A stretch of DNA of 64,000 bases from a virus (taxonomy: Duplodnaviria > Caudoviricetes), in IMG/VR virus record IMGVR_UViG_3300021167_000128, positions 16,637 through 80,636 of that record. One strand, given 5' to 3'. The notes beneath the pieces were generated by a model that saw nothing but the letters and a program-made list of their open reading frames with translations, searched no databases and had not been told where the DNA came from. The position numbers and the translations under genes are program-made. Shown piece by piece: positions 1-64,000 of this stretch (position 1 is the first letter of the stretch; the number at the start of each line of letters is the position of its first letter).

Positions 1-57
1 GTATTAGACATATCATGCAAGAGCATTTTAATAAATTTAAGACTGAAAGGAATACTA

Positions 58-282
58 ATGACTAATATTGAAGTAATTGATAAGCTTGTACCTATTTATA
101 CTGAAATTGATCTTCTGACTCAAGACGCTAAACAAATCCTAGCAGATGCTAAAGAATCCTCATTAGACGCTCCTGCACTTTCTAAGGTTGCAAAAGCAAA
201 GGTTCAACAAAAACTTGAAGACCTAAAGGAAAAGACTGATGCTCTCTCTGATCTAATTGATTCCGTACAAAGCCAGACTTAA
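58..282 (+). CDS. small dsDNA-binding protein (GapR/DUF2312/T4 DsbA-like)
   Basis: 74-aa all-helical protein; LTQDAKQILADAKESSLDAPALSKVAK resembles the DUF2312/DsbA pattern. Confidence 0.5.
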   Translation: MTNIEVIDKLVPIYTEIDLLTQDAKQILADAKESSLDAPALSKVAKAKVQQKLEDLKEKTDALSDLIDSVQSQT

Positions 283-300
283 AATTTAAGTAAGTAGTTT

Positions 301-330
301 GCCCCTAGCTGAAAGGTTAGGGGCTTTATT
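301..330 (+). terminator. intrinsic terminator
   Basis: GCCCCTAGC-TGAAAG-GTTAGGGGC hairpin followed by TTTATT. Confidence 0.75.
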
Positions 331-343
331 ATTGGAGGTATTT

Positions 344-1333
344 ATGGCAAGTAGTGTGTCCTTGATTGTTGATCTAGATACTCCGTGTTATATTGCAGCG
401 GCAGTTGTGGAAACTCGATCTGTGATTGTAACTCACAATCCGACTGGAATTAAAAAAGAATTTAGCACAAAAACAGACTTTAAAAATTTATTAAAATCTA
501 AAAATAAACTTGATAGACTTGAAGAATATTCTTTTGAAGATAGACAAGTAACAGAAGATGTTTTCAATGCTTGTCAAATCTTGAAGTCGCATATTAATAA
601 AGTAATTGAATACGTGTCTCCCGATACTGTTCACTATATGATTAGCGGAAATAATAATTTTCGAAATGCTTTAGAATACCCTAAACAATATAAAAGTAAC
701 CGAGTAAATGTTATTAAGCCATTACTATTACATGAAGTTCAAAATTATGCACGGAACAAATACAAACCAGAAGTAGTAAATGGGTTTGAACCAGACGACC
801 TGCAAGTTATAATTGGCTATGAAGAACTACGACGCGGTAACAAACCTATCATGCTATTATACGAAAAAGATGGTTTAGCGTATTCTGGATTATATGTTTA
901 TAATCCTAATAAAGAAGATGGTATATTTGAAATTCCAAAACTAGGAAGCCTTTATTTAGATAGTAAAGGTAAACTCCGAGGTAATGGATTTTTATGGTAT
1001 GCAGCGCAAGTGACAATGGGTGATCCTGTAGATCTGATTAAACCTACTTGCTTGAGTAGTGCGAGGTTTGGAGAAAAATCTGCATTTAAAGAGTTTAAAG
1101 ATTGTTCAAGTGAGCAAGAAGCTCTTGAGAGAATAATTTCGCTATACAAAAAATGGTACCCTAGCCCTGTCACATATATTTGTTGGGATGGTAGAGTATT
1201 AACAAAAAATTGGGTTGAAATTTATGACATGATGCATAAAGGGGTGAGAATGAAAGTCAGCAGAGATGATGACTTATGTGTTCTAAAATTTTGCAAAGAA
1301 AGGGGTATTGAAATTGAATTTAACAGGGACTAA
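344..1333 (+). CDS. phage 5'-3' exonuclease (FEN/T7 gp6-like)
   Basis: Acidic motifs LIVDLDT, NNFR..Y..QYKSNR, FEPDD, GDPVD. ATG 344 follows a GGAGG RBS; the track start at 299 lies inside the terminator. Confidence 0.8.
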   Translation: MASSVSLIVDLDTPCYIAAAVVETRSVIVTHNPTGIKKEFSTKTDFKNLLKSKNKLDRLEEYSFEDRQVTEDVFNACQILKSHINKVIEYVSPDTVHYMISGNNNFRNALEYPKQYKSNRVNVIKPLLLHEVQNYARNKYKPEVVNGFEPDDLQVIIGYEELRRGNKPIMLLYEKDGLAYSGLYVYNPNKEDGIFEIPKLGSLYLDSKGKLRGNGFLWYAAQVTMGDPVDLIKPTCLSSARFGEKSAFKEFKDCSSEQEALERIISLYKKWYPSPVTYICWDGRVLTKNWVEIYDMMHKGVRMKVSRDDDLCVLKFCKERGIEIEFNRD

Positions 1334-1338
1334 AATTA

Positions 1339-2127
1339 GTGAGAGAATCCACCCTTTTATCTGGAGAAAGTTCTAGCTGTGGTTGCCAGGCAGCTATTAA
1401 AGCAGGGAAAAGACTAAGAACTCATGGCCTGTCTAAACACCCTTTATACAATACATGGAAGAAAATGCTTTATCGGTGTAATAAAGAAAGTGCTAAGGAT
1501 TATAAACATTATGGAGGAAGAGGAATTGCGGTATGCAGTAGGTGGAGTCTTAATGGAATTGAAGGATTTAAAAACTTTCTAGAAGATATGGAGGAATCTT
1601 TTGAATATGGTCTTGAATTAGACCGTATTGATGTTAACGGAAATTATGAAAAGGATAATTGCAAATGGTCTTCAAGACGGGAACAGGTAATAAATCGCAG
1701 ACTAATCGGCTCTTATTTCGATACCCATTATTTAGAGTATGATGGTAAAAAACTATGTATGTCTCAGTGGGCAGATATTACTAGGATTAATAAGCAAATA
1801 ATTTCAGATAGAATTTCAAAACTTAAGTGGTCTGTTCAAGATGCTTTAACAAAACCAATAAAACCACGTGAGACTGTCGTTATTATTGACGAAATTGAAT
1901 ATAAATTGAATGAAGTATTTAAGAATCCTACAAATTTATATACGAAGATTGGTAAAAGATTTACCCTTTATCAATATCTATCAAATATGATGAGTGGTTT
2001 TGCTACGATTAAAGTCTATTTAAATAAGACTTGGCATGCAATAGATCCAAGTGAGGATAATTCTGATGAATTATGGAGACACCTATATACGGACAGGTTT
2101 AAAAGTATTCTGGAGCAACTCCAATGA
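1339..2127 (+). CDS. free-standing HNH homing endonuclease
   Basis: HGLSKHPLYNTWKKMLYRC, YGGRGIAVC, LDRIDVNGNYEKDNCKW..EQ..NRR. Confidence 0.85.
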   Translation: MRESTLLSGESSSCGCQAAIKAGKRLRTHGLSKHPLYNTWKKMLYRCNKESAKDYKHYGGRGIAVCSRWSLNGIEGFKNFLEDMEESFEYGLELDRIDVNGNYEKDNCKWSSRREQVINRRLIGSYFDTHYLEYDGKKLCMSQWADITRINKQIISDRISKLKWSVQDALTKPIKPRETVVIIDEIEYKLNEVFKNPTNLYTKIGKRFTLYQYLSNMMSGFATIKVYLNKTWHAIDPSEDNSDELWRHLYTDRFKSILEQLQ

Positions 2128-2285
2128 CTACCGAAGACTTATACACCACAGCACATGGTAAAACAGTTACTAAGGGACATTTAGAGCTATTACAAATATA
2201 TTGGACATGTGCTTATATGAAGAGGACACCTGATGATAAATCTTGCTTTAAAGAGTTTGCTTCAAAGTACGGAGTATTAGTATGA
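2124..2285 (+). pseudogene. 53-aa orphan copy of the exonuclease C-terminus
   Basis: Translated by hand: MTTEDLYTTAHGKTVTKGHLELLQIYWTCAYMKRTPDDKSCFKEFASKYGVLV; aligns without gaps to the last ~55 aa of 344-1333. Confidence 0.7.
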
Positions 2286-2578
2286 TATATACTCAAGATA
2301 TAGAACCTGATGAAGGTAAATTTCACACTAATACTTTGTATGATGAAGAAGGATATGAAGTAGTTGGATGGGAGTATGTACTAGATGAAGATGGTAATAA
2401 GATTCCAATAGACGTTTGCATTTGTGAAGCAAATAATTCATCAGAATGCGGCTGTAGTTGTACTAGCTGGTATGAATCTAGTTGGTCAGATTGTGATGAA
2501 GATGGTTGGTATGATGAACAAATGAAGTGGGAAGAACACAGAGAAATGTCGTTCGGTAGGCACTTAGATAACTTTTAA
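2282..2578 (+). CDS. acidic Cys-cluster hypothetical protein
   Basis: 98 aa, 26 D/E vs 5 K/R, CICEANNSSECGCSC. Confidence 0.65.
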   Translation: MIYTQDIEPDEGKFHTNTLYDEEGYEVVGWEYVLDEDGNKIPIDVCICEANNSSECGCSCTSWYESSWSDCDEDGWYDEQMKWEEHREMSFGRHLDNF

Positions 2579-2618
2579 GGAGCTAAAAATTAACAAATCA
2601 TTATATACAGCAAAGGAA

Positions 2619-3089
2619 GTGAAGGAGTTCAAAGAGCAGCTCATTAAAGCTCAAAACGGTATTGATCCAATTCTTAATGAACCTTTTAAAGAAACAGTTT
2701 GTCTTGACCACGATCATTTTTCACAGCATTGTAGAGCAGCCCTAAATAGGAATACAAACGCATTTGAAGGTCTTGTTGTTAATGCATACAAGAGGTGCTT
2801 GAGTTGGCTTACTGACAAACCCTTACCAGAGATCTTACGAGGGCTTGCTTTGTATCTTGAGAAGGACTATACTTCTAATCCATACCACCCATCCTTTTTA
2901 AAGAAACTTAAAACTGAGTTCAATAAACTATCAGCTTCTCAACAAAATGAAGTTCTTAAATCACTAGGTTCAACACCAGGGTCAAATCCTAAGATAAGAA
3001 AAGAATTATTTGCAAAGATTGTAATACAGCGAGAACTAGGCTATGATAATATTCTTGCAGTAATTAATGGAGTATTAAATGCACAATGA
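2619..3089 (+). CDS. recombination endonuclease VII-like protein
   Basis: DPIL...VCLDHDH....RAALNRNTNAFEG motif. Confidence 0.8.
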   Translation: MKEFKEQLIKAQNGIDPILNEPFKETVCLDHDHFSQHCRAALNRNTNAFEGLVVNAYKRCLSWLTDKPLPEILRGLALYLEKDYTSNPYHPSFLKKLKTEFNKLSASQQNEVLKSLGSTPGSNPKIRKELFAKIVIQRELGYDNILAVINGVLNAQ

Positions 3090-3216
3090 CACGGATTATG
3101 TAATAATGATAATTGTATTCATCCTTCTTGGATTTACTGCTTGTTTACTATTTACTGCACTTGGACCCTACATTTGGTCTATGGTTATTAAACCACTACT
3201 ATTAACCCTCGTTTAA
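3079..3216 (+). CDS. 45-aa membrane protein
   Basis: MHNDTDYVIMIIVFILLGFTACLLFTALGPYIWSMVIKPLLLTLV fills the gap between neighbours; below the ORF-track cutoff. Confidence 0.5.
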   Translation: MHNDTDYVIMIIVFILLGFTACLLFTALGPYIWSMVIKPLLLTLV

Positions 3217-3226
3217 GGAGTAACAT

Positions 3227-3541
3227 ATGGCTGAACTTTATTTCAATTCACGGTCAGAAATTATTAATCACTTAAAATCTAATTTGAATTTTTCAAAAGA
3301 AGATGCTGAATACTTTGACGATGATTTATTTGATTATGAGGAGGTACAAGATAAGCGTAGTAATCACTGTAGTGGATATTTTCTAGATCAAACTAGAGGT
3401 ATTTATTATTTCGTGTCATTTCTTCATGACTATGATTGGGGAAACTCTGACTATACGCTAGAGACTACTCCATGCAAACGAGAAGAATATGAGGAAACCT
3501 TAGTAGTTAAGAAAGTTAAATATACAGAAATTAAGGAGTAA
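3227..3541 (+). CDS. hypothetical protein
   Basis: AGGAG RBS, operon packing. Confidence 0.65.
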   Translation: MAELYFNSRSEIINHLKSNLNFSKEDAEYFDDDLFDYEEVQDKRSNHCSGYFLDQTRGIYYFVSFLHDYDWGNSDYTLETTPCKREEYEETLVVKKVKYTEIKE

Positions 3542-3542
3542 T

Positions 3543-3803
3543 ATGAATCTTCTATCAAAACCTATTTATATTCTTGAACTAACGTCACGACAACAACAAG
3601 AAATTGCAAATGCTATCCTAGAGAACAAGGGAGATATTCCAGAAATTATCCTGAAGAATTCTCCTACTACAAGTCTTCAAGGTAAGCATATTCAGAAGCT
3701 AATTAGACAGCAGTTATTTGAATTACAAATGCAACCATATCTTGTTATGCAGAAATATTTTATGCTATGGTTTAACTCTCTAAAATATCCTAAAGGAAAT
3801 TAA
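3543..3803 (+). CDS. hypothetical protein
   Basis: Tight operon packing, RBS. Confidence 0.6.
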   Translation: MNLLSKPIYILELTSRQQQEIANAILENKGDIPEIILKNSPTTSLQGKHIQKLIRQQLFELQMQPYLVMQKYFMLWFNSLKYPKGN

Positions 3804-3804
3804 T

Positions 3805-4038
3805 ATGAAAATCTCAAAACAAGAATTAAATGCCTTGATTAGTTTAGTTGTATTCGGTGCAGCAATTACTCTTCAACAGGATGATGACTTAAAAATCTCA
3901 ACGCAATTAAAGATTACTGATATGGTTGAAAATCTTGATACAACAAACACTATCAATGATTCTGAACATATTCTATATCTTGCTATTAAACTTAAAGCGT
4001 ATCTTGAAACCAACCTTAAGGAGAATAACAATGCTTGA
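3805..4038 (+). CDS. hypothetical protein
   Basis: Tight operon packing, RBS. Confidence 0.6.
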   Translation: MKISKQELNALISLVVFGAAITLQQDDDLKISTQLKITDMVENLDTTNTINDSEHILYLAIKLKAYLETNLKENNNA

Positions 4039-4513
4039 TAAATTTGCAGATAATGTATTTCAATTTAATGAAATTGCAGGTAATAATACTAAAGTCTCTA
4101 TTGCAGATTTCAAATCACAACAAAAATGTCTGATCGAAGAAGTAAATGAAATCTCAGAAGGTCTGAATAATGCTAACCTGGAGGAAGTGTTAGATGGTGT
4201 CGTAGATGTTCTGTATGTTGCAATCGGTATGCTTATTAAGTTAGAAGAACTTGGTGTTGATACTGAAGTTGCACTACAACGTATTGGAGAGAATAACCTT
4301 AGTAAATTTCCAGAATACTCTAAAGAAATCAGTGATAAAACATTTGAGCAATATAAGTTACAGGGAGTAACTCTTGTAGAGAATCTTACATTCACTACTA
4401 ACTATCCAAACGGTATTATGGTTTTTAAAGATAATAATAGTAAAATTCGTAAACCTTATGGTTTTAGCAGTGTTACACTGAATGATCTTGTTGAAGGTAT
4501 TGAATTTAAATGA
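4031..4513 (+). CDS. MazG-like nucleoside triphosphate pyrophosphohydrolase
   Basis: LIEEVNE...EEVLDGVVDVLYV...NNLSK; ATG 4031 after AAGGAG. Confidence 0.75.
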   Translation: MLDKFADNVFQFNEIAGNNTKVSIADFKSQQKCLIEEVNEISEGLNNANLEEVLDGVVDVLYVAIGMLIKLEELGVDTEVALQRIGENNLSKFPEYSKEISDKTFEQYKLQGVTLVENLTFTTNYPNGIMVFKDNNSKIRKPYGFSSVTLNDLVEGIEFK

Positions 4514-4746
4514 CAGATACCAAATACAGGCACTATAAATATTCATTTAAAGGGATTAAATTAGATCCTTATCGTATTCTTAAAGTCTATGGTATTACCT
4601 GTCCAGCACAACAACATGCAATTAAGAAACTTCTACGTGCTGGAAATTCTGTTAAAGATTTAGAGCAGGATATTCAGGAAGTAATAGATACTCTACAACG
4701 CAAATTAGAAATGTTAAAAGAAGACAAATTTTTAATTGACTTGTAA
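4510..4746 (+). CDS. DUF3310-like small phage protein
   Basis: HY..., DPYRILKVY, HAIKKLLRAG, KDLEQDI. Confidence 0.55.
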   Translation: MTDTKYRHYKYSFKGIKLDPYRILKVYGITCPAQQHAIKKLLRAGNSVKDLEQDIQEVIDTLQRKLEMLKEDKFLIDL

Positions 4747-4763
4747 ATAACCTACGGTATAAT
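4736..4763 (+). promoter_or_regulatory. sigma70-type promoter
   Basis: TTGACT-N16-TATAAT upstream of the RNR operon. Confidence 0.65.
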
Positions 4764-4803
4764 AGTCTCTTGCTTGGGACTATTATCGTTGTAAGGAGAA
4801 AAT

Positions 4804-5199
4804 ATGAATAAAAATAATTACACGTCTAAGATTGCTGCATTTATTCATGTGTCGGAATCTGAAATTGCTGCTTTATATCCACACTACTTATCAAATTGGA
4901 GTGAAACTGAAATTAATTATGCTTTATGGGAGTTAGGTTTAGATACTGACTTCAATTTTGAATTTCAAGAAGCAAGTCAGCATCGCAATAGAATGAATAA
5001 AGTAGTTACATGTGCTAGATGGTATGGAGTAGAACGGGAAGATGTAGAGTGGATTAAGTCTGGTTTAGCATCGCAGACAGTAAAAGATAAATTAAAAAAT
5101 AGTAAAATGCTAGATGATGTTTATCGTAGTAAAGGGCTTACAGTGGATTGTATTGAAGCTGCTGAGTGGAGAGATAAGTATAGTGAAGATAATGAGTGA
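4804..5199 (+). CDS. hypothetical protein
   Basis: AAGGAG RBS, 131-aa ORF. Confidence 0.65.
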   Translation: MNKNNYTSKIAAFIHVSESEIAALYPHYLSNWSETEINYALWELGLDTDFNFEFQEASQHRNRMNKVVTCARWYGVEREDVEWIKSGLASQTVKDKLKNSKMLDDVYRSKGLTVDCIEAAEWRDKYSEDNE

Positions 5200-5209
5200 A
5201 GGAGAGTAT

Positions 5210-7243
5210 ATGGAGTTAGTAAAGAATGATAATCCAAGTTTTCGATCACAGTTTGTTGTAAAGCGCACGTATAATAGACCATTAGATGATGAAGGTACTA
5301 TCTTTGAAACATTTGAAGAAACAATTGATCGAGTTATTCAACATCAAGCTTGGTTGTGGGAGAAAGCAAAAGGTTCTTTAGTGAGTGAAGAACTTGTTTT
5401 CTTAAATAGCAAGGAAAAGGAAGAGTTACAAGAACTCAAACAACTACTAATGAATCGACAGGCTGCTGTATCTGGTAGAACAATGTGGCTTGGTGGAACG
5501 GACATATCAAAGCAATATCAAGCTACTAATTTCAACTGTGCCTTTGGTCAAATTAGAACAATCCATGATATGGTAGATGCGTTTCATAATTTACTTCTTG
5601 GTGTTGGTGTTGGGTTTGAACCAATCACAGGTATCCTTAATGGTTTTGCAAAAGAAGTAGAAATTGAGATTGTACGCAGCACACGAAAAGATCGCGGTCA
5701 AGATAATAATAAAGAATTATTTTATAAACGAGATGGTAAACGAGTGTGGCGTCTAGTGATTGGGGATTCTGGTATTTCTTGGGCTAAAGCTGCAGGTAAG
5801 CTTGTAGCAATGAAGAAACCAGTTGAAATTATTATCCTAGATTTTACTGAAGTACGTCCGGGAGGAAAACCTTTACGTGGCTTTGGTTGGATTTCTTCTG
5901 GTGATGAACAGATTTCAGAAGCATTCTATGCAATTGCTAATATTCTAAACCGTAAAGCGGGTCAGCTACTATCTCGCATGGATATACTGGATGTTCTTAA
6001 TTGGCTAGGAACAGCTCTGTCGTCTCGCAGGTCTGCTGAGATTGCACTGTTCCCTGCAGAAGACCCGGAAGCTGAAGAGTTTGCTACAGCTAAACGTGAT
6101 CACTGGAAAAATGGTAATAAACAACGTTCTCAGTCTAACAATAGTCTTGTATTTTATTCACGTCCATCTAAACGTGAAATTAGGGGCTTAATTAGTCAGA
6201 TGATTGAATCAGGTGGATCTGAGCCTGGATTTCTAAATGGACGTGCTGCACTAAAAAGGGCTCCTTGGTTTAAGGGTGTGAACCCGTGCTGTGAAATCCT
6301 ATTAGGAGACAAGAGTTACTGTAATCTAGTAACATTAAATCTTTCTAAGTTTAATGGTAAAGAAGAAGAGTTACACCGTGCAGCTTGGATTATGGGTAGG
6401 GCTAATTATCGTCAAACTTGTGTTGACTTACGTGATGGTATTCTACAAGAAACATGGCATGAACTTAATCAGTTCTTACGATTAACTGGTGTTGGTTGTG
6501 CTGGTATTGTTATGTGGGAAGGTCATAAGAACCCTGAAATGATTAAGCTACTGAAAGAAGCCGCTCATACCGGAGTACATAGTATGGCAGATGAACTAGG
6601 ATTGCCCCGCTCTAAAGCTATTACAACAGTCAAACCTGACGGAACGGTAGGTAAGATGATGGATACCACTGAAGGAATTCATAAACCACTATCTAAATAT
6701 ATCTTTAATAATATTCTTATTTCAAAAGCAAGTCCTTTACTACAATTTGCTATTGAAGCTGGATACAGGCATTTTGAACATCCGTTTGATTCTACTTCAG
6801 AGATTGTTACACTTCCTGTCTGTTTTGAAGGTGTGGAGTTTGATAAGGTTTCAGTAGAGCGTAATGAAACTACTACAGAACTTGAGGTTAATTTAGAGTC
6901 TGCTGTAGATCAACTTGAACGGTATAAGCTGTGGATGAATAATTATGCAGACCATAATGTTAGTATTACCGTTTCATACTCTGTTGATGAATCTGAGAAA
7001 ATTGTTGAGTGGCTTCATAAGAATTGGGATTATTTTGTAGGTGTATCATTTCTTTTACGTGCTGATCCTACAAAAACAGCAGAAGACCTGGGATATGTTT
7101 ATCTTCCCCAACAACCTGTAACTAAAGAGGAATATTATGAATATGTATCTACCCTAAAAGAAGTAAATCTAGACGCTGTATTTGTAAATTCACTAGAAGA
7201 GCTTGAAAATGATTGCGCTTCTGGAGTCTGTCCAATTCGTTAA
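5210..7243 (+). CDS. nrdJ: class II (adenosylcobalamin-dependent) ribonucleotide reductase, monomeric type
   Basis: KRTYNRP N-terminus, TNFNCAF, NPCCEI catalytic loop, TVKPDGT, C-terminal CASGVCPIR; ATG 5210 after AAGGAG. Confidence 0.9.
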   Translation: MELVKNDNPSFRSQFVVKRTYNRPLDDEGTIFETFEETIDRVIQHQAWLWEKAKGSLVSEELVFLNSKEKEELQELKQLLMNRQAAVSGRTMWLGGTDISKQYQATNFNCAFGQIRTIHDMVDAFHNLLLGVGVGFEPITGILNGFAKEVEIEIVRSTRKDRGQDNNKELFYKRDGKRVWRLVIGDSGISWAKAAGKLVAMKKPVEIIILDFTEVRPGGKPLRGFGWISSGDEQISEAFYAIANILNRKAGQLLSRMDILDVLNWLGTALSSRRSAEIALFPAEDPEAEEFATAKRDHWKNGNKQRSQSNNSLVFYSRPSKREIRGLISQMIESGGSEPGFLNGRAALKRAPWFKGVNPCCEILLGDKSYCNLVTLNLSKFNGKEEELHRAAWIMGRANYRQTCVDLRDGILQETWHELNQFLRLTGVGCAGIVMWEGHKNPEMIKLLKEAAHTGVHSMADELGLPRSKAITTVKPDGTVGKMMDTTEGIHKPLSKYIFNNILISKASPLLQFAIEAGYRHFEHPFDSTSEIVTLPVCFEGVEFDKVSVERNETTTELEVNLESAVDQLERYKLWMNNYADHNVSITVSYSVDESEKIVEWLHKNWDYFVGVSFLLRADPTKTAEDLGYVYLPQQPVTKEEYYEYVSTLKEVNLDAVFVNSLEELENDCASGVCPIR

Positions 7244-7252
7244 GTAATTAAT

Positions 7253-7273
7253 AAAGCCCCTTGCGGGGCTTTT
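7253..7273 (+). terminator. intrinsic terminator
   Basis: AAAGCCCC-TTGC-GGGGCTTTT. Confidence 0.8.
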
Positions 7274-7292
7274 CTATATGAAGGGAATCTGA

Positions 7293-8018
7293 ATGATTTC
7301 AAAGGAAAGACGAATAATCGAGTACAAAGATAAAGGTATTATTAAACAATGCACTGTATTTGATAAAATATCAGATAAAACTGAAGCTTATATTGTAGGT
7401 ATTATGTGGGCTGATGCAGGTTTTGGGCTGTCTAAGAGTAAATATCCAAGGATGACTATGAACTCTTCTAATGAATGGTTAGTCAAGGCTTTTAATGATT
7501 TCTTTATAGCAGGTAAATTTAGAAAAAGAACTAGAGACATATCTATAACCAACAGTCAAGGTAACGAATATAGGTATGAAAATAGTGTATCTTATGAGTA
7601 CTGCCTACCAAGTAGATCAACACTTGGTCTAATTAGTACAGGCATTGTTGCACTAAAGCCAGATAGAGATATTATTAACCTTAGTGATGAATTTATTTTT
7701 CAAGTAATTTTAGGATTCTTTGATGGAGATGGATCTATTGTAGTTCTCCGCAGGAAGGATTGCCGAACACCTAGATTAAATATCCATATTGTTTCTGGAG
7801 CTTTTAATGCTTTAAATTTTATTCAGAAAGAACTTAATGTTTTTGGAATTTCTAGCAGTATATATTCAAGAAGCGAAAAGTGCAAAGAACTTAGAATCAA
7901 TAATACAGAGCACGCTATTAAGTTTTGTGAAATGATCTATAAAGATCTTCCAGATTTTTACGATAAAAAGAAAAAGAAAGTATTTAATGAATATATGATA
8001 GAATGCTTGTCCTATTAA
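7293..8018 (+). CDS. free-standing LAGLIDADG homing endonuclease
   Basis: Two motifs, AYIVGIMWADAG and VILGFFDGDGSI. Confidence 0.8.
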   Translation: MISKERRIIEYKDKGIIKQCTVFDKISDKTEAYIVGIMWADAGFGLSKSKYPRMTMNSSNEWLVKAFNDFFIAGKFRKRTRDISITNSQGNEYRYENSVSYEYCLPSRSTLGLISTGIVALKPDRDIINLSDEFIFQVILGFFDGDGSIVVLRRKDCRTPRLNIHIVSGAFNALNFIQKELNVFGISSSIYSRSEKCKELRINNTEHAIKFCEMIYKDLPDFYDKKKKKVFNEYMIECLSY

Positions 8019-8032
8019 GTAACCCATAAAAG

Positions 8033-8070
8033 AATACCCGGACATCCTTAACAGGACTCCGGGTATTTTT
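8033..8070. terminator. bidirectional terminator between convergent blocks
   Basis: AATACCCGGA...TCCGGGTATT stem, A-run on the left and T-run on the right. Confidence 0.7.
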
Positions 8071-8081
8071 ACGTCTAAATT

Positions 8082-8909
8082 TTAAACATCCATAATACAA
8101 TCAGCTTCAGCAACTCTACGCTTAGTTAAACCTTTCAGTACAACTAAATTTCCTTTAACTCTAGCTTTATCCCACTTTAAGCATTCCCTTGCAGCAGCAT
8201 TCCAATCTTTTAAGTCAATCTTTTTCTTAAACGTACTAGCCTTATAGTTACCAATCCCTAAATTATATACCCAAGATAAAACTCCAGATACTCGTCTGAT
8301 GGATTCTTCCTTAAGATTAGGAGAAGCAATATATAAATCTGTTAAAAATTTATTTAAGATAACTTGCTTATGTGCAATAGCACGATGATAACTCCATTTA
8401 TCTCCTAGCTTAATTTTGTTACCTTCTTCATCAGAGGTGAATCCCCAAGAGATTGTAGGAATACCAACAGGATCTAAATAAGCTATAAAGTTACCTTCCT
8501 TATCTTTAGGTCCAGTACCTTCAAAAGGGATTAGTAGGTTCTTACTACAATATTCTAAAATATCTTCAGTTTTTAACTTTGGTGCTACTTCTAACTTTGG
8601 AAAATCTGATAGAATAGTTTCATCTTCATCTGATCTATCTACCTTTTCTGGTAATCCAATCTTATCTGTTGTAACGTAAGTTAAGATAGTATTGAACACT
8701 GCAATCAAACCAACAGCAATGATATTTGCTGTATCCACATCAACAGGAATTGGAACACCAAATACAGTGGCTACATTAGCTCCTGCTACTATTACACCAG
8801 CAAGAACAGTAGCTTGTACTTGTCTATTTTTCCATTTACCTGGGTCAGCTACACTTTGACCTTTCCTGAATAGGTCAATTACAGCAGCTACTTTATTTAA
8901 AGCAATCAT
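8082..8909 (-). CDS. endolysin: GH24 lysozyme fused to an N-terminal two-TM (holin-like) domain
   Basis: FEG...YLDPVGIPTISWG catalytic E/D/T and GLTKRRVAE; residues ~30-80 contain two hydrophobic helices. Confidence 0.85.
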   Translation of the reverse strand: MIALNKVAAVIDLFRKGQSVADPGKWKNRQVQATVLAGVIVAGANVATVFGVPIPVDVDTANIIAVGLIAVFNTILTYVTTDKIGLPEKVDRSDEDETILSDFPKLEVAPKLKTEDILEYCSKNLLIPFEGTGPKDKEGNFIAYLDPVGIPTISWGFTSDEEGNKIKLGDKWSYHRAIAHKQVILNKFLTDLYIASPNLKEESIRRVSGVLSWVYNLGIGNYKASTFKKKIDLKDWNAAARECLKWDKARVKGNLVVLKGLTKRRVAEADCIMDV

Positions 8910-9430
8910 AATTCATCCTCCTGCATATAACCTTCGTTTATATCTGCACAAGCTTTTCTATCATCAGCTTTTAATCTAAGTTCTAGATTGTGAACTCTAT
9001 CTTTCATAGTAAGAATCTCCCTAATAAGATTTGCAATACGATTGTCCCTATCTTGAATAATGAAATCTTTCTCATCTAACCTATTCTTGAGAACTTCTAT
9101 TGTTTCTCTAAGTTTTTCGTTATTAGATTCTACTGTTTCTAGATGTAATACCTTACCTTTTAATTCATTTAATCTCTCTTGTAACTCAATCCTGCTCTGC
9201 ATTACTCTTTCAAGTTCTAATTTTTGTTGCTTAATTTCATCAGACTGAAGGCGTACTTGTTCAGATAATTGAGTATAAAGACTTATTTGTGCATTTGCTT
9301 CTTTACTTGAGTTCCAAAACTGTCTAATAAGAGGAATCATCAATAATATAATTACAATGATCCCTCCAATAATACCAGTAATGGAACCAGAAGCTACTGT
9401 TGAAATTACAACGGGAGCAACTGTTTCCAT
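8906..9430 (-). CDS. single-TM coiled-coil lysis-cassette protein (holin- or i-spanin-like)
   Basis: N-terminal TM ITGIIGGIIVIILLMIPLI, long heptad repeat, overlaps the endolysin start. Confidence 0.45.
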   Translation of the reverse strand: METVAPVVISTVASGSITGIIGGIIVIILLMIPLIRQFWNSSKEANAQISLYTQLSEQVRLQSDEIKQQKLELERVMQSRIELQERLNELKGKVLHLETVESNNEKLRETIEVLKNRLDEKDFIIQDRDNRIANLIREILTMKDRVHNLELRLKADDRKACADINEGYMQEDEL

Positions 9431-9442
9431 TCCTTTCCTTTC

Positions 9443-9946
9443 TTATACCAGGGTTGTAGGAGGTAAATCTAACTTAGGAAGTTCTTCAATAAGAGCTTCA
9501 ATTGTATGAATTTGCCTTTCACCAGAAGCTACCTCAGCTTTAACTTGATTAACTGCAAACCAATATAAAGATCTCCATGATCGGAACGCTTTACCTTCTA
9601 ACTGAAATTCAGGTACAGAGGGTTCCTCTGCATAAGAAATAGCAGTATAAATATTGTCATACCCATACTCTTTTGCTTTATTGTCTAGATGCAACTGTAG
9701 TGCAATTTCAAATGCTTTTACAACTTCATTTAATGAAGGTTCAAATTTAACAGCAGATGGGAATCCATCCAAGTCTGGTTGAATGCTATATCCACTCTCT
9801 TGTAGCCTGAAAAGATCCTTGTATTGATCTTCAGTAACCTCAACAGCACCCTCTAAGATTCCAATTGGAATACCATTTTCATTAAATAGATCAGTGTGAA
9901 TAGTTGGAATATAAAATCCATTTGTGTTTTTGTCATAAAAATACAT
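9443..9946 (-). CDS. tail fibre assembly chaperone
   Basis: MYFYDKNTNGFY...AVEVTEDQY..L...G..I.PD..G.P pattern; directly downstream of the fibre gene. Confidence 0.7.
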   Translation of the reverse strand: MYFYDKNTNGFYIPTIHTDLFNENGIPIGILEGAVEVTEDQYKDLFRLQESGYSIQPDLDGFPSAVKFEPSLNEVVKAFEIALQLHLDNKAKEYGYDNIYTAISYAEEPSVPEFQLEGKAFRSWRSLYWFAVNQVKAEVASGERQIHTIEALIEELPKLDLPPTTLV

Positions 9947-9959
9947 ATTATTCCTTTTT

Positions 9960-11180
9960 TTAATATCCGGTTGCAAACCAATATAATGGGTATGTAGTTG
10001 TCGTTGTTTCTTGGTATGAAAATCCAGAATTAGTTAAGCTACTAATATTTATAAAGGTTTCATATCCCGATGCTGCACCAGCAGAAATTGCGGTTCTAGT
10101 ACTTTGAATGTTTAACACAGCATTGGGGAAACTAATCGGAAAATTAATTGGACCTGAACCTGTTGTAGTAACACCCCATTGAACAATTAATTTATTAGGT
10201 AACTTTGAATAACCAGTACTTCCGAAAGAACTAGCACCTGCACTAAATTTCCAGACATCATCAGCAGCAATACCTGAAAAGTAATTCTTACCATTAGATC
10301 TATTATGCTCTACAAGGGCTCCACCAGAAGCTGAATATAAACCCCAAGTAGTATCTGTACTACATAAATATGCTGTATTTTGTCCAGACTTAGCAACCAC
10401 AAGCAGAGGATTAAATGTTCCCGAAACAATAACTTGATCTACAAAAGTTCCAGTATTGCTAGAAGTAATACCCGCTGATGTAACTCTACCTGCGGCAGTA
10501 AAATCTCCAGCAGCAGTAAATGAATACTTACTAACAATAGATGTTGAGTTACCTCCAAATCCTAAGTTTAATGTACCACTGACCGAATACATGGAAATAT
10601 AGTAAGTACCATCTTCTAGTAAATATCCACCTCCATAATTTCCTGTAGTTTTTATTGCATAATTAGTAGCTAAAGCAGGATTAGATTGTGAGTAGTTAAA
10701 TACGTTTTGAGAACCCGTGAAGGTATTCCCTCCACTTACTTTAGCTGCCCAAGTAGAAATCTTATTACTAGACCAAGTTTTTATAGCAGATGTATTAGTA
10801 TCATCAAACAAAGTACCTACAACAAAACCTTGTGCAATCTGCCCCCAATACTTAGCAGAGTATTCACTTCCCGATACAGGACCATCTGTTTTAATAGCCC
10901 AGTTCTGTGCTGTTGTTGCACTTGTAGAAGAATTAGTAGCAGATGTATTTGCATTTGAAGCACTTGTTGCTGCATTACTTGCAGACGTTGAGGCTTCTCC
11001 GGCCTTTGTAGTTGCTGTATTAGCTGCCGTACTAGCTGTAGTTTGTTTAGAATTTACATCAGCAGCTAGTGAGTTAGCCTCTGTTGCAAAAGTAGGTAAC
11101 TGAGCCATGAAAGCATCAGCTCTAGGGCTGAAATTAGCTGAGTCTGCTCTAGATGGTGGCAATGGTAATGGTGTAATCAT
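9960..11180 (-). CDS. tail fibre protein
   Basis: Ala/Ser/Thr-rich coiled-coil shaft; gp53-like C-terminus GYSKLPNKLIVQWG...FPISFPN...YWFATGY. Confidence 0.85.
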   Translation of the reverse strand: MITPLPLPPSRADSANFSPRADAFMAQLPTFATEANSLAADVNSKQTTASTAANTATTKAGEASTSASNAATSASNANTSATNSSTSATTAQNWAIKTDGPVSGSEYSAKYWGQIAQGFVVGTLFDDTNTSAIKTWSSNKISTWAAKVSGGNTFTGSQNVFNYSQSNPALATNYAIKTTGNYGGGYLLEDGTYYISMYSVSGTLNLGFGGNSTSIVSKYSFTAAGDFTAAGRVTSAGITSSNTGTFVDQVIVSGTFNPLLVVAKSGQNTAYLCSTDTTWGLYSASGGALVEHNRSNGKNYFSGIAADDVWKFSAGASSFGSTGYSKLPNKLIVQWGVTTTGSGPINFPISFPNAVLNIQSTRTAISAGAASGYETFINISSLTNSGFSYQETTTTTYPLYWFATGY

Positions 11181-11234
11181 TAATTAGTTCCTTTATAGTA
11201 AGTATTAATCATATGTATATAATCTCCTTGATAA

Positions 11235-12812
11235 TTAACTTAAACCTTCTATCTCAATTGAGACAAGGCTATATGTAGGATAAGAAATCTCTGTTGTAAA
11301 GTCTTTATAGAATCCCCATACAATCATGGCTTCTTCATATGTTGGGTCATCAACACCAATCCATACAACCGGTGTTGCTCTAATGGAATACAACAGTCTT
11401 TGAACTTTATTAATATCTCTGTTAGGTACAAAGCATCTTGCAGATAATCTTTTACTGAAGTTTCGTTGAACTAGCGATGTATTTCCATAGTCATCTGTAG
11501 ATTTAACAGAAAAGTCTACAATACCTGCACTAGCACCATATTCTACTTCTCCAATTTCACTCAAGAATCCAAAAGAAGCTAACGCTAACTTTGCCGCTTC
11601 AGTTCCATTCTTAATACGAAGAGTTACAATAGGATCTGTATATTGACTAGGTAAATCTTGAAATATATATTGTGTTCTTCTCATTTCAATTAGAGGCGAT
11701 AAGAAGAAATAATCATACCAATTATTTACCTCTACTCCAGATAAACCAATTGTCTGTGAAAATATAACACCATCTGTTAAGTCTCTCATTGCAAATTCAA
11801 ATAGAGAACCCGTCATATCTACAAGACCACAGGAGTTAATAGCTCCTGGCTTAACAACTAAAGTTAATTCTCCAGTAGCGCTTGATATTGTGCTTACGGA
11901 ATTATCTAAAGCTGCATGTTTATTATCCGGACCAAGTAACAACCACCAAGTAAGCGAAGTGTCTGGTGTATGCCCTACGTTTGCATTTTGAAGGGATTCA
12001 TAGATTTTTCCTAAGTAAGTAACTCTGTTACCAAGAGCATATGTAGTTCCTCCCGCATAGTTAGCATCTGCATTAACAGCATCACTATAAATAAAACCAG
12101 AACCTGTGATAACATCGGCAGACCTTGTTGCAGCAGACCCGGATGTTTTAATGTAAGAAGATACTTTATCTGAAATTTCCATTTGCCTACCCCAGACAAG
12201 CACCTTTTCAGACGTACTACCTGCATAAATAAATTCATTACTAGAATTTATTAGTTGAACCCGGAAGAATGTCCAGGCCGAAGACGAAGAAGTCATCCAT
12301 ATTCTGTAGTAGTCATTACCTAAAACTTCAAACCCTAAATCAGCAATACCGTAAGATACAACAAATGCTTTTGCTGTAAAATCAAATATTACGCATCCTT
12401 CTAAGGTTCTTAAGGCAATTCTTCGATTTAATCCAGCAGGTCTTTTTACAAAAGCTGACCATGTGTATACTGTTGGAGAGCTAAATACATAAGTAAAGTC
12501 TAGTGGGAAATGTTCAGAATTAGCTGTGGTTTCAACTAGTTCATCTGCTGTAGTCGTACCATCAGGAGCTAACTCTGTATTACTACTTACTGTTGTCCCA
12601 GTGGAAGCTACCAATACCTCACTACTAGGAATATTGTTTGTCATTGCAGATTCATATAATAAACCTTTAAATTCACCATTAATGTAGTGAAATCTTGGTT
12701 GATTAACTCCTGCTACTTTTAAAATATTATCAGCATCTACATATGTTCCTACTGAGGCTCTAGAAAATGATCCATCAGTAGGGGATAAAATATTAGGTCT
12801 AATTAGTTTCAT
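11235..12812 (-). CDS. tail tip/distal tail protein with beta-sandwich and CBM5/12-like module
   Basis: Between TMP and fibre; YAGGTTYALGNRVTYLGKIYESL...P....WW motif. Confidence 0.6.
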   Translation of the reverse strand: MKLIRPNILSPTDGSFSRASVGTYVDADNILKVAGVNQPRFHYINGEFKGLLYESAMTNNIPSSEVLVASTGTTVSSNTELAPDGTTTADELVETTANSEHFPLDFTYVFSSPTVYTWSAFVKRPAGLNRRIALRTLEGCVIFDFTAKAFVVSYGIADLGFEVLGNDYYRIWMTSSSSAWTFFRVQLINSSNEFIYAGSTSEKVLVWGRQMEISDKVSSYIKTSGSAATRSADVITGSGFIYSDAVNADANYAGGTTYALGNRVTYLGKIYESLQNANVGHTPDTSLTWWLLLGPDNKHAALDNSVSTISSATGELTLVVKPGAINSCGLVDMTGSLFEFAMRDLTDGVIFSQTIGLSGVEVNNWYDYFFLSPLIEMRRTQYIFQDLPSQYTDPIVTLRIKNGTEAAKLALASFGFLSEIGEVEYGASAGIVDFSVKSTDDYGNTSLVQRNFSKRLSARCFVPNRDINKVQRLLYSIRATPVVWIGVDDPTYEEAMIVWGFYKDFTTEISYPTYSLVSIEIEGLS

Positions 12813-12838
12813 TATTCATTTATGCCTCTTGAAAGTAA

Positions 12839-12864
12839 AGAGGGTGAGAATTAACCCACCCTCT
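12839..12864 (-). terminator. hairpin after the TMP gene
   Basis: AGAGGGTG-N10-CACCCTCT. Confidence 0.55.
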
Positions 12865-12869
12865 ATTAA

Positions 12870-15800
12870 TTAAACAACAGTAACTTTGATTGAATCTCCT
12901 TCTGGAATAACTCTATCAAGAAGTTTTGCAGTTTTAGCATTGTGTGAAACATCTGCCCTTACCTCTGCACGAAGCATTGAAATATTTTCGTTTAGATTAG
13001 TAATAGCATCTACTACACTTGCATTATTTAGTAGGCTTGCAGTTTGAGCTGCTGTATGAACTGACCCTGATGAATTAAAGTTAATTAACTCTGGTCCTTG
13101 TTCTCCAACTAAAGCAAGACCTCCGGGATAAGAACCTCCAGAAGCAAATCCTGGGATCTGTACAGTTGATCCAGAATTCATCCATTCAGAGTACAATGCA
13201 GCCTCAAATGAAGATATTGCCGTATTAAGTTCTACAACACCGTAAGAGATTTCCCTTAATGTGTTATATTGCTTTTCAGCAAATGCTAACTGCTCATTCA
13301 AAACTGTTAATTGACCTTCAAGATTCTGTAGAGTAAGTTCTTCATTGGAAAGAGAAGTACCAGTAACAATCTTTAACGCTTCTAGTTCATTAGCAAAAAT
13401 GAGATATTGTCTATCTCTATCCTGCTTAGAAGCAAATTTTGTATTGTCTAGGTTAGATTTTACTGCACCATAAGCTTTAGAAATAAGTTCCTTATCCGGA
13501 ACTACTCCACTTACAGTAGCTTCATAAATTATCTTTTTAGCTTCTCCAACAGACATTCCAGCAGAAGCTACTCCCCGTAGTTCATCAATGTAACCAGAAA
13601 GCATATCAAAGATTGCTTTAAGGTTGCTTACTTGATCTTCTACAAGTTTCTTTTCTTCTTCAATTACTTTACGTCTGTTTTCAATACTCTTTTGTAATGC
13701 ATCATATGCTGCATCTGTTGCTTCTTTATAAGTATTTAGGAGAGTATCTTTTGCTTCTTCAGAATACTTTGTAACTTCACTAAAAGCTTCTGACACACTA
13801 ATTAGATTATAATAAGCTAATCTACCAGACTCTGTACTTAAATCTAGTGATTTAACTAATGTTTTATACTCTTCATTAGTAGTAGGAAGTGCAATATTTA
13901 AGGAAGCAAATATAGAAGTTAATTGTTCTAACCTCTTTGCATTCTTTTCTTCTTCCGTGTAGAAGTTATCATAGAAATTACTTGTTGCAGTTTCAAAATT
14001 ACTTAAACCACCAAAGATTTCTATCAACGACTGACTAGCTGCTGCACCTGATATACCTAGATTTAATAAAGAAATACCAAGCATATCAAACCAAGAATTC
14101 ACATTCTCAAGTTCAGTAGCTACTCTGATTAAGGTTTCAAGATAACCTTCTCCTACCTTTTGAAACTTCTCAAGGCCAGGAAATACTGACTTAGCAATAC
14201 TATCCCCTGCTGCACCAAAAGCTGCGGTAAGTGTTTCTTGCATTTCTTGTGCAGTACCTGAAAGCTTAATTTTACCAAGATCTACAACAAAGTTATTTAG
14301 CGCATTGATAATTTCGTTCTCAGATCCACCAAGCATTTTAGCACCAAGTAAAACAGAGTCATATATACTATCAAATACGGCTGTTATTTGTTGTTCAATT
14401 TCAGCATCAGCTTCTGTAAAATAAGTTCTGTATTTAGTAGAACTACTGAACCATCCAGACTTCTTAATTTTTACATCAGTGAAGTATTTAGCATCAAAGC
14501 CAGAACCTAAAATGTTTCCAAGAGACTGTTTATCACCTGTCACGCCAGACCCTAAATTTGTTACTTTTGTGCTTCCAAAAATACTACCAACAAGCTTACC
14601 AAGAGGTTTAAATACAAATCCTGCAACACCAAAAAGCAGTGCTGTGGTTATCTTAGTTAATGCTTCATAGTTCTGTTTAGAACCCTCAACCACAAAAGGT
14701 GCTTTACCTTCAATGCCTCCCGTTCTAATCATAAGATTAACTAAACCACCAATGCTATTGTCAATATTTCTAAGGTGAAGTAGCATTCCTGGGCTATACT
14801 TTTGAGTTAAACTATTAGCTTTCTCTAGTAACTCTAATGACTTGGTTATACTTTCTGATTTAGCTTCTTTATCCCCAAATACTGTACCAGTACCTGAGTT
14901 ATATACAGGAGCAGCACCGGATACTTTACCTCCAAAAGAACCACCTACAGAACCAATTAGAGCAGCGACAACAGCAGCTACAGTAGCACCTGCTGCAAGG
15001 TTAAGAGGAAATGGAAGACTAGCTATTGTTTTAACAACGGCAGCAGTGCCATCTACAACCATAGTCCCTAGTGCTGAAGCTTTTTTAGCACCATCCGCAG
15101 CAAGAGTAACTCCAACAGAACTGATAGTTTCTGCCATTTCTACAGCAAGCATACCAATACGAACCATGTGCAGGACTTTTTCAATAGCACCAAATGCTTT
15201 AGCAGCAGCCGTCTTTTCACCAAACATTTGTTTTGCAGCACCTGCAGTTTGAGCGTAAAGTCCAATCTCATCTTTAGCTAACTTCTTTTGCAGTTTTGCA
15301 TATTGAATAGGATCTTTCTTAGCATCTTCTAACAGTTTAGAATTAAGTTCTAAGGTAGCACCTAACTTGCTAAATGCAGTTACAGCAGTTGCAATATTTT
15401 TACCAAATCCACCAAAAGCACCTTCCATTGAAACACCAAACTCATTAGTTCTTTCAATCAGTAATCTAAATTCTTCACTGAACATTGAAAGTTCTTGTGT
15501 TTGAGTTTTGTAAGAAAGATTTGATAAAGAAGATGACTTTAACTTTTCAGCTTTAGCTAGTAAATCTTCAATTGCAGCCTTAGTTTCAGGAGCATCACCT
15601 ATGAAAGTATCCCTAATCCTTTGAACTTCATTCTGATACTCACGTTCAATCCTTAGTTTTTCCTTATTGATTTCTCCTAAGCGTTTAATATCTTCAGATT
15701 CTGTAGCAGAGCCAGCCAGTAAAGAATTACGTTCTACATCGAGAGAAGTTCTAGCATCAGCAAGTTCTCTGGTTTTATTAGCCATTTCACGAAGAGTTGT

Positions 15801-18800
15801 TACATAGGCTCTACCTTGTTCTGTAGCTTCAAATAGACGCTTCTTTGCTAATTCAAAGTCAGTACCACTCAACTGCCCACTTTGATGTAATGCTTGCAAC
15901 CTACGAAGATCTTCATAATACTGCGAACTGAGTTTGCTAGACTGACCAAGCAGCTTATTAGCTAACTTTTGTCCTTCTGCAATATCAGACTGAGCAATAG
16001 CTTCTTCTGCCATAACAGCAATAGTTTTTCTCTTCTCTTCACTATATTTAGCAAAGTTAGGATTAGACATTATATCAAGAACTTTTTGCTGTGCTTTGCT
16101 ATAGTTATTTTGATATGAAATAGCATCTGCTGTAATACCATTGATAGCTTCAATATCTTTAGCGTATGCTTTCATTAGACGATTAGCTTCTTTTTCAGAA
16201 TCAGTTTTACCTTTCTTCTGTTTATTAGCTGCATCATATTGCTCACCACGCATCTTCTTGAATAACTCTTGCTCTTTTTCAGTCATTCCATGGTACGTCT
16301 TTAAAACATCTTCAAGTTCCGCTTTTATGTAAGCTGACCTGCTACCTGCACCTTTCATCTTATTTTTAGGTTTATCTTCATACTTATCAATTTCATCTAG
16401 AACTTTACGTCTAGCTTTCTCTTGACTTGCATTATCTGCTGCAATTTTTGCTCTAACTTTGGCATTCTCTTGCTCTGCTTTAGACTCCTTACTACCGAGA
16501 CTAAGCATCTTATTGATAAATTTCTCTCTATCTTGCTCACGTTGAATATTGTGTTTATCAATCTCTGAGTCAATTTTTAGAACTTGATCCCATTCCCCAG
16601 AAGCAATAGCAGCACCTTTGGCAGCTAACCCACCTAAACTAGATCCAAGTCCAGTTATAGTGTAATAAACTTCATATGCAGCTATACCAATAGTCTGTAG
16701 TGCTGTTTTGAGAGGATCTAAGAATGTACTTGACTGTGCAAATTCTTGAATACTTTGCCAAACATCAGAAATTACACTATTAATATCTTTCCAAAGAATT
16801 TCAATAGGAGACATATCAGAAAGCATATTAGCTGATTCTTGCTTTAATGAAGCAGCCATAATCTTTTGTGCTTCTGTTACTGCTTCTGTTTCCTTACCAA
16901 TACGAACAAGTTGTTCTACTCTTTCCATTTCAGATTGAGTTACAAGACCTGTTGCTACTCGATATGAAGATAATCCTTTTATTGGATCATCATATACTTT
17001 GGTCAGTAAGGCGGTAATATCTGCAACTGATCTACCTCCATTAATTGCAAGATCTCTAGCAGCAGCAGCAACTTCAGATAAAGCATCTTTAGTTACTTTT
17101 CCTGTCTTTGCTAATTCCGTAAAAATACCAAGCATTCTTAATGAAGTTGTACCAGAAACTACCATAGACTCAGATGTAGCAATTATCTCATCTTTAGTAA
17201 AGCCCCACATTGCAGAGTTCTGTTGTAATGCAGCATTAAGACCAGTTTGAGCTTTCATTAACTGATATGCAGCTACTGCAGCAGAAGAATAAGCCACAAC
17301 AAGTCCAGATGCAACCAACCCATTGATAGTTGTAATTATTTTAGCTGCACCATCAAAGGACTTGACCCATAGCGAAGTTTCGGACCTATTATCTACTAGA
17401 TATTGTCGTAACCTCTCAAGAATTGGTCCAGTTAAAGTAATATCACTTGCAAACTTCGTAATAACAGAACCTGCACTTTGAATAGATCCAATGAAGAACG
17501 ATCCTACTGCTTGACCAACTAAAGCAAAAGAACTTACAATTTGACCTAAAGCAGTCTTCATTACACCATTCATTTGTTGAGCATCTGCACCAACCTGCTG
17601 GATAACACCTCTGATTTGATCACCTTGTTGGAAGAAGACTAATAAAGGGTTCATACCGCCAGCAAGTGAAACACCCACGTCACCTAACTGAACTGACATA
17701 GCACGTGCAAGGTGTTGCATATCTCTAGCTTTATCTTTAGAACTTACTTCACGTAACTTTTCTTCTAATCCTTTAAATTTAATTGCAGCGGCATCCGCAC
17801 TTAGACCAGACTTATCAAGAGCAGTTTTAATTTTAACTAATTCATCTGTAGAAGCACGATTCATAGCTATATTAGAACTATCAAGAGAAGCCGCTAGTCT
17901 TAATTCAGTTTCTCTTAGGAAATCATTTGCAGCAGCAGCTTCTCTACTTGCTCTAGCAGCTTGCTCTTTAGCATTAGCTTCTTTGACAAAAGAATTAATA
18001 ACGTCTTGAGGAACACCCTTAACTTCCATACCTGCAGCTACGTTAGCAGTAGAACGACTGGCTCCAGTATTCAGGAATTTAGTCATTGATACTTCTTTAT
18101 TAATGCGTGCAGTAATTCCTGCTAGATGACGTTCTGCTTCTGATGCTTCTTGTTCAAGAGCTGAATAGAAATTACGATAAGCTTGCATATCTTTGTCGTA
18201 GTTTTGCTTATCTTGTTCTCGTTTCCAAGTCTTAATTTGAATTTCTTTATTGAAAGACTCTTTAATTACCGTTTGTCTTTCATTCTGTATTCTTGCCTCT
18301 TCTTGATATTGCTCACGAAGAATCTTCATGTCATTTTGATATTGTTCTTCAAGACCAGAAGATTTCATGCTTCTGCGATTAGCAGCTTGTTTGTCTGCTT
18401 CTTGTGAAGCTTTAGCAATAGCATTAGCTCTCTCAATTTCAGCCTTAGCATGAGACTTTGCAGCAGCTTCAGAATCCTTCGCAGCTTGCTTTAGCATATT
18501 TAAAGAGTTGGCTTCAGCTACAGTCGCTAATTCTAGTTTAGATATTCTTTGTTGCAGTTGTTCTGTGGATTCCCCTGCTTGTTTAGAAGCAATAGTTACA
18601 CCTTGAATATCTCGGGTTAATCCTACGATCTGATCTCTAGTTAAATTAAAACCTCTAGCTGAGTATTCATTTACCTTAACAAGCTCTTGAACCTCTTTAC
18701 GCATCTTCTCAAGACTACCCGCTGTCTTATCGAAGGGTGACACTTGAGAGATAGAATTAATTTGAGTAATTGAGTTAGCTAGAACATTAAATTCACCAGA

Positions 18801-19256
18801 TAAAGCCCCTGCTAATTTTAAAGTAGCTAATTTTGCAGCTTGACCTGCTGTAAATGTTTTATTCAGAGTTACATTACCATCAGATAGCTCAATAGTTTGT
18901 CCAGTAAGAATTTTAAGTACAGTTGCTTCTTTTTCAAGCATACGTTGCACACGACCTAATTCCTCTTCTTGAGGTAGAGACTTACGATGCTTCTCTTGAG
19001 CAGATGCTAATTCAGTTGAACTTTCGGATAACTTCTTTTGAGTTTCTTCTAATTTAGCTTGAGCTTTAATTAATCTTTCTTTAATCTTTACAAGTTCAAC
19101 TTCATTCTTAGCTGCATCTTTACTTGATGTACCTAAAGCATCCAATTGAGTAGCTAGATTCTGAACTTGCTTACCTAATTCTTCAACTTTCTTAAATGCA
19201 GTATCAAGAGAAGAAGTTTCAACCATTAGAGTGAGTGACTCAAGGGTGACGGACAT
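12870..19256 (-). CDS. tail tape measure protein
   Basis: 2128 aa, mostly coiled coil; lambda-type motif VQLGDVGVSLAGGMNPLLVFFQQGDQI; follows the tail chaperones. Confidence 0.92.
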   Translation of the reverse strand: MSVTLESLTLMVETSSLDTAFKKVEELGKQVQNLATQLDALGTSSKDAAKNEVELVKIKERLIKAQAKLEETQKKLSESSTELASAQEKHRKSLPQEEELGRVQRMLEKEATVLKILTGQTIELSDGNVTLNKTFTAGQAAKLATLKLAGALSGEFNVLANSITQINSISQVSPFDKTAGSLEKMRKEVQELVKVNEYSARGFNLTRDQIVGLTRDIQGVTIASKQAGESTEQLQQRISKLELATVAEANSLNMLKQAAKDSEAAAKSHAKAEIERANAIAKASQEADKQAANRRSMKSSGLEEQYQNDMKILREQYQEEARIQNERQTVIKESFNKEIQIKTWKREQDKQNYDKDMQAYRNFYSALEQEASEAERHLAGITARINKEVSMTKFLNTGASRSTANVAAGMEVKGVPQDVINSFVKEANAKEQAARASREAAAANDFLRETELRLAASLDSSNIAMNRASTDELVKIKTALDKSGLSADAAAIKFKGLEEKLREVSSKDKARDMQHLARAMSVQLGDVGVSLAGGMNPLLVFFQQGDQIRGVIQQVGADAQQMNGVMKTALGQIVSSFALVGQAVGSFFIGSIQSAGSVITKFASDITLTGPILERLRQYLVDNRSETSLWVKSFDGAAKIITTINGLVASGLVVAYSSAAVAAYQLMKAQTGLNAALQQNSAMWGFTKDEIIATSESMVVSGTTSLRMLGIFTELAKTGKVTKDALSEVAAAARDLAINGGRSVADITALLTKVYDDPIKGLSSYRVATGLVTQSEMERVEQLVRIGKETEAVTEAQKIMAASLKQESANMLSDMSPIEILWKDINSVISDVWQSIQEFAQSSTFLDPLKTALQTIGIAAYEVYYTITGLGSSLGGLAAKGAAIASGEWDQVLKIDSEIDKHNIQREQDREKFINKMLSLGSKESKAEQENAKVRAKIAADNASQEKARRKVLDEIDKYEDKPKNKMKGAGSRSAYIKAELEDVLKTYHGMTEKEQELFKKMRGEQYDAANKQKKGKTDSEKEANRLMKAYAKDIEAINGITADAISYQNNYSKAQQKVLDIMSNPNFAKYSEEKRKTIAVMAEEAIAQSDIAEGQKLANKLLGQSSKLSSQYYEDLRRLQALHQSGQLSGTDFELAKKRLFEATEQGRAYVTTLREMANKTRELADARTSLDVERNSLLAGSATESEDIKRLGEINKEKLRIEREYQNEVQRIRDTFIGDAPETKAAIEDLLAKAEKLKSSSLSNLSYKTQTQELSMFSEEFRLLIERTNEFGVSMEGAFGGFGKNIATAVTAFSKLGATLELNSKLLEDAKKDPIQYAKLQKKLAKDEIGLYAQTAGAAKQMFGEKTAAAKAFGAIEKVLHMVRIGMLAVEMAETISSVGVTLAADGAKKASALGTMVVDGTAAVVKTIASLPFPLNLAAGATVAAVVAALIGSVGGSFGGKVSGAAPVYNSGTGTVFGDKEAKSESITKSLELLEKANSLTQKYSPGMLLHLRNIDNSIGGLVNLMIRTGGIEGKAPFVVEGSKQNYEALTKITTALLFGVAGFVFKPLGKLVGSIFGSTKVTNLGSGVTGDKQSLGNILGSGFDAKYFTDVKIKKSGWFSSSTKYRTYFTEADAEIEQQITAVFDSIYDSVLLGAKMLGGSENEIINALNNFVVDLGKIKLSGTAQEMQETLTAAFGAAGDSIAKSVFPGLEKFQKVGEGYLETLIRVATELENVNSWFDMLGISLLNLGISGAAASQSLIEIFGGLSNFETATSNFYDNFYTEEEKNAKRLEQLTSIFASLNIALPTTNEEYKTLVKSLDLSTESGRLAYYNLISVSEAFSEVTKYSEEAKDTLLNTYKEATDAAYDALQKSIENRRKVIEEEKKLVEDQVSNLKAIFDMLSGYIDELRGVASAGMSVGEAKKIIYEATVSGVVPDKELISKAYGAVKSNLDNTKFASKQDRDRQYLIFANELEALKIVTGTSLSNEELTLQNLEGQLTVLNEQLAFAEKQYNTLREISYGVVELNTAISSFEAALYSEWMNSGSTVQIPGFASGGSYPGGLALVGEQGPELINFNSSGSVHTAAQTASLLNNASVVDAITNLNENISMLRAEVRADVSHNAKTAKLLDRVIPEGDSIKVTVV

Positions 19257-19270
19257 TTCATACTCTCCTT

Positions 19271-19294
19271 AAAAATAAAGCCTCCGAAGAGGCT
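19271..19294 (-). terminator. intrinsic terminator
   Basis: AGCCTC-TTCG-GAGGCT then TTATTTTT on the minus strand. Confidence 0.75.
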
Positions 19295-19298
19295 ATGT

Positions 19299-20062
19299 TT
19301 ATTTCTTTTTATCTTCTTTCATTTTCTTATTAAAATGTTCTCTTGCTACATTATCTAAAAGTCTAATAGCGGTAATTTCATAGTCTTCAGGTTCAATATT
19401 GAATAATTTGAAGTATGCAAGCATTTCAGAGTATTGTATAGGATTGATACCAAAACCATTGCTTGTCCTAGTAGAATCTAAATCAATAAACATTTGCCAC
19501 ACATGAGTAAGATCTTCTGGTAATTCTACTAGGTTTTCTAATTCTTTAGGAGTTATTCCTAATTGCTTCTGTGCAGATAGTAATTCAGCTCTTTTGGAGC
19601 CTGAACCTCCCTCAAGTTCAAACTCCTGTTTAGCGTAATCTACTAACTGCCTTAAACTTTTGGGGAGAAGTTAGTAACTTCAGCAGCTTCCTTTAGAATA
19701 AGGTCACGAATCCAAGAGTGCTCTTGAAGGATTTCTTCTGCCTTATCCTTTGAGAAAGGAACTTCCTTACCATCTTCCGTAAATCCAGACCACCCGACTA
19801 ATCGAATTAAGGCATCTGCAATTACATACTCTTCAGCTTCAGCGATGGTTAGTTCATCATCTTTACCCTTACGGGCAGCAGTCTTAGAGCGTAGTTGAAG
19901 CTCTTGGTAACGCTTACGACTATGTGCCTTTACAGCTTTAGACATATCACCAATAACAGTAAGAGTAGCGTCGGATTCAGTACCATCCGGTAGGGTTAAA
20001 TTGAAGGTATAACCTTCGGATGCAGCCTTAGAGAAATTTTGCTTATTAAGATCAAATGACAT
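19299..20062 (-). CDS. tail assembly chaperone G-T fusion via -1 frameshift
   Basis: Slippery C CCA AAA (19658-19664) just before the G stop; the -1 frame is open (SLRQLVDYAKQEFEL...) into track ORF 19299-19502. Confidence 0.8.
19652..20062 (-). CDS. tail assembly chaperone G
   Basis: Position between tail tube and TMP; 136 aa. Confidence 0.8.
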   Translation of the reverse strand: MSFDLNKQNFSKAASEGYTFNLTLPDGTESDATLTVIGDMSKAVKAHSRKRYQELQLRSKTAARKGKDDELTIAEAEEYVIADALIRLVGWSGFTEDGKEVPFSKDKAEEILQEHSWIRDLILKEAAEVTNFSPKV

Positions 20063-20118
20063 ATTATTCCTTTCATGAATTATTAATGATATAAACGATA
20101 GGTACGTTTATTAATAGT

Positions 20119-20146
20119 ATTATATCATGATATTATATAAAGTCAA
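20119..20146 (-). promoter_or_regulatory. sigma70-type promoter with extended -10
   Basis: TTGACT-N16-TATAAT with TGn before the -10. Confidence 0.6.
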
Positions 20147-20163
20147 TAATATAGACGTAAAAA

Positions 20164-20191
20164 ATCCCTCCGAGATTTCTCAGGGAGGGAT
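20164..20191 (-). terminator. intrinsic terminator after the GIY-YIG gene
   Basis: ATCCCTCC...GGAGGGAT stem followed by TTTTT on the minus strand. Confidence 0.65.
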
Positions 20192-20199
20192 ATGGAGGG

Positions 20200-21324
20200 T
20201 TAGTCTTTTATTAATTTCCAACCCGCTACAGTTTTGTAGGGTTTCTTTGCGAAGAGTTGTTTACACCCAACTCCACTTAATTTCTTAAAGTCTTGTCTAG
20301 AGCACTCTAAGATAGTTCCTAGTTCTTCATTTTCAAAGACATAGGTTCGGATGTCATCTCTTGGTTTCTTACCTTCTAGGTATGTTGATTCAAGCATCCA
20401 CCCAAAAGCAGATATACTAGGCTTTTTATTAAACAAGCTAGCTACATTTATATTGTATTTCTCTTGAAGCTCAAACCTAGTACATTCTTCTCTATTCTTA
20501 GAATAGAAGTTTATGAATTTATAAATAGTTTTATCAGCTCTTGGATTATTTAAACCACTTGTATTGATAGAATCTCTTATTTTATCAATTCCATATTCTT
20601 CAATAAGTTCTTTAGTTGTCCATCCCTTACAAACAAAGTTGTTACCAAGAGTAATAGGACCTACGGTAGTACCAAGGAATTTAGTCATCTCAGAAGGATA
20701 TTCTAGCTTCTTTTCTAAAGTTGTTATGTTTACAAACCAACGCTTATCTCCAATATTAGGATTCCATCTCCCTGAAAAGTTATTTTTAACTGCTTCTAAT
20801 CTGTCTTCTGGAAACAGCTCTTTAACTACCCATCTTTTAGAGCTATTTGGACCGTGAAACATGGAATCAACATTAAGATGTAGGTTAGCTATAGTGAAGT
20901 TATACCTAGTATCTTTGATTACTTCTTCAGTATCTACATTGTAGAAAGTCCAGATGCGTTTATCATATCTAGGATGACCTTTTCCAGTATATTTAATTGA
21001 CTGCCTTTTTCTTTGATCTTCTGAGGCAATATAACCAGATGTTCCTTCACCTCCGTCTGTCATATTTGCTAAACAACCTGCATTAATGTTTCTTCTTCCA
21101 TAGAATAGAATTAATTCTTTTTCAAGAGAATGTGCTTGAAACTCTGTCAGGTTATCTAATACAATCTCTACAAGAGTACCATGTTTCTTATGAATTTTAT
21201 TCCAAAGAGGATTTCTTGCGCTTTGACTTAGAATCCATGCGCGTTTATTCCTACCTTTACCTACATAATAGATTTCGTTATTTGTTTTCTTTCTGTGAAT
21301 ATAAACATAGAAATCAGATTTCAT
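20200..21324 (-). CDS. free-standing GIY-YIG-type homing endonuclease
   Basis: FYVYIH....IYYVGKG..KR, LEKELI, NMTDGGEG; repeated C-terminal DNA-binding modules. Confidence 0.8.
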   Translation of the reverse strand: MKSDFYVYIHRKKTNNEIYYVGKGRNKRAWILSQSARNPLWNKIHKKHGTLVEIVLDNLTEFQAHSLEKELILFYGRRNINAGCLANMTDGGEGTSGYIASEDQRKRQSIKYTGKGHPRYDKRIWTFYNVDTEEVIKDTRYNFTIANLHLNVDSMFHGPNSSKRWVVKELFPEDRLEAVKNNFSGRWNPNIGDKRWFVNITTLEKKLEYPSEMTKFLGTTVGPITLGNNFVCKGWTTKELIEEYGIDKIRDSINTSGLNNPRADKTIYKFINFYSKNREECTRFELQEKYNINVASLFNKKPSISAFGWMLESTYLEGKKPRDDIRTYVFENEELGTILECSRQDFKKLSGVGCKQLFAKKPYKTVAGWKLIKD

Positions 21325-21425
21325 ATAACTCCTGTATGGTCAAGTTAATCTATAATTTTAACATGAAATATACAAAAGTAAAGCCCGACATAGAATTATC
21401 TACGCGGGCTTGGATTGCTAACTAA

Positions 21426-22646
21426 TTAAACAAGAGTAGTATCTTGAACCTGGATGGTAGTTAATTCCAACCCACCCGTAGCTACATCATTCAGAAGTGC
21501 AGTGAAAGCAATACTTTGAACCAAAGAAGTTTCACTGTCGCTTACTGACGCCGAATTCAACTTGACCTTGGGAAAGACAAATGTCATAACATCTGCATTC
21601 TTTTCGGTACTGGTGGTGAGCGCCATAACAACAGTAACAGCAGTCTCGTTAGCAAAGTAATCTCGAAGAGTACCATCACTAAAGTAAGCACTAAGATTAC
21701 CAGAAGCAGTAATGCGTCCCGCAAAAATCTCAGAAGCAAAGTTAGAACCTACACACTGCGCAGCTTCCATATTACGGTCAATAGTAAAGTCAGCAGAAGT
21801 AACACAAGCACCTGCAGTACCATTAACAATTAGAGCACCTTGAACAGCAGCAAAGATACCAGTAGTACCGGCAGCAGTAGGTGAAGTAAAGTAACGAGTA
21901 GTTCCAGTCTGTTCGAGGTTCTTACCCATGAAACCAATATCAGTAGTAACTAGACCAGTAGCAGGAAGAGAAACAGCAATACTGTTAGGCTTCAGACCAG
22001 TGAATACTTCAGATTGGTTAATGTCTGAATACCAGTTTTCAAAGGTAAATGAATTATTGGTATGTCCGCTTAGAGGAACATAAGTAGTCTTACCAACTGC
22101 ACTCACAGCCGCAGCGGTAATAGATGCTTGAACAACCAAAGAAATGCGTGATAGAACTTGTACTGTAAGAACAGTAGCTGTCATACTCACAATCAGGAGG
22201 TTGTTATTAAGGTTAGCAGGGTCAGCACCAGTACCTGCTGTAATACGGACAACTTGACCTACACGGAAACCATCAGTAAGGAAAGAACCAACAGATCGAG
22301 TAAGTGTAAAGTTAGTACCAGACGAAGCAACAGCTAGGGTAAGACCTGTAGCAGTACCAGAAGCAGTAAAGTCCCGAGCTAGAACAGAAGCAAAGAAATC
22401 ACTATAAGAGCCTGGAGAAAGTTCAGCAGAGATAGAACCTTCAGCAGAACGAACACCGTGGCGGTAATCAGCTACTTGTTGGTCAGTACGGATTTCGTTG
22501 GATTCATAAGCATCTTTAACTAGGTTAAAATCAGCGGTAACTCGACGAATTTGTTTAGCGCCAGTTGCACCCGGAAGTTGTCCCCAATTACCGTTTTCAT
22601 TTTTATATGCTACTTGTTTGAACACGCCTGTGGCTTTAGTTGCCAT
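21426..22646 (-). CDS. major tail tube protein
   Basis: 406 aa; ESNEIRTD..., HGVRSAEGSI..EL, inserted Ig-like segment; position in the tail operon. Confidence 0.85.
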   Translation of the reverse strand: MATKATGVFKQVAYKNENGNWGQLPGATGAKQIRRVTADFNLVKDAYESNEIRTDQQVADYRHGVRSAEGSISAELSPGSYSDFFASVLARDFTASGTATGLTLAVASSGTNFTLTRSVGSFLTDGFRVGQVVRITAGTGADPANLNNNLLIVSMTATVLTVQVLSRISLVVQASITAAAVSAVGKTTYVPLSGHTNNSFTFENWYSDINQSEVFTGLKPNSIAVSLPATGLVTTDIGFMGKNLEQTGTTRYFTSPTAAGTTGIFAAVQGALIVNGTAGACVTSADFTIDRNMEAAQCVGSNFASEIFAGRITASGNLSAYFSDGTLRDYFANETAVTVVMALTTSTEKNADVMTFVFPKVKLNSASVSDSETSLVQSIAFTALLNDVATGGLELTTIQVQDTTLV

Positions 22647-22661
22647 ATATAATTCTCCTTA

Positions 22662-23060
22662 TTAATTAATAAAAATAGTAACAGGAATAATAATAGGAAT
22701 TACCATTCTCTGTGTGGTAGGAATTGCTCCTGTAATTTGAGGGCTATTGAGAATCATCAACCTTGTGTTAGACTCTTCGATAGTTGTACCTCTTTGAAAC
22801 AATTGTTCAATCTCATATGCAACTTCTAATGCATTGCCTGAACCTACGTTTAATTCCTCCATAACATAGATATTTACATTTGCATTTTTAATCTTGCAGG
22901 TATCACCTACAGAATTATCATTAGGTTTTCTAAAGGTATAAGTAACAGCAAGATATAATTCTTCTGGAGGATTAAACTCAACATTTTGCCAAGCAATAGG
23001 ATAACCAAGGGTATCAATTCGCTCTTCAATTAGTTTTCTAAATATATTTTCTGGAGCCAT
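22662..23060 (-). CDS. tail terminator protein
   Basis: IAWQNVEFNPP motif; immediately upstream of the tube gene. Confidence 0.7.
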   Translation of the reverse strand: MAPENIFRKLIEERIDTLGYPIAWQNVEFNPPEELYLAVTYTFRKPNDNSVGDTCKIKNANVNIYVMEELNVGSGNALEVAYEIEQLFQRGTTIEESNTRLMILNSPQITGAIPTTQRMVIPIIIPVTIFIN

Positions 23061-23077
23061 TGGATATACCTCGTAGA

Positions 23078-23563
23078 TTAAGTCTCGTCATAGTATTGTT
23101 TTAGATTAGATTCAATAGCAGTTTTAACTAATTCAATAGTTGGTTGCATAATTCCATTTGGAGCTTGATCTGATAAACCTTGTTCTAATTTCACATAAGC
23201 AGGACCAGAAGCACCTATATAGAAAGTATTTCCTAGTTGATATTGCCTGTCTGCTTCTCCAAATACATCATTCTGCATTTCAGTTATGCTATTAATATTT
23301 GGGCTAAAAGGTATATTAGAATCTTCTTCATATGACCAACCACCTTGGTGAAAGCCTGCTTCAATTGGAATTCCAAACCTATCTTGTCGTAGTTTATATA
23401 AAGCAGGATATTGCATAGGATCACCAACAGGGGTATTCTTTGCAGCAGCATAAGCAACTTCTTCAGCAAACCTGGTAGTCATATATTCCAATTTTCTCTT
23501 GAAATCTTTAGAGAATTGTTCTAACTGTAAAGCTATTTTATCTGCGTTAGAAGTAATTTGCAT
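23078..23563 (-). CDS. tail completion protein (HK97 gp10-like)
   Basis: TPVGD..., PAYVKLEQGLSDQAPNG motif. Confidence 0.7.
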   Translation of the reverse strand: MQITSNADKIALQLEQFSKDFKRKLEYMTTRFAEEVAYAAAKNTPVGDPMQYPALYKLRQDRFGIPIEAGFHQGGWSYEEDSNIPFSPNINSITEMQNDVFGEADRQYQLGNTFYIGASGPAYVKLEQGLSDQAPNGIMQPTIELVKTAIESNLKQYYDET

Positions 23564-23564
23564 A

Positions 23565-23921
23565 TTAAACCTTTGAAGTTAGAATCTTATAGATTACTGA
23601 AGATCCTTCTGCAGTATGTTCTTTTGTACTAACTACAAGATACTTAACACCAGACCAAGTAATCTTGTCGGTAGCTTTAGGTTTAGTAGGAAGATCTTGA
23701 GATACAACTAGAAATTCAACTAATTCTTTATCAATTAAAGAAGGATAGTTGAAAGTATTTGCTTTAATAGTCTTAGGGAATGCTTTGACTGGAGTAGATA
23801 CTTCTGTTTTAGTAACTTTACCTAGAGTCTTATCATATGCTCCTTCAGCTATTGTAGTTACTGAAATATTTACTCCATTCTTGTAAATCACCTGTATTGC
23901 AGATCTAATAAAATCATTCAT
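23565..23921 (-). CDS. head closure/stopper protein
   Basis: GAYD..LG, P...DKITW pattern; synteny. Confidence 0.6.
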   Translation of the reverse strand: MNDFIRSAIQVIYKNGVNISVTTIAEGAYDKTLGKVTKTEVSTPVKAFPKTIKANTFNYPSLIDKELVEFLVVSQDLPTKPKATDKITWSGVKYLVVSTKEHTAEGSSVIYKILTSKV

Positions 23922-23922
23922 A

Positions 23923-24339
23923 TTAAATACTCCAAGGATTGTAACTACAATTACTTTCGCTTGTAAATGGTTTTACAAAATTATTATCTGCATTATCGTT
24001 ATTTGATTGCATGTCGGATTTACTAATACCAGAACCGTATACGTTAATAAATGAGTACATTCCATTTAAATCTGGATTGCGAATATATAAGATTAACGCC
24101 TGTCTGTATGCTTCTGCTGCCTTACTATTTTTAATTGACAGAACATCCACGGTTCTATCCGAAGAATTTATCGATAGGTGCATTAAGATAATCTTAGCGG
24201 CTTGTAAAGAAGCACGTCTAATATTCTCATTACTATTCTCTAGGCAATAGGTATATACATCATCAGTTAGAATAGGAAGCACAACATCTAAGTCACCAAC
24301 CTCCATCCTTACTTTTTGGATCATTTCTGGAGTAATCAC
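23923..24339 (-). CDS. head-tail adaptor
   Basis: KVRMEVGD....ILTDD..YCL pattern; GTG start; synteny. Confidence 0.65.
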   Translation of the reverse strand: MITPEMIQKVRMEVGDLDVVLPILTDDVYTYCLENSNENIRRASLQAAKIILMHLSINSSDRTVDVLSIKNSKAAEAYRQALILYIRNPDLNGMYSFINVYGSGISKSDMQSNNDNADNNFVKPFTSESNCSYNPWSI

Positions 24340-24431
24340 ATAGGGTTCCTTTCTGTTAGTTTATATTCATTTAGTAAGGATACCTTTGGTTATATTGGGC
24401 TATAACGTAAGATATTCTTCGTGAAGGAAGG

Positions 24432-25445
24432 TTAGTTTGTTAGGAGTTCAAGATACAAGTCTTTGAATTCAGTTTGTCTATCAATAGCTTCTTCTAATGT
24501 TCTAAATGCGCCTAAGTATATCTTCTTAGACCCAATATAATAAGCAGTTCTGTAAGAAAACTTTCCACTTTTAAGTTCATGAGTTTCGATTCCTTTAACA
24601 TCAAAGGGAAGCCCTTCTCTAGTTTTATTTCTTTCAGACTCACTTTCAACCATTCTTTGCATCATATTATATTTACGAATTAATCTGTATCTTGAATCAG
24701 AACCTTGGTACAGATGTTTTACTATTTCAACTGCATCTCTTCCAGAGAAAGATACACTATGGATATTTTGAACTTTAGTTATGACGGGGTTTTTATCAAA
24801 ACATAGAGATTGTGTGCAATACTCTTTAAAATTCTCACATAGGTCAAAACTTCCAACTAAATTGACAACTCTACATCCTTTGCCATTTATAAATAATGAT
24901 CCATCTCCATCAATAACTCCTCTCCAGAAATGTCTGCTCCATGTGTTACTGGGTTGATAATTATTTGGCACTGTGGCTATTTTTGATTTCTGTGGAGCTA
25001 ACCCATGATTTTCTAAGTTTTTTCTAACTATCTTACTGGTGAATGTAAGCCTTTTCATTGTACTAATATATCCACTATCTCTTTTGGTTATATACGTCCC
25101 AATTTTAGCGTTAGTTTGTAACCATTCTTTCATTGTCTCTAGTATGTGGATGTCTTTCTCTTGCAAAGCAAGAGTCACATGACTACCATCTTTTTTCAAA
25201 TAACCATCCGTAACTAGAAAACCATAAAAATAGGCATCCGCTTCACTTTCAAGAGTTAAAAATCTTTCTTCGTTTATTACACCCTTGTTTACAATATATT
25301 GTATCCCATTACTTATACAATAATTTCTTACACTTGGTGATTTTAGTTCAAGAGTTTTCGAAATCTCTGCAATTGTTTTATTTTTAGACAGCCTTACAAT
25401 TTCTTCATGATAATCAGAAATACATTTACATTTTCTTTTATTCAT
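24432..25445 (-). CDS. LAGLIDADG homing endonuclease with N-terminal HTH and C-terminal AP2-like domain
   Basis: AYFYGFLVTDG and HFWRGVIDGDGS; C-terminal KKIYLGAFRTLEEA. Confidence 0.85.
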   Translation of the reverse strand: MNKRKCKCISDYHEEIVRLSKNKTIAEISKTLELKSPSVRNYCISNGIQYIVNKGVINEERFLTLESEADAYFYGFLVTDGYLKKDGSHVTLALQEKDIHILETMKEWLQTNAKIGTYITKRDSGYISTMKRLTFTSKIVRKNLENHGLAPQKSKIATVPNNYQPSNTWSRHFWRGVIDGDGSLFINGKGCRVVNLVGSFDLCENFKEYCTQSLCFDKNPVITKVQNIHSVSFSGRDAVEIVKHLYQGSDSRYRLIRKYNMMQRMVESESERNKTREGLPFDVKGIETHELKSGKFSYRTAYYIGSKKIYLGAFRTLEEAIDRQTEFKDLYLELLTN

Positions 25446-25600
25446 AGTCTCTCCGTATAGAGTTTATTTGGAACCTCTATCTATGAAACGGCATAGCACA
25501 GCTTGCAGGCTGGTTTCGAGGTATTGGTAGATAACTGCAATTATCTCTGCAAGACTTGATATTTTACCCTAGTAAACTTGAGAAAGCAATACTAAGGTAA

Positions 25601-25620
25601 AACCCCTCGTTAGAGGGGTT
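25601..25620 (-). terminator. terminator after the major capsid gene
   Basis: AACCCCTC-TAAC-GAGGGGTT followed by TT. Confidence 0.7.
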
Positions 25621-25639
25621 AATACACACTACAAACTAC

Positions 25640-26653
25640 TTACACAGCAATACACTTTACAACACACTGAGGACGGCGAATCAGGTTCAGGAAGTTAGAC
25701 TCAGATTGAATAGTAATTTCACTATCATTCTGGTCGCGCTGGACCCAAACGTAAGCCTGCTCACCTAAAGTATTGACCATGCTAAATTTGTTGGCCGGAC
25801 CGAAGTAAGTCTTGAAGGTATCTGAAGTACCCTGAGGGAGCATGTAAGCTTCGCCAGCAGGGATCAGGCGCTGACCATTGTAAGAACCTCTCATTTCAAT
25901 ATACTCAACAGAGCCATGAATAAACCTGCGATAAATACCAGTACCTAGACGTTGACGCAAAGGCTCTTGAGTGCTAGAGTAATACTTGTAGGCTTCCTTG
26001 ACAGAAGCATGGTCAATAAGCTTACTAAAGAATTCAGGAGAACATAGGACAATGATGTTACTTACAGCCTCACCGGACATAATATTGTCTTGAATATGAG
26101 CAATACCTTCCTCAGACTTAGCCAGCAGGTTTGTGGTTGCTGTATCTAGGGACCACGTAATTTCCTTACGAGTAACACCAAATTCAGTGTAGTAATTGCC
26201 AGCAACAGTACCATTAGGAGCATATACAGTACCTTGAGTAATAGCCTGAGCACGGGCAAATTCAAGGGTAACAGCATGGTTACGGCGAATACGCTCTAGC
26301 TTGCGTGCAATGACATTGGCCTCAGTTTCAGCAACTTCCGAAGTACCGTAAGCACGGACACCTTGAATGTCATTGGGCTTAATTGCATCATCAAGCGGGA
26401 AGTGAGGAATAGGAAGGCTACGAAGAACACGATTCTCGTCGCGATTAACGTTATTGCGATCACCACGAACACGGTCAGTGATTAGACCTAGAGTGCCAGT
26501 AGTGCTTTCAATTGTAACGGTATTTTGAGAGATAGATTCTGGAGAGAAAATACCTAGCTCATTGATAAGACCCCAAGTATTGGGGATAAGCATTAGGTCA
26601 GGGGTAAGGTCTGTTAGTTGAAAACCATTAGTAAAACTACGTGCAATAGGCAT
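25640..26653 (-). CDS. major capsid protein (lambda gpE family)
   Basis: 337 aa; IPNTWGLINELGIF, HAVTLEFARAQAI, ESNFL; preceded by a decoration gene. Confidence 0.9.
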   Translation of the reverse strand: MPIARSFTNGFQLTDLTPDLMLIPNTWGLINELGIFSPESISQNTVTIESTTGTLGLITDRVRGDRNNVNRDENRVLRSLPIPHFPLDDAIKPNDIQGVRAYGTSEVAETEANVIARKLERIRRNHAVTLEFARAQAITQGTVYAPNGTVAGNYYTEFGVTRKEITWSLDTATTNLLAKSEEGIAHIQDNIMSGEAVSNIIVLCSPEFFSKLIDHASVKEAYKYYSSTQEPLRQRLGTGIYRRFIHGSVEYIEMRGSYNGQRLIPAGEAYMLPQGTSDTFKTYFGPANKFSMVNTLGEQAYVWVQRDQNDSEITIQSESNFLNLIRRPQCVVKCIAV

Positions 26654-26685
26654 ATTTATATTTCCTTATAATTATTATTTAAACT

Positions 26686-27084
26686 TTAAATAGTTTCGTT
26701 GATAAGAATACATGCAGCTTCAAGGTCTGCATAAACAACAGCCTTCTTTGCATCCGTATCATAGGTAGAATCAAGAACCAGAGCAGTCTTAGAAACGATA
26801 GCAGCACCGCGAACCATAACTAGAACCTTAGTATCGGTAGTACCAGGAACAGTGTAATCACCAAGGACGATAGCAGCAGCAACCTTAGAACCATCTACAG
26901 CAGTTTCAACAGCAATCTTATACTTACCGGAAGCAGTAACCTTACCTAGAACAGTACCTACAGCATAGGTCTTAGCAGCGGCTTCATTAACAGTTACAAC
27001 AGCGCGAGTGTAACCAAATTCGGGCCACAGCTCTTTCTTAACTAGGTGACTTAGACGGAACGGTTCTGTAGCAATTAGTGCCAT
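26686..27084 (-). CDS. head decoration protein (lambda gpD-like)
   Basis: GTVLGKVTASGKY...DGS..AAAI. Confidence 0.85.
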   Translation of the reverse strand: MALIATEPFRLSHLVKKELWPEFGYTRAVVTVNEAAAKTYAVGTVLGKVTASGKYKIAVETAVDGSKVAAAIVLGDYTVPGTTDTKVLVMVRGAAIVSKTALVLDSTYDTDAKKAVVYADLEAACILINETI

Positions 27085-27111
27085 ATTTATTCTCCTTATT
27101 TATGTTTAAAA

Positions 27112-28089
27112 TTATTTAGCAATACGGGCCTTAACAGCCTTAGTGACAAGCGACTCAGTTACAACTTCAGTCTCGTCAGAACTTGCACCAGCTTCAACAA
27201 ATAGCGAAGCATTCTTGTTAAGTTCTGCTAGAGCCTTTACAACAGAAGTAAAGACTTCATCTGAAGCGTCCTTACAACCCTCAAAGATAGCAACTGCACG
27301 TTCATCATCATCACCAGCAGCTTTAGTTAATTCAGCAAGACGACTCTTCTGAATCTCTTGCTTCTTTTCATCTTCAAATTTCTTAATAGTATCCAGTGCC
27401 TTTGTTAACTCAACTTGCTTTTCGTCAAGAGCCTTTTGTACTTCTGCATATGACTTCTGAAGATTTACAAACTTGGACTTTTCGATAGTCTCAATCTGTT
27501 CACTCATGTATTTATTTTCCTTATTAAGTTGTTTATCTTTATTATTTTCATAAACTGAAAATGCTTTTTCTACTAGCTCTTGATCTTGAATAAGCTGTAG
27601 GTATTCTTCTTCGGATAGCTCTCCTAGAACAGATTCAATATCGTTAGAATCCTTTAGTTTCTTCATTACAGAGATAGACTGAAGTTTGTAATTAACGTAA
27701 TCTTCAAGTTCTTTATCACCTAGTTCTACATCCCAAGAATTAGGAGCTTCAGGAGGTTCATTCATTTCAACTAAGTCTTCCTGAACTTCTAGAGCATATT
27801 GGTCCATACCTACGGTAACGAAACCTAGAGAACGTGCTAGAAGTTCTTGATTTCCCTTGTCCCAAATACCAAAGAACTTCTCTAGGTATTCGTTAATAGA
27901 AAGGGTTACAGTAACTTGAGAGGCTTTCTTAATGAACTCTTCGGAGAGCTGACGATTAGACTTGGTTAGTAGTGTTTGATACCCATTTGCACTACCACCA
28001 ACAATAGGACCGACTAGACTTACCGTTGCATCTTCACCAGAAAAATCAAACTTAGTGATCTTCCTTGTAGCTTTTTGTTTTGTAGCCAT
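27112..28089 (-). CDS. capsid scaffolding protein
   Basis: Acidic coiled-coil C-half; directly upstream of decoration and MCP genes. Confidence 0.65.
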   Translation of the reverse strand: MATKQKATRKITKFDFSGEDATVSLVGPIVGGSANGYQTLLTKSNRQLSEEFIKKASQVTVTLSINEYLEKFFGIWDKGNQELLARSLGFVTVGMDQYALEVQEDLVEMNEPPEAPNSWDVELGDKELEDYVNYKLQSISVMKKLKDSNDIESVLGELSEEEYLQLIQDQELVEKAFSVYENNKDKQLNKENKYMSEQIETIEKSKFVNLQKSYAEVQKALDEKQVELTKALDTIKKFEDEKKQEIQKSRLAELTKAAGDDDERAVAIFEGCKDASDEVFTSVVKALAELNKNASLFVEAGASSDETEVVTESLVTKAVKARIAK

Positions 28090-28109
28090 AATACTCCTTT
28101 ATTTAATAA

Positions 28110-28655
28110 TTAAAGGTCTTCTACCGTACCTTTGCATTGCACAGAGACTCCGTTGAACACACCTGACTTAATTCCGGCCCAGATCCAATCAGAGCACTTT
28201 AATGTCATCAGCCAAGTTCCAGCTTTGATAATCTTATTTTCTATGGACATATCAGCCGCTAAAATGTATGACTCTAAAAATTCATAACCATCTGTATCTA
28301 CTGCATGGTGCAGATTAGCTTTACGAAGGTGCATATTCTTGTTAAATTGATAGCAGGCATCTGCAATAGTCTCTGCATCATAAGTATCTGCATGAAGGTC
28401 AGTAGTTAGATCAGGGTCTTGAGGCTCTAGTACAATAAACGTAGCAATCTGCTTCTCTTCGTTTAAAGACTTTTGAATTACTTTGGATTTCTTGAATGCT
28501 TTCTCAGCGTTTGATTGAGCTGCTAATGAAGCACGTCTTGCTTTCTGTTCGCTTCCAGATCGTTTAAATTCTTCGTTAAATGTTTCTACAGCTACTTTTT
28601 GAACAGCTTTAGATTTCTTATTAGACCATTGAGGTGGGTCTTTTAGTGAATACAT
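28110..28655 (-). CDS. ChaB-like plus XkdF-like putative prohead protease
   Basis: N-terminal ChaB-like helix; VLEP...DLHAD, NLHH, ESY, GTWL, W..IKSG.FNGVSV. Confidence 0.75.
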   Translation of the reverse strand: MYSLKDPPQWSNKKSKAVQKVAVETFNEEFKRSGSEQKARRASLAAQSNAEKAFKKSKVIQKSLNEEKQIATFIVLEPQDPDLTTDLHADTYDAETIADACYQFNKNMHLRKANLHHAVDTDGYEFLESYILAADMSIENKIIKAGTWLMTLKCSDWIWAGIKSGVFNGVSVQCKGTVEDL

Positions 28656-28674
28656 AAATAACTCCTATACATCT

Positions 28675-28703
28675 ATTATATAGTATAATATATAATTTGT
28701 CAA
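28675..28703 (-). promoter_or_regulatory. consensus sigma70 promoter for head genes
   Basis: TTGACA-N17-TATAAT, perfect consensus. Confidence 0.85.
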
Positions 28704-28753
28704 TAGTTTTAGTTAAATCATTATAAAAGGAGCCTAAACTCCCTGTATAAACT

Positions 28754-28942
28754 TTAGTTATTAATCAACTTAAGACCTAACCTATCAAGAGCTTCACTTG
28801 CAGGCTGTTCACTAATATCTGAAGCTCCTGAACCACCTCCTCCACTACCTCCTGCTAAAGTACCATCAGCAGTTACTTTTACGGGAATAATTTCATCTGG
28901 TAATCCTGATTGTTTATATACACCAGCGATAACTGTAGTCAT
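28754..28942 (-). CDS. 62-aa Gly-linker protein, possibly a truncated virion protein
   Basis: AAGGA RBS; ends soon after GGSGGGGSG. Confidence 0.45.
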   Translation of the reverse strand: MTTVIAGVYKQSGLPDEIIPVKVTADGTLAGGSGGGGSGASDISEQPASEALDRLGLKLINN

Positions 28943-28969
28943 TTAGTATCCTTTATTTTATGTTTGGTT

Positions 28970-29021
28970 AAACCCTCCGGAGAGGGTTAGAGAAGGGTAA
29001 CCCCCGCGCACTGCGGGGGTT
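28970..29021 (-). terminator. two adjacent GC-rich hairpins after the deacetylase gene
   Basis: AACCCCCGC..GCGGGGGTT (28999-29021) and AACCCTC..GAGGGTT (~28971-28988). Confidence 0.6.
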
Positions 29022-29024
29022 GGA

Positions 29025-30512
29025 TTATTGCGCCGCGAGGTCCGACAGCAGCACGTTTTCAGCGTTACCGGCGTCGATATGGGCTCGGATTGCAGCCGCA
29101 AACTGCCGGAGTCGATTCGTCGAAATCTCAATCGTGCTGGCAGCTGCATCGACGCCAACAACTTTGTGCAATTTGATGTGACAGTCCGCCCGCGCATCCA
29201 CTGCGCTTTGTATGCGAGCAATCACGTTTGTGGCGTTCGTCGCCTCGTCAGTGCTGCTCCATGTGTGCCCGACACAATTAAGTGTCATCCGGTAGGGATT
29301 TCGGCCCGAAATAAGATCGGTGCGGTACTTTTGGAAAGCGTTTTCGGTAGTCCCAAACCCTGTATTAATTCCGAGATCCATCAGCAAATACAGCAAGGAA
29401 TCATCTGTCAGGCTTTCGAGATAGCGGCCGGTCGGCCATACGTATGTCCGCTTGCCGTTTTCTGTAATAAGCCCGCGATCGGCAAGCCACTGGATGACGC
29501 CGAGAATGTCTCCGGCTCTTTCGGGGTTAGTTATCCAGGCATCAAAAAGCGACCCATTCAAGTAGCCGGGACGATTCGGGCCATGTGGCACGCATTCGTT
29601 GCCCCCCGCGACGTACATCCGCAAATCAGCTTCAGTCACAAAACCGGGTTGTCCGACACGCTCAGGGATGACTGCAAGGGACGACCGCAGGCCGTATTCG
29701 TCGAGTATCTTCTGCCCGATATGAATGAACGAGGGGTACCCGTCATCGGACCGAATTGCAATTCGCGCCTTACCGCCCAGCCCGCCACCCGTAACCGAGC
29801 GGAACCAGATCGTCCCGGTTTGCCCGTTCAGAACAGCGCAGCGGATTTTCCCGCCTTTCCACGGGTAGTCTCCAGCGTTGCCCGTAGTGACTCCTGTTTT
29901 TCCCAGCATGTCCCCGCAGACGTTGTAATGCGACATTCCGTTTTTGACTGGGGATAGTGCTGTAGTCGGGCCAGCGAGGCCGCCGTAGGAGCCAGTGATG
30001 TACGTAGAGTACGTGCCGTTTGATGCGGCGGTCGTGAAAAACGGATACACGCCGACGAATTTAGTGCAGTCCTCGAAGGCCATTTCGATCTGTATCGATG
30101 TTGCCGAAAACCCTTCCGTCAGCGTCGGGAACAGCAGCTCAAACGCATTCGCGGTCGCATCCGTGGCCGTCGCGGTGACGCGATAGCATTGTTCTCCCTT
30201 GTACGTCTCCCAACCCTGCGAGACGATCGTGCAGTTGGCCTGGGGCACGGCATTGAGTGCGCCGCCCGTGCTGGGGTCGAACCATGTGAACTTCTGACGT
30301 GATCGTGGGGCACCTGCGAGCTGAATACGTCGGCCCCCGATTTCAAGGTTCAGCGGCGCCGCGCCGAACACGCCGGAAAGTTTTCCAATCCCCTGGGCCG
30401 AGTTGCTTGCAGTAACTACGTTAGCCATATTATAACTAATGTTCTTACCGTCAGATTTCTCAATATCTACCTGACCAGTTTCATCATTAAAATTCATTTG
30501 TTTTACTGTCAT
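29025..30512 (-). CDS. polysaccharide deacetylase (NodB/CE4)-domain protein, probably virion-associated
   Basis: IAIRSDDG, LRSSLAVIP, NECVPHG, IKLH motifs; GC-rich body and AT-rich first ~30 codons. Confidence 0.75.
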   Translation of the reverse strand: MTVKQMNFNDETGQVDIEKSDGKNISYNMANVVTASNSAQGIGKLSGVFGAAPLNLEIGGRRIQLAGAPRSRQKFTWFDPSTGGALNAVPQANCTIVSQGWETYKGEQCYRVTATATDATANAFELLFPTLTEGFSATSIQIEMAFEDCTKFVGVYPFFTTAASNGTYSTYITGSYGGLAGPTTALSPVKNGMSHYNVCGDMLGKTGVTTGNAGDYPWKGGKIRCAVLNGQTGTIWFRSVTGGGLGGKARIAIRSDDGYPSFIHIGQKILDEYGLRSSLAVIPERVGQPGFVTEADLRMYVAGGNECVPHGPNRPGYLNGSLFDAWITNPERAGDILGVIQWLADRGLITENGKRTYVWPTGRYLESLTDDSLLYLLMDLGINTGFGTTENAFQKYRTDLISGRNPYRMTLNCVGHTWSSTDEATNATNVIARIQSAVDARADCHIKLHKVVGVDAAASTIEISTNRLRQFAAAIRAHIDAGNAENVLLSDLAAQ

Positions 30513-30614
30513 TTAGTAACCTTCCTTATAAAATAAATTACTTCCATCATCGTACTCATAGAATACCTGACCGTTCTCTTCTTGAAGAATAAACTCTTTA
30601 ATAGTTTTTGTCAT
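30513..30614 (-). CDS. 33-aa stub paralogous to the deacetylase N-terminus
   Basis: MTKTIKEFILQEENGQVFYEYDDGSNLFYKEGY with AAGG RBS. Confidence 0.55.
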   Translation of the reverse strand: MTKTIKEFILQEENGQVFYEYDDGSNLFYKEGY

Positions 30615-30634
30615 AGTTACCTTAAAGTTAAATG

Positions 30635-30967
30635 TTATTTATAGCATCTAAGTAATGCTTCTTTTCTGGCAGAGAATAAACTATCAGAAGTTGATGTAGA
30701 TTTCTGTTCAAATATTCTTACCCTATAAAGTCCATCAAATATAAGAAAAGAATCTCCCTTATCTATAAAATTAGTCTTTCGTTTTCTTGGTATATAATCC
30801 TCTACAACAAGCAATTTATCTCTAAATTTAATATGCCCGAAGTGCGGAATTAATCCTTTTAGTCCGATAGACCTAGTTACAAATAAAGAAGATTTCATTC
30901 TATTATGAAACCACATACCAACTGCAAATATAAGACAGTTCATTCTAAATCTTATATCGTTTAGCAT
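30635..30967 (-). CDS. hypothetical protein
   Basis: Abuts the portal stop codon. Confidence 0.5.
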   Translation of the reverse strand: MLNDIRFRMNCLIFAVGMWFHNRMKSSLFVTRSIGLKGLIPHFGHIKFRDKLLVVEDYIPRKRKTNFIDKGDSFLIFDGLYRVRIFEQKSTSTSDSLFSARKEALLRCYK

Positions 30968-32451
30968 TATGCTGTATTTTCTAGGTTATTAGAACTTGTA
31001 TCTTCTCCTGAAGCATTAGAGCTAGTTCCATTGATACCACCAGCAGCTAATCCATCGCCAGAACGAGAAGAGTTCCCTGTTAGAATATCCTTTCTAGGAG
31101 GTTCATCATCAGGGTATGGATCAATTCCGATTGAAGATCTAATGGAATTAAGAACATCACGATCAAGCTCAACAAGGCCAGAGGTAGCAACACGCTGCCA
31201 AAACTTACTGGTAAGCTCCAAGTCTGGTGAATGGAGATTTTCATAGTCAAGCTCACAGAAGCGGCCCGTGAATCCATTGAGTTCATATAATTGTCTAACA
31301 ACATCACGCTCAAGAGACTCTACAATATTGTCTAACATAGACTCAATAGCTGCACCTGTTAAGGAAGATTTAAGCTGCCCAACTGCAAATGAACCTACGC
31401 CATTAGTCCCTAAAACTAAGAGATCTCCACCTAAACCTACATATATTTGATTTTGATAATATGTCTTGATATCCGAAATGTCATAATTCTTCTTACCACC
31501 TTCAGAAGAAAGAAGACTAATATCAAATAAAGGTTGTCTAGTCATTTCATCTACAGCAGATGGAATCATAATACCTGACTGAGAATTAGCTTGTAGATTT
31601 CTTAGAATATTCTTTAAATTTTCAAGAATAGTTTTCTGTTCTACTGAAGCATCAGCAGACATATATTGTGCAGGAACCTTGAAAACGGGTATCCCCTGAA
31701 GATCCTTCTGAACTCCAGTAGCTTCCATTTCAGCTAAAGCTTCTAAATATCTCCAAGCCATATATACATCACGTAATGGAGATTTACCAAAAGGATCTTG
31801 TCTATTTCTGCCTACAGTGATATGAAGGAATTTACTTCTAGGAATTACCACAGAACCTTTTCTAGTTCGTCTATAAAGGTTAGAAACTAAGTCTAAATTT
31901 TGCTTTACGCCTTTAATATCTCCAGTCTTCTCATCAAACAAGAATCCTTCAATGGTTTCCTGATTACGCAGAGAAATCTTCTTCAGACCAATCTTATTAT
32001 CTGAATAAATACTTCCGCTCTCTTTATTACGTTTTCGATATACTTTTTCTAGAATAGCAAAACCATAAATATTAGAACTTAATGCATCTTTAATGATAGA
32101 CCTGAAAGGAACATCCATATCATGTAGGCAATCTTCAATAAACTTGGTTTGTTCAAGTTCTTGTGTAGATGCATCTTTAGGAGGTTTAACTCTCCATTTA
32201 ACTTTAGAAATAAGGTTCTCAAATAAAGACAAACAAGCATTCACAGGAACACTATACGTCATCTTTTTATAAGTTAATACACTATTTGGCCACTGTAAAT
32301 CTTGCTGTAGTTCATCATAGGTTACACCTGAAAATATATTAAGACCAGAAGAACCAATAGCTGATAACTTAAACTTCTCAGGTGTATCCATATCAGAAAC
32401 TGCCTTTTGAATTTCTACAATTTCTTTTTGCATAGCTTTCGCTTTCTGCAT
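30967..32451 (-). CDS. portal protein (DUF935-like)
   Basis: P.GKSPLRDVY, EA.GVQKDLQGIP, GSFAVG; follows the terminase. Confidence 0.88.
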   Translation of the reverse strand: MQKAKAMQKEIVEIQKAVSDMDTPEKFKLSAIGSSGLNIFSGVTYDELQQDLQWPNSVLTYKKMTYSVPVNACLSLFENLISKVKWRVKPPKDASTQELEQTKFIEDCLHDMDVPFRSIIKDALSSNIYGFAILEKVYRKRNKESGSIYSDNKIGLKKISLRNQETIEGFLFDEKTGDIKGVKQNLDLVSNLYRRTRKGSVVIPRSKFLHITVGRNRQDPFGKSPLRDVYMAWRYLEALAEMEATGVQKDLQGIPVFKVPAQYMSADASVEQKTILENLKNILRNLQANSQSGIMIPSAVDEMTRQPLFDISLLSSEGGKKNYDISDIKTYYQNQIYVGLGGDLLVLGTNGVGSFAVGQLKSSLTGAAIESMLDNIVESLERDVVRQLYELNGFTGRFCELDYENLHSPDLELTSKFWQRVATSGLVELDRDVLNSIRSSIGIDPYPDDEPPRKDILTGNSSRSGDGLAAGGINGTSSNASGEDTSSNNLENTA

Positions 32452-32460
32452 ATTTTCTCC

Positions 32461-34200
32461 TTAAATAAAAGGTGTTGGAAGCGTAGCACCTGAAATAGGA
32501 ACTGAAGCAATAAATGGAATTTTATTATTAGACCCTGAGTATAAATCAGGTACGGTAAATTCAGGTAAAACAATATCTTTATTGAGAACAAAGAATGCAT
32601 CACTTAAAGTATCCGCAACGTCATCATGTGTATGGTGAGAGAAGTCCATATTCTCTAGCTCTGTAAATGCTTCCTCCAACCACTCCCCATTAACAAACTT
32701 TACATACTTTGCTTCTGCTGCACTTGCAAATGGAAGAAATCTTGCTTGTTTACCTTTCTCTGGTCTTACTAGCTTAGTGTGAAATCCTCGTTCTGCTAAT
32801 CGTCTAGATAAGTCTCTGCAATATGCACCCGCTGTTGCACCAGGATCTAATGGAAGAATAATAGTAACTTCTCTACCATCTTTCTCTGCTACATTGAAGA
32901 TCATACGTTCTACTTCATGCACTCTATCTCGCATTAATACACAATCTTCTACTGTATAAAAGTTTAATTTATCTTTAGATACAAGAGTTCCACATGTAGC
33001 ATCAACATCTGGACGAACTTCTGATGGTTTAGAAAATGCTAAATCCCATGCTCTCACTCGCTTAGTAGCTGCAAAGTTAGGCAAATCTACAACTTCAACC
33101 CATTCTCGTTTAAAGTAACCTGAAGCGGATTCTCTTGCATACCATGATCCAAGTAATAGACGTTCCATTTCAACACGGGGAAGAGAACGAAGAGTAGAGA
33201 GATATTCAGGGTTATTCTTGAGTAGAACCTTATTATCTTCTGCTGTAGCTGGAATAAACCTAAAAGATTTAATACCAGAATCTCTCTTATTTCCATAGAT
33301 TGCTACAGCATCTTCTTTTTTATCAAACCACTTGATTCCTCCATTATTTGTATTTACATAATAACGTAATGGGTAATTATGCCCATCAATTCTTTTAGGG
33401 ATACCTCGTTCATCTAAACAAAATTCTACCCATTTACGAAGAAACGAATTGTAGTCTGGGTTACAAGTAGCTACAGCCCGAACAGGGTAATCAACAATAG
33501 TTGAACGAAGACGAGAAAGAGCGTATAGTACGTTATCTTCGGTAAGCTGTTGGCACTCATCAAATGCCATAAAAGAATATTCCTTACCTTGAAGGTTATT
33601 TCTATCTTGAGGTTTGTCTAAGTATGTAAATTGAAGGACTGCACCTGAGCTAAATGTAATAATTAGGTCTTTATTATTTACTCTAATCTTGGGATCTACT
33701 TTGTAGAATAACTGAATTGCAGCGTCAAATAGACCACCTGCACCTGCAAGCATTCGGGTAGTTTGACGGATAACAATAGCTCTGGTGCCAGGATGATGAC
33801 AAATTGGAAGGATAGATCCTAGAATAGCTGCTGATTTACCAGCACCTGCTGCCTAAACTGTTGTGTGCTTCGCTAGAGCACTCCCAAGTTTCCTTGGGTG
33901 TCGGACCATATCTTGCTCCCTAATAAATCAGGGAACCCTACTGTTTCGTGTTCGCTTGAACTCTACTTCCTTGCGGAATGGCCTCTACACACGCCAGAAG
34001 ATTTCTCTTCAGCTTGGCTCGGTATTGCCCTCGACTAATAATTTATATTACGTTAGGGTTTCACCGAATTAAATAGGTTTTAAATGGAGGCGCAATTCAC
34101 CACCATAAACTGTTAATGAAGCTGTACTATTCAGAAATACCTCTTGAGGCTTACTACAAGGTGCAAAAACTATATCTTTACTTTGATTATTCGCTGTCAT
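32461..34200 (-). CDS. terL: terminase large subunit, spliced: exon 1 34200-34099, exon 2 33852-32461 (497 aa)
   Basis: Splicing restores the Walker A YGG^AAGAGKS; Walker B AFDECQ; nuclease RAWDLA and HDDVAD. Confidence 0.92.
33853..34098 (-). ncRNA. group I self-splicing intron (IA-like), no ORF, 246 nt
   Basis: Exon ends in U, intron ends in G; P1 AUGGUGGU/GCCUCCAU with U-G at the splice site; core elements AAUUCGGUGAAAC, AAUACCGAGCCAAG, GUAGAGGCCAU, AAGAUAUGGUCC; P9 hairpins. Confidence 0.92.
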
Positions 34201-34570
34201 CATCAAGCATCTTTAAACTAAATACTGGAGCTGGAGGATCTTGAGTAATTTCTTCTGCAACATCCTCATCATACCTGTAATCGTATAGATCTTTTAATAG
34301 TGCTCTATGTGTTTCAATTAACAATGCAGCAGCACGAAGCTTAGATCCATCATTAGATTCTGCATTGTCGATAACCTTAACAGCAGCTTGAATAGCTTTA
34401 GTCTGTAATGGTTTAAACTTGCGTACAAGACTTAGTAATTCCTCCTGCCTCAATTCTCGATTAGTCTTTTTCTCTTTATCTTGTTGTTCTGATTTCTTTG
34501 GACGGCCATTGACATTTCTCCCATTTTCGGGACCGCGCCATCCTGTTTTTTTAACCTTTTCAACTGTCAT
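34187..34570 (-). CDS. terS: terminase small subunit
   Basis: GW.GP.NG.N.NGRPK N-terminus, helical body; overlaps terL exon 1. Confidence 0.7.
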   Translation of the reverse strand: MTVEKVKKTGWRGPENGRNVNGRPKKSEQQDKEKKTNRELRQEELLSLVRKFKPLQTKAIQAAVKVIDNAESNDGSKLRAAALLIETHRALLKDLYDYRYDEDVAEEITQDPPAPVFSLKMLDDDSE

Positions 34571-34732
34571 TAAATTCTTCCTCCTTTATATAAAACTAAA
34601 GCCCTAGCAGGATAAAACCTGCAGGGCTATTTTTGAGCATCTGGTTGAGATTAAACTAACTACTTCAAAGAAAGGTATTCTATCATATAAACTACAGATG
34701 CAATACCTGATTATATAACAGATATAATAAGT

Positions 34733-34823
34733 TGGCGGAAAATGATAGCATCGAACTATTAACCCTGCTTAGGTGTTACCACGGTTTTCAAGACCGTTCA
34801 GGGAGCCAACCCCGGCATTTTCC
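34733..34823 (-). tRNA. tRNA-Ser(UGA)
   Basis: Cloverleaf with long variable arm, ACGGT-CTTGAAA-ACCGT, encoded CCA. Confidence 0.9.
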
Positions 34824-34917
34824 TTTAATTGTATTCGTGAGCAGGATGATTTACAAGGTTAACCTGCCTGTCCTTGATTTACGGCTATAACATATCACGT
34901 ACTATCTTACAACTATC

Positions 34918-35094
34918 TTAATTCTTATTAGACAATACTTTTGCCAAGTTCATTGCAGAACTATTCCATAAAGGAACATTTGACATTAAAATATTAGCTT
35001 GTTCAATTGTATCCATAAGAATTTGATTCTGAATTTTTAAGACTTCAATCTCAGCTTTCAATTCCTGAATAATAACTTCACTTGCTTTATCCAT
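34918..35094 (-). CDS. 58-aa coiled-coil protein between tRNAs
   Basis: ATG 35094 after AAGGA; the track start at 35160 lies inside tRNA-Leu. Confidence 0.5.
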   Translation of the reverse strand: MDKASEVIIQELKAEIEVLKIQNQILMDTIEQANILMSNVPLWNSSAMNLAKVLSNKN

Positions 35095-35130
35095 AATATT
35101 ATTCCTTATGTTTAATGTAGGACTATTAAT

Positions 35131-35215
35131 TGGTGCGTTTGGAGGGACTTGAACCCACACGCCTTACGGCAATAATTCCTAAGACTATCGCGGCTACCTA
35201 TTACGCCACAAACGC
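35131..35215 (-). tRNA. tRNA-Leu(UAG)
   Basis: ATAGT-CTTAGGA-ATTAT, variable arm, GGTTCAAGTCC, CCA. Confidence 0.9.
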
Positions 35216-35222
35216 AAAAGTG

Positions 35223-35298
35223 TGGTCTAAGCGGTTGGACTCGAACCAGCGACCATATGCTCCCAAAGCATATGCGCTACCAACTACGCTACACTTAG
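35223..35298 (-). tRNA. tRNA-Pro(UGG)
   Basis: TATGC-TTTGGGA-GCATA, GGTTCGAGTCC, CCA. Confidence 0.9.
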
Positions 35299-35363
35299 AC
35301 TAATAAACTTTAGTAATTATAATACATTTAGCCACATCAGTTTGCTGGATTTGGTAGGAACTG

Positions 35364-35437
35364 TGGTGCCTCAGGAGGGAATCGAACCCCCATAAGATGA
35401 TTACAAGTCATCCGTAATACCTTTATACGACCGAGGC
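35364..35437 (-). tRNA. tRNA-Thr(UGU)
   Basis: GATGA-CTTGTAA-TCATC, GGTTCGATTCC, CCA. Confidence 0.9.
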
Positions 35438-35519
35438 GACTCCTAATAGCTCAAACCTTCTTTATACCTTTCCTAGACTGTATTTGTTATTACTCCCTCA
35501 CTGAGCTACAGTGACTATC

Positions 35520-35747
35520 TTAATCATAAAATATAGCTTCGGTTCTATAACCGTTTGGATTAAGATCTAAAAATAACTCCTTTTTAACCTCGATTGAACT
35601 ATACTCGTCATCCTCAACCTTGTCAACAACAGTATTCAAACATCTATCGCAAATACAGTCGCCAGCTTCAAGCAAATTAGCTATATATAACGAATCACAA
35701 ATAATACAAGGTTTCGTTATGTTATACCTAAAATTACTCATTGTCAA
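35520..35747 (-). CDS. small CxxC-CxxC zinc-finger protein
   Basis: CIIC...CDRC. Confidence 0.55.
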   Translation of the reverse strand: MTMSNFRYNITKPCIICDSLYIANLLEAGDCICDRCLNTVVDKVEDDEYSSIEVKKELFLDLNPNGYRTEAIFYD

Positions 35748-35949
35748 CTCCTAGTGAAATTTATTATTATTGTAGGTAGAGTGCGCTGACTTCTTACCAA
35801 GATAGATAATAGTTTCAGCGACTCTAGTTTTCACCGTCGAAAGGAAGTAAGCCGGTGTTGTGTATGGTCTGACTAAAGATTAGAAATTTATAGTTTCTTA
35901 AAATAAATTCTAAGACTTTATTATTTCACATTAATCAGCATACACAACT

Positions 35950-35978
35950 ATTATATATTACACTTTATTGTTTGTCAA
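35950..35978 (-). promoter_or_regulatory. consensus sigma70 promoter for the tRNA/terminase block
   Basis: TTGACA-N17-TATAAT. Confidence 0.85.
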
Positions 35979-36067
35979 TAGTAATTACTAAATAGTATTC
36001 ATCGCATGTTCTTTTACAGAACTGAAACTATCCTGTTGGAGAATAGCAATATTATATTTTATACTTA

Positions 36068-36181
36068 TCATTTATCCTTTCTAAAGTTTAATTCAGATTC
36101 TAGCACATATCTCATATTGTCTGAGATATATTGCAAATCTAGAACAGCTTGAAGATGTGTGAGTTCCATATCTTTGCTCAT
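36068..36181 (-). pseudogene. 37-aa orphan copy of the C-terminus of ORF 37020-37412
   Basis: MSKDMELTHLQAVLDLQYISDNMRYVLESELNFRKDK, with AGGAGA RBS. Confidence 0.7.
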
Positions 36182-36190
36182 ATCATTCTC

Positions 36191-37036
36191 CTAGTAGTTT
36201 GTCACTAAAACTTCATTGGCTTCCTTGCCGCGCTTGCCGCCATTGCAGTTGATAGCGCGGGTAGCGTGAATGATTTCGATGTTAAACTCTTTGTACAATT
36301 CGTGGATAACTGGTGTGTTGGAGTTGGACAACATCACCTTCACCCCTTTATTCGCCAAGTCAGTAAACACCTTTGCAAGCTCGGCTTGGTCATTCAGGCC
36401 AAAGCCGCCTTTGACATAACTCGCGAAGCTGGCTGTTTTCGTCATCGGGGCATAGGGCGGATCGAAGTACACAAAATCACCGGGCTGCGCTTCGTCCAAA
36501 ACAAACTGATAGCCGCTGTGCTTGATTTCCACATCGCATGTGTTCAGGTATTCGCTGATGGCCCGCAGGTTTTCCGTATCCACAATTTTCGGATTTTCGT
36601 ACCGGCCAAATGGCGAATTGAATTGACCGCTTTTGTTCTCGCGGTATAGCCCATTGAAGCAAGTTTTATTCAGGAAAATAAATCTGCTTGCCCTCTGCAC
36701 AGCCGTCATTGTTGGGAGTTTTTTAGCACGAACAGCATAGAAGTGCGCTTCTTCATTCTTGTGCGTCCGCAAGCTCCTGATAAGCGCCTCAACATCATCA
36801 CGGATCACCTGGTAGCAGTTGATCAATTCCGGGTTTGCATCGGAGATTGTCGCGCTATCTGGCAGTTGTGAGAATAAGTACGCACCCCCACCGATGAAGG
36901 GTTCGTAATACCTGTCAAAATTGTCTGGTGCGGCAGCGTGCAGAATATCTAGCAATTGCCGCTTGCCGCCTACCCATTTAACAAAGGGGCGTGGCGGTGG
37001 GACAATGTGTTTTGGGCAATCAAATACTTTTAGCAT
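36191..37036 (-). CDS. dam: Dam-family (D12 class) N6-adenine DNA methyltransferase
   Basis: KWVGGK, EPFIGGG, FLNKTCFNGLYR.N..G.FN.P.G, YFDPPY; GC-richer than its flanks. Confidence 0.9.
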   Translation of the reverse strand: MLKVFDCPKHIVPPPRPFVKWVGGKRQLLDILHAAAPDNFDRYYEPFIGGGAYLFSQLPDSATISDANPELINCYQVIRDDVEALIRSLRTHKNEEAHFYAVRAKKLPTMTAVQRASRFIFLNKTCFNGLYRENKSGQFNSPFGRYENPKIVDTENLRAISEYLNTCDVEIKHSGYQFVLDEAQPGDFVYFDPPYAPMTKTASFASYVKGGFGLNDQAELAKVFTDLANKGVKVMLSNSNTPVIHELYKEFNIEIIHATRAINCNGGKRGKEANEVLVTNY

Positions 37037-37412
37037 CACATGCTCCTTTCCTAAACTCAAGTTCTTTCTCAAGTACAATTCTGAACTTACTCCCTAGATA
37101 ACGCAAATCTAGGATACTAAAGATATGATCCGTATCTAAATCTTTAATCTTAACCTTCTTCAAAGGCTGATCTCCAGCCTTCCCGCGAGTTCCCCATTGT
37201 AGAGTATCTCGAATCTTACTGAACTCATCCTCTAGTGTCAAACTTAGTTCTTCATAATTCCTATCCCCACATCGTTTAAGATATTCAAGCCCACCATCTA
37301 CAGCATAAAATTTACCATTAGCGTCAGAGTGGCTTACAAAGTCATGAACGGAACGACTTTCAAGGATAGTTCCATCTGGAGTACGGATAGCGTTATAGAT
37401 TAGGTCTGACAA
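37020..37412 (-). CDS. conserved phage hypothetical protein
   Basis: NAIRTPDGTILES...HDF, VDGG..YLKR, WGTRGK. Confidence 0.7.
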   Translation of the reverse strand: MSDLIYNAIRTPDGTILESRSVHDFVSHSDANGKFYAVDGGLEYLKRCGDRNYEELSLTLEDEFSKIRDTLQWGTRGKAGDQPLKKVKIKDLDTDHIFSILDLRYLGSKFRIVLEKELEFRKGACDAKSI

Positions 37413-37835
37413 TTATGCACTCCAATCTTCTGTAATTTCAATAAAGTTATAGCCACAAGTTGTAAGGTAGTTGGTTGGACTCTCGAGTTTTTTAATCCAA
37501 CCTCCATAGGAGCCATTTGAACTATTACGAAAGATCACATCACAGTACCCTTTAGTTGTAGTAATTTTATAGCCATATACTTGGTCATACTCTTGTCTGC
37601 AACGTCCATCATTTATGTTATACTCATCTAATACATTAATAGAAATTTCTTCTACAGAAAGAACTTTGTTTCCAATTAAGAAATTCGTTCCAAGAACGTC
37701 TGCAAACCAAGTATTAGAACAACACTCTTCTTCAGTTTCATAAATATATTCTTCATTATCAGTTATGAAAGCTAGAACACTCTCACCTTCACTAATCAGG
37801 ACTTTCTTTACAGTATTACTAACTAGTTCTTTCAT
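37413..37835 (-). CDS. hypothetical protein
   Basis: ECCSNTWF, FRNSSNGSYGGW; ATG 37835 after GAGG. Confidence 0.65.
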   Translation of the reverse strand: MKELVSNTVKKVLISEGESVLAFITDNEEYIYETEEECCSNTWFADVLGTNFLIGNKVLSVEEISINVLDEYNINDGRCRQEYDQVYGYKITTTKGYCDVIFRNSSNGSYGGWIKKLESPTNYLTTCGYNFIEITEDWSA

Positions 37836-37842
37836 ATCTACC

Positions 37843-38817
37843 TCAAAGTTTAAAATTAGTTTCAATCTTATTTACAACATGACCGGTACCTTTACAACAG
37901 TCACATTGCTCAACTTCAGAATTAATAATATCCATAAGTTTTGTAAGGTATTCCTCAAGTTTAACCTTCATATCTCCAAGACTGCTTGCATTTAGTGCCT
38001 GGATCGGAGTATATCCTTGATAGCCTGTAGACTTACCTCCATATCCACTCCAAGTCATTTCAAAGACCTCAAAAAGATCTTCCGTAGATTTCTTATACTT
38101 TGTAACTGCAGAAGGTTCTTTTTTGATAACTTTCTTTACAGTAAAACAAAAGTCATAGTCTGATGTAATTCTTGCTTCACTCGGATTAATATTTTCTTTT
38201 ACATAATAACGAATAATCTTAAACATCTGTTCACTGCTGAGAGTACAAGGACAATTATGAACAAGGAATTCAGGAGTGAGTATTTCATGTAGTTCTTCGT
38301 AGCGAACAATAGAAGAAAGATCAACATTAGTAGGTTTTCCATCAGTTCTTTCATGTTTCTGTTTAATAATTATTTTTTCTGGAGAATTATAATTCTCCAC
38401 TTCGATTTCTCCCAAATCGATAAGCTCAAAAGGAACCTCTTCTAGTTGTTCAGGAATATCATCAAACTTAGGCTTATATAGATAAGCAAATTCTTTATAT
38501 TCTCCAGAATAACCATAAATATCATCATCATCTTCAACAGGAGTTAGTTGTTCAAGAGTAAGAAAAGCTGGGATATTATCCGAGGCAAGGGAAGTGCTCT
38601 TTAGTTCATAACCGACAAGAGTTTTCTTAGTTGGTACTTTCTTCTTGATAGAGAAAGGAATATTATCAATTTTGTACCATCTATTATTTAGTTCCTGAAT
38701 ATTATCTACATAAGTATCATCAATATACGTGCAGTAACTATTTAGATCATACACATAACTATGTGCGATTTTAAATATAACACCTACATTAGTGCTGTAG
38801 TATTTGATTTTAAGCAT
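37843..38817 (-). CDS. conserved phage hypothetical protein with C-terminal CxCxG zinc ribbon
   Basis: ITSDYDFCFTVKK, CDCCKGTG. Confidence 0.7.
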   Translation of the reverse strand: MLKIKYYSTNVGVIFKIAHSYVYDLNSYCTYIDDTYVDNIQELNNRWYKIDNIPFSIKKKVPTKKTLVGYELKSTSLASDNIPAFLTLEQLTPVEDDDDIYGYSGEYKEFAYLYKPKFDDIPEQLEEVPFELIDLGEIEVENYNSPEKIIIKQKHERTDGKPTNVDLSSIVRYEELHEILTPEFLVHNCPCTLSSEQMFKIIRYYVKENINPSEARITSDYDFCFTVKKVIKKEPSAVTKYKKSTEDLFEVFEMTWSGYGGKSTGYQGYTPIQALNASSLGDMKVKLEEYLTKLMDIINSEVEQCDCCKGTGHVVNKIETNFKL

Positions 38818-38847
38818 TTGTTTTCCTTTCGTTTAAACACAGGTTAC

Positions 38848-38876
38848 ATCCTAACCTCTCTAACCTACCTTGTCAA
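38848..38876 (-). promoter_or_regulatory. leftward sigma70 promoter
   Basis: TTGACA-N17-TAGGAT. Confidence 0.65.
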
Positions 38877-39014
38877 CACCCCTAGAACCTTCCAGAACGC
38901 TCTAGGATTGATTATAATTACGTTCCTGCTAGGGATATACCTAGAGGACTGTAGCACGTGTTGTAGAGGCTGTAAAGAGGTTTGTGATGCACTCAACTTA
39001 TCTTAACTTACCCG

Positions 39015-39043
39015 TTGACAAGCACTAGTACATAGCCTATAAT
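39015..39043 (+). promoter_or_regulatory. rightward consensus sigma70 promoter (divergent pair)
   Basis: TTGACA-N17-TATAAT. Confidence 0.85.
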
Positions 39044-39072
39044 TAACTTACCTATTTAAACAAGGAGTAGCT

Positions 39073-39321
39073 ATGACTAAACTAGAAGAATTCCTGCAAT
39101 CCAAGCACACTGCTGCTACTAAACTACTTCTCATCTGGTTCAAACAAAGAGAAGCTCAAGACATCAAGAATAAGATTTCTGTACGTTCTATCTGTAAAGA
39201 ACTTAACCTGAGTCACATGACGGTACTATCTTCTGTTGCTGCACTGGAAGATGATAAGTATATTGTCGTGCATGATAATGGTAAGTGGCATGATGCATAT
39301 GAATACTTTGTGACTATTTAA
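39073..39321 (+). CDS. winged-HTH DNA-binding protein
   Basis: ISVRSICKELNLSHMTVLSSVAALEDDKYI. Confidence 0.65.
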   Translation: MTKLEEFLQSKHTAATKLLLIWFKQREAQDIKNKISVRSICKELNLSHMTVLSSVAALEDDKYIVVHDNGKWHDAYEYFVTI

Positions 39322-39331
39322 GGAGATACGT

Positions 39332-40792
39332 ATGTTTAAACCTACTCAAGAACAGATTGAGATTATTAAAGCCTTTAACGAAAATAAGATTATTAAAGTT
39401 AACTCTATTGCAGGTTCTGGTAAGACCGGTACGCTACTTCTTCTAGCTGCTGAAAACGTAGTACCCAGCCTTTACTTAGCTTTCAATAAGTCTGTTCAGC
39501 TCGAAGCAGCAGAGAAGTTTCCTAAACATGTAGAGTGCCGAACTATTAACAGCCTAGCATATATGGATTTTGGGATTAAACTATCTCATAAAATGAGACC
39601 TAACCGTCCAAAGACAAAGAACTATGTAAATACATGCGGCACTCTAAAGGAGATAGTTAATTTCTTTAAGATTGAGGACTATACAGCAGCAGAGCCTCCT
39701 ATTCCTGCTAAAACTGTTGCAGGACTTGTTAAAGATTCTCTGAATAACTATCAACTGTCTGATATTGAAACTATCGGACAAAAGACTCTTCCTATTGGCG
39801 AAATTAAGCGTCTTGAGAAGAATCATAAGTTCGATTCTAAGCACCTTGCACTACAAGTAATTCACTATGCAAGAAAGTTATGGAATGAACGTATCAATCC
39901 TAAGAGTGAGATTGCTGTAACTCATGATACTTTCCTTAAACTATGGAGCCTTTCCAATCCTAAACTTGATTGTGAAATTCTATATGTGGATGAAGCACAA
40001 GATACTAACCCTGCTGTATTTCATGTGCTTAAACAACAGAAACATTGTAAGATTTGCTATGTAGGGGATACCTATCAAAGTATATATGCTTTCCGTGGAG
40101 CTATTAATGCAATGGAAGAAATTAATGTACCAACATACTACTTAACTCAGTCCTGGAGATACGGAAAAGAAGTTGCAGATGCCGCTCAATTTGTAATTGG
40201 AAGTGCTATTACTGTAAAAGGAAATCCCAGCATCAGTTCTAAAGTTGTTGACACACTTTCGGATGATGAAAAAGTAACCGTTATCTTTAGAACCAATGCT
40301 GCACTTTTCGATGAAGCATATAGACTACTTACAGAAGGAGTTGCGGTTAATATTGAAGTTGATGTTAGAGTATTTATTGAGAAACTCAGGTCCATTATTG
40401 CACTTAAGAATAATGACCACAAGAATGTAAAGAATCAAGAGATCGCTAAATTTACCTCTTACTATGACTTACTGGAGTTTTCTAAAGAAGATCATGAAAC
40501 AAAGAAATTAATTAAGAGAGCTACTGAAGGAAATGTAGAAGATTTTATCTCAAAGATTTCTATGTCTTGTTCAAATGAACATTCAGATGTAATCTTGACT
40601 ACTGCGCACAAATCTAAGGGTAGAGAATGGGATAATGTTATTATTTTCAATGACTTTAAATTTAATGAAGATACATATTACCCTCTCAATGGTATGCCGC
40701 AACAAGAGATTAATCTTCTGTATGTTGCTATTACGCGTGCTAAGAAGAATCTTGTTCTACCTGAACAAATTACTAACTATAAGGATTTATAA
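39332..40792 (+). CDS. UvrD-like superfamily 1 helicase
   Basis: AGSGKT, VDEAQD, VGDTYQSIYAFRG, LTQSWRYG, TAHKSKGREW, LYVAITRAK. Confidence 0.9.
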   Translation: MFKPTQEQIEIIKAFNENKIIKVNSIAGSGKTGTLLLLAAENVVPSLYLAFNKSVQLEAAEKFPKHVECRTINSLAYMDFGIKLSHKMRPNRPKTKNYVNTCGTLKEIVNFFKIEDYTAAEPPIPAKTVAGLVKDSLNNYQLSDIETIGQKTLPIGEIKRLEKNHKFDSKHLALQVIHYARKLWNERINPKSEIAVTHDTFLKLWSLSNPKLDCEILYVDEAQDTNPAVFHVLKQQKHCKICYVGDTYQSIYAFRGAINAMEEINVPTYYLTQSWRYGKEVADAAQFVIGSAITVKGNPSISSKVVDTLSDDEKVTVIFRTNAALFDEAYRLLTEGVAVNIEVDVRVFIEKLRSIIALKNNDHKNVKNQEIAKFTSYYDLLEFSKEDHETKKLIKRATEGNVEDFISKISMSCSNEHSDVILTTAHKSKGREWDNVIIFNDFKFNEDTYYPLNGMPQQEINLLYVAITRAKKNLVLPEQITNYKDL

Positions 40793-41670
40793 TGATTACA
40801 GAAAGAGAAAAGAAAGAAATAATTGATAGCTTAGGTATTACAGAAGAAGATTTAGAGAACTTAGAACAACAATGTATCTTTGATCCTTCGGTAGACAGAG
40901 CAAGCCTAATAAAAGAAATGCAAGACATTAACTACGCTAAACGTGAGTTACTACAAAGAGAAATCAGAGTAAGACAACAGCTAGCTAATCCCGAAGAAAC
41001 AAAGAAAGTGATTGAGATTGTTTCTAGGAAACATAAAACTATTCTTGATAACGAAGTTACTGAGCATAACTTTAGTATTGTGCACAAGTCTTGCACTACA
41101 CCGGAAGAAGAGCTACTTTATGATAAGAGAAAGAATCAAGTTATTTATAACCTTTCGTCTGTAATTAAAGATCATAAGGATCATGTTATGCACAAAGAAA
41201 TGAAGAAAAGAGGTCTACTAGATATGCGGAAACAAAGACATAAGAAGAAGCCTTCAGATTATATCGATAGTATTGCTTTAGCTAAATTTGCAATGGACAC
41301 ACAGCGTAAGCTCGAAGAGCTGGAACTTAAAGTTAAGCACAATGAAGAAAGAACTAATGCTAGACTTGATAGAGTAGATAATGTGATTAGTGAGCTAAAA
41401 GAAAAACAAGCACAGGAGATTTGTAGCGTTAATGTAAATATTGTGCTAAATGAAGAAGTAGCTTCAAAGATTGCTTTCTTAGCTAGCTATGGACTTTCGT
41501 TAGAAAAGATCGATCTTTATAGAATGAAAACAAACTACCCTACACTAACACAGAAACAATTAGCTTCTAGTTTAGGTAAAACTGATAGGACTGTTCGTAA
41601 CTGGCTTAAAGTGATAGATGACGCTTTACTTGACTACGAAGCACTGAACGTCAAGTCTACATCAAGTTAA
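40792..41670 (+). CDS. coiled-coil protein with C-terminal HTH (candidate origin-binding protein)
   Basis: LTQKQLASSLGKTDRTVRNWLK; followed by a repeat-containing non-coding region. Confidence 0.6.
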   Translation: MITEREKKEIIDSLGITEEDLENLEQQCIFDPSVDRASLIKEMQDINYAKRELLQREIRVRQQLANPEETKKVIEIVSRKHKTILDNEVTEHNFSIVHKSCTTPEEELLYDKRKNQVIYNLSSVIKDHKDHVMHKEMKKRGLLDMRKQRHKKKPSDYIDSIALAKFAMDTQRKLEELELKVKHNEERTNARLDRVDNVISELKEKQAQEICSVNVNIVLNEEVASKIAFLASYGLSLEKIDLYRMKTNYPTLTQKQLASSLGKTDRTVRNWLKVIDDALLDYEALNVKSTSS

Positions 41671-41706
41671 AAGAGCTGACTTAGTTTCATATTTCCTCTA
41701 AAGTCT

Positions 41707-41740
41707 AAGCGGAATTAGAAAGCGGAAAAAAAAAGCGGAA
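41707..41740. repeat. three AAGCGGAA repeats at 13-bp period
   Basis: Copies start at 41707, 41720, 41733; followed by a (TA)n tract and a TGTGCAA/TTGCACA inverted repeat. Confidence 0.75.
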
Positions 41741-41849
41741 AAATTTCAAAAGTATCCTTATAGATAAGTATATATATATAGGAACAACATTAACTGAGTT
41801 GCAACGGTAGGTGTGCAATTTTTGCACAGTTGGTTAAAATTTCCCCTAG

Positions 41850-42005
41850 ATAATAAAGTGTATATGTAACGAAAACAAGTTTAGAGTCTACAAACTTAAA
41901 GAAGAGAATCCACACATATCTTCTAAAGAAATTTCCATCATTATTGGAGTTAGCAGAAGAACTATAACTTCATGGTTAAAGGAGATTAGAGACCTTGATC
42001 TATAG
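41850..42005 (+). pseudogene. start-less orphan HTH paralogous to the C-terminus of 40792-41670
   Basis: NKFRVYKLKEENPHISSKEISIIIGVSRRTITSWLKEIRDLDL*; no ATG/GTG/TTG in frame. Confidence 0.6.
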
Positions 42006-42352
42006 GTAAAGATTCTTTAGGTGGGAAGAGGTGGGCAATTTCGGATGTGAAATTTCGTATATAGAGAAATAAACAATGTAATAAATTTAACGTAACTGCC
42101 TACAAACTGAAGTTTATTCTTAAGCAAAGTTCGTTTGGTTCGTCAGAACCACTCTTGCACAAACTAAAGTATAAGAGGTTCGCCTTCTAGCTCAACTAAC
42201 CTCTTTCTCTTAGGTTTAAACTTCAGTTATACCTTATGTACAGTCTATCTTTCTTGTGCTAGACTATATCTTTGTTAGAAGGTATTCCTTAGCACCTTGA
42301 TTATAGGCTTCATCATAACTAACTTATCTGAAGTCTCATCCTAACAAACCTC

Positions 42353-42381
42353 TTGACACAACTAGACCAGTGCTATAAGCT
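42353..42381 (+). promoter_or_regulatory. sigma70-type promoter
   Basis: TTGACA-N17-TAAGCT. Confidence 0.55.
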
Positions 42382-42429
42382 GTAGTTCATCAGTAGCTTA
42401 TCTGTAGTTAACATGAAAGGAAAATAGTA

Positions 42430-42735
42430 ATGAAAGAACTTAAATCTAAGTCTAAAACTAAACTCTACCGTTCTGATAGCGGTATCTTAGCTGTAACCTC
42501 TGTAGACAACGTAGTAACTCTCCGAGATACTGTCGGTTCTTTGGGTTATTCTACAGATGAAAACGAAGTAGAAACTATCTTGACTGATACACAGAATGGC
42601 TATATCTGTAAGTTCCCTTCGTTTAATTCAGTTAGCCAGGATTATTATGTTTGTTTGGATTATGCTCAAGCTGAGTATCTGTATTTGGTGCTTAAGGAAG
42701 CTCTAGGTAAGAATGTTAAGAGGGTAAAGGAATAA
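42430..42735 (+). CDS. hypothetical protein
   Basis: AAGGA RBS, 101 aa. Confidence 0.65.
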   Translation: MKELKSKSKTKLYRSDSGILAVTSVDNVVTLRDTVGSLGYSTDENEVETILTDTQNGYICKFPSFNSVSQDYYVCLDYAQAEYLYLVLKEALGKNVKRVKE

Positions 42736-42736
42736 T

Positions 42737-44305
42737 ATGGATTATAAACTGTATAACAATGATTGCTTAGATAAACTAAAAGAACTAGAAGATAACTCTG
42801 TAGATTCTATCATTACAGATCCTCCTTATGGTCTTAACTTCATGAATAAGAAATGGGACTATAGTATTCCTAGTGTCGAGATTTGGAAGGAATGCTTACG
42901 TGTTTTAAAGCCGGGAGGTTACTTGCTGTCCTTTGCAGGTACTAGGACTCAGCATAGAATGGCTTGTAATATTGAAGATGTTGGATTTGAGATTAAAGAT
43001 ATGATTGCTTGGGTATATGCTTGCTACTCAGAAGATACGGAGTGTCTTACTAATAATGGGTGGAAGAAATACAATGAAATTCTAGGAGATGACATGATTT
43101 TGCAATGGGACCATGAGTCTAATAATTTGTCATGGTATAAGCCAAAGGAAATCCTTGCATATGATGCCCCTGATGAAATGGTTCATTTTGAGAATCGTCA
43201 TACAGATCAACTTCTAACAAAGAATCATAGATGTTATATCAACTACAAGAAACACCAAAGGAATAAATTCAATGAAGGCTATACAGTAGTTGAAGCTGGT
43301 GATATTAAGAAACATTGGATTAAGAACTTCCCTCTTGCCGGCAACTTAGATCAAGGTTCAACTGTGAATAACCCTTATTTACTTGGTTGGTGGATGACTG
43401 ACGCTTGGGTACACGGTGGCGGAAAGGCGTGTATGTTCTCCCAAGTTAAACCTAAAACTCTTGCCAAGTTACGAGATGCTTTGTCTTTAGCTGATTGCAA
43501 GTTTTCAGAGTACATCAAAGAACGCAGGTGTTTCAACGAACTACACGGAGATGAGCATTCATTCTATGTAACAGGTAATCTAGCAGAACAGTTTCTAAGT
43601 AGTTATCCAATTCGTAAGTTCTCTTATGAAATTATGGCTTGGGATTTTAACTCTCGGCAGCTATTCCTTGAAGGGCTACTTGACGGCGATGGTTCTCGTC
43701 CTATGGATCAGCACAGCGAAACATTCTGGTCTTTAGACCATGAACGCTTGGATGTTGTGCAGGCACTGTGCCTATCACTGAACATTAGAAGTTACGTTGA
43801 TTACAAGAAAGGTTGTGTGTATTTGAATCGTAAGACCAATACAACACAACTTCAATGTAAGCATACTAATAAAGTTGAGAGTTATAGCGGCAAGGTTGTT
43901 TGGTGCCTACAAACGGAAACAGGGGCATTTGTGGTTCGTAGAAATGGTAAGGCTTTTATTTCAGGGAACAGTGGTATGCCAAAACACCGTAGTTGCTTAA
44001 AGCCAGCATTAGAACCTATTACACTTGCTAGGAAACCAGCTAAGAAGGCTACATTGTTGAACATTGAGGAGTGTAGAGTAGAACGAATACAAGGTGATCG
44101 TACAGATTATGGCTTGAAGAATGCTGTACGAAGTCAAGGGAATTGCTTCGGTGCTCCGACTTCCTCTGCTGATTTTGATAGTACTAAAGGTAGGTATCCG
44201 TCTAATGTAATCTTGTCGTATGATGAAGATGAATATCAATTAGCTGACTCTGTTACTGAAGAACAATTAGAAGAACTGAACAGATGGTTTTATGAGAACT
44301 CCTAA
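42737..44305 (+). CDS. N4/N6 DNA methyltransferase N-terminal half (DPPY), containing an intein
   Basis: VDSIITDPPYG, FAGTRT.HR, WVYA^SGMPK after intein removal, LKPALEPITLARKP, GRYPSNVI. Confidence 0.88.
   Translation: MDYKLYNNDCLDKLKELEDNSVDSIITDPPYGLNFMNKKWDYSIPSVEIWKECLRVLKPGGYLLSFAGTRTQHRMACNIEDVGFEIKDMIAWVYACYSEDTECLTNNGWKKYNEILGDDMILQWDHESNNLSWYKPKEILAYDAPDEMVHFENRHTDQLLTKNHRCYINYKKHQRNKFNEGYTVVEAGDIKKHWIKNFPLAGNLDQGSTVNNPYLLGWWMTDAWVHGGGKACMFSQVKPKTLAKLRDALSLADCKFSEYIKERRCFNELHGDEHSFYVTGNLAEQFLSSYPIRKFSYEIMAWDFNSRQLFLEGLLDGDGSRPMDQHSETFWSLDHERLDVVQALCLSLNIRSYVDYKKGCVYLNRKTNTTQLQCKHTNKVESYSGKVVWCLQTETGAFVVRRNGKAFISGNSGMPKHRSCLKPALEPITLARKPAKKATLLNIEECRVERIQGDRTDYGLKNAVRSQGNCFGAPTSSADFDSTKGRYPSNVILSYDEDEYQLADSVTEEQLEELNRWFYENS
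43022..43969 (+). mobile_element. intein (316 aa) with LAGLIDADG endonuclease
   Basis: Starts CYSEDTECLT; block B LLTKNH; endonuclease motifs LLGWWMTDA and FLEGLLDGDG; ends VWCLQTETGAFVVRRNGKAFISGN followed by +1 Ser. Confidence 0.92.
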
Positions 44306-44441
44306 TTGTGGTTGTATAACATGCAGGGGAGATGCACTAATTCATTCTAATATACTCTGGGACTTGAATAATGGAATAACACTTTGCATGAAATGTCACT
44401 ATGAAGAACATGGGAGAAACTTTAATGAAGATAGAGAGTAA
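44292..44441 (+). pseudogene. internally deleted HNH endonuclease remnant (49 aa)
   Basis: MRTPNCGCITC...ILWDLNNGITLCMKCHYEEHG; overlaps both methyltransferase halves. Confidence 0.7.
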
Positions 44442-44994
44442 TCGGTATGAACGACTTCCAAATCACTTGAAATCGTTGTTTGTAAAATGTAAAAACACAG
44501 GAAAAGAAGAAGTAGTAAGTCTATTTCCTGATAGTTTAGGTGCAGGAGGTTCTTTACCTAGAGTTAAAATTACAGGTTATGGTGATGGTATTGGAACAGG
44601 CAAATCTGAATATCTAAGAGGTGATAGAATTCCTTTTGATTCAGGTACAGGTTCAGCAGCTAGATTCTTTTATTGTGCTAAAGCTAATCGAAAAGATAGA
44701 GAAGAAGGCAACTTGCATCCTACAGTAAAACCTACAGAATTAATGAAGTATCTGATTAAGCTAGTTACTCCTAAAGACGGTATTGTTCTTGATCCATTTA
44801 TGGGTAGTGGTAGTACAGGTAAAGCTGCTAAGATTCTAGGTTATTCTTTTATTGGTATTGAGCGAGAAGAGGAATATTTTAAGATTGCAGAACAACGTAT
44901 TACAAGCGCGGTTCGTCAGAGCGATCCCGAAGGGTTCGTGATCTTTCAGAGCCAAACAAACCTTACAAGTGCTGTAGCTGAAGTACAAGAATAA
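44425..44994 (+). CDS. N4/N6 DNA methyltransferase C-terminal half (SAM-binding)
   Basis: EEVVSLFP, SAARFFYCAKA, HPTVKP, VLDPFMGSGSTG, FIGIERE; ATG 44425 after GGGAGA. Confidence 0.88.
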   Translation: MKIESNRYERLPNHLKSLFVKCKNTGKEEVVSLFPDSLGAGGSLPRVKITGYGDGIGTGKSEYLRGDRIPFDSGTGSAARFFYCAKANRKDREEGNLHPTVKPTELMKYLIKLVTPKDGIVLDPFMGSGSTGKAAKILGYSFIGIEREEEYFKIAEQRITSAVRQSDPEGFVIFQSQTNLTSAVAEVQE

Positions 44995-44995
44995 C

Positions 44996-45024
44996 TTGAC
45001 TTCTTGTAACTCTAGTGATAACCT
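44996..45024 (+). promoter_or_regulatory. sigma70-type promoter
   Basis: TTGACT-N17-TAACCT with TGn. Confidence 0.55.
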
Positions 45025-45054
45025 AAACCAACTATTTAACACAAAGGAGCAAGT

Positions 45055-45309
45055 ATGGAAGAACTAAAGATTGAAGCCTATGACCTGTATGATTATACTA
45101 ATCAAGTAATCGAAGCTGCAAAACAAGGGTATGTAACTTCTACTGATAATAACAAATATCCTTTTAATTACTCAGGTTATTTCTTTGCTATTCTAGTCAA
45201 GGAGGATGGTAGCGATGAAAAGGTAGCTACAGTTGTATCACCTAAGAATCCTACTGGAAGTGCTTCTAAAGGTCGTCCTAAGAAGGTAGCGGAAGATCTA
45301 GCAGCTTAA
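45055..45309 (+). CDS. hypothetical protein with GRPKK AT-hook-like tail
   Basis: AAGGAG RBS, 84 aa. Confidence 0.65.
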   Translation: MEELKIEAYDLYDYTNQVIEAAKQGYVTSTDNNKYPFNYSGYFFAILVKEDGSDEKVATVVSPKNPTGSASKGRPKKVAEDLAA

Positions 45310-45330
45310 ACTAAGGTTGTAGCATAACAA

Positions 45331-45370
45331 GGTTGTGTTTGACTAAAACGGTTAAACACAACCTTTTATT
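45331..45370 (+). terminator. intrinsic terminator
   Basis: GGTTGTGTTTGAC/GTTAAACACAACC stem then TTTTATT. Confidence 0.6.
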
Positions 45371-45392
45371 TAACCAAACTAGGAGAAAGACT

Positions 45393-46379
45393 TTGGGGAT
45401 TAACGTATTATCTTTATTTGATGGTATTTCTTGTGGAAGAATTGCACTAGAACGTATAGGTATTCAAGTAAATAATTACTTTGCTAGTGAAATTGATAAA
45501 CATGCTATTAAGGTATCTCAGAATAATTGGAAAGATGTTACTGCAATTGGTAATGTAACTAAAATTTCGTTTTCTAATGGAGTTCTTTATACTGAAGTTG
45601 GTCAATTTCAAGTTGGAAGGATTGATCTTGTAATTGCGGGTAGTCCATGCCAGGGCTTTTCAATGGCAGGGAAACAGCTAGCTTTTGATGATGAAAGGAG
45701 CAAATTATACTTTGTATTTGAAAGAATTCTTAAAGAAATTCAAGCAGAGAATCCTGGCGTAAAATTCTTACTTGAAAATGTAAAGATGAAACAAGAGTAT
45801 AAGGATATTATTTCTGAACATTTGGGTGTGACACCTGTCGCTATTAATTCAAACCTTGTTTCAGCACAGAATAGGTATCGTTTATATTGGGCTAACTTCC
45901 CTATTACTGTTCCAGAAGATAAAGGAATTCTGCTAAAAGATATTCTTCAAAAAGAAGTACATGAAAAATATTATATTAAGGGTGGAAGACTTCAGTGGTT
46001 AAAGAACTTTGGTGAAGTAAAGGAAAAAGATGGCTATATCGCATTTAATCCAATTAAAGCAAAGTGCCTAACAGTCCGAGCTGAACCAAGCTGGAATTGT
46101 ACATACATTCTACAATGGCCGCATGGTAGTAATATTGGAGGTTATCGTGCTAAAGATGGGAAGACTCCTGCACTAACTACATCCTCTTGGGAAAGTAATA
46201 ATTTACTCCTAAATGAAGGATTAGTTCGTAAACTTACACCAGAGGAATGCGAGGAACTACAAACAGTTCCAATAGGTTATACATCTAGTGTTTCTGATAG
46301 TCAAAGATATAAGATGCTTGGAAATGGATGGACAGTCAATATTATTTGTGCTATATTTGAAGGGTTGAAGTTTAACTAA
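45393..46379 (+). CDS. C5-cytosine DNA methyltransferase
   Basis: LSLFDG, AGSPCQGFS, FLLENV, AQNR.R, KMLGNGW; TTG start after AGGAGA. Confidence 0.9.
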   Translation: MGINVLSLFDGISCGRIALERIGIQVNNYFASEIDKHAIKVSQNNWKDVTAIGNVTKISFSNGVLYTEVGQFQVGRIDLVIAGSPCQGFSMAGKQLAFDDERSKLYFVFERILKEIQAENPGVKFLLENVKMKQEYKDIISEHLGVTPVAINSNLVSAQNRYRLYWANFPITVPEDKGILLKDILQKEVHEKYYIKGGRLQWLKNFGEVKEKDGYIAFNPIKAKCLTVRAEPSWNCTYILQWPHGSNIGGYRAKDGKTPALTTSSWESNNLLLNEGLVRKLTPEECEELQTVPIGYTSSVSDSQRYKMLGNGWTVNIICAIFEGLKFN

Positions 46380-46393
46380 CAAGGAGGTGATTG

Positions 46394-47149
46394 ATGGTAC
46401 AAAAGAAACGTCTTACACGTAAGGAAAAGGTTAGTGTTGAAGTACCGCGAGTAATTAAAGAAAAGTTTATTGAAGAACGTAATCCTCCTTCGATTACAGC
46501 AAAGACAGATAAACAACGTGCTTACCTGAAGATGCTCAATGATCCAAATATCCAAGCAATTTGTTGTTTAGGACATGCTGGAGCAGGAAAAACATTTCTT
46601 TGCTCTGTGGTAGCTGCCGATAAATATCGTAGAGGAGAGATTGAAAAGATCATTGTCGCACGACCTTATGTTCAGACTGGTAAATCTAGCGGAAGTAAGC
46701 CGGGTTCAATTTTACAGAAATTATATCCTTATGTAAGAAATGTTTTAGACACTATTAAATCCCGTATTGGTGCTGGAGCATTTGAGATTGCTCTACAAGA
46801 TGGAGAACATGGTCAGATTGAGGTTCAAGAACTAGAAAGTATCAGAGGTCGTAGTTTTGATACACCTAGCTGGCTTATTTTGGATGAAATTCAGCAATCT
46901 ACACCAGAAGAGATGCTTGCTATTCTTACCCGCGTATCTGATAATTGCAAACTTGTATTGTGCGGAGACATTAACCAGCGAGATATTAAAGGAGAATCTG
47001 GATTGGAATGGTTCTTAAATTTTGCTGAAAGGCATAATCTACCGGAAGTAGGAATTATTAATTTTGATTCAGTTGATGATATTATTCGTGGTGGATTATG
47101 TAGAGATGTAATTAAAGGAATGATCAAGGATGGTAAGCTAAAGAAATAG
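46394..47149 (+). CDS. phoH: PhoH-family ATPase
   Basis: GHAGAGKT, IIVARP, ESIRGRSF, ILDEIQ, LCGD..Q.D. Confidence 0.9.
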   Translation: MVQKKRLTRKEKVSVEVPRVIKEKFIEERNPPSITAKTDKQRAYLKMLNDPNIQAICCLGHAGAGKTFLCSVVAADKYRRGEIEKIIVARPYVQTGKSSGSKPGSILQKLYPYVRNVLDTIKSRIGAGAFEIALQDGEHGQIEVQELESIRGRSFDTPSWLILDEIQQSTPEEMLAILTRVSDNCKLVLCGDINQRDIKGESGLEWFLNFAERHNLPEVGIINFDSVDDIIRGGLCRDVIKGMIKDGKLKK

Positions 47150-47234
47150 TTAGTGTAGTATTAACTTTAAGTAATACACGGCAAATAACAAACAAGGAGG
47201 CTAGCCACCTCCTTTTACTTTTGAAAGGAACACT

Positions 47235-47948
47235 ATGAATAAAAAAACTACTATTAACTTTGACGATGAAGAGGATGATAAATCTGTAGGTACTCTAGGT
47301 TATTTTACTAAAGAAAATATCTCTTATGAAATCACAGTACCTATTGACGAAGAGATTAAAGGACAGAGTTATTATCGACAAGTAGCTCAACGTATTTCTG
47401 AACTATCTTCTACTGACTCAGTAAAGTTTGAAATCTCTAGTCCAGGAGGTAATCTTGATGGTCTATTTACTATTCTTAGTTCATTAGAAAAAACAGAAGC
47501 TACTACAGCAGCTATCCTTAACGGTAAGGTTCATAGTGCAGCTAGTATTCTTGCTCTTAATTGTAATATGGTATTTGTGTCAGAGAATGCCTATATGATG
47601 ATTCATAATGTATCCTTTGGCAGTGTAGGTAAGATGTCTGATGTAAGTTCTCATGTGGATTTTATGAAGAAGCAATCTAAGAAACTTGTAGATTCAACCT
47701 ATGAAGGTTTCCTTAGCCATGAAGAAATTGCAGATGTGCATAAAGGTATTGAAATTTGGTTAGATTCTGATGAAATCATTGTACGTTTAGCTGCACGTCA
47801 GAAATACTTTGAAGATTTAAATAATGACACTGAATCAGAAAATGATAATGCACCTACACAAGACCTCGAGTGCTCTAATGAAGCTACACAAGAGGGTGAT
47901 GTTATATTGTTTGCAGATGAAGCAGAGGAATACGTAGTTCCTAGTTAA
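47235..47948 (+). CDS. ClpP-like serine protease
   Basis: ISSPGG, HSAAS (catalytic Ser), MMIHN (catalytic His), WLDSDE. Confidence 0.8.
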   Translation: MNKKTTINFDDEEDDKSVGTLGYFTKENISYEITVPIDEEIKGQSYYRQVAQRISELSSTDSVKFEISSPGGNLDGLFTILSSLEKTEATTAAILNGKVHSAASILALNCNMVFVSENAYMMIHNVSFGSVGKMSDVSSHVDFMKKQSKKLVDSTYEGFLSHEEIADVHKGIEIWLDSDEIIVRLAARQKYFEDLNNDTESENDNAPTQDLECSNEATQEGDVILFADEAEEYVVPS

Positions 47949-47963
47949 AAACATAGAGTTGTT

Positions 47964-48009
47964 GTAGGTCTGAATAGCCCGATTATCGAAAGGTAGTCGG
48001 GTTTTATTT
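47964..48009 (+). terminator. intrinsic terminator ending the rightward block
   Basis: GCCCGATTATC-GAAA-GGTAGTCGGGT (47978-48002) then TTTATTT. Confidence 0.7.
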
Positions 48010-48663
48010 CGTCTGTTACTTGTATATTTATATTACTTGCATAATAATCCAAAAATAAGTACCAGGATGATACCTAGGGTTAAAATCTAAGAAATATCTA
48101 CAGCTAAAATATCTATTAAATAAATGTAATTCTGGTAGGGTAAATATCACTAGTAGGGTGGAGGGATATAATTGCAAGTGCCTATCGAGGTATATTCTAT
48201 GATTTAAATACTTAATTGTTAAATAATTGTTATTTAATTATTTGTTTTAACCTTGGTTTTATCTCTGATGAAAATCTTCAGGGAGTTATCTTGGGTGCTT
48301 GATGATCCCCTAATACCCCTGATTCAATGCCCGCTGAAATCCTAAAATATCACCATGTATGTACACATAAATCACCCTGTCGCTGTTCTGAAAAAGACTA
48401 TTTTCAGAAGTGGAATAGTTTGGATTATTCATAGATTATCGCTGCTGTTGGAATGTCTGTTTTCAATGCTTGTGATGCAATCCAGGATAGAACGACGTAG
48501 AAGGCGCAGGTGATGATTTGATGCTCTCAATGTAGGGTAGGATATGACTGAATGCTTGCGTGGATTGTACGTCGTTCTGCTGCGTTTTCATGCGTTTGTT
48601 TTCAGCTTCGGTTCCTTCGTTCGCATGCTCTGATTTTTGCTATAAACCACATGCGATGTATCC

Positions 48664-48746
48664 TATATGGTATCTTACGTTGTATCGTATATGATACTTT
48701 GTGTTATATCACATATGATACCTATCGTTATATCACATATGATAAC
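48664..48746. repeat. degenerate 24-bp tandem repeat, about 3.5 copies
   Basis: TATATGGTATCTTACGTTGTATCG / TATATGATACTTTGTGTTATATCA / CATATGATACCTATCGTTATATCA / CATATGATAAC. Confidence 0.75.
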
Positions 48747-48885
48747 TAGCGTCACTACTATATATACACATCTATGGTTATACAGGAAGATACTTATCAC
48801 TATATACGTAAATGTGAATGTAGTAATATAGAACATAAAAGAAAACCCCTGTATTTAACAGGGGTTTAACTGAAGTCAATACATT

Positions 48886-49293
48886 TCAAAAGTAATCACG
48901 TTCAAGAGAGTATGAACCGAATTCAATATATGGAACTTTAATCAGTTTATATACATCCTTCCCGAAAGCATCATATAGTCCTATACCATGCCCCATAGCT
49001 TGCATGGCAGCACAATGCCCAAAGTATTCCATGGTTTCCGGTCTATCTCCATTGCCGATACTTTCAATATCTTCCATCATTTTAGCAATAGATTTAGAGT
49101 TAATCCGCTCAATGTCAAATGCAAGCGTAACGGCAGCATGTGTAGCTGCAGGATCAATCACATCGGGTATTTGATCCATAATTTCATCGCCTAGACTACA
49201 CCCATTCTCTTCCTGTTGTTCTGCCCACGCAGAAGCAAAGAGAGAACGCGATACATAATGTATAAACGAATCAAACTGTTGTTTATCAGCCAT
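48886..49293 (-). CDS. early hypothetical protein
   Basis: 135 aa with RBS; last gene of the leftward early block, followed by an AAACCCCTG/CAGGGGTTT hairpin. Confidence 0.7.
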   Translation of the reverse strand: MADKQQFDSFIHYVSRSLFASAWAEQQEENGCSLGDEIMDQIPDVIDPAATHAAVTLAFDIERINSKSIAKMMEDIESIGNGDRPETMEYFGHCAAMQAMGHGIGLYDAFGKDVYKLIKVPYIEFGSYSLERDYF

Positions 49294-49435
49294 TACATAA
49301 CCCTTTCAATCAATATTATTTCAGTCGCTTTACCCTCACATATTTTGTGAGATCAACAGGCCACGTAGGAATGAATTCAATGCTTAATGTGATGTGAATC
49401 ATATCATACCTCAATGCAAACATTCATTTAAAGCA

Positions 49436-49654
49436 TTAATTATATGCTCTGAATACCCAGAAATTACCGTCTTTTCCGATAGACATAGTTTTACCTGCCT
49501 TTAGAAAATACAGTGTATTTTTAAGTGTTGTATCATCAAATCCGATAATACATTGCATGTATCTTGCTAGTCTTACATGCTTTTGTATTGTACTACAACG
49601 AGTAGATACATGCTCGGGAATACTTATATTTACTTTGTTTTTTGTTATCCACAT
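49436..49654 (-). CDS. early hypothetical protein
   Basis: AAGGGA RBS, 72 aa. Confidence 0.5.
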   Translation of the reverse strand: MWITKNKVNISIPEHVSTRCSTIQKHVRLARYMQCIIGFDDTTLKNTLYFLKAGKTMSIGKDGNFWVFRAYN

Positions 49655-49969
49655 GATGCTTCCCTTTGTTTGCTGCGTTGTTGATCTGATAAATTCATTA
49701 TAGGCTAAATCCCTGGGTTGTACATTAATTTTAATGCATTTAAAACTACTTTCGATAGTTTTAACCTATGACATAGCTAAAAGAAAAGCCCAGGTTTTAC
49801 CCTAGGCTCTTGCAGTGCAACTTAGCATTAAATGCAAGTTTGTTCAATGCCGTATTTATTAAACATAGCATTGAAAACTTGCTCTGTAGATATGTCGTCG
49901 TTTTGTTTCCAGGCTAATTCAATCTGTTTTACCAGTTCGCAAAACTCCTTTAGTTTAGTCTTTGGATAA

Positions 49970-50143
49970 TCATACCTTCTTTTCAATACTTATAAACTTG
50001 ACTTGGTGGATATGTTCGTACTTATTATAAAGATTTAGAATAGCTTCATCTTTTGTTTCCGCTTCAACAGAATCCCGAATGGTGTAAGAGATTCCAATTG
50101 CATTTTTGATGCGCCCGTAGAATTCAATCGTGAATTTATACAT
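49970..50143 (-). CDS. early hypothetical protein
   Basis: MYKFTIEFYGR...; operon packing. Confidence 0.55.
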   Translation of the reverse strand: MYKFTIEFYGRIKNAIGISYTIRDSVEAETKDEAILNLYNKYEHIHQVKFISIEKKV

Positions 50144-50145
50144 AA

Positions 50146-50493
50146 TCAAACCCTTTCCCATTTAATGGCAGCCCGTCCGCGCTTACCTTCAACCTTAATT
50201 GCTTCGCCTTTCCTAATAATCCCTTGCGCCCCGAAATACATAAGGCAATTGTTAGCGTCTGCAAGGCTAACATTGAAATGCTCTGATACAGCTCTGCTAG
50301 TAAGCAAAGGGATATTCTTATACTCTTGTTTGAACTTAGATCTAAGTTCCTTCGTGGTATTCTTTGCAGGTTTGCCATGTTGCGAGGTATGTTCATCGAT
50401 GATTTTTTCAACGAAAGATTCAAGCTTCTGGCGATTAATCTTATGTTCTTTTGCGAAGGATTGAATAGAAAGGGTAACGGAAGGGTTAAGCAT
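50146..50493 (-). CDS. winged-helix protein
   Basis: TSRAVSEHFNVSLADANNCL...GKRGRAAIKW. Confidence 0.6.
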   Translation of the reverse strand: MLNPSVTLSIQSFAKEHKINRQKLESFVEKIIDEHTSQHGKPAKNTTKELRSKFKQEYKNIPLLTSRAVSEHFNVSLADANNCLMYFGAQGIIRKGEAIKVEGKRGRAAIKWERV

Positions 50494-50508
50494 TATTTTA
50501 TTCCTCGA

Positions 50509-50706
50509 TCAAAAGTCAATCAATTCGCCGAATTCATTTTCGACTTCAACGATTACAGTATCCCACATGGTCAAACCTTTATCGATAGCTTCCTTAATAT
50601 CCTTTGCGTGATTTACTGCAACCTTCTTAGTTTTCCATTGGGTTTTACCCTTTACACTAAGATAAGAACCCTCACCATGTCTATTAATTAATAGTACGCT
50701 ATACAT
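50509..50706 (-). CDS. early hypothetical protein
   Basis: Operon packing, RBS. Confidence 0.6.
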   Translation of the reverse strand: MYSVLLINRHGEGSYLSVKGKTQWKTKKVAVNHAKDIKEAIDKGLTMWDTVIVEVENEFGELIDF

Positions 50707-50710
50707 GATT

Positions 50711-51076
50711 TTATTCCTTAATCAAACAAAGGAAAATGGATCGGTTTTCCGGGAGCGAATGATATATAGTGTCTTCTATATAATCACGCAAAAGATGTTT
50801 TCTATTCAGTGATTGCGAATAACTTCCATTGAATTCAAGTGTAAAACTCCGAAGATCTCTAAACAGATAAAATTTAATTGTAAAATCTGCATATCCACAA
50901 TAACACCCATGTTCATTCATACAGTGCCAGGAGTTTCGCGCAATTACTTTTCCGTTTTTCTGGTAGTCAAACTCCCAAGCATAGTCAATACCAGAACTGT
51001 GAGGAAGAATATCCGCAAGATATTCTTTAAGAGAATCAAATTTATCCTCAAGTAATTTAATAGGTGTGTTGAGCAT
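50711..51076 (-). CDS. early hypothetical protein
   Basis: SGIDYAW, WHCMNEHGCYCGYADF. Confidence 0.7.
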   Translation of the reverse strand: MLNTPIKLLEDKFDSLKEYLADILPHSSGIDYAWEFDYQKNGKVIARNSWHCMNEHGCYCGYADFTIKFYLFRDLRSFTLEFNGSYSQSLNRKHLLRDYIEDTIYHSLPENRSIFLCLIKE

Positions 51077-51197
51077 GATGTTAGCCTTGAATTAGTTTAT
51101 TAGTGTCAGATTGAACTTAGTGTTTTCTTGGAGTTAGATAAACCTTAAATTCAAGCCTGCTACATATCTACAGTTTAGCAGGCTTTGTAATTAAAGT

Positions 51198-51482
51198 CTA
51201 GCAGAAATACTGCCCGACGATTACAGAGTTATTATCTTTGAATTTAATCAGGATACCGCTGAAGTAGGACTCAGAGTAATACCCTTGCCAATTAGACAAA
51301 GGGTATGCTGCATTATAGCATACCGTGAATTCATACAAAGCATAATAGCGACCTTTATACTTTACGAACTCTGCTTCATTAAATTCTTCGTCTGAAATCC
51401 AGTCAAAGTTATTCCGCTGTTTCTTCGGCAAGTCGTAGCCATTAAGAATAAATCGAGGGACATTATTAGTCTTGATTTTCAT
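51198..51482 (-). CDS. early hypothetical protein
   Basis: AGGAG RBS; WQGYYSESYFSGILI. Confidence 0.7.
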   Translation of the reverse strand: MKIKTNNVPRFILNGYDLPKKQRNNFDWISDEEFNEAEFVKYKGRYYALYEFTVCYNAAYPLSNWQGYYSESYFSGILIKFKDNNSVIVGQYFC

Positions 51483-51597
51483 GTCAGCTCCTTTGAACTT
51501 TCTTTTTAAAGTACGTTATCAACACAATCATGATAACACAAATCCAGCTAAATAACCATGTTCCAGAAATAATTTTAAGAATTATCATGGCTTACCC

Positions 51598-52179
51598 TTA
51601 AAGATACAGGCCAGTAAGCCAATTTTGATTCTTTCGCATATAGCCTCGATCGTCAATAGTGATATTGTATTCCCTGAAATAGTCCTTCTTTTCCTTCAAG
51701 ATGTTCAAACGGGAAAGGGTTTCGATAATTTCACTTTGTGGCTGCGATCCGTGTCCATATTGCAGGGAAATCACAAAGCTAATCCGTTTCCCTTCAGTAA
51801 GAGGAACAGTCACTCGACATGAGAAGTAAGAATTACCATTTACCTTGTCAAACCATCGATGGATAACAGCGTAGATATTTTGTGCAGGATCGTACAATGC
51901 TGCCATGTCTTCGAGGATACTGTTAAGCGTAAGACTCTGAATGATCCTTCCGGCTTCGGTGATTTCCTGCTGTTTGAATTTCGCAGAGAATTTCTGTCGT
52001 TGTTTCTTAGCTTCATCGTTTGCAAGATCACGAAAGGATTTAATGGGATCGATCCCTTCTAGCATCCGTTTAGCAGCATCGATGCTGCTTTGATACACAT
52101 TAACATCATCTATAACGGAAAGAATAAGGTTGTTTGCTGCAGGAGAAGTAGCGCCGGTTTCAAAGATGTTTTGACTCAT
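51598..52179 (-). CDS. early hypothetical protein
   Basis: ATG 52179 after AAGGA; RWFDKVNGNSYFS, YGHG. Confidence 0.65.
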   Translation of the reverse strand: MSQNIFETGATSPAANNLILSVIDDVNVYQSSIDAAKRMLEGIDPIKSFRDLANDEAKKQRQKFSAKFKQQEITEAGRIIQSLTLNSILEDMAALYDPAQNIYAVIHRWFDKVNGNSYFSCRVTVPLTEGKRISFVISLQYGHGSQPQSEIIETLSRLNILKEKKDYFREYNITIDDRGYMRKNQNWLTGLYL

Positions 52180-52189
52180 GATAATATCC

Positions 52190-52735
52190 TTAGATTTTGA
52201 ATTCTTCAATGAATTCAGCTTCGAATATATCATCCATTATAAACTCAGATTTAATACATTCTGCTGTTTTCAATATAACAGGATCAACTTCATTCGTATT
52301 AAAGTAATCCCTATGGCGCATGCTAGCAATTACTAATGGAGAATACCATTTATGCCAAGAAAACTTTCTTATATAAACAACAGAATCTTTTAGATCGGAT
52401 TCGGGTATAGAATCCGCTATGCCCTGCATGTTTTCACAAGAATAATCATCCGTTACAATACTAGAATCCAAGTTACAAAACAACACATATAATTCACCCT
52501 CGCCCTTTAACGCACATTGCAGAATTGCAGAACAAACAGCTTCCACTTGTAGCATGTCTATTGCCTCTTGCCTCTTGCCATTCACCGGAATAACCCCTAT
52601 GTGTTTTTCTACGCTATACAGATACGAATAGTTGTCCTTATCAGATACCATCCAAGGCCCTGATTGTTTGTCTTTGCCTTGAATAAAACGCTCAAATGAA
52701 CTTTTACACATACCATGTAGATGCGTTACTTTCAT
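52190..52735 (-). CDS. early hypothetical protein
   Basis: MKVTHLHG..., ATG after AAGGAAAG. Confidence 0.65.
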   Translation of the reverse strand: MKVTHLHGMCKSSFERFIQGKDKQSGPWMVSDKDNYSYLYSVEKHIGVIPVNGKRQEAIDMLQVEAVCSAILQCALKGEGELYVLFCNLDSSIVTDDYSCENMQGIADSIPESDLKDSVVYIRKFSWHKWYSPLVIASMRHRDYFNTNEVDPVILKTAECIKSEFIMDDIFEAEFIEEFKI

Positions 52736-53013
52736 GATACTTTCCTTTAGATTTGATACAAGGCAAATATAACAAGAATAAACCACAGGATAAAGAAGCG
52801 AATCATTTTGCTACCCTTTAATTAAATTATACAGAATTTACGGAAACAATCAAGCCCATTTTTGACGTTGTTTATCACGTCGTGCCTGTTGATGCGGTTT
52901 TTCTTTACGATTCTGTTTGTTGGCTTGTGCCATGATACTTCCCTTCGTTTGTTAGACTACAAATTAACTTACTCGAGAGGCTTCATTCTAGCAAAGCCTC
53001 CTTGATAAATCAA

Positions 53014-53178
53014 CTATGTTTCATCGAAATAATCCCACAAATCATCTTCTGTTTCAAAGGATCTAACCGTTACGCTAAACCCTTCACCTTTCGCCCATTC
53101 AACATGCGCGTCTTTATCCTCTTCATCGTGCGCTATATACTCAAGCGCACCGTCGGTAATGATAGCATAGTAGATCAT
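53014..53178 (-). CDS. 54-aa very acidic early protein
   Basis: MIYYAIITDGALEYIAHDEEDKDAHVEWAKGEGFSVTVRSFETEDDLWDYFDET (16 D/E); AGGA RBS; below the track cutoff. Confidence 0.6.
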   Translation of the reverse strand: MIYYAIITDGALEYIAHDEEDKDAHVEWAKGEGFSVTVRSFETEDDLWDYFDET

Positions 53179-53187
53179 TTTGGTATC

Positions 53188-53403
53188 CTAGTTATTTTTT
53201 ACAAAAGACCGCAAGCATTTAACTTGTTTTGCGTGACGTTTAAACGACATACAGCGCCATGCTATCATAATAGTTCCGCGTTTGGTAGCGCCAAGATACT
53301 GGCCTTTTTGGCCGGCGGAGTTTTCAACCCATTGTCCAACCTGGATGCAGCGGAAATCGATGTCTTCGAACTGCTTGCATTGGATAGTTTTCAGGTAAGT
53401 CAT
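53188..53403 (-). CDS. early hypothetical protein
   Basis: IQVGQWV...GQKGQYLG. Confidence 0.65.
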   Translation of the reverse strand: MTYLKTIQCKQFEDIDFRCIQVGQWVENSAGQKGQYLGATKRGTIMIAWRCMSFKRHAKQVKCLRSFVKNN

Positions 53404-53418
53404 GATCTTATCCTTCGG

Positions 53419-53910
53419 TTAAAAATTATTTTCCTCTTGATATTCCCTCTCCTTTTCTGCAACCTTCTCAGCAATGCTATCCGCCGCATGTGCAGCATCG
53501 CGTTCATCATCATAGATGATATATTCAATTTCAGAAATCATACCATCGCCCATGCTCCAACCTGCGAGAAAACCACGATCACGCGGCAGTCTCATTACAA
53601 TACCGCGAATTTTATTATACTGGATATTATCACAATACCAGCCTGTATGCCGAATATGGTTACAGACATTATCGCACCATTGCCATCGGAGCGAAGGCAT
53701 AAAATCACTATCAAGATAAAAACTCTTTCCTTCACATCCAGGCTTTGCACCGTGGATATATTCCCCTACTGTCACAGGATTCCTTCGTGCAAGGCGCTTT
53801 GCGAAGGAGCCTTTTGGCAGGGACCAAAGATGTTTTGGGAATTTAAATCCAGCAAAGCTAAATCCTTCGGATTCACGGAAGTTCGTCAAATCAGAGAGAA
53901 TCGTTTTCAT
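53419..53910 (-). CDS. early hypothetical protein
   Basis: HTGWYCD, RLP..RGFLAGWSMG, AAHAADSIAE. Confidence 0.7.
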   Translation of the reverse strand: MKTILSDLTNFRESEGFSFAGFKFPKHLWSLPKGSFAKRLARRNPVTVGEYIHGAKPGCEGKSFYLDSDFMPSLRWQWCDNVCNHIRHTGWYCDNIQYNKIRGIVMRLPRDRGFLAGWSMGDGMISEIEYIIYDDERDAAHAADSIAEKVAEKEREYQEENNF

Positions 53911-54286
53911 GATGTTTCCTAGTTAGTTCGTTTCGACACCCTGGATTCTACCCAAGATTTAAAATTAATCTAATCAAACATTTTTATACTTAAAATAAAT
54001 TCTGGTTATGCCTGTCCTTTATCAGAACTCACAGCATTGCATATATCCATAGTTCCGATAGACCTATCAGAACGCCCTAGGCTCAATTTAAACACCCAAG
54101 GGTAACCCGACATAGCCTAGCAGGTGAAAAGGCGCTCAAAAGCCGTTTAAACGCTTTCTGGAGCATTCCATGATTATTTGCCTAGATTTAGCAAACCGGC
54201 ACGATCCTTGATGAGAATTATTCTCGATTGACATAAATTTTACACCTGGGTTCATTTGAGCTAACCCATTTAACTCTGAACGTAGT

Positions 54287-54368
54287 AAAACCCATATACC
54301 AAATCTCAGCTATTTACTAACTGAAAAGAGGTATATGGGTTTTTTAATTTTTGTGGTATATGGGTTTT
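54287..54368. repeat. 14-bp element AAAACCCATATACC, one forward and two inverted copies
   Basis: 54287-54300 forward; 54330-54343 and 54355-54368 reverse. Confidence 0.75.
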
Positions 54369-54412
54369 TAATTGCTGATGTAATTCTTATGGTTGTATTT
54401 TTATAATTCAAC

Positions 54413-54646
54413 CTACTCTCCGTCAGCTTTATCAGATTTAATTCGTTCTACTCCACACCGTATGCACTTTGCCTTTGCAACTCCATACTTATCAATAAAC
54501 GTAGCAAATACATGTGATTTATTTAAATAACAAATGAACCATTTATACCAATGTACAATAGCAGAATTTTCACTATCATTGAAAAGATTATGCTTGCAAG
54601 TATCTATGTGGGTTTTTGATTTATTTGATAGTCCATATCGGTTCAT
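54413..54646 (-). CDS. hypothetical protein (CxH...CxxC)
   Basis: CYLNKSH...KCIRCG. Confidence 0.5.
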   Translation of the reverse strand: MNRYGLSNKSKTHIDTCKHNLFNDSENSAIVHWYKWFICYLNKSHVFATFIDKYGVAKAKCIRCGVERIKSDKADGE

Positions 54647-54664
54647 TTGTTATTTTCCTTTTCG

Positions 54665-54883
54665 TTAGTTTTTCCTTCCTAGTTTAGTTAGGAGTTCTGC
54701 TTTGCTTTGTTGCAGTACAAGTAGAATATTTCTATAACTTCTAATACGTGCTTTATTCATTTCAGTAAGCTCTTTACTCTTTAAATTGAGGATTATCTCA
54801 ATAAGCCGTTGTTCCTCTTCTCTATGGCGTTGAATATCAGCATTAAGACCAGATACTTTATTCCAAAAGTAACTTTTAAACAT
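54665..54883 (-). CDS. hypothetical protein
   Basis: RBS, helical 72 aa. Confidence 0.6.
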   Translation of the reverse strand: MFKSYFWNKVSGLNADIQRHREEEQRLIEIILNLKSKELTEMNKARIRSYRNILLVLQQSKAELLTKLGRKN

Positions 54884-54944
54884 AAATTTATAATCCTTTT
54901 GTTTATATCTAAATAACTAAATAACTAAATATAGTAAGTAACAA

Positions 54945-55289
54945 TCACCAAGCTTCATAATGTAATTCATAACCTGCGTGTGCTAAATTATTACACCAAT
55001 CAAAGAATTTTTCTATGTGATCCTCACCATAACTTATAATTCTAGTTGCAATTGGATCTCTTTCTTCAAGTATATCATCTTCTGCATAAACTTTTTCTTC
55101 TACATCCTTAGAAATTGAAATGACCCAATCAATATACGCTTGCATTTTATTAGAAGACTGAATAATTTTATATGTAATCCTGCTTGGAGACTGCCAAATA
55201 AAATTACAATTTATTTCTTGAACTTCAAAACAACCAGTGTTTACTACGAATATATCTCGTTTAGCAATAATATGAAAATTAGTAGACAT
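54945..55289 (-). CDS. hypothetical protein
   Basis: AAGGA RBS, WQSPS..TY. Confidence 0.65.
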   Translation of the reverse strand: MSTNFHIIAKRDIFVVNTGCFEVQEINCNFIWQSPSRITYKIIQSSNKMQAYIDWVISISKDVEEKVYAEDDILEERDPIATRIISYGEDHIEKFFDWCNNLAHAGYELHYEAW

Positions 55290-55516
55290 TATTTATCCTT
55301 CGTAAATTTATTCAATACCTACATCATCCTTATGTTTCCTCTTCCTGTCAATAACTTTCTTCTTGATTACATGCTCTTTCTTGCAAGGAATTGGAGTTCT
55401 ATTAATAGGTTTTATTACAGGAATTCTGGATATTTTCTTAGATTTCTTCATAATATTTCAAAATTCCTCCAAAATTCCTATAAATATTTGGAAATGTTGC
55501 CAACTCCGATTTAACT

Positions 55517-55984
55517 TTAGTCATCTTCCATCTCCTTAATATACTCAGTAAGATCAATATAGGTTGTGTGATATTTAATCATACGCTCAATATCTTTCTC
55601 TCGCAAGCCTTTTAGACGAGTAATATCTAAATTATGCTTCAGGTCTGCAATCTTGATACGTACAGCATCTTTATGTCCTTTTATGGCGTCAATATATTCT
55701 TCGTATTCTTCATGCTGAAGACGGGTCATTGCAATAATACCTGTAATTACCCTATCTGAAAATCCTATTTCTCTTAGAATTTTAGTTCCACCAATAATGT
55801 TTTCAGTATGAATATCTTCTAAGTAATCATGCAACAAAGCGATTTGCTTCAGTTCATCATCATCTGTATTCAAGTTCTGCATAACCTGCAGACAATGCTC
55901 AAAGTATGGACGACCTTGTTTATCAACTTTATTAACAAAAGATTCTGCAGCAAGTTGATAAGCAATAGCAAGCATATTTTTCAT
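55517..55984 (-). CDS. HD-domain phosphohydrolase (SpoT/Mesh1-hydrolase-like)
   Basis: DKQGRPYFEH, ALLHDYLED, RIKIADLKHN. Confidence 0.85.
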   Translation of the reverse strand: MKNMLAIAYQLAAESFVNKVDKQGRPYFEHCLQVMQNLNTDDDELKQIALLHDYLEDIHTENIIGGTKILREIGFSDRVITGIIAMTRLQHEEYEEYIDAIKGHKDAVRIKIADLKHNLDITRLKGLREKDIERMIKYHTTYIDLTEYIKEMEDD

Positions 55985-56182
55985 TTACTTTCCTTTAGGA
56001 ACTGATTGATTAAGTGTAGATGGTACTAGAATTTCAGCAGAAAGGCAAGCCATTTTTGTTGATGCTGTATTGTTGAAGTTAGAAGCAAATTCCTTGCAGG
56101 CTTGTTCCGTAGGGAAAGCCGGACTATAAACCAAAGTAGTACCACTAAGAGCAATCAGAAACCAAGCAATTACGGAAGTCAT
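55985..56182 (-). CDS. small exported/membrane protein with a Cys pair
   Basis: Hydrophobic N-terminus, FPTEQAC...MAC. Confidence 0.6.
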   Translation of the reverse strand: MTSVIAWFLIALSGTTLVYSPAFPTEQACKEFASNFNNTASTKMACLSAEILVPSTLNQSVPKGK

Positions 56183-56247
56183 TTTTAAATCTCCTAAAAT
56201 TTGTAGTTATTTCTAAAATAAGCCTGAAATTAACCAGGACAACATTA

Positions 56248-56496
56248 TTACCAATTATCTTTCATTTGTTCTTTATACTTCTTCCAATCCTCAAGGAGAG
56301 CAAAGGATTTACGTCCAGAATCAAATTGATATTTGCTATGTTCAGAAACAGAATCATCACCTTCCCAGAAGATATGTAGACAATCTTCTTCCATATGAGT
56401 AACAATACCTACATACTTTTTATGTTGATAATAGCATACAACAGTAGATCCAACCTTAAAATCTTCAAAGTTATAGTAATCATTAGACTTAAACAT
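56248..56496 (-). CDS. SH3-like hypothetical protein
   Basis: FKVGSTV...GIVT; ATG 56496 after AAGGAG. Confidence 0.55.
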   Translation of the reverse strand: MFKSNDYYNFEDFKVGSTVVCYYQHKKYVGIVTHMEEDCLHIFWEGDDSVSEHSKYQFDSGRKSFALLEDWKKYKEQMKDNW

Positions 56497-56509
56497 ATAA
56501 TTTACTCCT

Positions 56510-56881
56510 TCAGAGAACTTTAGAATAAAGACTAGGCTTCTTACCCCGAGCACCAGGAACTTCAAGTTTTCCTGCAATAAAAATGATACCTTTTTCTTGA
56601 AGTTGAGTAAAAGCATATTGAATCTTATTCTTATCAAATCCAGTTAGTTCGGACAATTGTAAAACTGTGAATTCAGCATTATCTTCTAGAACATCAATTG
56701 CCTCTTGAACTTTTTGGATGCGTTCTAGTGTTTCAGCAGAGACTTCTCGTCCTTTACGAACAGGATTTTCAAGGATATTTTTACCAGTTAGCTTCATTAC
56801 AAACTCAGCTACATCTTCACTGATTAGGTTGTTATCAGCAATAAACTTTTCAGACAGGGTTTGGATTTCGGAGAATTTCAT
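56510..56881 (-). CDS. winged-helix protein
   Basis: FTVLQLSELTGFDKNKIQYAFTQL.EKG...GARGKKP. Confidence 0.65.
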   Translation of the reverse strand: MKFSEIQTLSEKFIADNNLISEDVAEFVMKLTGKNILENPVRKGREVSAETLERIQKVQEAIDVLEDNAEFTVLQLSELTGFDKNKIQYAFTQLQEKGIIFIAGKLEVPGARGKKPSLYSKVL

Positions 56882-56915
56882 TTTGGTTTCCTTTCATTGT
56901 TTAAGTACATGAGTT

Positions 56916-56945
56916 ATCTTAGATTACAACCATGTCTGTTGTCAA
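56916..56945 (-). promoter_or_regulatory. sigma70-type promoter
   Basis: TTGACA-N18-TAAGAT. Confidence 0.6.
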
Positions 56946-57493
56946 GTAATTTCTACTTCAATATGCTTCCAGCTAGAGTCAATCCAACGAAGGAATGCAT
57001 TCTCTCCAAAAGCATCATCAAGGCTAGGTTCATTCTCAAAAACTTTAAGTTCATTATTTTTAAGAAGAGCAAGGCGATATGTCTTGATTTCAGTTTTGGG
57101 TTTAATCCTAAATTCAATACTATCATTATCAAAGTTTGGACTTTGCTTAAATCCGAACACTGGCACCCAATCTCTATATTCCCTATCACCTGATTTAGTT
57201 TGAATCTCACCACCATTTGCCCAATGAACGATTACATCATAGTTCTTGTGTTTATTTCGCTTTTCCACAACAATACCCCAATCCTTATTGAAACTATTAT
57301 AAAATACAGTTGAACAACCGTAAGCTCTTTCCCAAAAAGCATCTATATAATCTTCATCAGAATTAATATAAGTGACTGTAGCCTGATCAATGTCAGTATC
57401 ATGCATGTACCAGATTTTAGTACCTACTTTAATATCTTCAATCTTACCTTCTTTGCTGAAGGTAGAGAGGTCATAGTTAGTCTTATCAGTCAT
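56942..57493 (-). CDS. hypothetical protein
   Basis: HWANGGEIQ...W...P.F....FRIKP. Confidence 0.65.
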   Translation of the reverse strand: MTDKTNYDLSTFSKEGKIEDIKVGTKIWYMHDTDIDQATVTYINSDEDYIDAFWERAYGCSTVFYNSFNKDWGIVVEKRNKHKNYDVIVHWANGGEIQTKSGDREYRDWVPVFGFKQSPNFDNDSIEFRIKPKTEIKTYRLALLKNNELKVFENEPSLDDAFGENAFLRWIDSSWKHIEVEIT

Positions 57494-57495
57494 GA

Positions 57496-57681
57496 TTAGT
57501 CCTTGATAATATTGTAACTAACGTACAAATCAAAACGATTTTGAGCGGAATAAAAGTCCTTAGCTCTACGATAATGAATAATGAAGTGCTCTGTATTTTC
57601 CTCTACGACTTCAATATTCTCGTTAGCTGCAACAACAGCAGAAGACCAGTTATGCTCTGTCATATCAAATTTAACTTTCAT
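57496..57681 (-). CDS. hypothetical protein
   Basis: Operon packing. Confidence 0.55.
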   Translation of the reverse strand: MKVKFDMTEHNWSSAVVAANENIEVVEENTEHFIIHYRRAKDFYSAQNRFDLYVSYNIIKD

Positions 57682-57683
57682 TT

Positions 57684-58244
57684 CTAAATCCTTCCTTTTG
57701 TCTGATAGAACTTGTGATCTTGAATTATTGTATATTCTTTCTTCTGCTTAGTCCAGCTATTTTTGATTTCCTTCCTTGTGTAGTGCAAGATATTACTTGG
57801 AAATATTGGTCGGAAAGAACCACTAACTGCATTATATGCTAATTCTGAGATTTGTTCAAGAATTTTTTCTTCAGTAGGTTTAGGTTTAATGTTAGGTTTT
57901 CTACCTTGTTTTACGTAAGAAAACTGCTTGGGTTGATTCTCAATCTGACAGTATGTTCTTGGATATGCAGGATGATTTTTCCTATTAATAACAACAGAAA
58001 GAACACCCTTTATTCCACGTTCCCCTTGATTTCTAGCTTCATGCCATAATATAGATTTTAAGCAATTATATTCCTTCATGTCAAATACTTTGGGAGGATT
58101 TTTAGATAATTCGGAATTATTTTCAAAACTATTCATAAAAAAATCCTCTGTCGCATTCAGGGGTTTTACCCAGAGAGCACAACAGAGGATCGTAATTGCT
58201 ATTAATTTAACTATGTATGAAGTGCCGTATATCAGCACTTTCAA
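57684..58244 (-). CDS. SleB-like cell wall hydrolase (Hydrolase_2)
   Basis: CLKSILWHEARNQ, VINR, PKQFS, ILHY, HKFY; N-terminal signal/TM. Confidence 0.85.
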   Translation of the reverse strand: MKVLIYGTSYIVKLIAITILCCALWVKPLNATEDFFMNSFENNSELSKNPPKVFDMKEYNCLKSILWHEARNQGERGIKGVLSVVINRKNHPAYPRTYCQIENQPKQFSYVKQGRKPNIKPKPTEEKILEQISELAYNAVSGSFRPIFPSNILHYTRKEIKNSWTKQKKEYTIIQDHKFYQTKGRI

Positions 58245-58248
58245 ATAC

Positions 58249-58479
58249 TTACTCCTTTCGTTTATAAATTACAATATCAAGAATATTTAGATTTGTAATA
58301 GTCATATAAACCCAATCTATTACTGCATATGTATTAACCCCAGGAATAAGAGAAATAAATATATCTCTAATTAAGTCACTAACACGGAAGAGTACTGAAG
58401 TTTTAATATCGTCATAAATCAATAGAATTAGGCTTAAAGTAATAGATACTCCATAAATAACTGTTAGGTATTCAACCAT
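58249..58479 (-). CDS. membrane protein
   Basis: Two hydrophobic segments, SLIPGVN. Confidence 0.6.
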   Translation of the reverse strand: MVEYLTVIYGVSITLSLILLIYDDIKTSVLFRVSDLIRDIFISLIPGVNTYAVIDWVYMTITNLNILDIVIYKRKE

Positions 58480-58495
58480 TCAATATTTCTCCTAA

Positions 58496-58687
58496 TCAAG
58501 AATTTTCAATCTTATCCCAACTACGCTTTGCTTCTCGAAGTTTAGACCTGTCTTGCTGCTTGTTATCTCGGATAGGTCGAATATCCGATTCTACCTGCTT
58601 CTTTTGCTTAGGAACGAAACCTCCATAACAATCATCTTCATCATAAAGGGAATCAAGATCAGCAGTTTGCATCAACTTCATTTTCAT
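58496..58687 (-). CDS. hypothetical protein
   Basis: Operon packing. Confidence 0.55.
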   Translation of the reverse strand: MKMKLMQTADLDSLYDEDDCYGGFVPKQKKQVESDIRPIRDNKQQDRSKLREAKRSWDKIENS

Positions 58688-59052
58688 TAGTGAATTTCCT
58701 TGTTTGCTTGTTTACCAAATTCTACACCAGCTTCAAATACTTTAGAAGCAAAGAATTCTATTTCTTTAATATTTTCTTGCATGTTCATATTATTGATTAT
58801 GAAACCACAATTAGATGCAATTGATTTAAGTAATTCATTCTGAAAATTAGAACCATCAGCATGTTGTGGCATAAATTCAGTATATTTCTTAATAAATATT
58901 ACATTGCACTCATCTTTCCTATCCTCTTCAGAACAATGTGCTTGCGAACAAAGTTTGGTATGCTCTGTTTCATACAGTGCGCAACCGTCACAACCATTAA
59001 TCACATGAGTTGCAACATAACCTTCGGGTGCTTCATCAGGATTTACTTTCAT
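58687..59052 (-). CDS. Cys-rich hypothetical protein
   Basis: APEGYVA..GCDGCAL...C...R.D..NVIF. Confidence 0.65.
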   Translation of the reverse strand: MKVNPDEAPEGYVATHVINGCDGCALYETEHTKLCSQAHCSEEDRKDECNVIFIKKYTEFMPQHADGSNFQNELLKSIASNCGFIINNMNMQENIKEIEFFASKVFEAGVEFGKQANKEIH

Positions 59053-59174
59053 CGTTGGCTCCAGAAAGACTTTTTAGGATAATAACAGCTTGTTCATATG
59101 TAAGCAAAGGAAGAATTACTTTGTTATTTTCAGTAATTGAAAATTTAGCCTTTTCGATATTGCTACGAATAATT

Positions 59175-59378
59175 TTATACTTCATGATTGTACCTATCTC
59201 CAATAGCATCATCATAACCCTTATAGTATGTAATATATTCTAGATCACTACTCTTAGATTCTAGATATTTAGCAAGTCTTTGTAGTTCAGTATTAGTAGA
59301 AGAATACCACAAATTAATCTGTTCTTCCAATGCGAGATGTTCTTGAAGCAAAATATCCATCTGTTGTGCATCATTCAT
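59175..59378 (-). CDS. hypothetical protein
   Basis: GGAG RBS, 67 aa. Confidence 0.55.
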   Translation of the reverse strand: MNDAQQMDILLQEHLALEEQINLWYSSTNTELQRLAKYLESKSSDLEYITYYKGYDDAIGDRYNHEV

Positions 59379-59449
59379 AATTATCTCCGGTAAGTTAGGT
59401 AAGTTAGGTAAGACAACGGAAGCTATCTTACCTTTTACCTTTTACTCAG

Positions 59450-59755
59450 TTACGTGTCAAGAACTTCTTTGTTAATCTGCTCGATAAGCCCAAGATCAGG
59501 CTTGAAGGTAATCCCTTTGTTAGTCTTTTTAGTAAAGACTCGACCTGTAATACCAGACTTAAACTGACGTTCTACGCTGGCCTTCGGGCGAAAAGTACCT
59601 ACACCTTGAATTTTGATTTCATATCCTTCATTGATAGTATCATTAATCAACTGAGAAAGTCCGGCAATAATATCTTTAATTTCATAGAGATGATAGTGAG
59701 AATCGAGACGATCTTGAATCATACCAGGAACTTCGCTTGCATTGATTTTAGCCAT
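59450..59755 (-). CDS. HU/IHF-like DNA-binding protein
   Basis: IKIQGVGTF...R....ITG....ITFKP..L...IN. Confidence 0.8.
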   Translation of the reverse strand: MAKINASEVPGMIQDRLDSHYHLYEIKDIIAGLSQLINDTINEGYEIKIQGVGTFRPKASVERQFKSGITGRVFTKKTNKGITFKPDLGLIEQINKEVLDT

Positions 59756-59765
59756 ATTTTATCCT

Positions 59766-60701
59766 TTACTTTAGTTTATTTTCAATAAGTTTACGGTGTT
59801 GGATAAATCCTTTAAAGTTACCAGACCAAAGATCAGCATCTCTATCAATATGAGACACACCTTCGGGAAGAGTACTAGGAAAGATCCGTTGAATAATACC
59901 AGCTTTCTTATTAGAAAGTGCAATTCCTTGATGATCGAGGGGTGATGTATGAGGCTTAGGACCATTAAAGAGTTTATCCCAAATTTCCATAGCCTTATCA
60001 AAACTATCATCTAATTTTCGATAAGAAACCTGACAGCAACAGCTTGCAGAAATACGTAGAGCTTCTTCCTTAGATAGCTCACACCGATCTTGCCCTCCAA
60101 TATAATAACGGATTTCATCGCTAAGATCAAATCCTACTTCACGATCTACATAAGGTACATGAAGTTCTCCTGCTTTAAGCTGCAAAGGAATAGAATCTTG
60201 CATAGCTTTCTGCATCTTATTAGCTAGGTCAACAATTTCTGGCTGTGCAGCTTCGGGATCAATACGGAGCCAAAAGAAATTATTCCATTCAGTAGCAGAG
60301 ATAACAGCCTTGATCTTACTAAAAGGTTCAGTAATTCGATTAGTCCATTGCTTATGAAGACCTAGTTCATTTAGTTGCAAACTTGCTGCAAAAGCATAGT
60401 TAGCTGCGGAATCCCATACCTTTTGAATCTTAGCTGATTCTAATTCATTAAATTCCTTGGTAGAGGACATACCAGCTTTGTTCTTACCATAGATAATCGG
60501 ACGTACAAAGTCTTCATTTACCTTAAGTACAGTTTTAGATGGTACAGCACGACTACTTTGAGCATTCCGTGAAAGCATTCGATGTGTCATAACCTCTGCC
60601 CAAATATAGCGGTAGGTTTCAATCTCAAAGGTCACTAGACGATCTCCAGTAGGAGAAAGGCTATCTTGAATTACTTTAACTTGGTTGATACTTTCTTGCA
60701 T
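59766..60701 (-). CDS. thyX: flavin-dependent thymidylate synthase (phage ThyX-like)
   Basis: EVMTHRMLSRNAQSSRAVP, HKQW.NR..EPF, AQPEI, CQVSYR, H.SP..HQ. Confidence 0.8.
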   Translation of the reverse strand: MQESINQVKVIQDSLSPTGDRLVTFEIETYRYIWAEVMTHRMLSRNAQSSRAVPSKTVLKVNEDFVRPIIYGKNKAGMSSTKEFNELESAKIQKVWDSAANYAFAASLQLNELGLHKQWTNRITEPFSKIKAVISATEWNNFFWLRIDPEAAQPEIVDLANKMQKAMQDSIPLQLKAGELHVPYVDREVGFDLSDEIRYYIGGQDRCELSKEEALRISASCCCQVSYRKLDDSFDKAMEIWDKLFNGPKPHTSPLDHQGIALSNKKAGIIQRIFPSTLPEGVSHIDRDADLWSGNFKGFIQHRKLIENKLK

Positions 60702-61044
60702 TAAATACTCCCTGTATTTACAATATTACGAATAGCATTAATAGCTTCACAAATTTGTTGTTGAGCAATAGGATGAAGATCCTTCCATTTAATATTACTT
60801 CCTTCTGATAAAGCAAGCTTTTCAAATAGTTCTTCAACTTTAGATTTCATTTTAATGGTTCTCCATAATTAATATCTTCCTCATGTTTAAAATTTAGGTA
60901 CAAACACCGTATATTCTGTGGTGTTCTTTTTCTGTTGGGTATGAGCCCATCTTACCAGCTTACCACCTACTTTGTCAATAAATTCTTTAGCTGCATAGAA
61001 TGAGAAGAAACGATAGTACATGATTTGTCCTTTAATTTGATTAA

Positions 61045-61278
61045 TTATTTACTACAAATATAGTCAACGTAGAATCGTTCTAATACGCTAGTATAGAAAT
61101 CTCCCATAAGCATGCTAATACTTAATCTACCTAATCCATTATTCTTATTATATTCATTTGCCTGTTGTCTGAGATAACAATCTCCTAACACACCGTCTTG
61201 CTGTAGCGTTTTATAGTTAAGAACTATTTCATTAAGTTGTTCTTCTGTCATTTTATTAACAATATCTGTAATATACAT
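61045..61278 (-). CDS. hypothetical protein
   Basis: GAGG RBS, 77 aa. Confidence 0.6.
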   Translation of the reverse strand: MYITDIVNKMTEEQLNEIVLNYKTLQQDGVLGDCYLRQQANEYNKNNGLGRLSISMLMGDFYTSVLERFYVDYICSK

Positions 61279-61285
61279 AATTACC

Positions 61286-61684
61286 TCAAAGTTTAATGGA
61301 AAAGCGGTTTTTCATCTGTTCAATCTTTTCAGGAGGAACATTATGAATATTCATATTACCATGCCTATTCTCAACAATCAAGCTAACAAATTGAGCATTA
61401 AACTCTGTAGTAAGATCTTGATAAACTTTAACTTCTTTTTCAGTTGTGCTGGTATTAGATACAATTACATCATAACCCTCCATCAAGAAAATAATAGTAT
61501 CATTTTGACAACGTTCATGTGCTCTATGTAGTTTTGAACTATCAAAAATATAGTAACCATCTTCATCAATAAAATACTGGTCAGCTTCGATAACAACTGA
61601 TTTTGTAAGATTATTATGAATACTATAAGCAAGCTTGCTTTTACCAGCACCAGGAAGACCACGAATCAAATACAAAGTTTGCAT
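61286..61684 (-). CDS. P-loop kinase (AAA_33/polynucleotide kinase-like)
   Basis: IRGLPGAGKS, EADQYF, VIVSNT, HNVP. Confidence 0.85.
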   Translation of the reverse strand: MQTLYLIRGLPGAGKSKLAYSIHNNLTKSVVIEADQYFIDEDGYYIFDSSKLHRAHERCQNDTIIFLMEGYDVIVSNTSTTEKEVKVYQDLTTEFNAQFVSLIVENRHGNMNIHNVPPEKIEQMKNRFSIKL

Positions 61685-61690
61685 ATCAGT

Positions 61691-62083
61691 TTATCCTTTA
61701 CGTTGAGCTGCTTCTTTAAGCCTTAGTGAAATTCTCTTTCTATTTTCTTCAAGAGCTTCTTTAGTTGGAATATAATCTTTAATCAGTTTTATGTCAATAC
61801 CTTCAAGAAGACTTTCAGTAGCAATTGGTTTAGGATTATAATTTCGATTCTGCATTTCTTTAGTAAGCTGCTCATATCTATCAGAGCAATACTTTAGTTT
61901 ATCAAAATAAAAAGTAACATGACCCTTACCTAGAGTCCATTCAGTAGGTAATTTCTTCCTACCTCCTAGAATATCTCTTTGAGCATTTCTAGCTAAAGTA
62001 AATACTCTAGGCAGCTCCCTATACTCTGCTACAAGATGACTATAGTGCAGTTCTTCTACTGGAACTACATTAATACGGGTCAT
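61691..62083 (-). CDS. denV: pyrimidine dimer DNA glycosylase (T4 endonuclease V-like)
   Basis: MTRINVVPVEEL...HLVAEYRELPRVF, LGKGHV.FYFDKL. Confidence 0.9.
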   Translation of the reverse strand: MTRINVVPVEELHYSHLVAEYRELPRVFTLARNAQRDILGGRKKLPTEWTLGKGHVTFYFDKLKYCSDRYEQLTKEMQNRNYNPKPIATESLLEGIDIKLIKDYIPTKEALEENRKRISLRLKEAAQRKG

Positions 62084-62278
62084 ACTTAAATATCCTTATT
62101 GATTGGTTCGGTGAAAAGATCCGCAATTAGGACAGTAAAGACCTTTAATTTTTGTTCCTTCGTCTGTACGATCCGTAAATTTATCTTCATTTGGTGCATA
62201 TTGTACAATAGCTCCACAACTATAACAAGTAAATTTCTTAAGGAAACTTTCATCAAAACCAATCACCTTAGCCACTTA

Positions 62279-62491
62279 TCAAACCTCCTTTACCAACCTA
62301 CCTAAAGATTGTTGAACAAACATATGATTTAGAATATAACCCTCTTGATCATATGCAAAAACATTTAGTTGCCCATCTACGATGACTTTACCATGAAAGA
62401 ACTCAGGAGAACAACAGGTTTTTACTTTCTTTATGATTGTAACAACCCTACCTTGATCGTCTTCGTAGATAAAACCAACTTCAGGTTTCAT
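62279..62491 (-). CDS. hypothetical protein
   Basis: Operon packing. Confidence 0.55.
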   Translation of the reverse strand: MKPEVGFIYEDDQGRVVTIIKKVKTCCSPEFFHGKVIVDGQLNVFAYDQEGYILNHMFVQQSLGRLVKEV

Positions 62492-62906
62492 TTATTACTT
62501 TCAAATAGATGATACTTTCTTCAGAGCAAGTAGGGAATTTACTAACCATTGTACAATGAAGTTGTTTATAATAATTGCAAAAAGTACCATCCTGGGACAT
62601 ACATAGAGCAAGTCCATCCTTAACCTTTGCAGGAACTTTGATAATTTTATAAGGTTTAACTCTCTTTAGACAAGAACAAGGGATAGCCGAGTTTATAATG
62701 TGATTATCGTCTCCTTTGAAGTTAATATAAACATAAGGGTATGCATTTTCACATGTAACATAATTCAAAACCCAACTATCGACAACACCTTTACTTCCAA
62801 CAGGAGGAAGTTGTGCAACTTCAACTCCAAGACCATCAATAGGGGTGCGGTAGATTTCAACTTGATCACCACGTTTAAAATTGTATTTCATATTATTTCC
62901 TTTCAA
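62481..62906 (-). CDS. hypothetical protein
   Basis: FKRGDQV SH3-like start, Cys-rich tail; true start probably the second Met. Confidence 0.55.
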   Translation of the reverse strand: MKGNNMKYNFKRGDQVEIYRTPIDGLGVEVAQLPPVGSKGVVDSWVLNYVTCENAYPYVYINFKGDDNHIINSAIPCSCLKRVKPYKIIKVPAKVKDGLALCMSQDGTFCNYYKQLHCTMVSKFPTCSEESIIYLKVINET

Positions 62907-62912
62907 TTAAAT

Positions 62913-63203
62913 TTATTTATAAATCCAAACATACACATCAAACCCTTTACACTCTTCTTCAATGATTTTAGCAATAATATCCCAAGTCCAACCTGCAAGA
63001 CCCGCCCCAATCTTAGGAATATGTAAATCTTGCTTATTAATATTTAGAATTGAAAATTCTCTAAAACAAGTACGAAGTGCATCATAATCTAAATAAATTT
63101 TATCCCTACCATAATCATACTGAGTCTGCATATTTACAATGCAGGGTGAATCTGGAGTTTGTCTTACAAATGCAATATATCCAAGTTGTAGCATACCTTG
63201 CTC
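62913..63203 (-). pseudogene. 3' part of a macrodomain (Appr-1''-p processing) gene, cut by the TnpB element
   Basis: IVNMQTQYDYG, IPKIGAGLAG.TW..I; the N-terminal macrodomain motifs are missing. Confidence 0.8.
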
Positions 63204-64000
63204 TTGACGTCCTCCCCGGCCTAAAGGCCGAGGATTCCTACTGCTAGAGGCGCACGTCCGCGCCCAAGAATGTTCTTTGCCGCGTTGACGTCGCGCTGGT
63301 GTTCAGCGCCACAGTCCGGGCAAGTCCATTCTCTTATTCCAAGACCTTCGATACCTTTCGGACCCGAAATGCTTCCGCACTCCGAACAGGCTTGGGTTGA
63401 AAAACTCTCGTTCACTTCCCTGACAACAATACCGGCGTGAGCGCCTTTGTATTCCAACATTGTTTTCAGCGATGACCAGCCAGAGTCCAGCACTGACTTT
63501 GCCATCTTGGTTTTGACGAGTTTGCTGCTTGATACGTTGCCAACGTAGATTTCGCCGCAGCGATCTACCAGTTGGCGGGAAAACTTGTGCAAGGCGTCCT
63601 TACGACGGTTTGCGATCTTGGCGTGAATGGCCTTGACGCGATGTTTCTTCCGGGCGCGTTGAGCGACGGCAAGCTGTTGCTCTGCGCCGCGATACCAGCG
63701 ACCAGAACCAAGCTCAGTGCCGTCCGAACAGGTGGCTACCTCCTTGAGTCCGAGGTCGATGCCGATAGCCTCCTGACCGGCAGATAGCTTTTCCTCAACG
63801 TCGACAACGACATTAAAGTACCAGCGACCACGGCTGTCCTCATTGAAGGACGCAGAGCGGAATTTGTACCCGGCCAGCCCGTAGCTGTCCCAGACGCCGA
63901 AGTGGTGGCCGTTGTGATAAACCTGACCATTCTTCCACGACGCCATGCCTGTATTGACCGGAATCCAGCCGAGCGAATACTTGGCAGAGTTGCGATTCGA
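63204..64000 (-). mobile_element. IS200/IS605-family element, right end (partial)
   Basis: GC-rich; subterminal hairpin CCTCGGCC-TTTA-GGCCGGGG followed by ACGTCAA right end. Confidence 0.85.
63221..64000 (-). CDS. tnpB: TnpB RNA-guided endonuclease (5' truncated by the window edge)
   Basis: RuvC GIDLGL, zinc finger CSECG/CPDCG, RDVNAAKNIL; frame open from 64000 (SLGWIP). Confidence 0.92.
   Translation of the reverse strand, partial: SNRNSAKYSLGWIPVNTGMASWKNGQVYHNGHHFGVWDSYGLAGYKFRSASFNEDSRGRWYFNVVVDVEEKLSAGQEAIGIDLGLKEVATCSDGTELGSGRWYRGAEQQLAVAQRARKKHRVKAIHAKIANRRKDALHKFSRQLVDRCGEIYVGNVSSSKLVKTKMAKSVLDSGWSSLKTMLEYKGAHAGIVVREVNESFSTQACSECGSISGPKGIEGLGIREWTCPDCGAEHQRDVNAAKNILGRGRAPLAVGILGL

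Follow-up and report, generated by a model that had tools for sequence, protein, structure and literature searches.

How could a gene that has been broken open by two unrelated selfish elements still encode a working enzyme? The question is raised by positions 42737-44994 of the window, the whole stretch of 64,000 nts of viral DNA that was analysed, where a DNA methyltransferase gene carries an intein and, further downstream, the remains of a homing-endonuclease cassette that leaves the gene as two separate ORFs. The phage is uncultured, with a genome of 80.6 kb and a low GC content (36%), and all the parts of the split gene lie on the plus strand. The reading favoured here, and considered likely, is that of a doubly invaded methyltransferase whose N-half, once spliced, and C-half would assemble, with two short cassette-borne peptides acting as a clasp.

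The N-half ORF of the ORF list (42737-44305, 522 aa) comprises the N-part of the methyltransferase, the intein and a C-terminal tail, and the C-half ORF (44425-44994, 189 aa) comprises a leader, the target-recognition region and the SAM-binding part. The methyltransferase residues of the N-half are found in two exteins, N-extein 1 (42737-43021, aa 1-95) and N-extein 2 (43970-44212, aa 412-492), the latter ending in GRYPSNVI. The catalytic motif IV, DPPY, lies in N-extein 1 at aa 28-31 (nt 42818-42829), while HPTVKP and DPFMGSGS occupy aa 98-103 and aa 123-130 of the C-half. This order, motif IV then motif I, spread over both ORFs, is that of beta-class N6/N4 DNA methyltransferases; both ORFs are open and every catalytic motif is retained. 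The two halves match complementary parts of the Pfam profile PF01555, the N-half positions 1-84 with 38.7 bits and the C-half positions 150-220 with 89 bits, both above the curated cut-off of 26.7 bits. In addition, N-extein 1 was modelled by AF2 with a pLDDT mostly of 74-95, and the predicted structure of the C-half resembles M.BceJIV, M1.HpyAVI and CcrM in a Foldseek search. Judged from its sequence, the split gene is one beta-class N6/N4 DNA methyltransferase gene, for which methylation activity is predicted.

Comparison with close relatives gave dN/dS values of 0.03-0.18 for the exteins and the intein of the window. N-extein 1 is 95% identical at the amino acid level to that of the intact allele L090, with a dN/dS of 0.057, and the C-half has a dN/dS of 0.09 against the same allele. 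These values are averages over both lineages and are compatible with a recent inactivation in this phage. A megablast search of the region against GenBank phages returned no match, and scans for promoters and terminators within the gene gave nothing above chance. The same phage encodes another methyltransferase, a C5 enzyme at 45333-46379.

The first element is a class-1 LAGLIDADG intein of 316 aa (43022-43969, residues 96-411), running from Cys96 to Gly410-Asn411 and followed by Ser412. The initial annotation had placed such an intein in WVYA^SGMPK, with a Gly-Asn end, and each part of this description was borne out. The residues required of the class are present, namely Cys96 in first position, TKNH as block B (aa 161-164), Asn411 as last residue and Ser412 at +1, and LAGLIDADG-type motifs are found at aa 215-224 and aa 311-320. 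The fold is that of a Hint domain with a LAGLIDADG endonuclease: LAGLIDADG_3 matches the intein in Pfam, the AF2 model has a pLDDT above 90, and Foldseek aligns it with PI-SceI (1ef0, E-value 5e-13), TliVMA, PhoVMA, PI-PfuI and I-DmoI. The penultimate residue is Gly410 instead of His, and a Gly was likewise found in every relative inspected. Phage inteins often lack the penultimate His and a Gly-Asn intein was shown to splice fully (Kelley 2016, PMC5050341), hence this His is not strictly defining for inteins. By these features, the intein should splice itself out of the N-part precursor.

The intein belongs with the N6_N4 methylase (DNMT) inteins known from actinobacteriophages (Kelley et al. 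2016, PMC5050341; Gosselin et al. 2023, PMC9957025), with which it shares the insertion point AW-x-Y-G/A ^ SG-F/M-PK, the LAGLIDADG type and the Gly-Asn preceding Ser, as in ShiLan gp65 and StAnnes gp70. Extein and intein of the actinophage methylases are 34-38% identical to those of the window (tblastn). Unlike them, the window copy resides in a low-GC uncultured phage; together with the 292 related intein clusters found in metagenomes, all within PF01555 proteins, it indicates that the intein has spread far beyond actinophages.

The second element breaks the coding frame. The N-half had been described as continuing for 26 residues past GRYPSNVILSYD to a stop at 44305, and precisely these 26 residues separate that sequence from the TAA at 44303-44305. 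A second ORF with its own ribosome-binding site had been placed at 44425, and this too stands, as the C-half starts with the ATG at 44425, 8 nts after a GGGAG Shine-Dalgarno (44412-44416) read from the sequence; the length of its leader, first estimated at ~21 aa, was corrected to 24 aa (M1-N24) by comparison with intact relatives. Both the N-half stop and the C-half start are overlapped by a 49-aa HNH endonuclease relic (44292-44441), and the Shine-Dalgarno lies inside the relic codons CAT-GGG-AGA (HGR), part of an EEHGR run whose codons are invariant across all aligned HNH copies.

The relic had been recognised from the outset, and both its ends align to full HNH copies. Alignment with four full-length copies (L002, L003, L084 and L086) indicates that it keeps approximately the first 8-11 and the last ~35 residues of a ~200-aa protein, having lost the ESHH catalytic pair, the first CxxC pair and the NUMOD3 region. 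The full-length copies match HNH, HNH_2 and NUMOD3 in Pfam, and the relic has no Pfam match. On this alignment, the 49-aa ORF derives by internal deletion from a NUMOD3/HNH endonuclease of 195-210 aa. An intact HNH catalytic motif is missing from the window copy, which is hence a relic and not an active member of the family, and the loss of ~155 internal residues, including the catalytic histidines, implies that the element is no longer mobile by itself. No full HNH copy was found elsewhere in the 80.6-kb genome.

Other split genes with full-length HNH genes between the halves, which the initial annotation had proposed to look for, were identified in more than 50 metagenome loci. In these, as in the four copies named above, the 195-210-aa gene occupies exactly this site, between GR(W/Y)P(A/S)N-x-I and GS(D/E)EV, and three overlapping ORFs fill the entire insert. 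A tblastn search of the full HNH against 50,697 GenBank phage records returned distant HNH-domain matches only and no close relative, and no flanking direct repeats or target-site duplication were found at the DNA level. A hairpin formed by an inverted repeat (44251-44273 and 44299-44321) was considered as a means of masking the HNH start, as in mobE, and was dropped as it is not conserved in 25 cassettes.

The order of events can be approached through alleles that are 90-93% identical to that of the window. Two of these carry neither insert (L090 and P0003) and two the intein only (L087 and P0002), and the intein is missing at the same codon junction, which reads WVYSQGMPK without interruption, in L090, P0003 and P0012. 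The proposal that the methyltransferase was invaded twice is thereby supported, with intein and HNH cassette as independent events. Similarly, the cassette is present at one fixed site in the window and in L085 and absent in L087-L090. L085 is an independent metagenome contig in which a 541-bp stretch including the same relic recurs at 92% identity. Because the relic recurs there and the full cassette in more than 50 loci, chance or an assembly artefact is ruled out, on comparative grounds, as the origin of this layout. Immediately 5′ of the cassette, a tract of ~205 nts within N-extein 2 (43996-44200) has 31 mismatches to L087, i.e., 85% identity within an allele that is otherwise 98-99% identical, compared with 5 mismatches in the preceding ~535 nts and 8 in the 385 nts after the cassette. 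The dS is 0.82 in this tract versus 0.03-0.24 in the flanks. Gene conversion from a diverged donor probably brought the cassette into an allele in which the intein was already present. The combination of intein and tail was also found in three further loci (L121, P0288 and P0370), so that the double invasion is not unique.

The cassette brings more than an endonuclease. The N-half ends in a 30-aa tail (44213-44302, L493-S522; LSYDEDEYQLADSVTEEQLEELNRWFYENS) with a net charge of -9, and the C-half begins with a 24-aa leader (44425-44496, M1-N24; MKIESNRYERLPNHLKSLFVKCKN) with a net charge of +4; mean net charges are -4 for tails and +1.8 for leaders. The tail is absent from intact alleles and conserved across 33 distinct tails. 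The leader is conserved with a fixed length in 54 loci, P12 and N24 being invariant. A profile of the tail matched 277 protein clusters, 211 of them at E≤1e-10, and among the 150 matches listed the tail forms the C-terminus of the protein in all but four. In the AF2 model, a helix is predicted at aa 508-520 of the tail, where the pLDDT is moderate (~63-67) and the adjoining part of the extein poorly modelled; residues 1-20 of the leader form a structured element with a pLDDT of 81-88.

As parsed across cassettes, the tail has a fixed length of 38 codons and the leader of 30, and part of the conservation of tail codons 34-38 and leader codons 1-10 stems from their overlap with the HNH frame. 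Outside the overlap, identity at codon positions 1, 2 and 3 is 0.56-0.71, 0.64-0.80 and 0.38-0.45 for tail codons 9-33, and 0.59, 0.77 and 0.39 for leader codons 11-24, a pattern that holds over loci ranging from 33% to 64% GC. These codons thus show purifying selection in their own, methyltransferase, frames.

Could the peptides nonetheless be conserved for the cassette only, as expression signals or homing flanks, in the decaying gene of a dead methyltransferase? Such a reading is rather unlikely. It would draw on the decay of the HNH gene in the window, and on a 2-nt deletion that shifts the frame within the intein of the close relatives L087-L089 and indicates that genes of this group can decay; other methyltransferase genes of the phage, such as the C5 enzyme, might make the loss tolerable, and where codons overlap the HNH frame, they are under its constraint. 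However, both ORFs of the window are intact with all catalytic motifs and a low dN/dS, the non-overlapping tail and leader codons are selected at the protein level, and both halves stay open in more than 200 lineages. Tail and leader also outlast the loss of the HNH gene, in the window and in an in-frame fusion, P0387, identical in contigs from three samples. In P0387, the HNH gene is lost and the tail is joined to the leader via 8 residues within one methyltransferase of 448 aa, hence tail and leader tolerate being tied together.

It is very improbable that a single chain is made because the insert is spliced out as a group I intron or bypassed by the ribosome in the manner of T4 gene 60. Group I introns often house phage HNH genes, and in T4 a mobile HNH cassette carrying mobA reportedly splits an enzyme gene into gene 39 and gene 60, brings extra sequence that offsets the damage, gives both halves tail-like extensions and additionally relies on a 50-nt ribosomal bypass element. 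No bypass or hop signal was found in the window insert, and no group I ribozyme core was detected there by Rfam scans, fold statistics or a consensus-structure check: Rfam identified no intron in 43900-44800 (E-value mode) or in six cassette loci (gathering threshold), the predicted fold of the 301-nt insert is no more stable than that of shuffled sequence (z = +1.48), and the surroundings of the HNH start show no conserved structure across 25 loci. Furthermore, the insert of full cassettes is filled entirely by the three overlapping ORFs, and the halves lie in different frames, each with its own conserved stop, Shine-Dalgarno and start.

Inteins containing HNH exist and N24 of the leader is invariant, so that tail and leader could be viewed as both termini of a degenerate split intein ligating the halves by protein trans-splicing. 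This origin, which Crona et al. raised for the Aeh1 tails, is scarcely credible here, as the first residue of the tail is Leu and no Cys or Ser that could serve as nucleophile is conserved in it, N24 is followed by Pro in 78% of leaders (Thr in the window) with no conserved Cys, Ser or Thr, the combined 30 and 24 aa fall far short of the length of a Hint fold, and N24-P-G-S of the leader corresponds in the alignment to H-D-G-S, which is native to intact enzymes.

The idea that added peptides help a split enzyme has a proven precedent. In the Aeromonas phage Aeh1 with its "genes in pieces" (Friedrich 2007), a free-standing HNH gene, mobE, likewise splits an enzyme gene, that of a ribonucleotide reductase, into two separately translated halves (nrdA-a and nrdA-b). 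As in the window family, the downstream half begins within the endonuclease gene, the insertion has added to the two halves short terminal peptides of opposite charge, and neither RNA nor protein splicing takes place at the break. The tails that arrived with mobE are essential for activity; the halves pair without them, and it is a higher-order dimer that requires them (Crona et al. 2010, PMC3045599). The concept of a rescuing tail and leader is therefore not new, having been proven for Aeh1 NrdA, and the same authors proposed that it may be general but hard to detect (PMC3045599); the initial annotation had cited Aeh1 just as a case of a split gene that stays functional. The two systems differ in that the host gene encodes here a DNA methyltransferase, the endonuclease is of another HNH family (NUMOD3 with a C-terminal HNH), the charges are reversed (acidic tail, basic leader), the window copy has lost its endonuclease and the function proven for the Aeh1 tails is inferred for the window peptides. 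In addition, Aeh1 is a single case, while the same tail and leader occur here at one site in more than 200 lineages.

A second comparison is the ShiLan domain or "hidden HNH", an out-of-frame HNH gene in the same methyltransferase family (Arsenault et al. 2025, PMC11855218), which, as here, is inserted without intron or intein signature. The ShiLan element, which is of another HNH family, is inserted elsewhere in the gene (after ...ARKP); its host frame stays open and is read straight through, whereas in the window the host frame is stopped and restarted to give two polypeptides with a dedicated tail and leader.

Taken together, the doubly invaded methyltransferase may be envisaged as follows. 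A class-1 LAGLIDADG intein would have entered at WVY(A/G)^SG(M/F)PK, where it is translated with the N-part and would excise itself. A site-specific, free-standing NUMOD3/HNH cassette would then provide the overlapping frames of N-half, HNH and C-half, giving to the N-half a stop and the 30-aa acidic tail, and to the C-half a ribosome-binding site, a start codon and the 24-aa leader. All that the in-frame relic retains in the window are the stretches overlapping the stop of the N-half and the start signals of the C-half. Once the intein has spliced itself out, the N-half would assemble non-covalently with the C-half into an active methyltransferase, assisted by tail and leader as a small clasp at the break point. 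The comparative data agree with the initial suggestion of assembly tags, and tail and leader probably hold the enzyme halves together. A clasp between the halves may nevertheless be wrong in detail, since the Aeh1 tails are dispensable for pairing and needed for the higher-order dimer.

More tentatively, tail and leader could have co-evolved as a heterodimerising clasp and be an integral part of the mobile HNH cassette, a proposal we consider somewhat doubtful. Hints in this direction are the P0387 fusion, the mosaic contig L085, in which the tail terminates an unrelated protein, and mycobacteriophage methylases, in which a second break is accompanied by a similar LR-x-D-L-TPEQ tail and M-R-...-IP-x-x-I-R-x-x-F leader. 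Klebsiella phage KP13-27, a candidate leader-bearing phage from a tblastn search with the C-half, was rejected as its gene is an ordinary intact methyltransferase with neither tail nor leader.

For annotation, these results imply that gene calling turns such a split methyltransferase into two or three unrelated ORFs and that a small relic ORF is easily missed. Tail and leader could also serve split-protein engineering as short peptide pairs of natural origin. Nature offers three stages for direct comparison, namely the full endonuclease, the relic with the gene still split (the window) and the loss of the HNH with the halves re-fused (P0387); along with the clear sequence signatures, they open the idea to testing through a read-out as simple as DNA methylation. 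The solution demonstrated by Crona et al. in one phage appears here in more than 200 lineages, in the form of a cassette that is conserved and site-specific. If the clasp is true, the tail/leader pair may work at other sites or in other genes, and, next to introns and inteins, there would be a third and widespread means by which a homing endonuclease can reside inside a coding gene and leave it functional.

In the window, the beta-class N6/N4 DNA methyltransferase gene is divided among three plus-strand ORFs, each in a different frame, and the ORFs and motifs placed by the initial annotation were exactly confirmed by ORF listing, sequence reading and motif search. The 522-aa N-half (42737-44305) starts with the methyltransferase N-part (PF01555 positions 1-84, 38.7 bits; DPPY at aa 28-31) and holds a 316-aa insert (aa 96-411, nt 43022-43969) with Cys first and Gly-Asn last, followed by Ser. 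Enzyme sequence picks up again 3′ of this insert as far as GRYPSNVI, after which 30 residues foreign to intact relatives, the tail, run to a TAA at 44303-44305. This end of the N-half overlaps a 49-aa ORF (44292-44441). The C-half begins at ATG 44425, 8 nt after a Shine-Dalgarno sequence GGGAG (44412-44416), with 24 extra residues, the leader, preceding the remainder of the enzyme, in which Pfam and motif searches found PF01555 positions 150-220 (89 bits), HPTVKP and DPFMGSGS. The source record is a complete 80,636-bp virus with direct terminal repeats, in which neither a second PF01555 gene nor a further copy of the cassette's HNH family was found. A C5 cytosine methyltransferase gene (45333-46379; PF00145, E 3e-39) lies ~340 nt downstream of the split gene, with an 84-aa ORF in between, and the phage is a carrier of several methyltransferases.

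A search with the C-half returned intact 319-aa relatives (~92% identity) and also many diverged proteins of ~165 aa, all starting M-K-I-x(4)-Y-x-x-L-P-x-x-L-K-x-L-F. Split genes with a full-length HNH gene between tail and leader, for which a search had been proposed, were found in contigs L002, L003, L084, L086 and that of P0037, where a tailed N-half, a 195-210-aa ORF matching NUMOD3, HNH_2 and HNH in Pfam, and a C-half with leader follow in order. In alignment with the full HNH protein, the 49-aa ORF matches its first 8-11 and its final ~35 residues; the NUMOD3 region, the ESHH catalytic pair and the first CxxC pair are absent, which bears out the reading of the ORF as an HNH relic. With the HNH-protein alignment as query, 59 loci were found in a metagenome scan and 2 in a genome scan, while 50,697 GenBank phage records held no close relatives of this HNH. 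From the window, the scan loci and the cassette loci already identified, 44 tails (38 codons, GRWPAN to stop) and 54 leaders (30 codons) were parsed, sharing one common site and fixed lengths, with the consensus sequences GRWPANLILSYPEDEYxLRxDVTxEQxxxLxxWxxENx and MxIxExTYxxMPxxLQALFxKLPNPGSDEV, respectively. Of 1.84 billion cluster representatives, a tail profile matched 277, 211 of them at E<=1e-10, and the match was the protein C-terminus in all but 4 of the 150 listed clusters. In L002, a betaproteobacterial tmRNA gene (4943-5253) lies downstream, ~2.5 kb from the full cassette, and this cassette copy is probably in a prophage integrated at ssrA.

An RNA intron in place of a true split finds no support, as Rfam searches of the window and of six cassette loci were negative for introns, shuffled versions of the insert fold at least as well as the insert itself (z = +1.48), no conserved structure surrounds the HNH start, and the overlapping ORFs of full cassettes leave no space for a ribozyme. 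An assembly error is opposed by the recurrence of the same relic in contig L085 and of the full form in many independent assemblies. Tail and leader are very unlikely to form a split intein, being too short and devoid of the nucleophiles.

The split is genuine, and tail and leader behave as peptides under selection. Identity at codon positions 1/2/3 is 0.56-0.71/0.64-0.80/0.38-0.45 in tail codons outside the HNH overlap and 0.59/0.77/0.39 in leader codons 11-24, and the pattern moves to the HNH frame in the five codons over the HNH start. Since the compared cassette loci range from 33% to 64% GC, this pattern indicates that conservation acts on proteins in the methyltransferase frames. The tail is acidic (mean net charge -4, window -9) and the leader mildly basic (mean +1.8, window +4); AlphaFold2 predicts a helix of moderate confidence at aa 508-520 in the tail, and confidently a short strand and two helices in the leader (pLDDT 81-88). 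A natural fusion, P0387, identical in contigs of three metagenome samples, has lost nearly all of the HNH gene together with the stop codon and forms a single 448-aa methyltransferase reading ...RWLDANA-TTRFMGGT-MKIDEKTF... Hence, eight residues can suffice to join the end of the tail to the start of the leader. Both peptides were retained after endonuclease loss, and P0387 is consistent with a hairpin-like clasp of tail and leader at the break.

Alleles of ~90% identity (P0003, P0012 and L090) have an uninterrupted WVYSQGMPK where the 316-aa insert resides. The insert carries Cys1, a block B TKNH, two LAGLIDADG-type motifs and a terminal Asn followed by Ser, and matches Pfam LAGLIDADG_3; its AlphaFold2 model (pLDDT >90) has PI-SceI (E 5e-13), the TliVMA and PhoVMA inteins and PI-PfuI as top Foldseek matches. 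An intein-only search gave 292 clusters, all 292 within PF01555 proteins, and every inspected one ended in G-N-S/T. The mycobacteriophage methylases ShiLan gp65 and StAnnes gp70 have the same intein type, site and Gly-Asn end (PMC5050341, PMC9957025), and Kelley et al. reported that the penultimate His is often absent in phage inteins and that an intein with a Gly-Asn end splices fully (PMC5050341). Accordingly, the initial annotation was right to call a 316-aa LAGLIDADG intein, but its Gly-Asn end, described there as non-canonical, is usual in this family, of which the window intein is a new member.

No methyltransferase motif is missing, and both reading frames are open. The dN/dS values against close relatives (0.057 and 0.027 for N-exteins 1 and 2, 0-0.03 for the intein, 0.09-0.18 for the C-half) argue, with these intact features, against long-term drift, and are compatible with a recent inactivation. 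The closest intein-only allele is the L087 group (L087, L088 and L089, from three samples), whose methyltransferase is probably dead because a 2-nt deletion in the intein (L087:544, window 43814-43815) breaks the reading frame. The window is 98-99% identical to L087 over the last ~535 nt before 43996 and over the C-half, but only 85% identical in the ~205 nt adjoining the 5′ side of the cassette, a pattern resembling a co-conversion tract. An allele already holding the intein probably received the cassette from a diverged donor. Within the intein 5′ part (43279-43459), 22 mismatches to L087 occur in 180 nt versus 5 in the following ~535 nt, a contrast that marks a second mosaic boundary. The start of the relic and the stop of the N-half overlap, the relic in turn terminates 14 nt beyond the C-half ATG, and the C-half Shine-Dalgarno lies within HGR codons invariant in the HNH gene. 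The in-frame internal deletion of the HNH left exactly these signals, suggesting a translational-coupling chain from N-half through relic to C-half, kept by selection.

The closest system is nrdA-a/mobE/nrdA-b of Aeromonas phage Aeh1, where endonuclease-borne tails are essential for activity and whose authors foresaw more cases (PMC3045599). Literature searches turned up no description of a tailed N6/N4 methyltransferase split naturally by an HNH gene. The same methyltransferase family hosts an intein and the 'ShiLan' hidden HNH (PMC9957025, PMC11855218), which differs from the window cassette in site and HNH family and leaves the host frame open.

Other arrangements were also observed. A 541-bp piece of L085 (792-1332), 92% identical to window 44253-44793, runs from the final 17 tail codons through the HNH relic and the leader into the C-half, of which it includes ~120 codons. 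It lies in frame within unrelated surroundings, downstream of a 280-aa protein with a HEAFH motif ending ...LTEEQLEELNRWFYENS; the methyltransferase sequence then breaks off before DPF, and the sequence taking over resembles a lytic transglycosylase by eye, with no such Pfam match. L085 represents either a chimeric assembly or a real mosaic in which a different protein reuses the tail. In actinophage methylases, a second break site, ERPS^ANGVAHPTVKP (intact in StAnnes gp70), was seen in Mycobacterium phage ShiLan gp65-gp67 (L091, L093) and phage Kari gp57-gp60 (L161), with a tail and leader similar to those of the window cassette. ShiLan gp65 ends ...LRLRADLTPEQVDHVVARLREAGVEID and is followed by a 29-aa ORF, MRDFNVDEIPADIRPYFEEVRGASVAHPT; beyond a 7-nt insert, the remainder of the methylase continues in a different frame. 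Between the methylase pieces of Kari and Fishburne lies a 265-aa endonuclease gene on the opposite strand. This layout is common to at least 68 phage records and did not come up in a term search of the 2023 paper (PMC9957025). P0141 (444 aa), whose N-part stops eight residues past the intein with an unrelated charged tail, RDIYKYDIKEKIEEELRKQGEEDIKWK, may represent yet another break point. Among tail-bearing N-halves, P0370 has two inteins, P0288 and L121:403-2511 the same-site intein, and L100:1114-2511, P0243, P0251 and P0284 long in-frame insertions, that of L100 occupying the ShiLan-domain ARKP site. This methyltransferase family is a hotspot hosting several mobile elements together.
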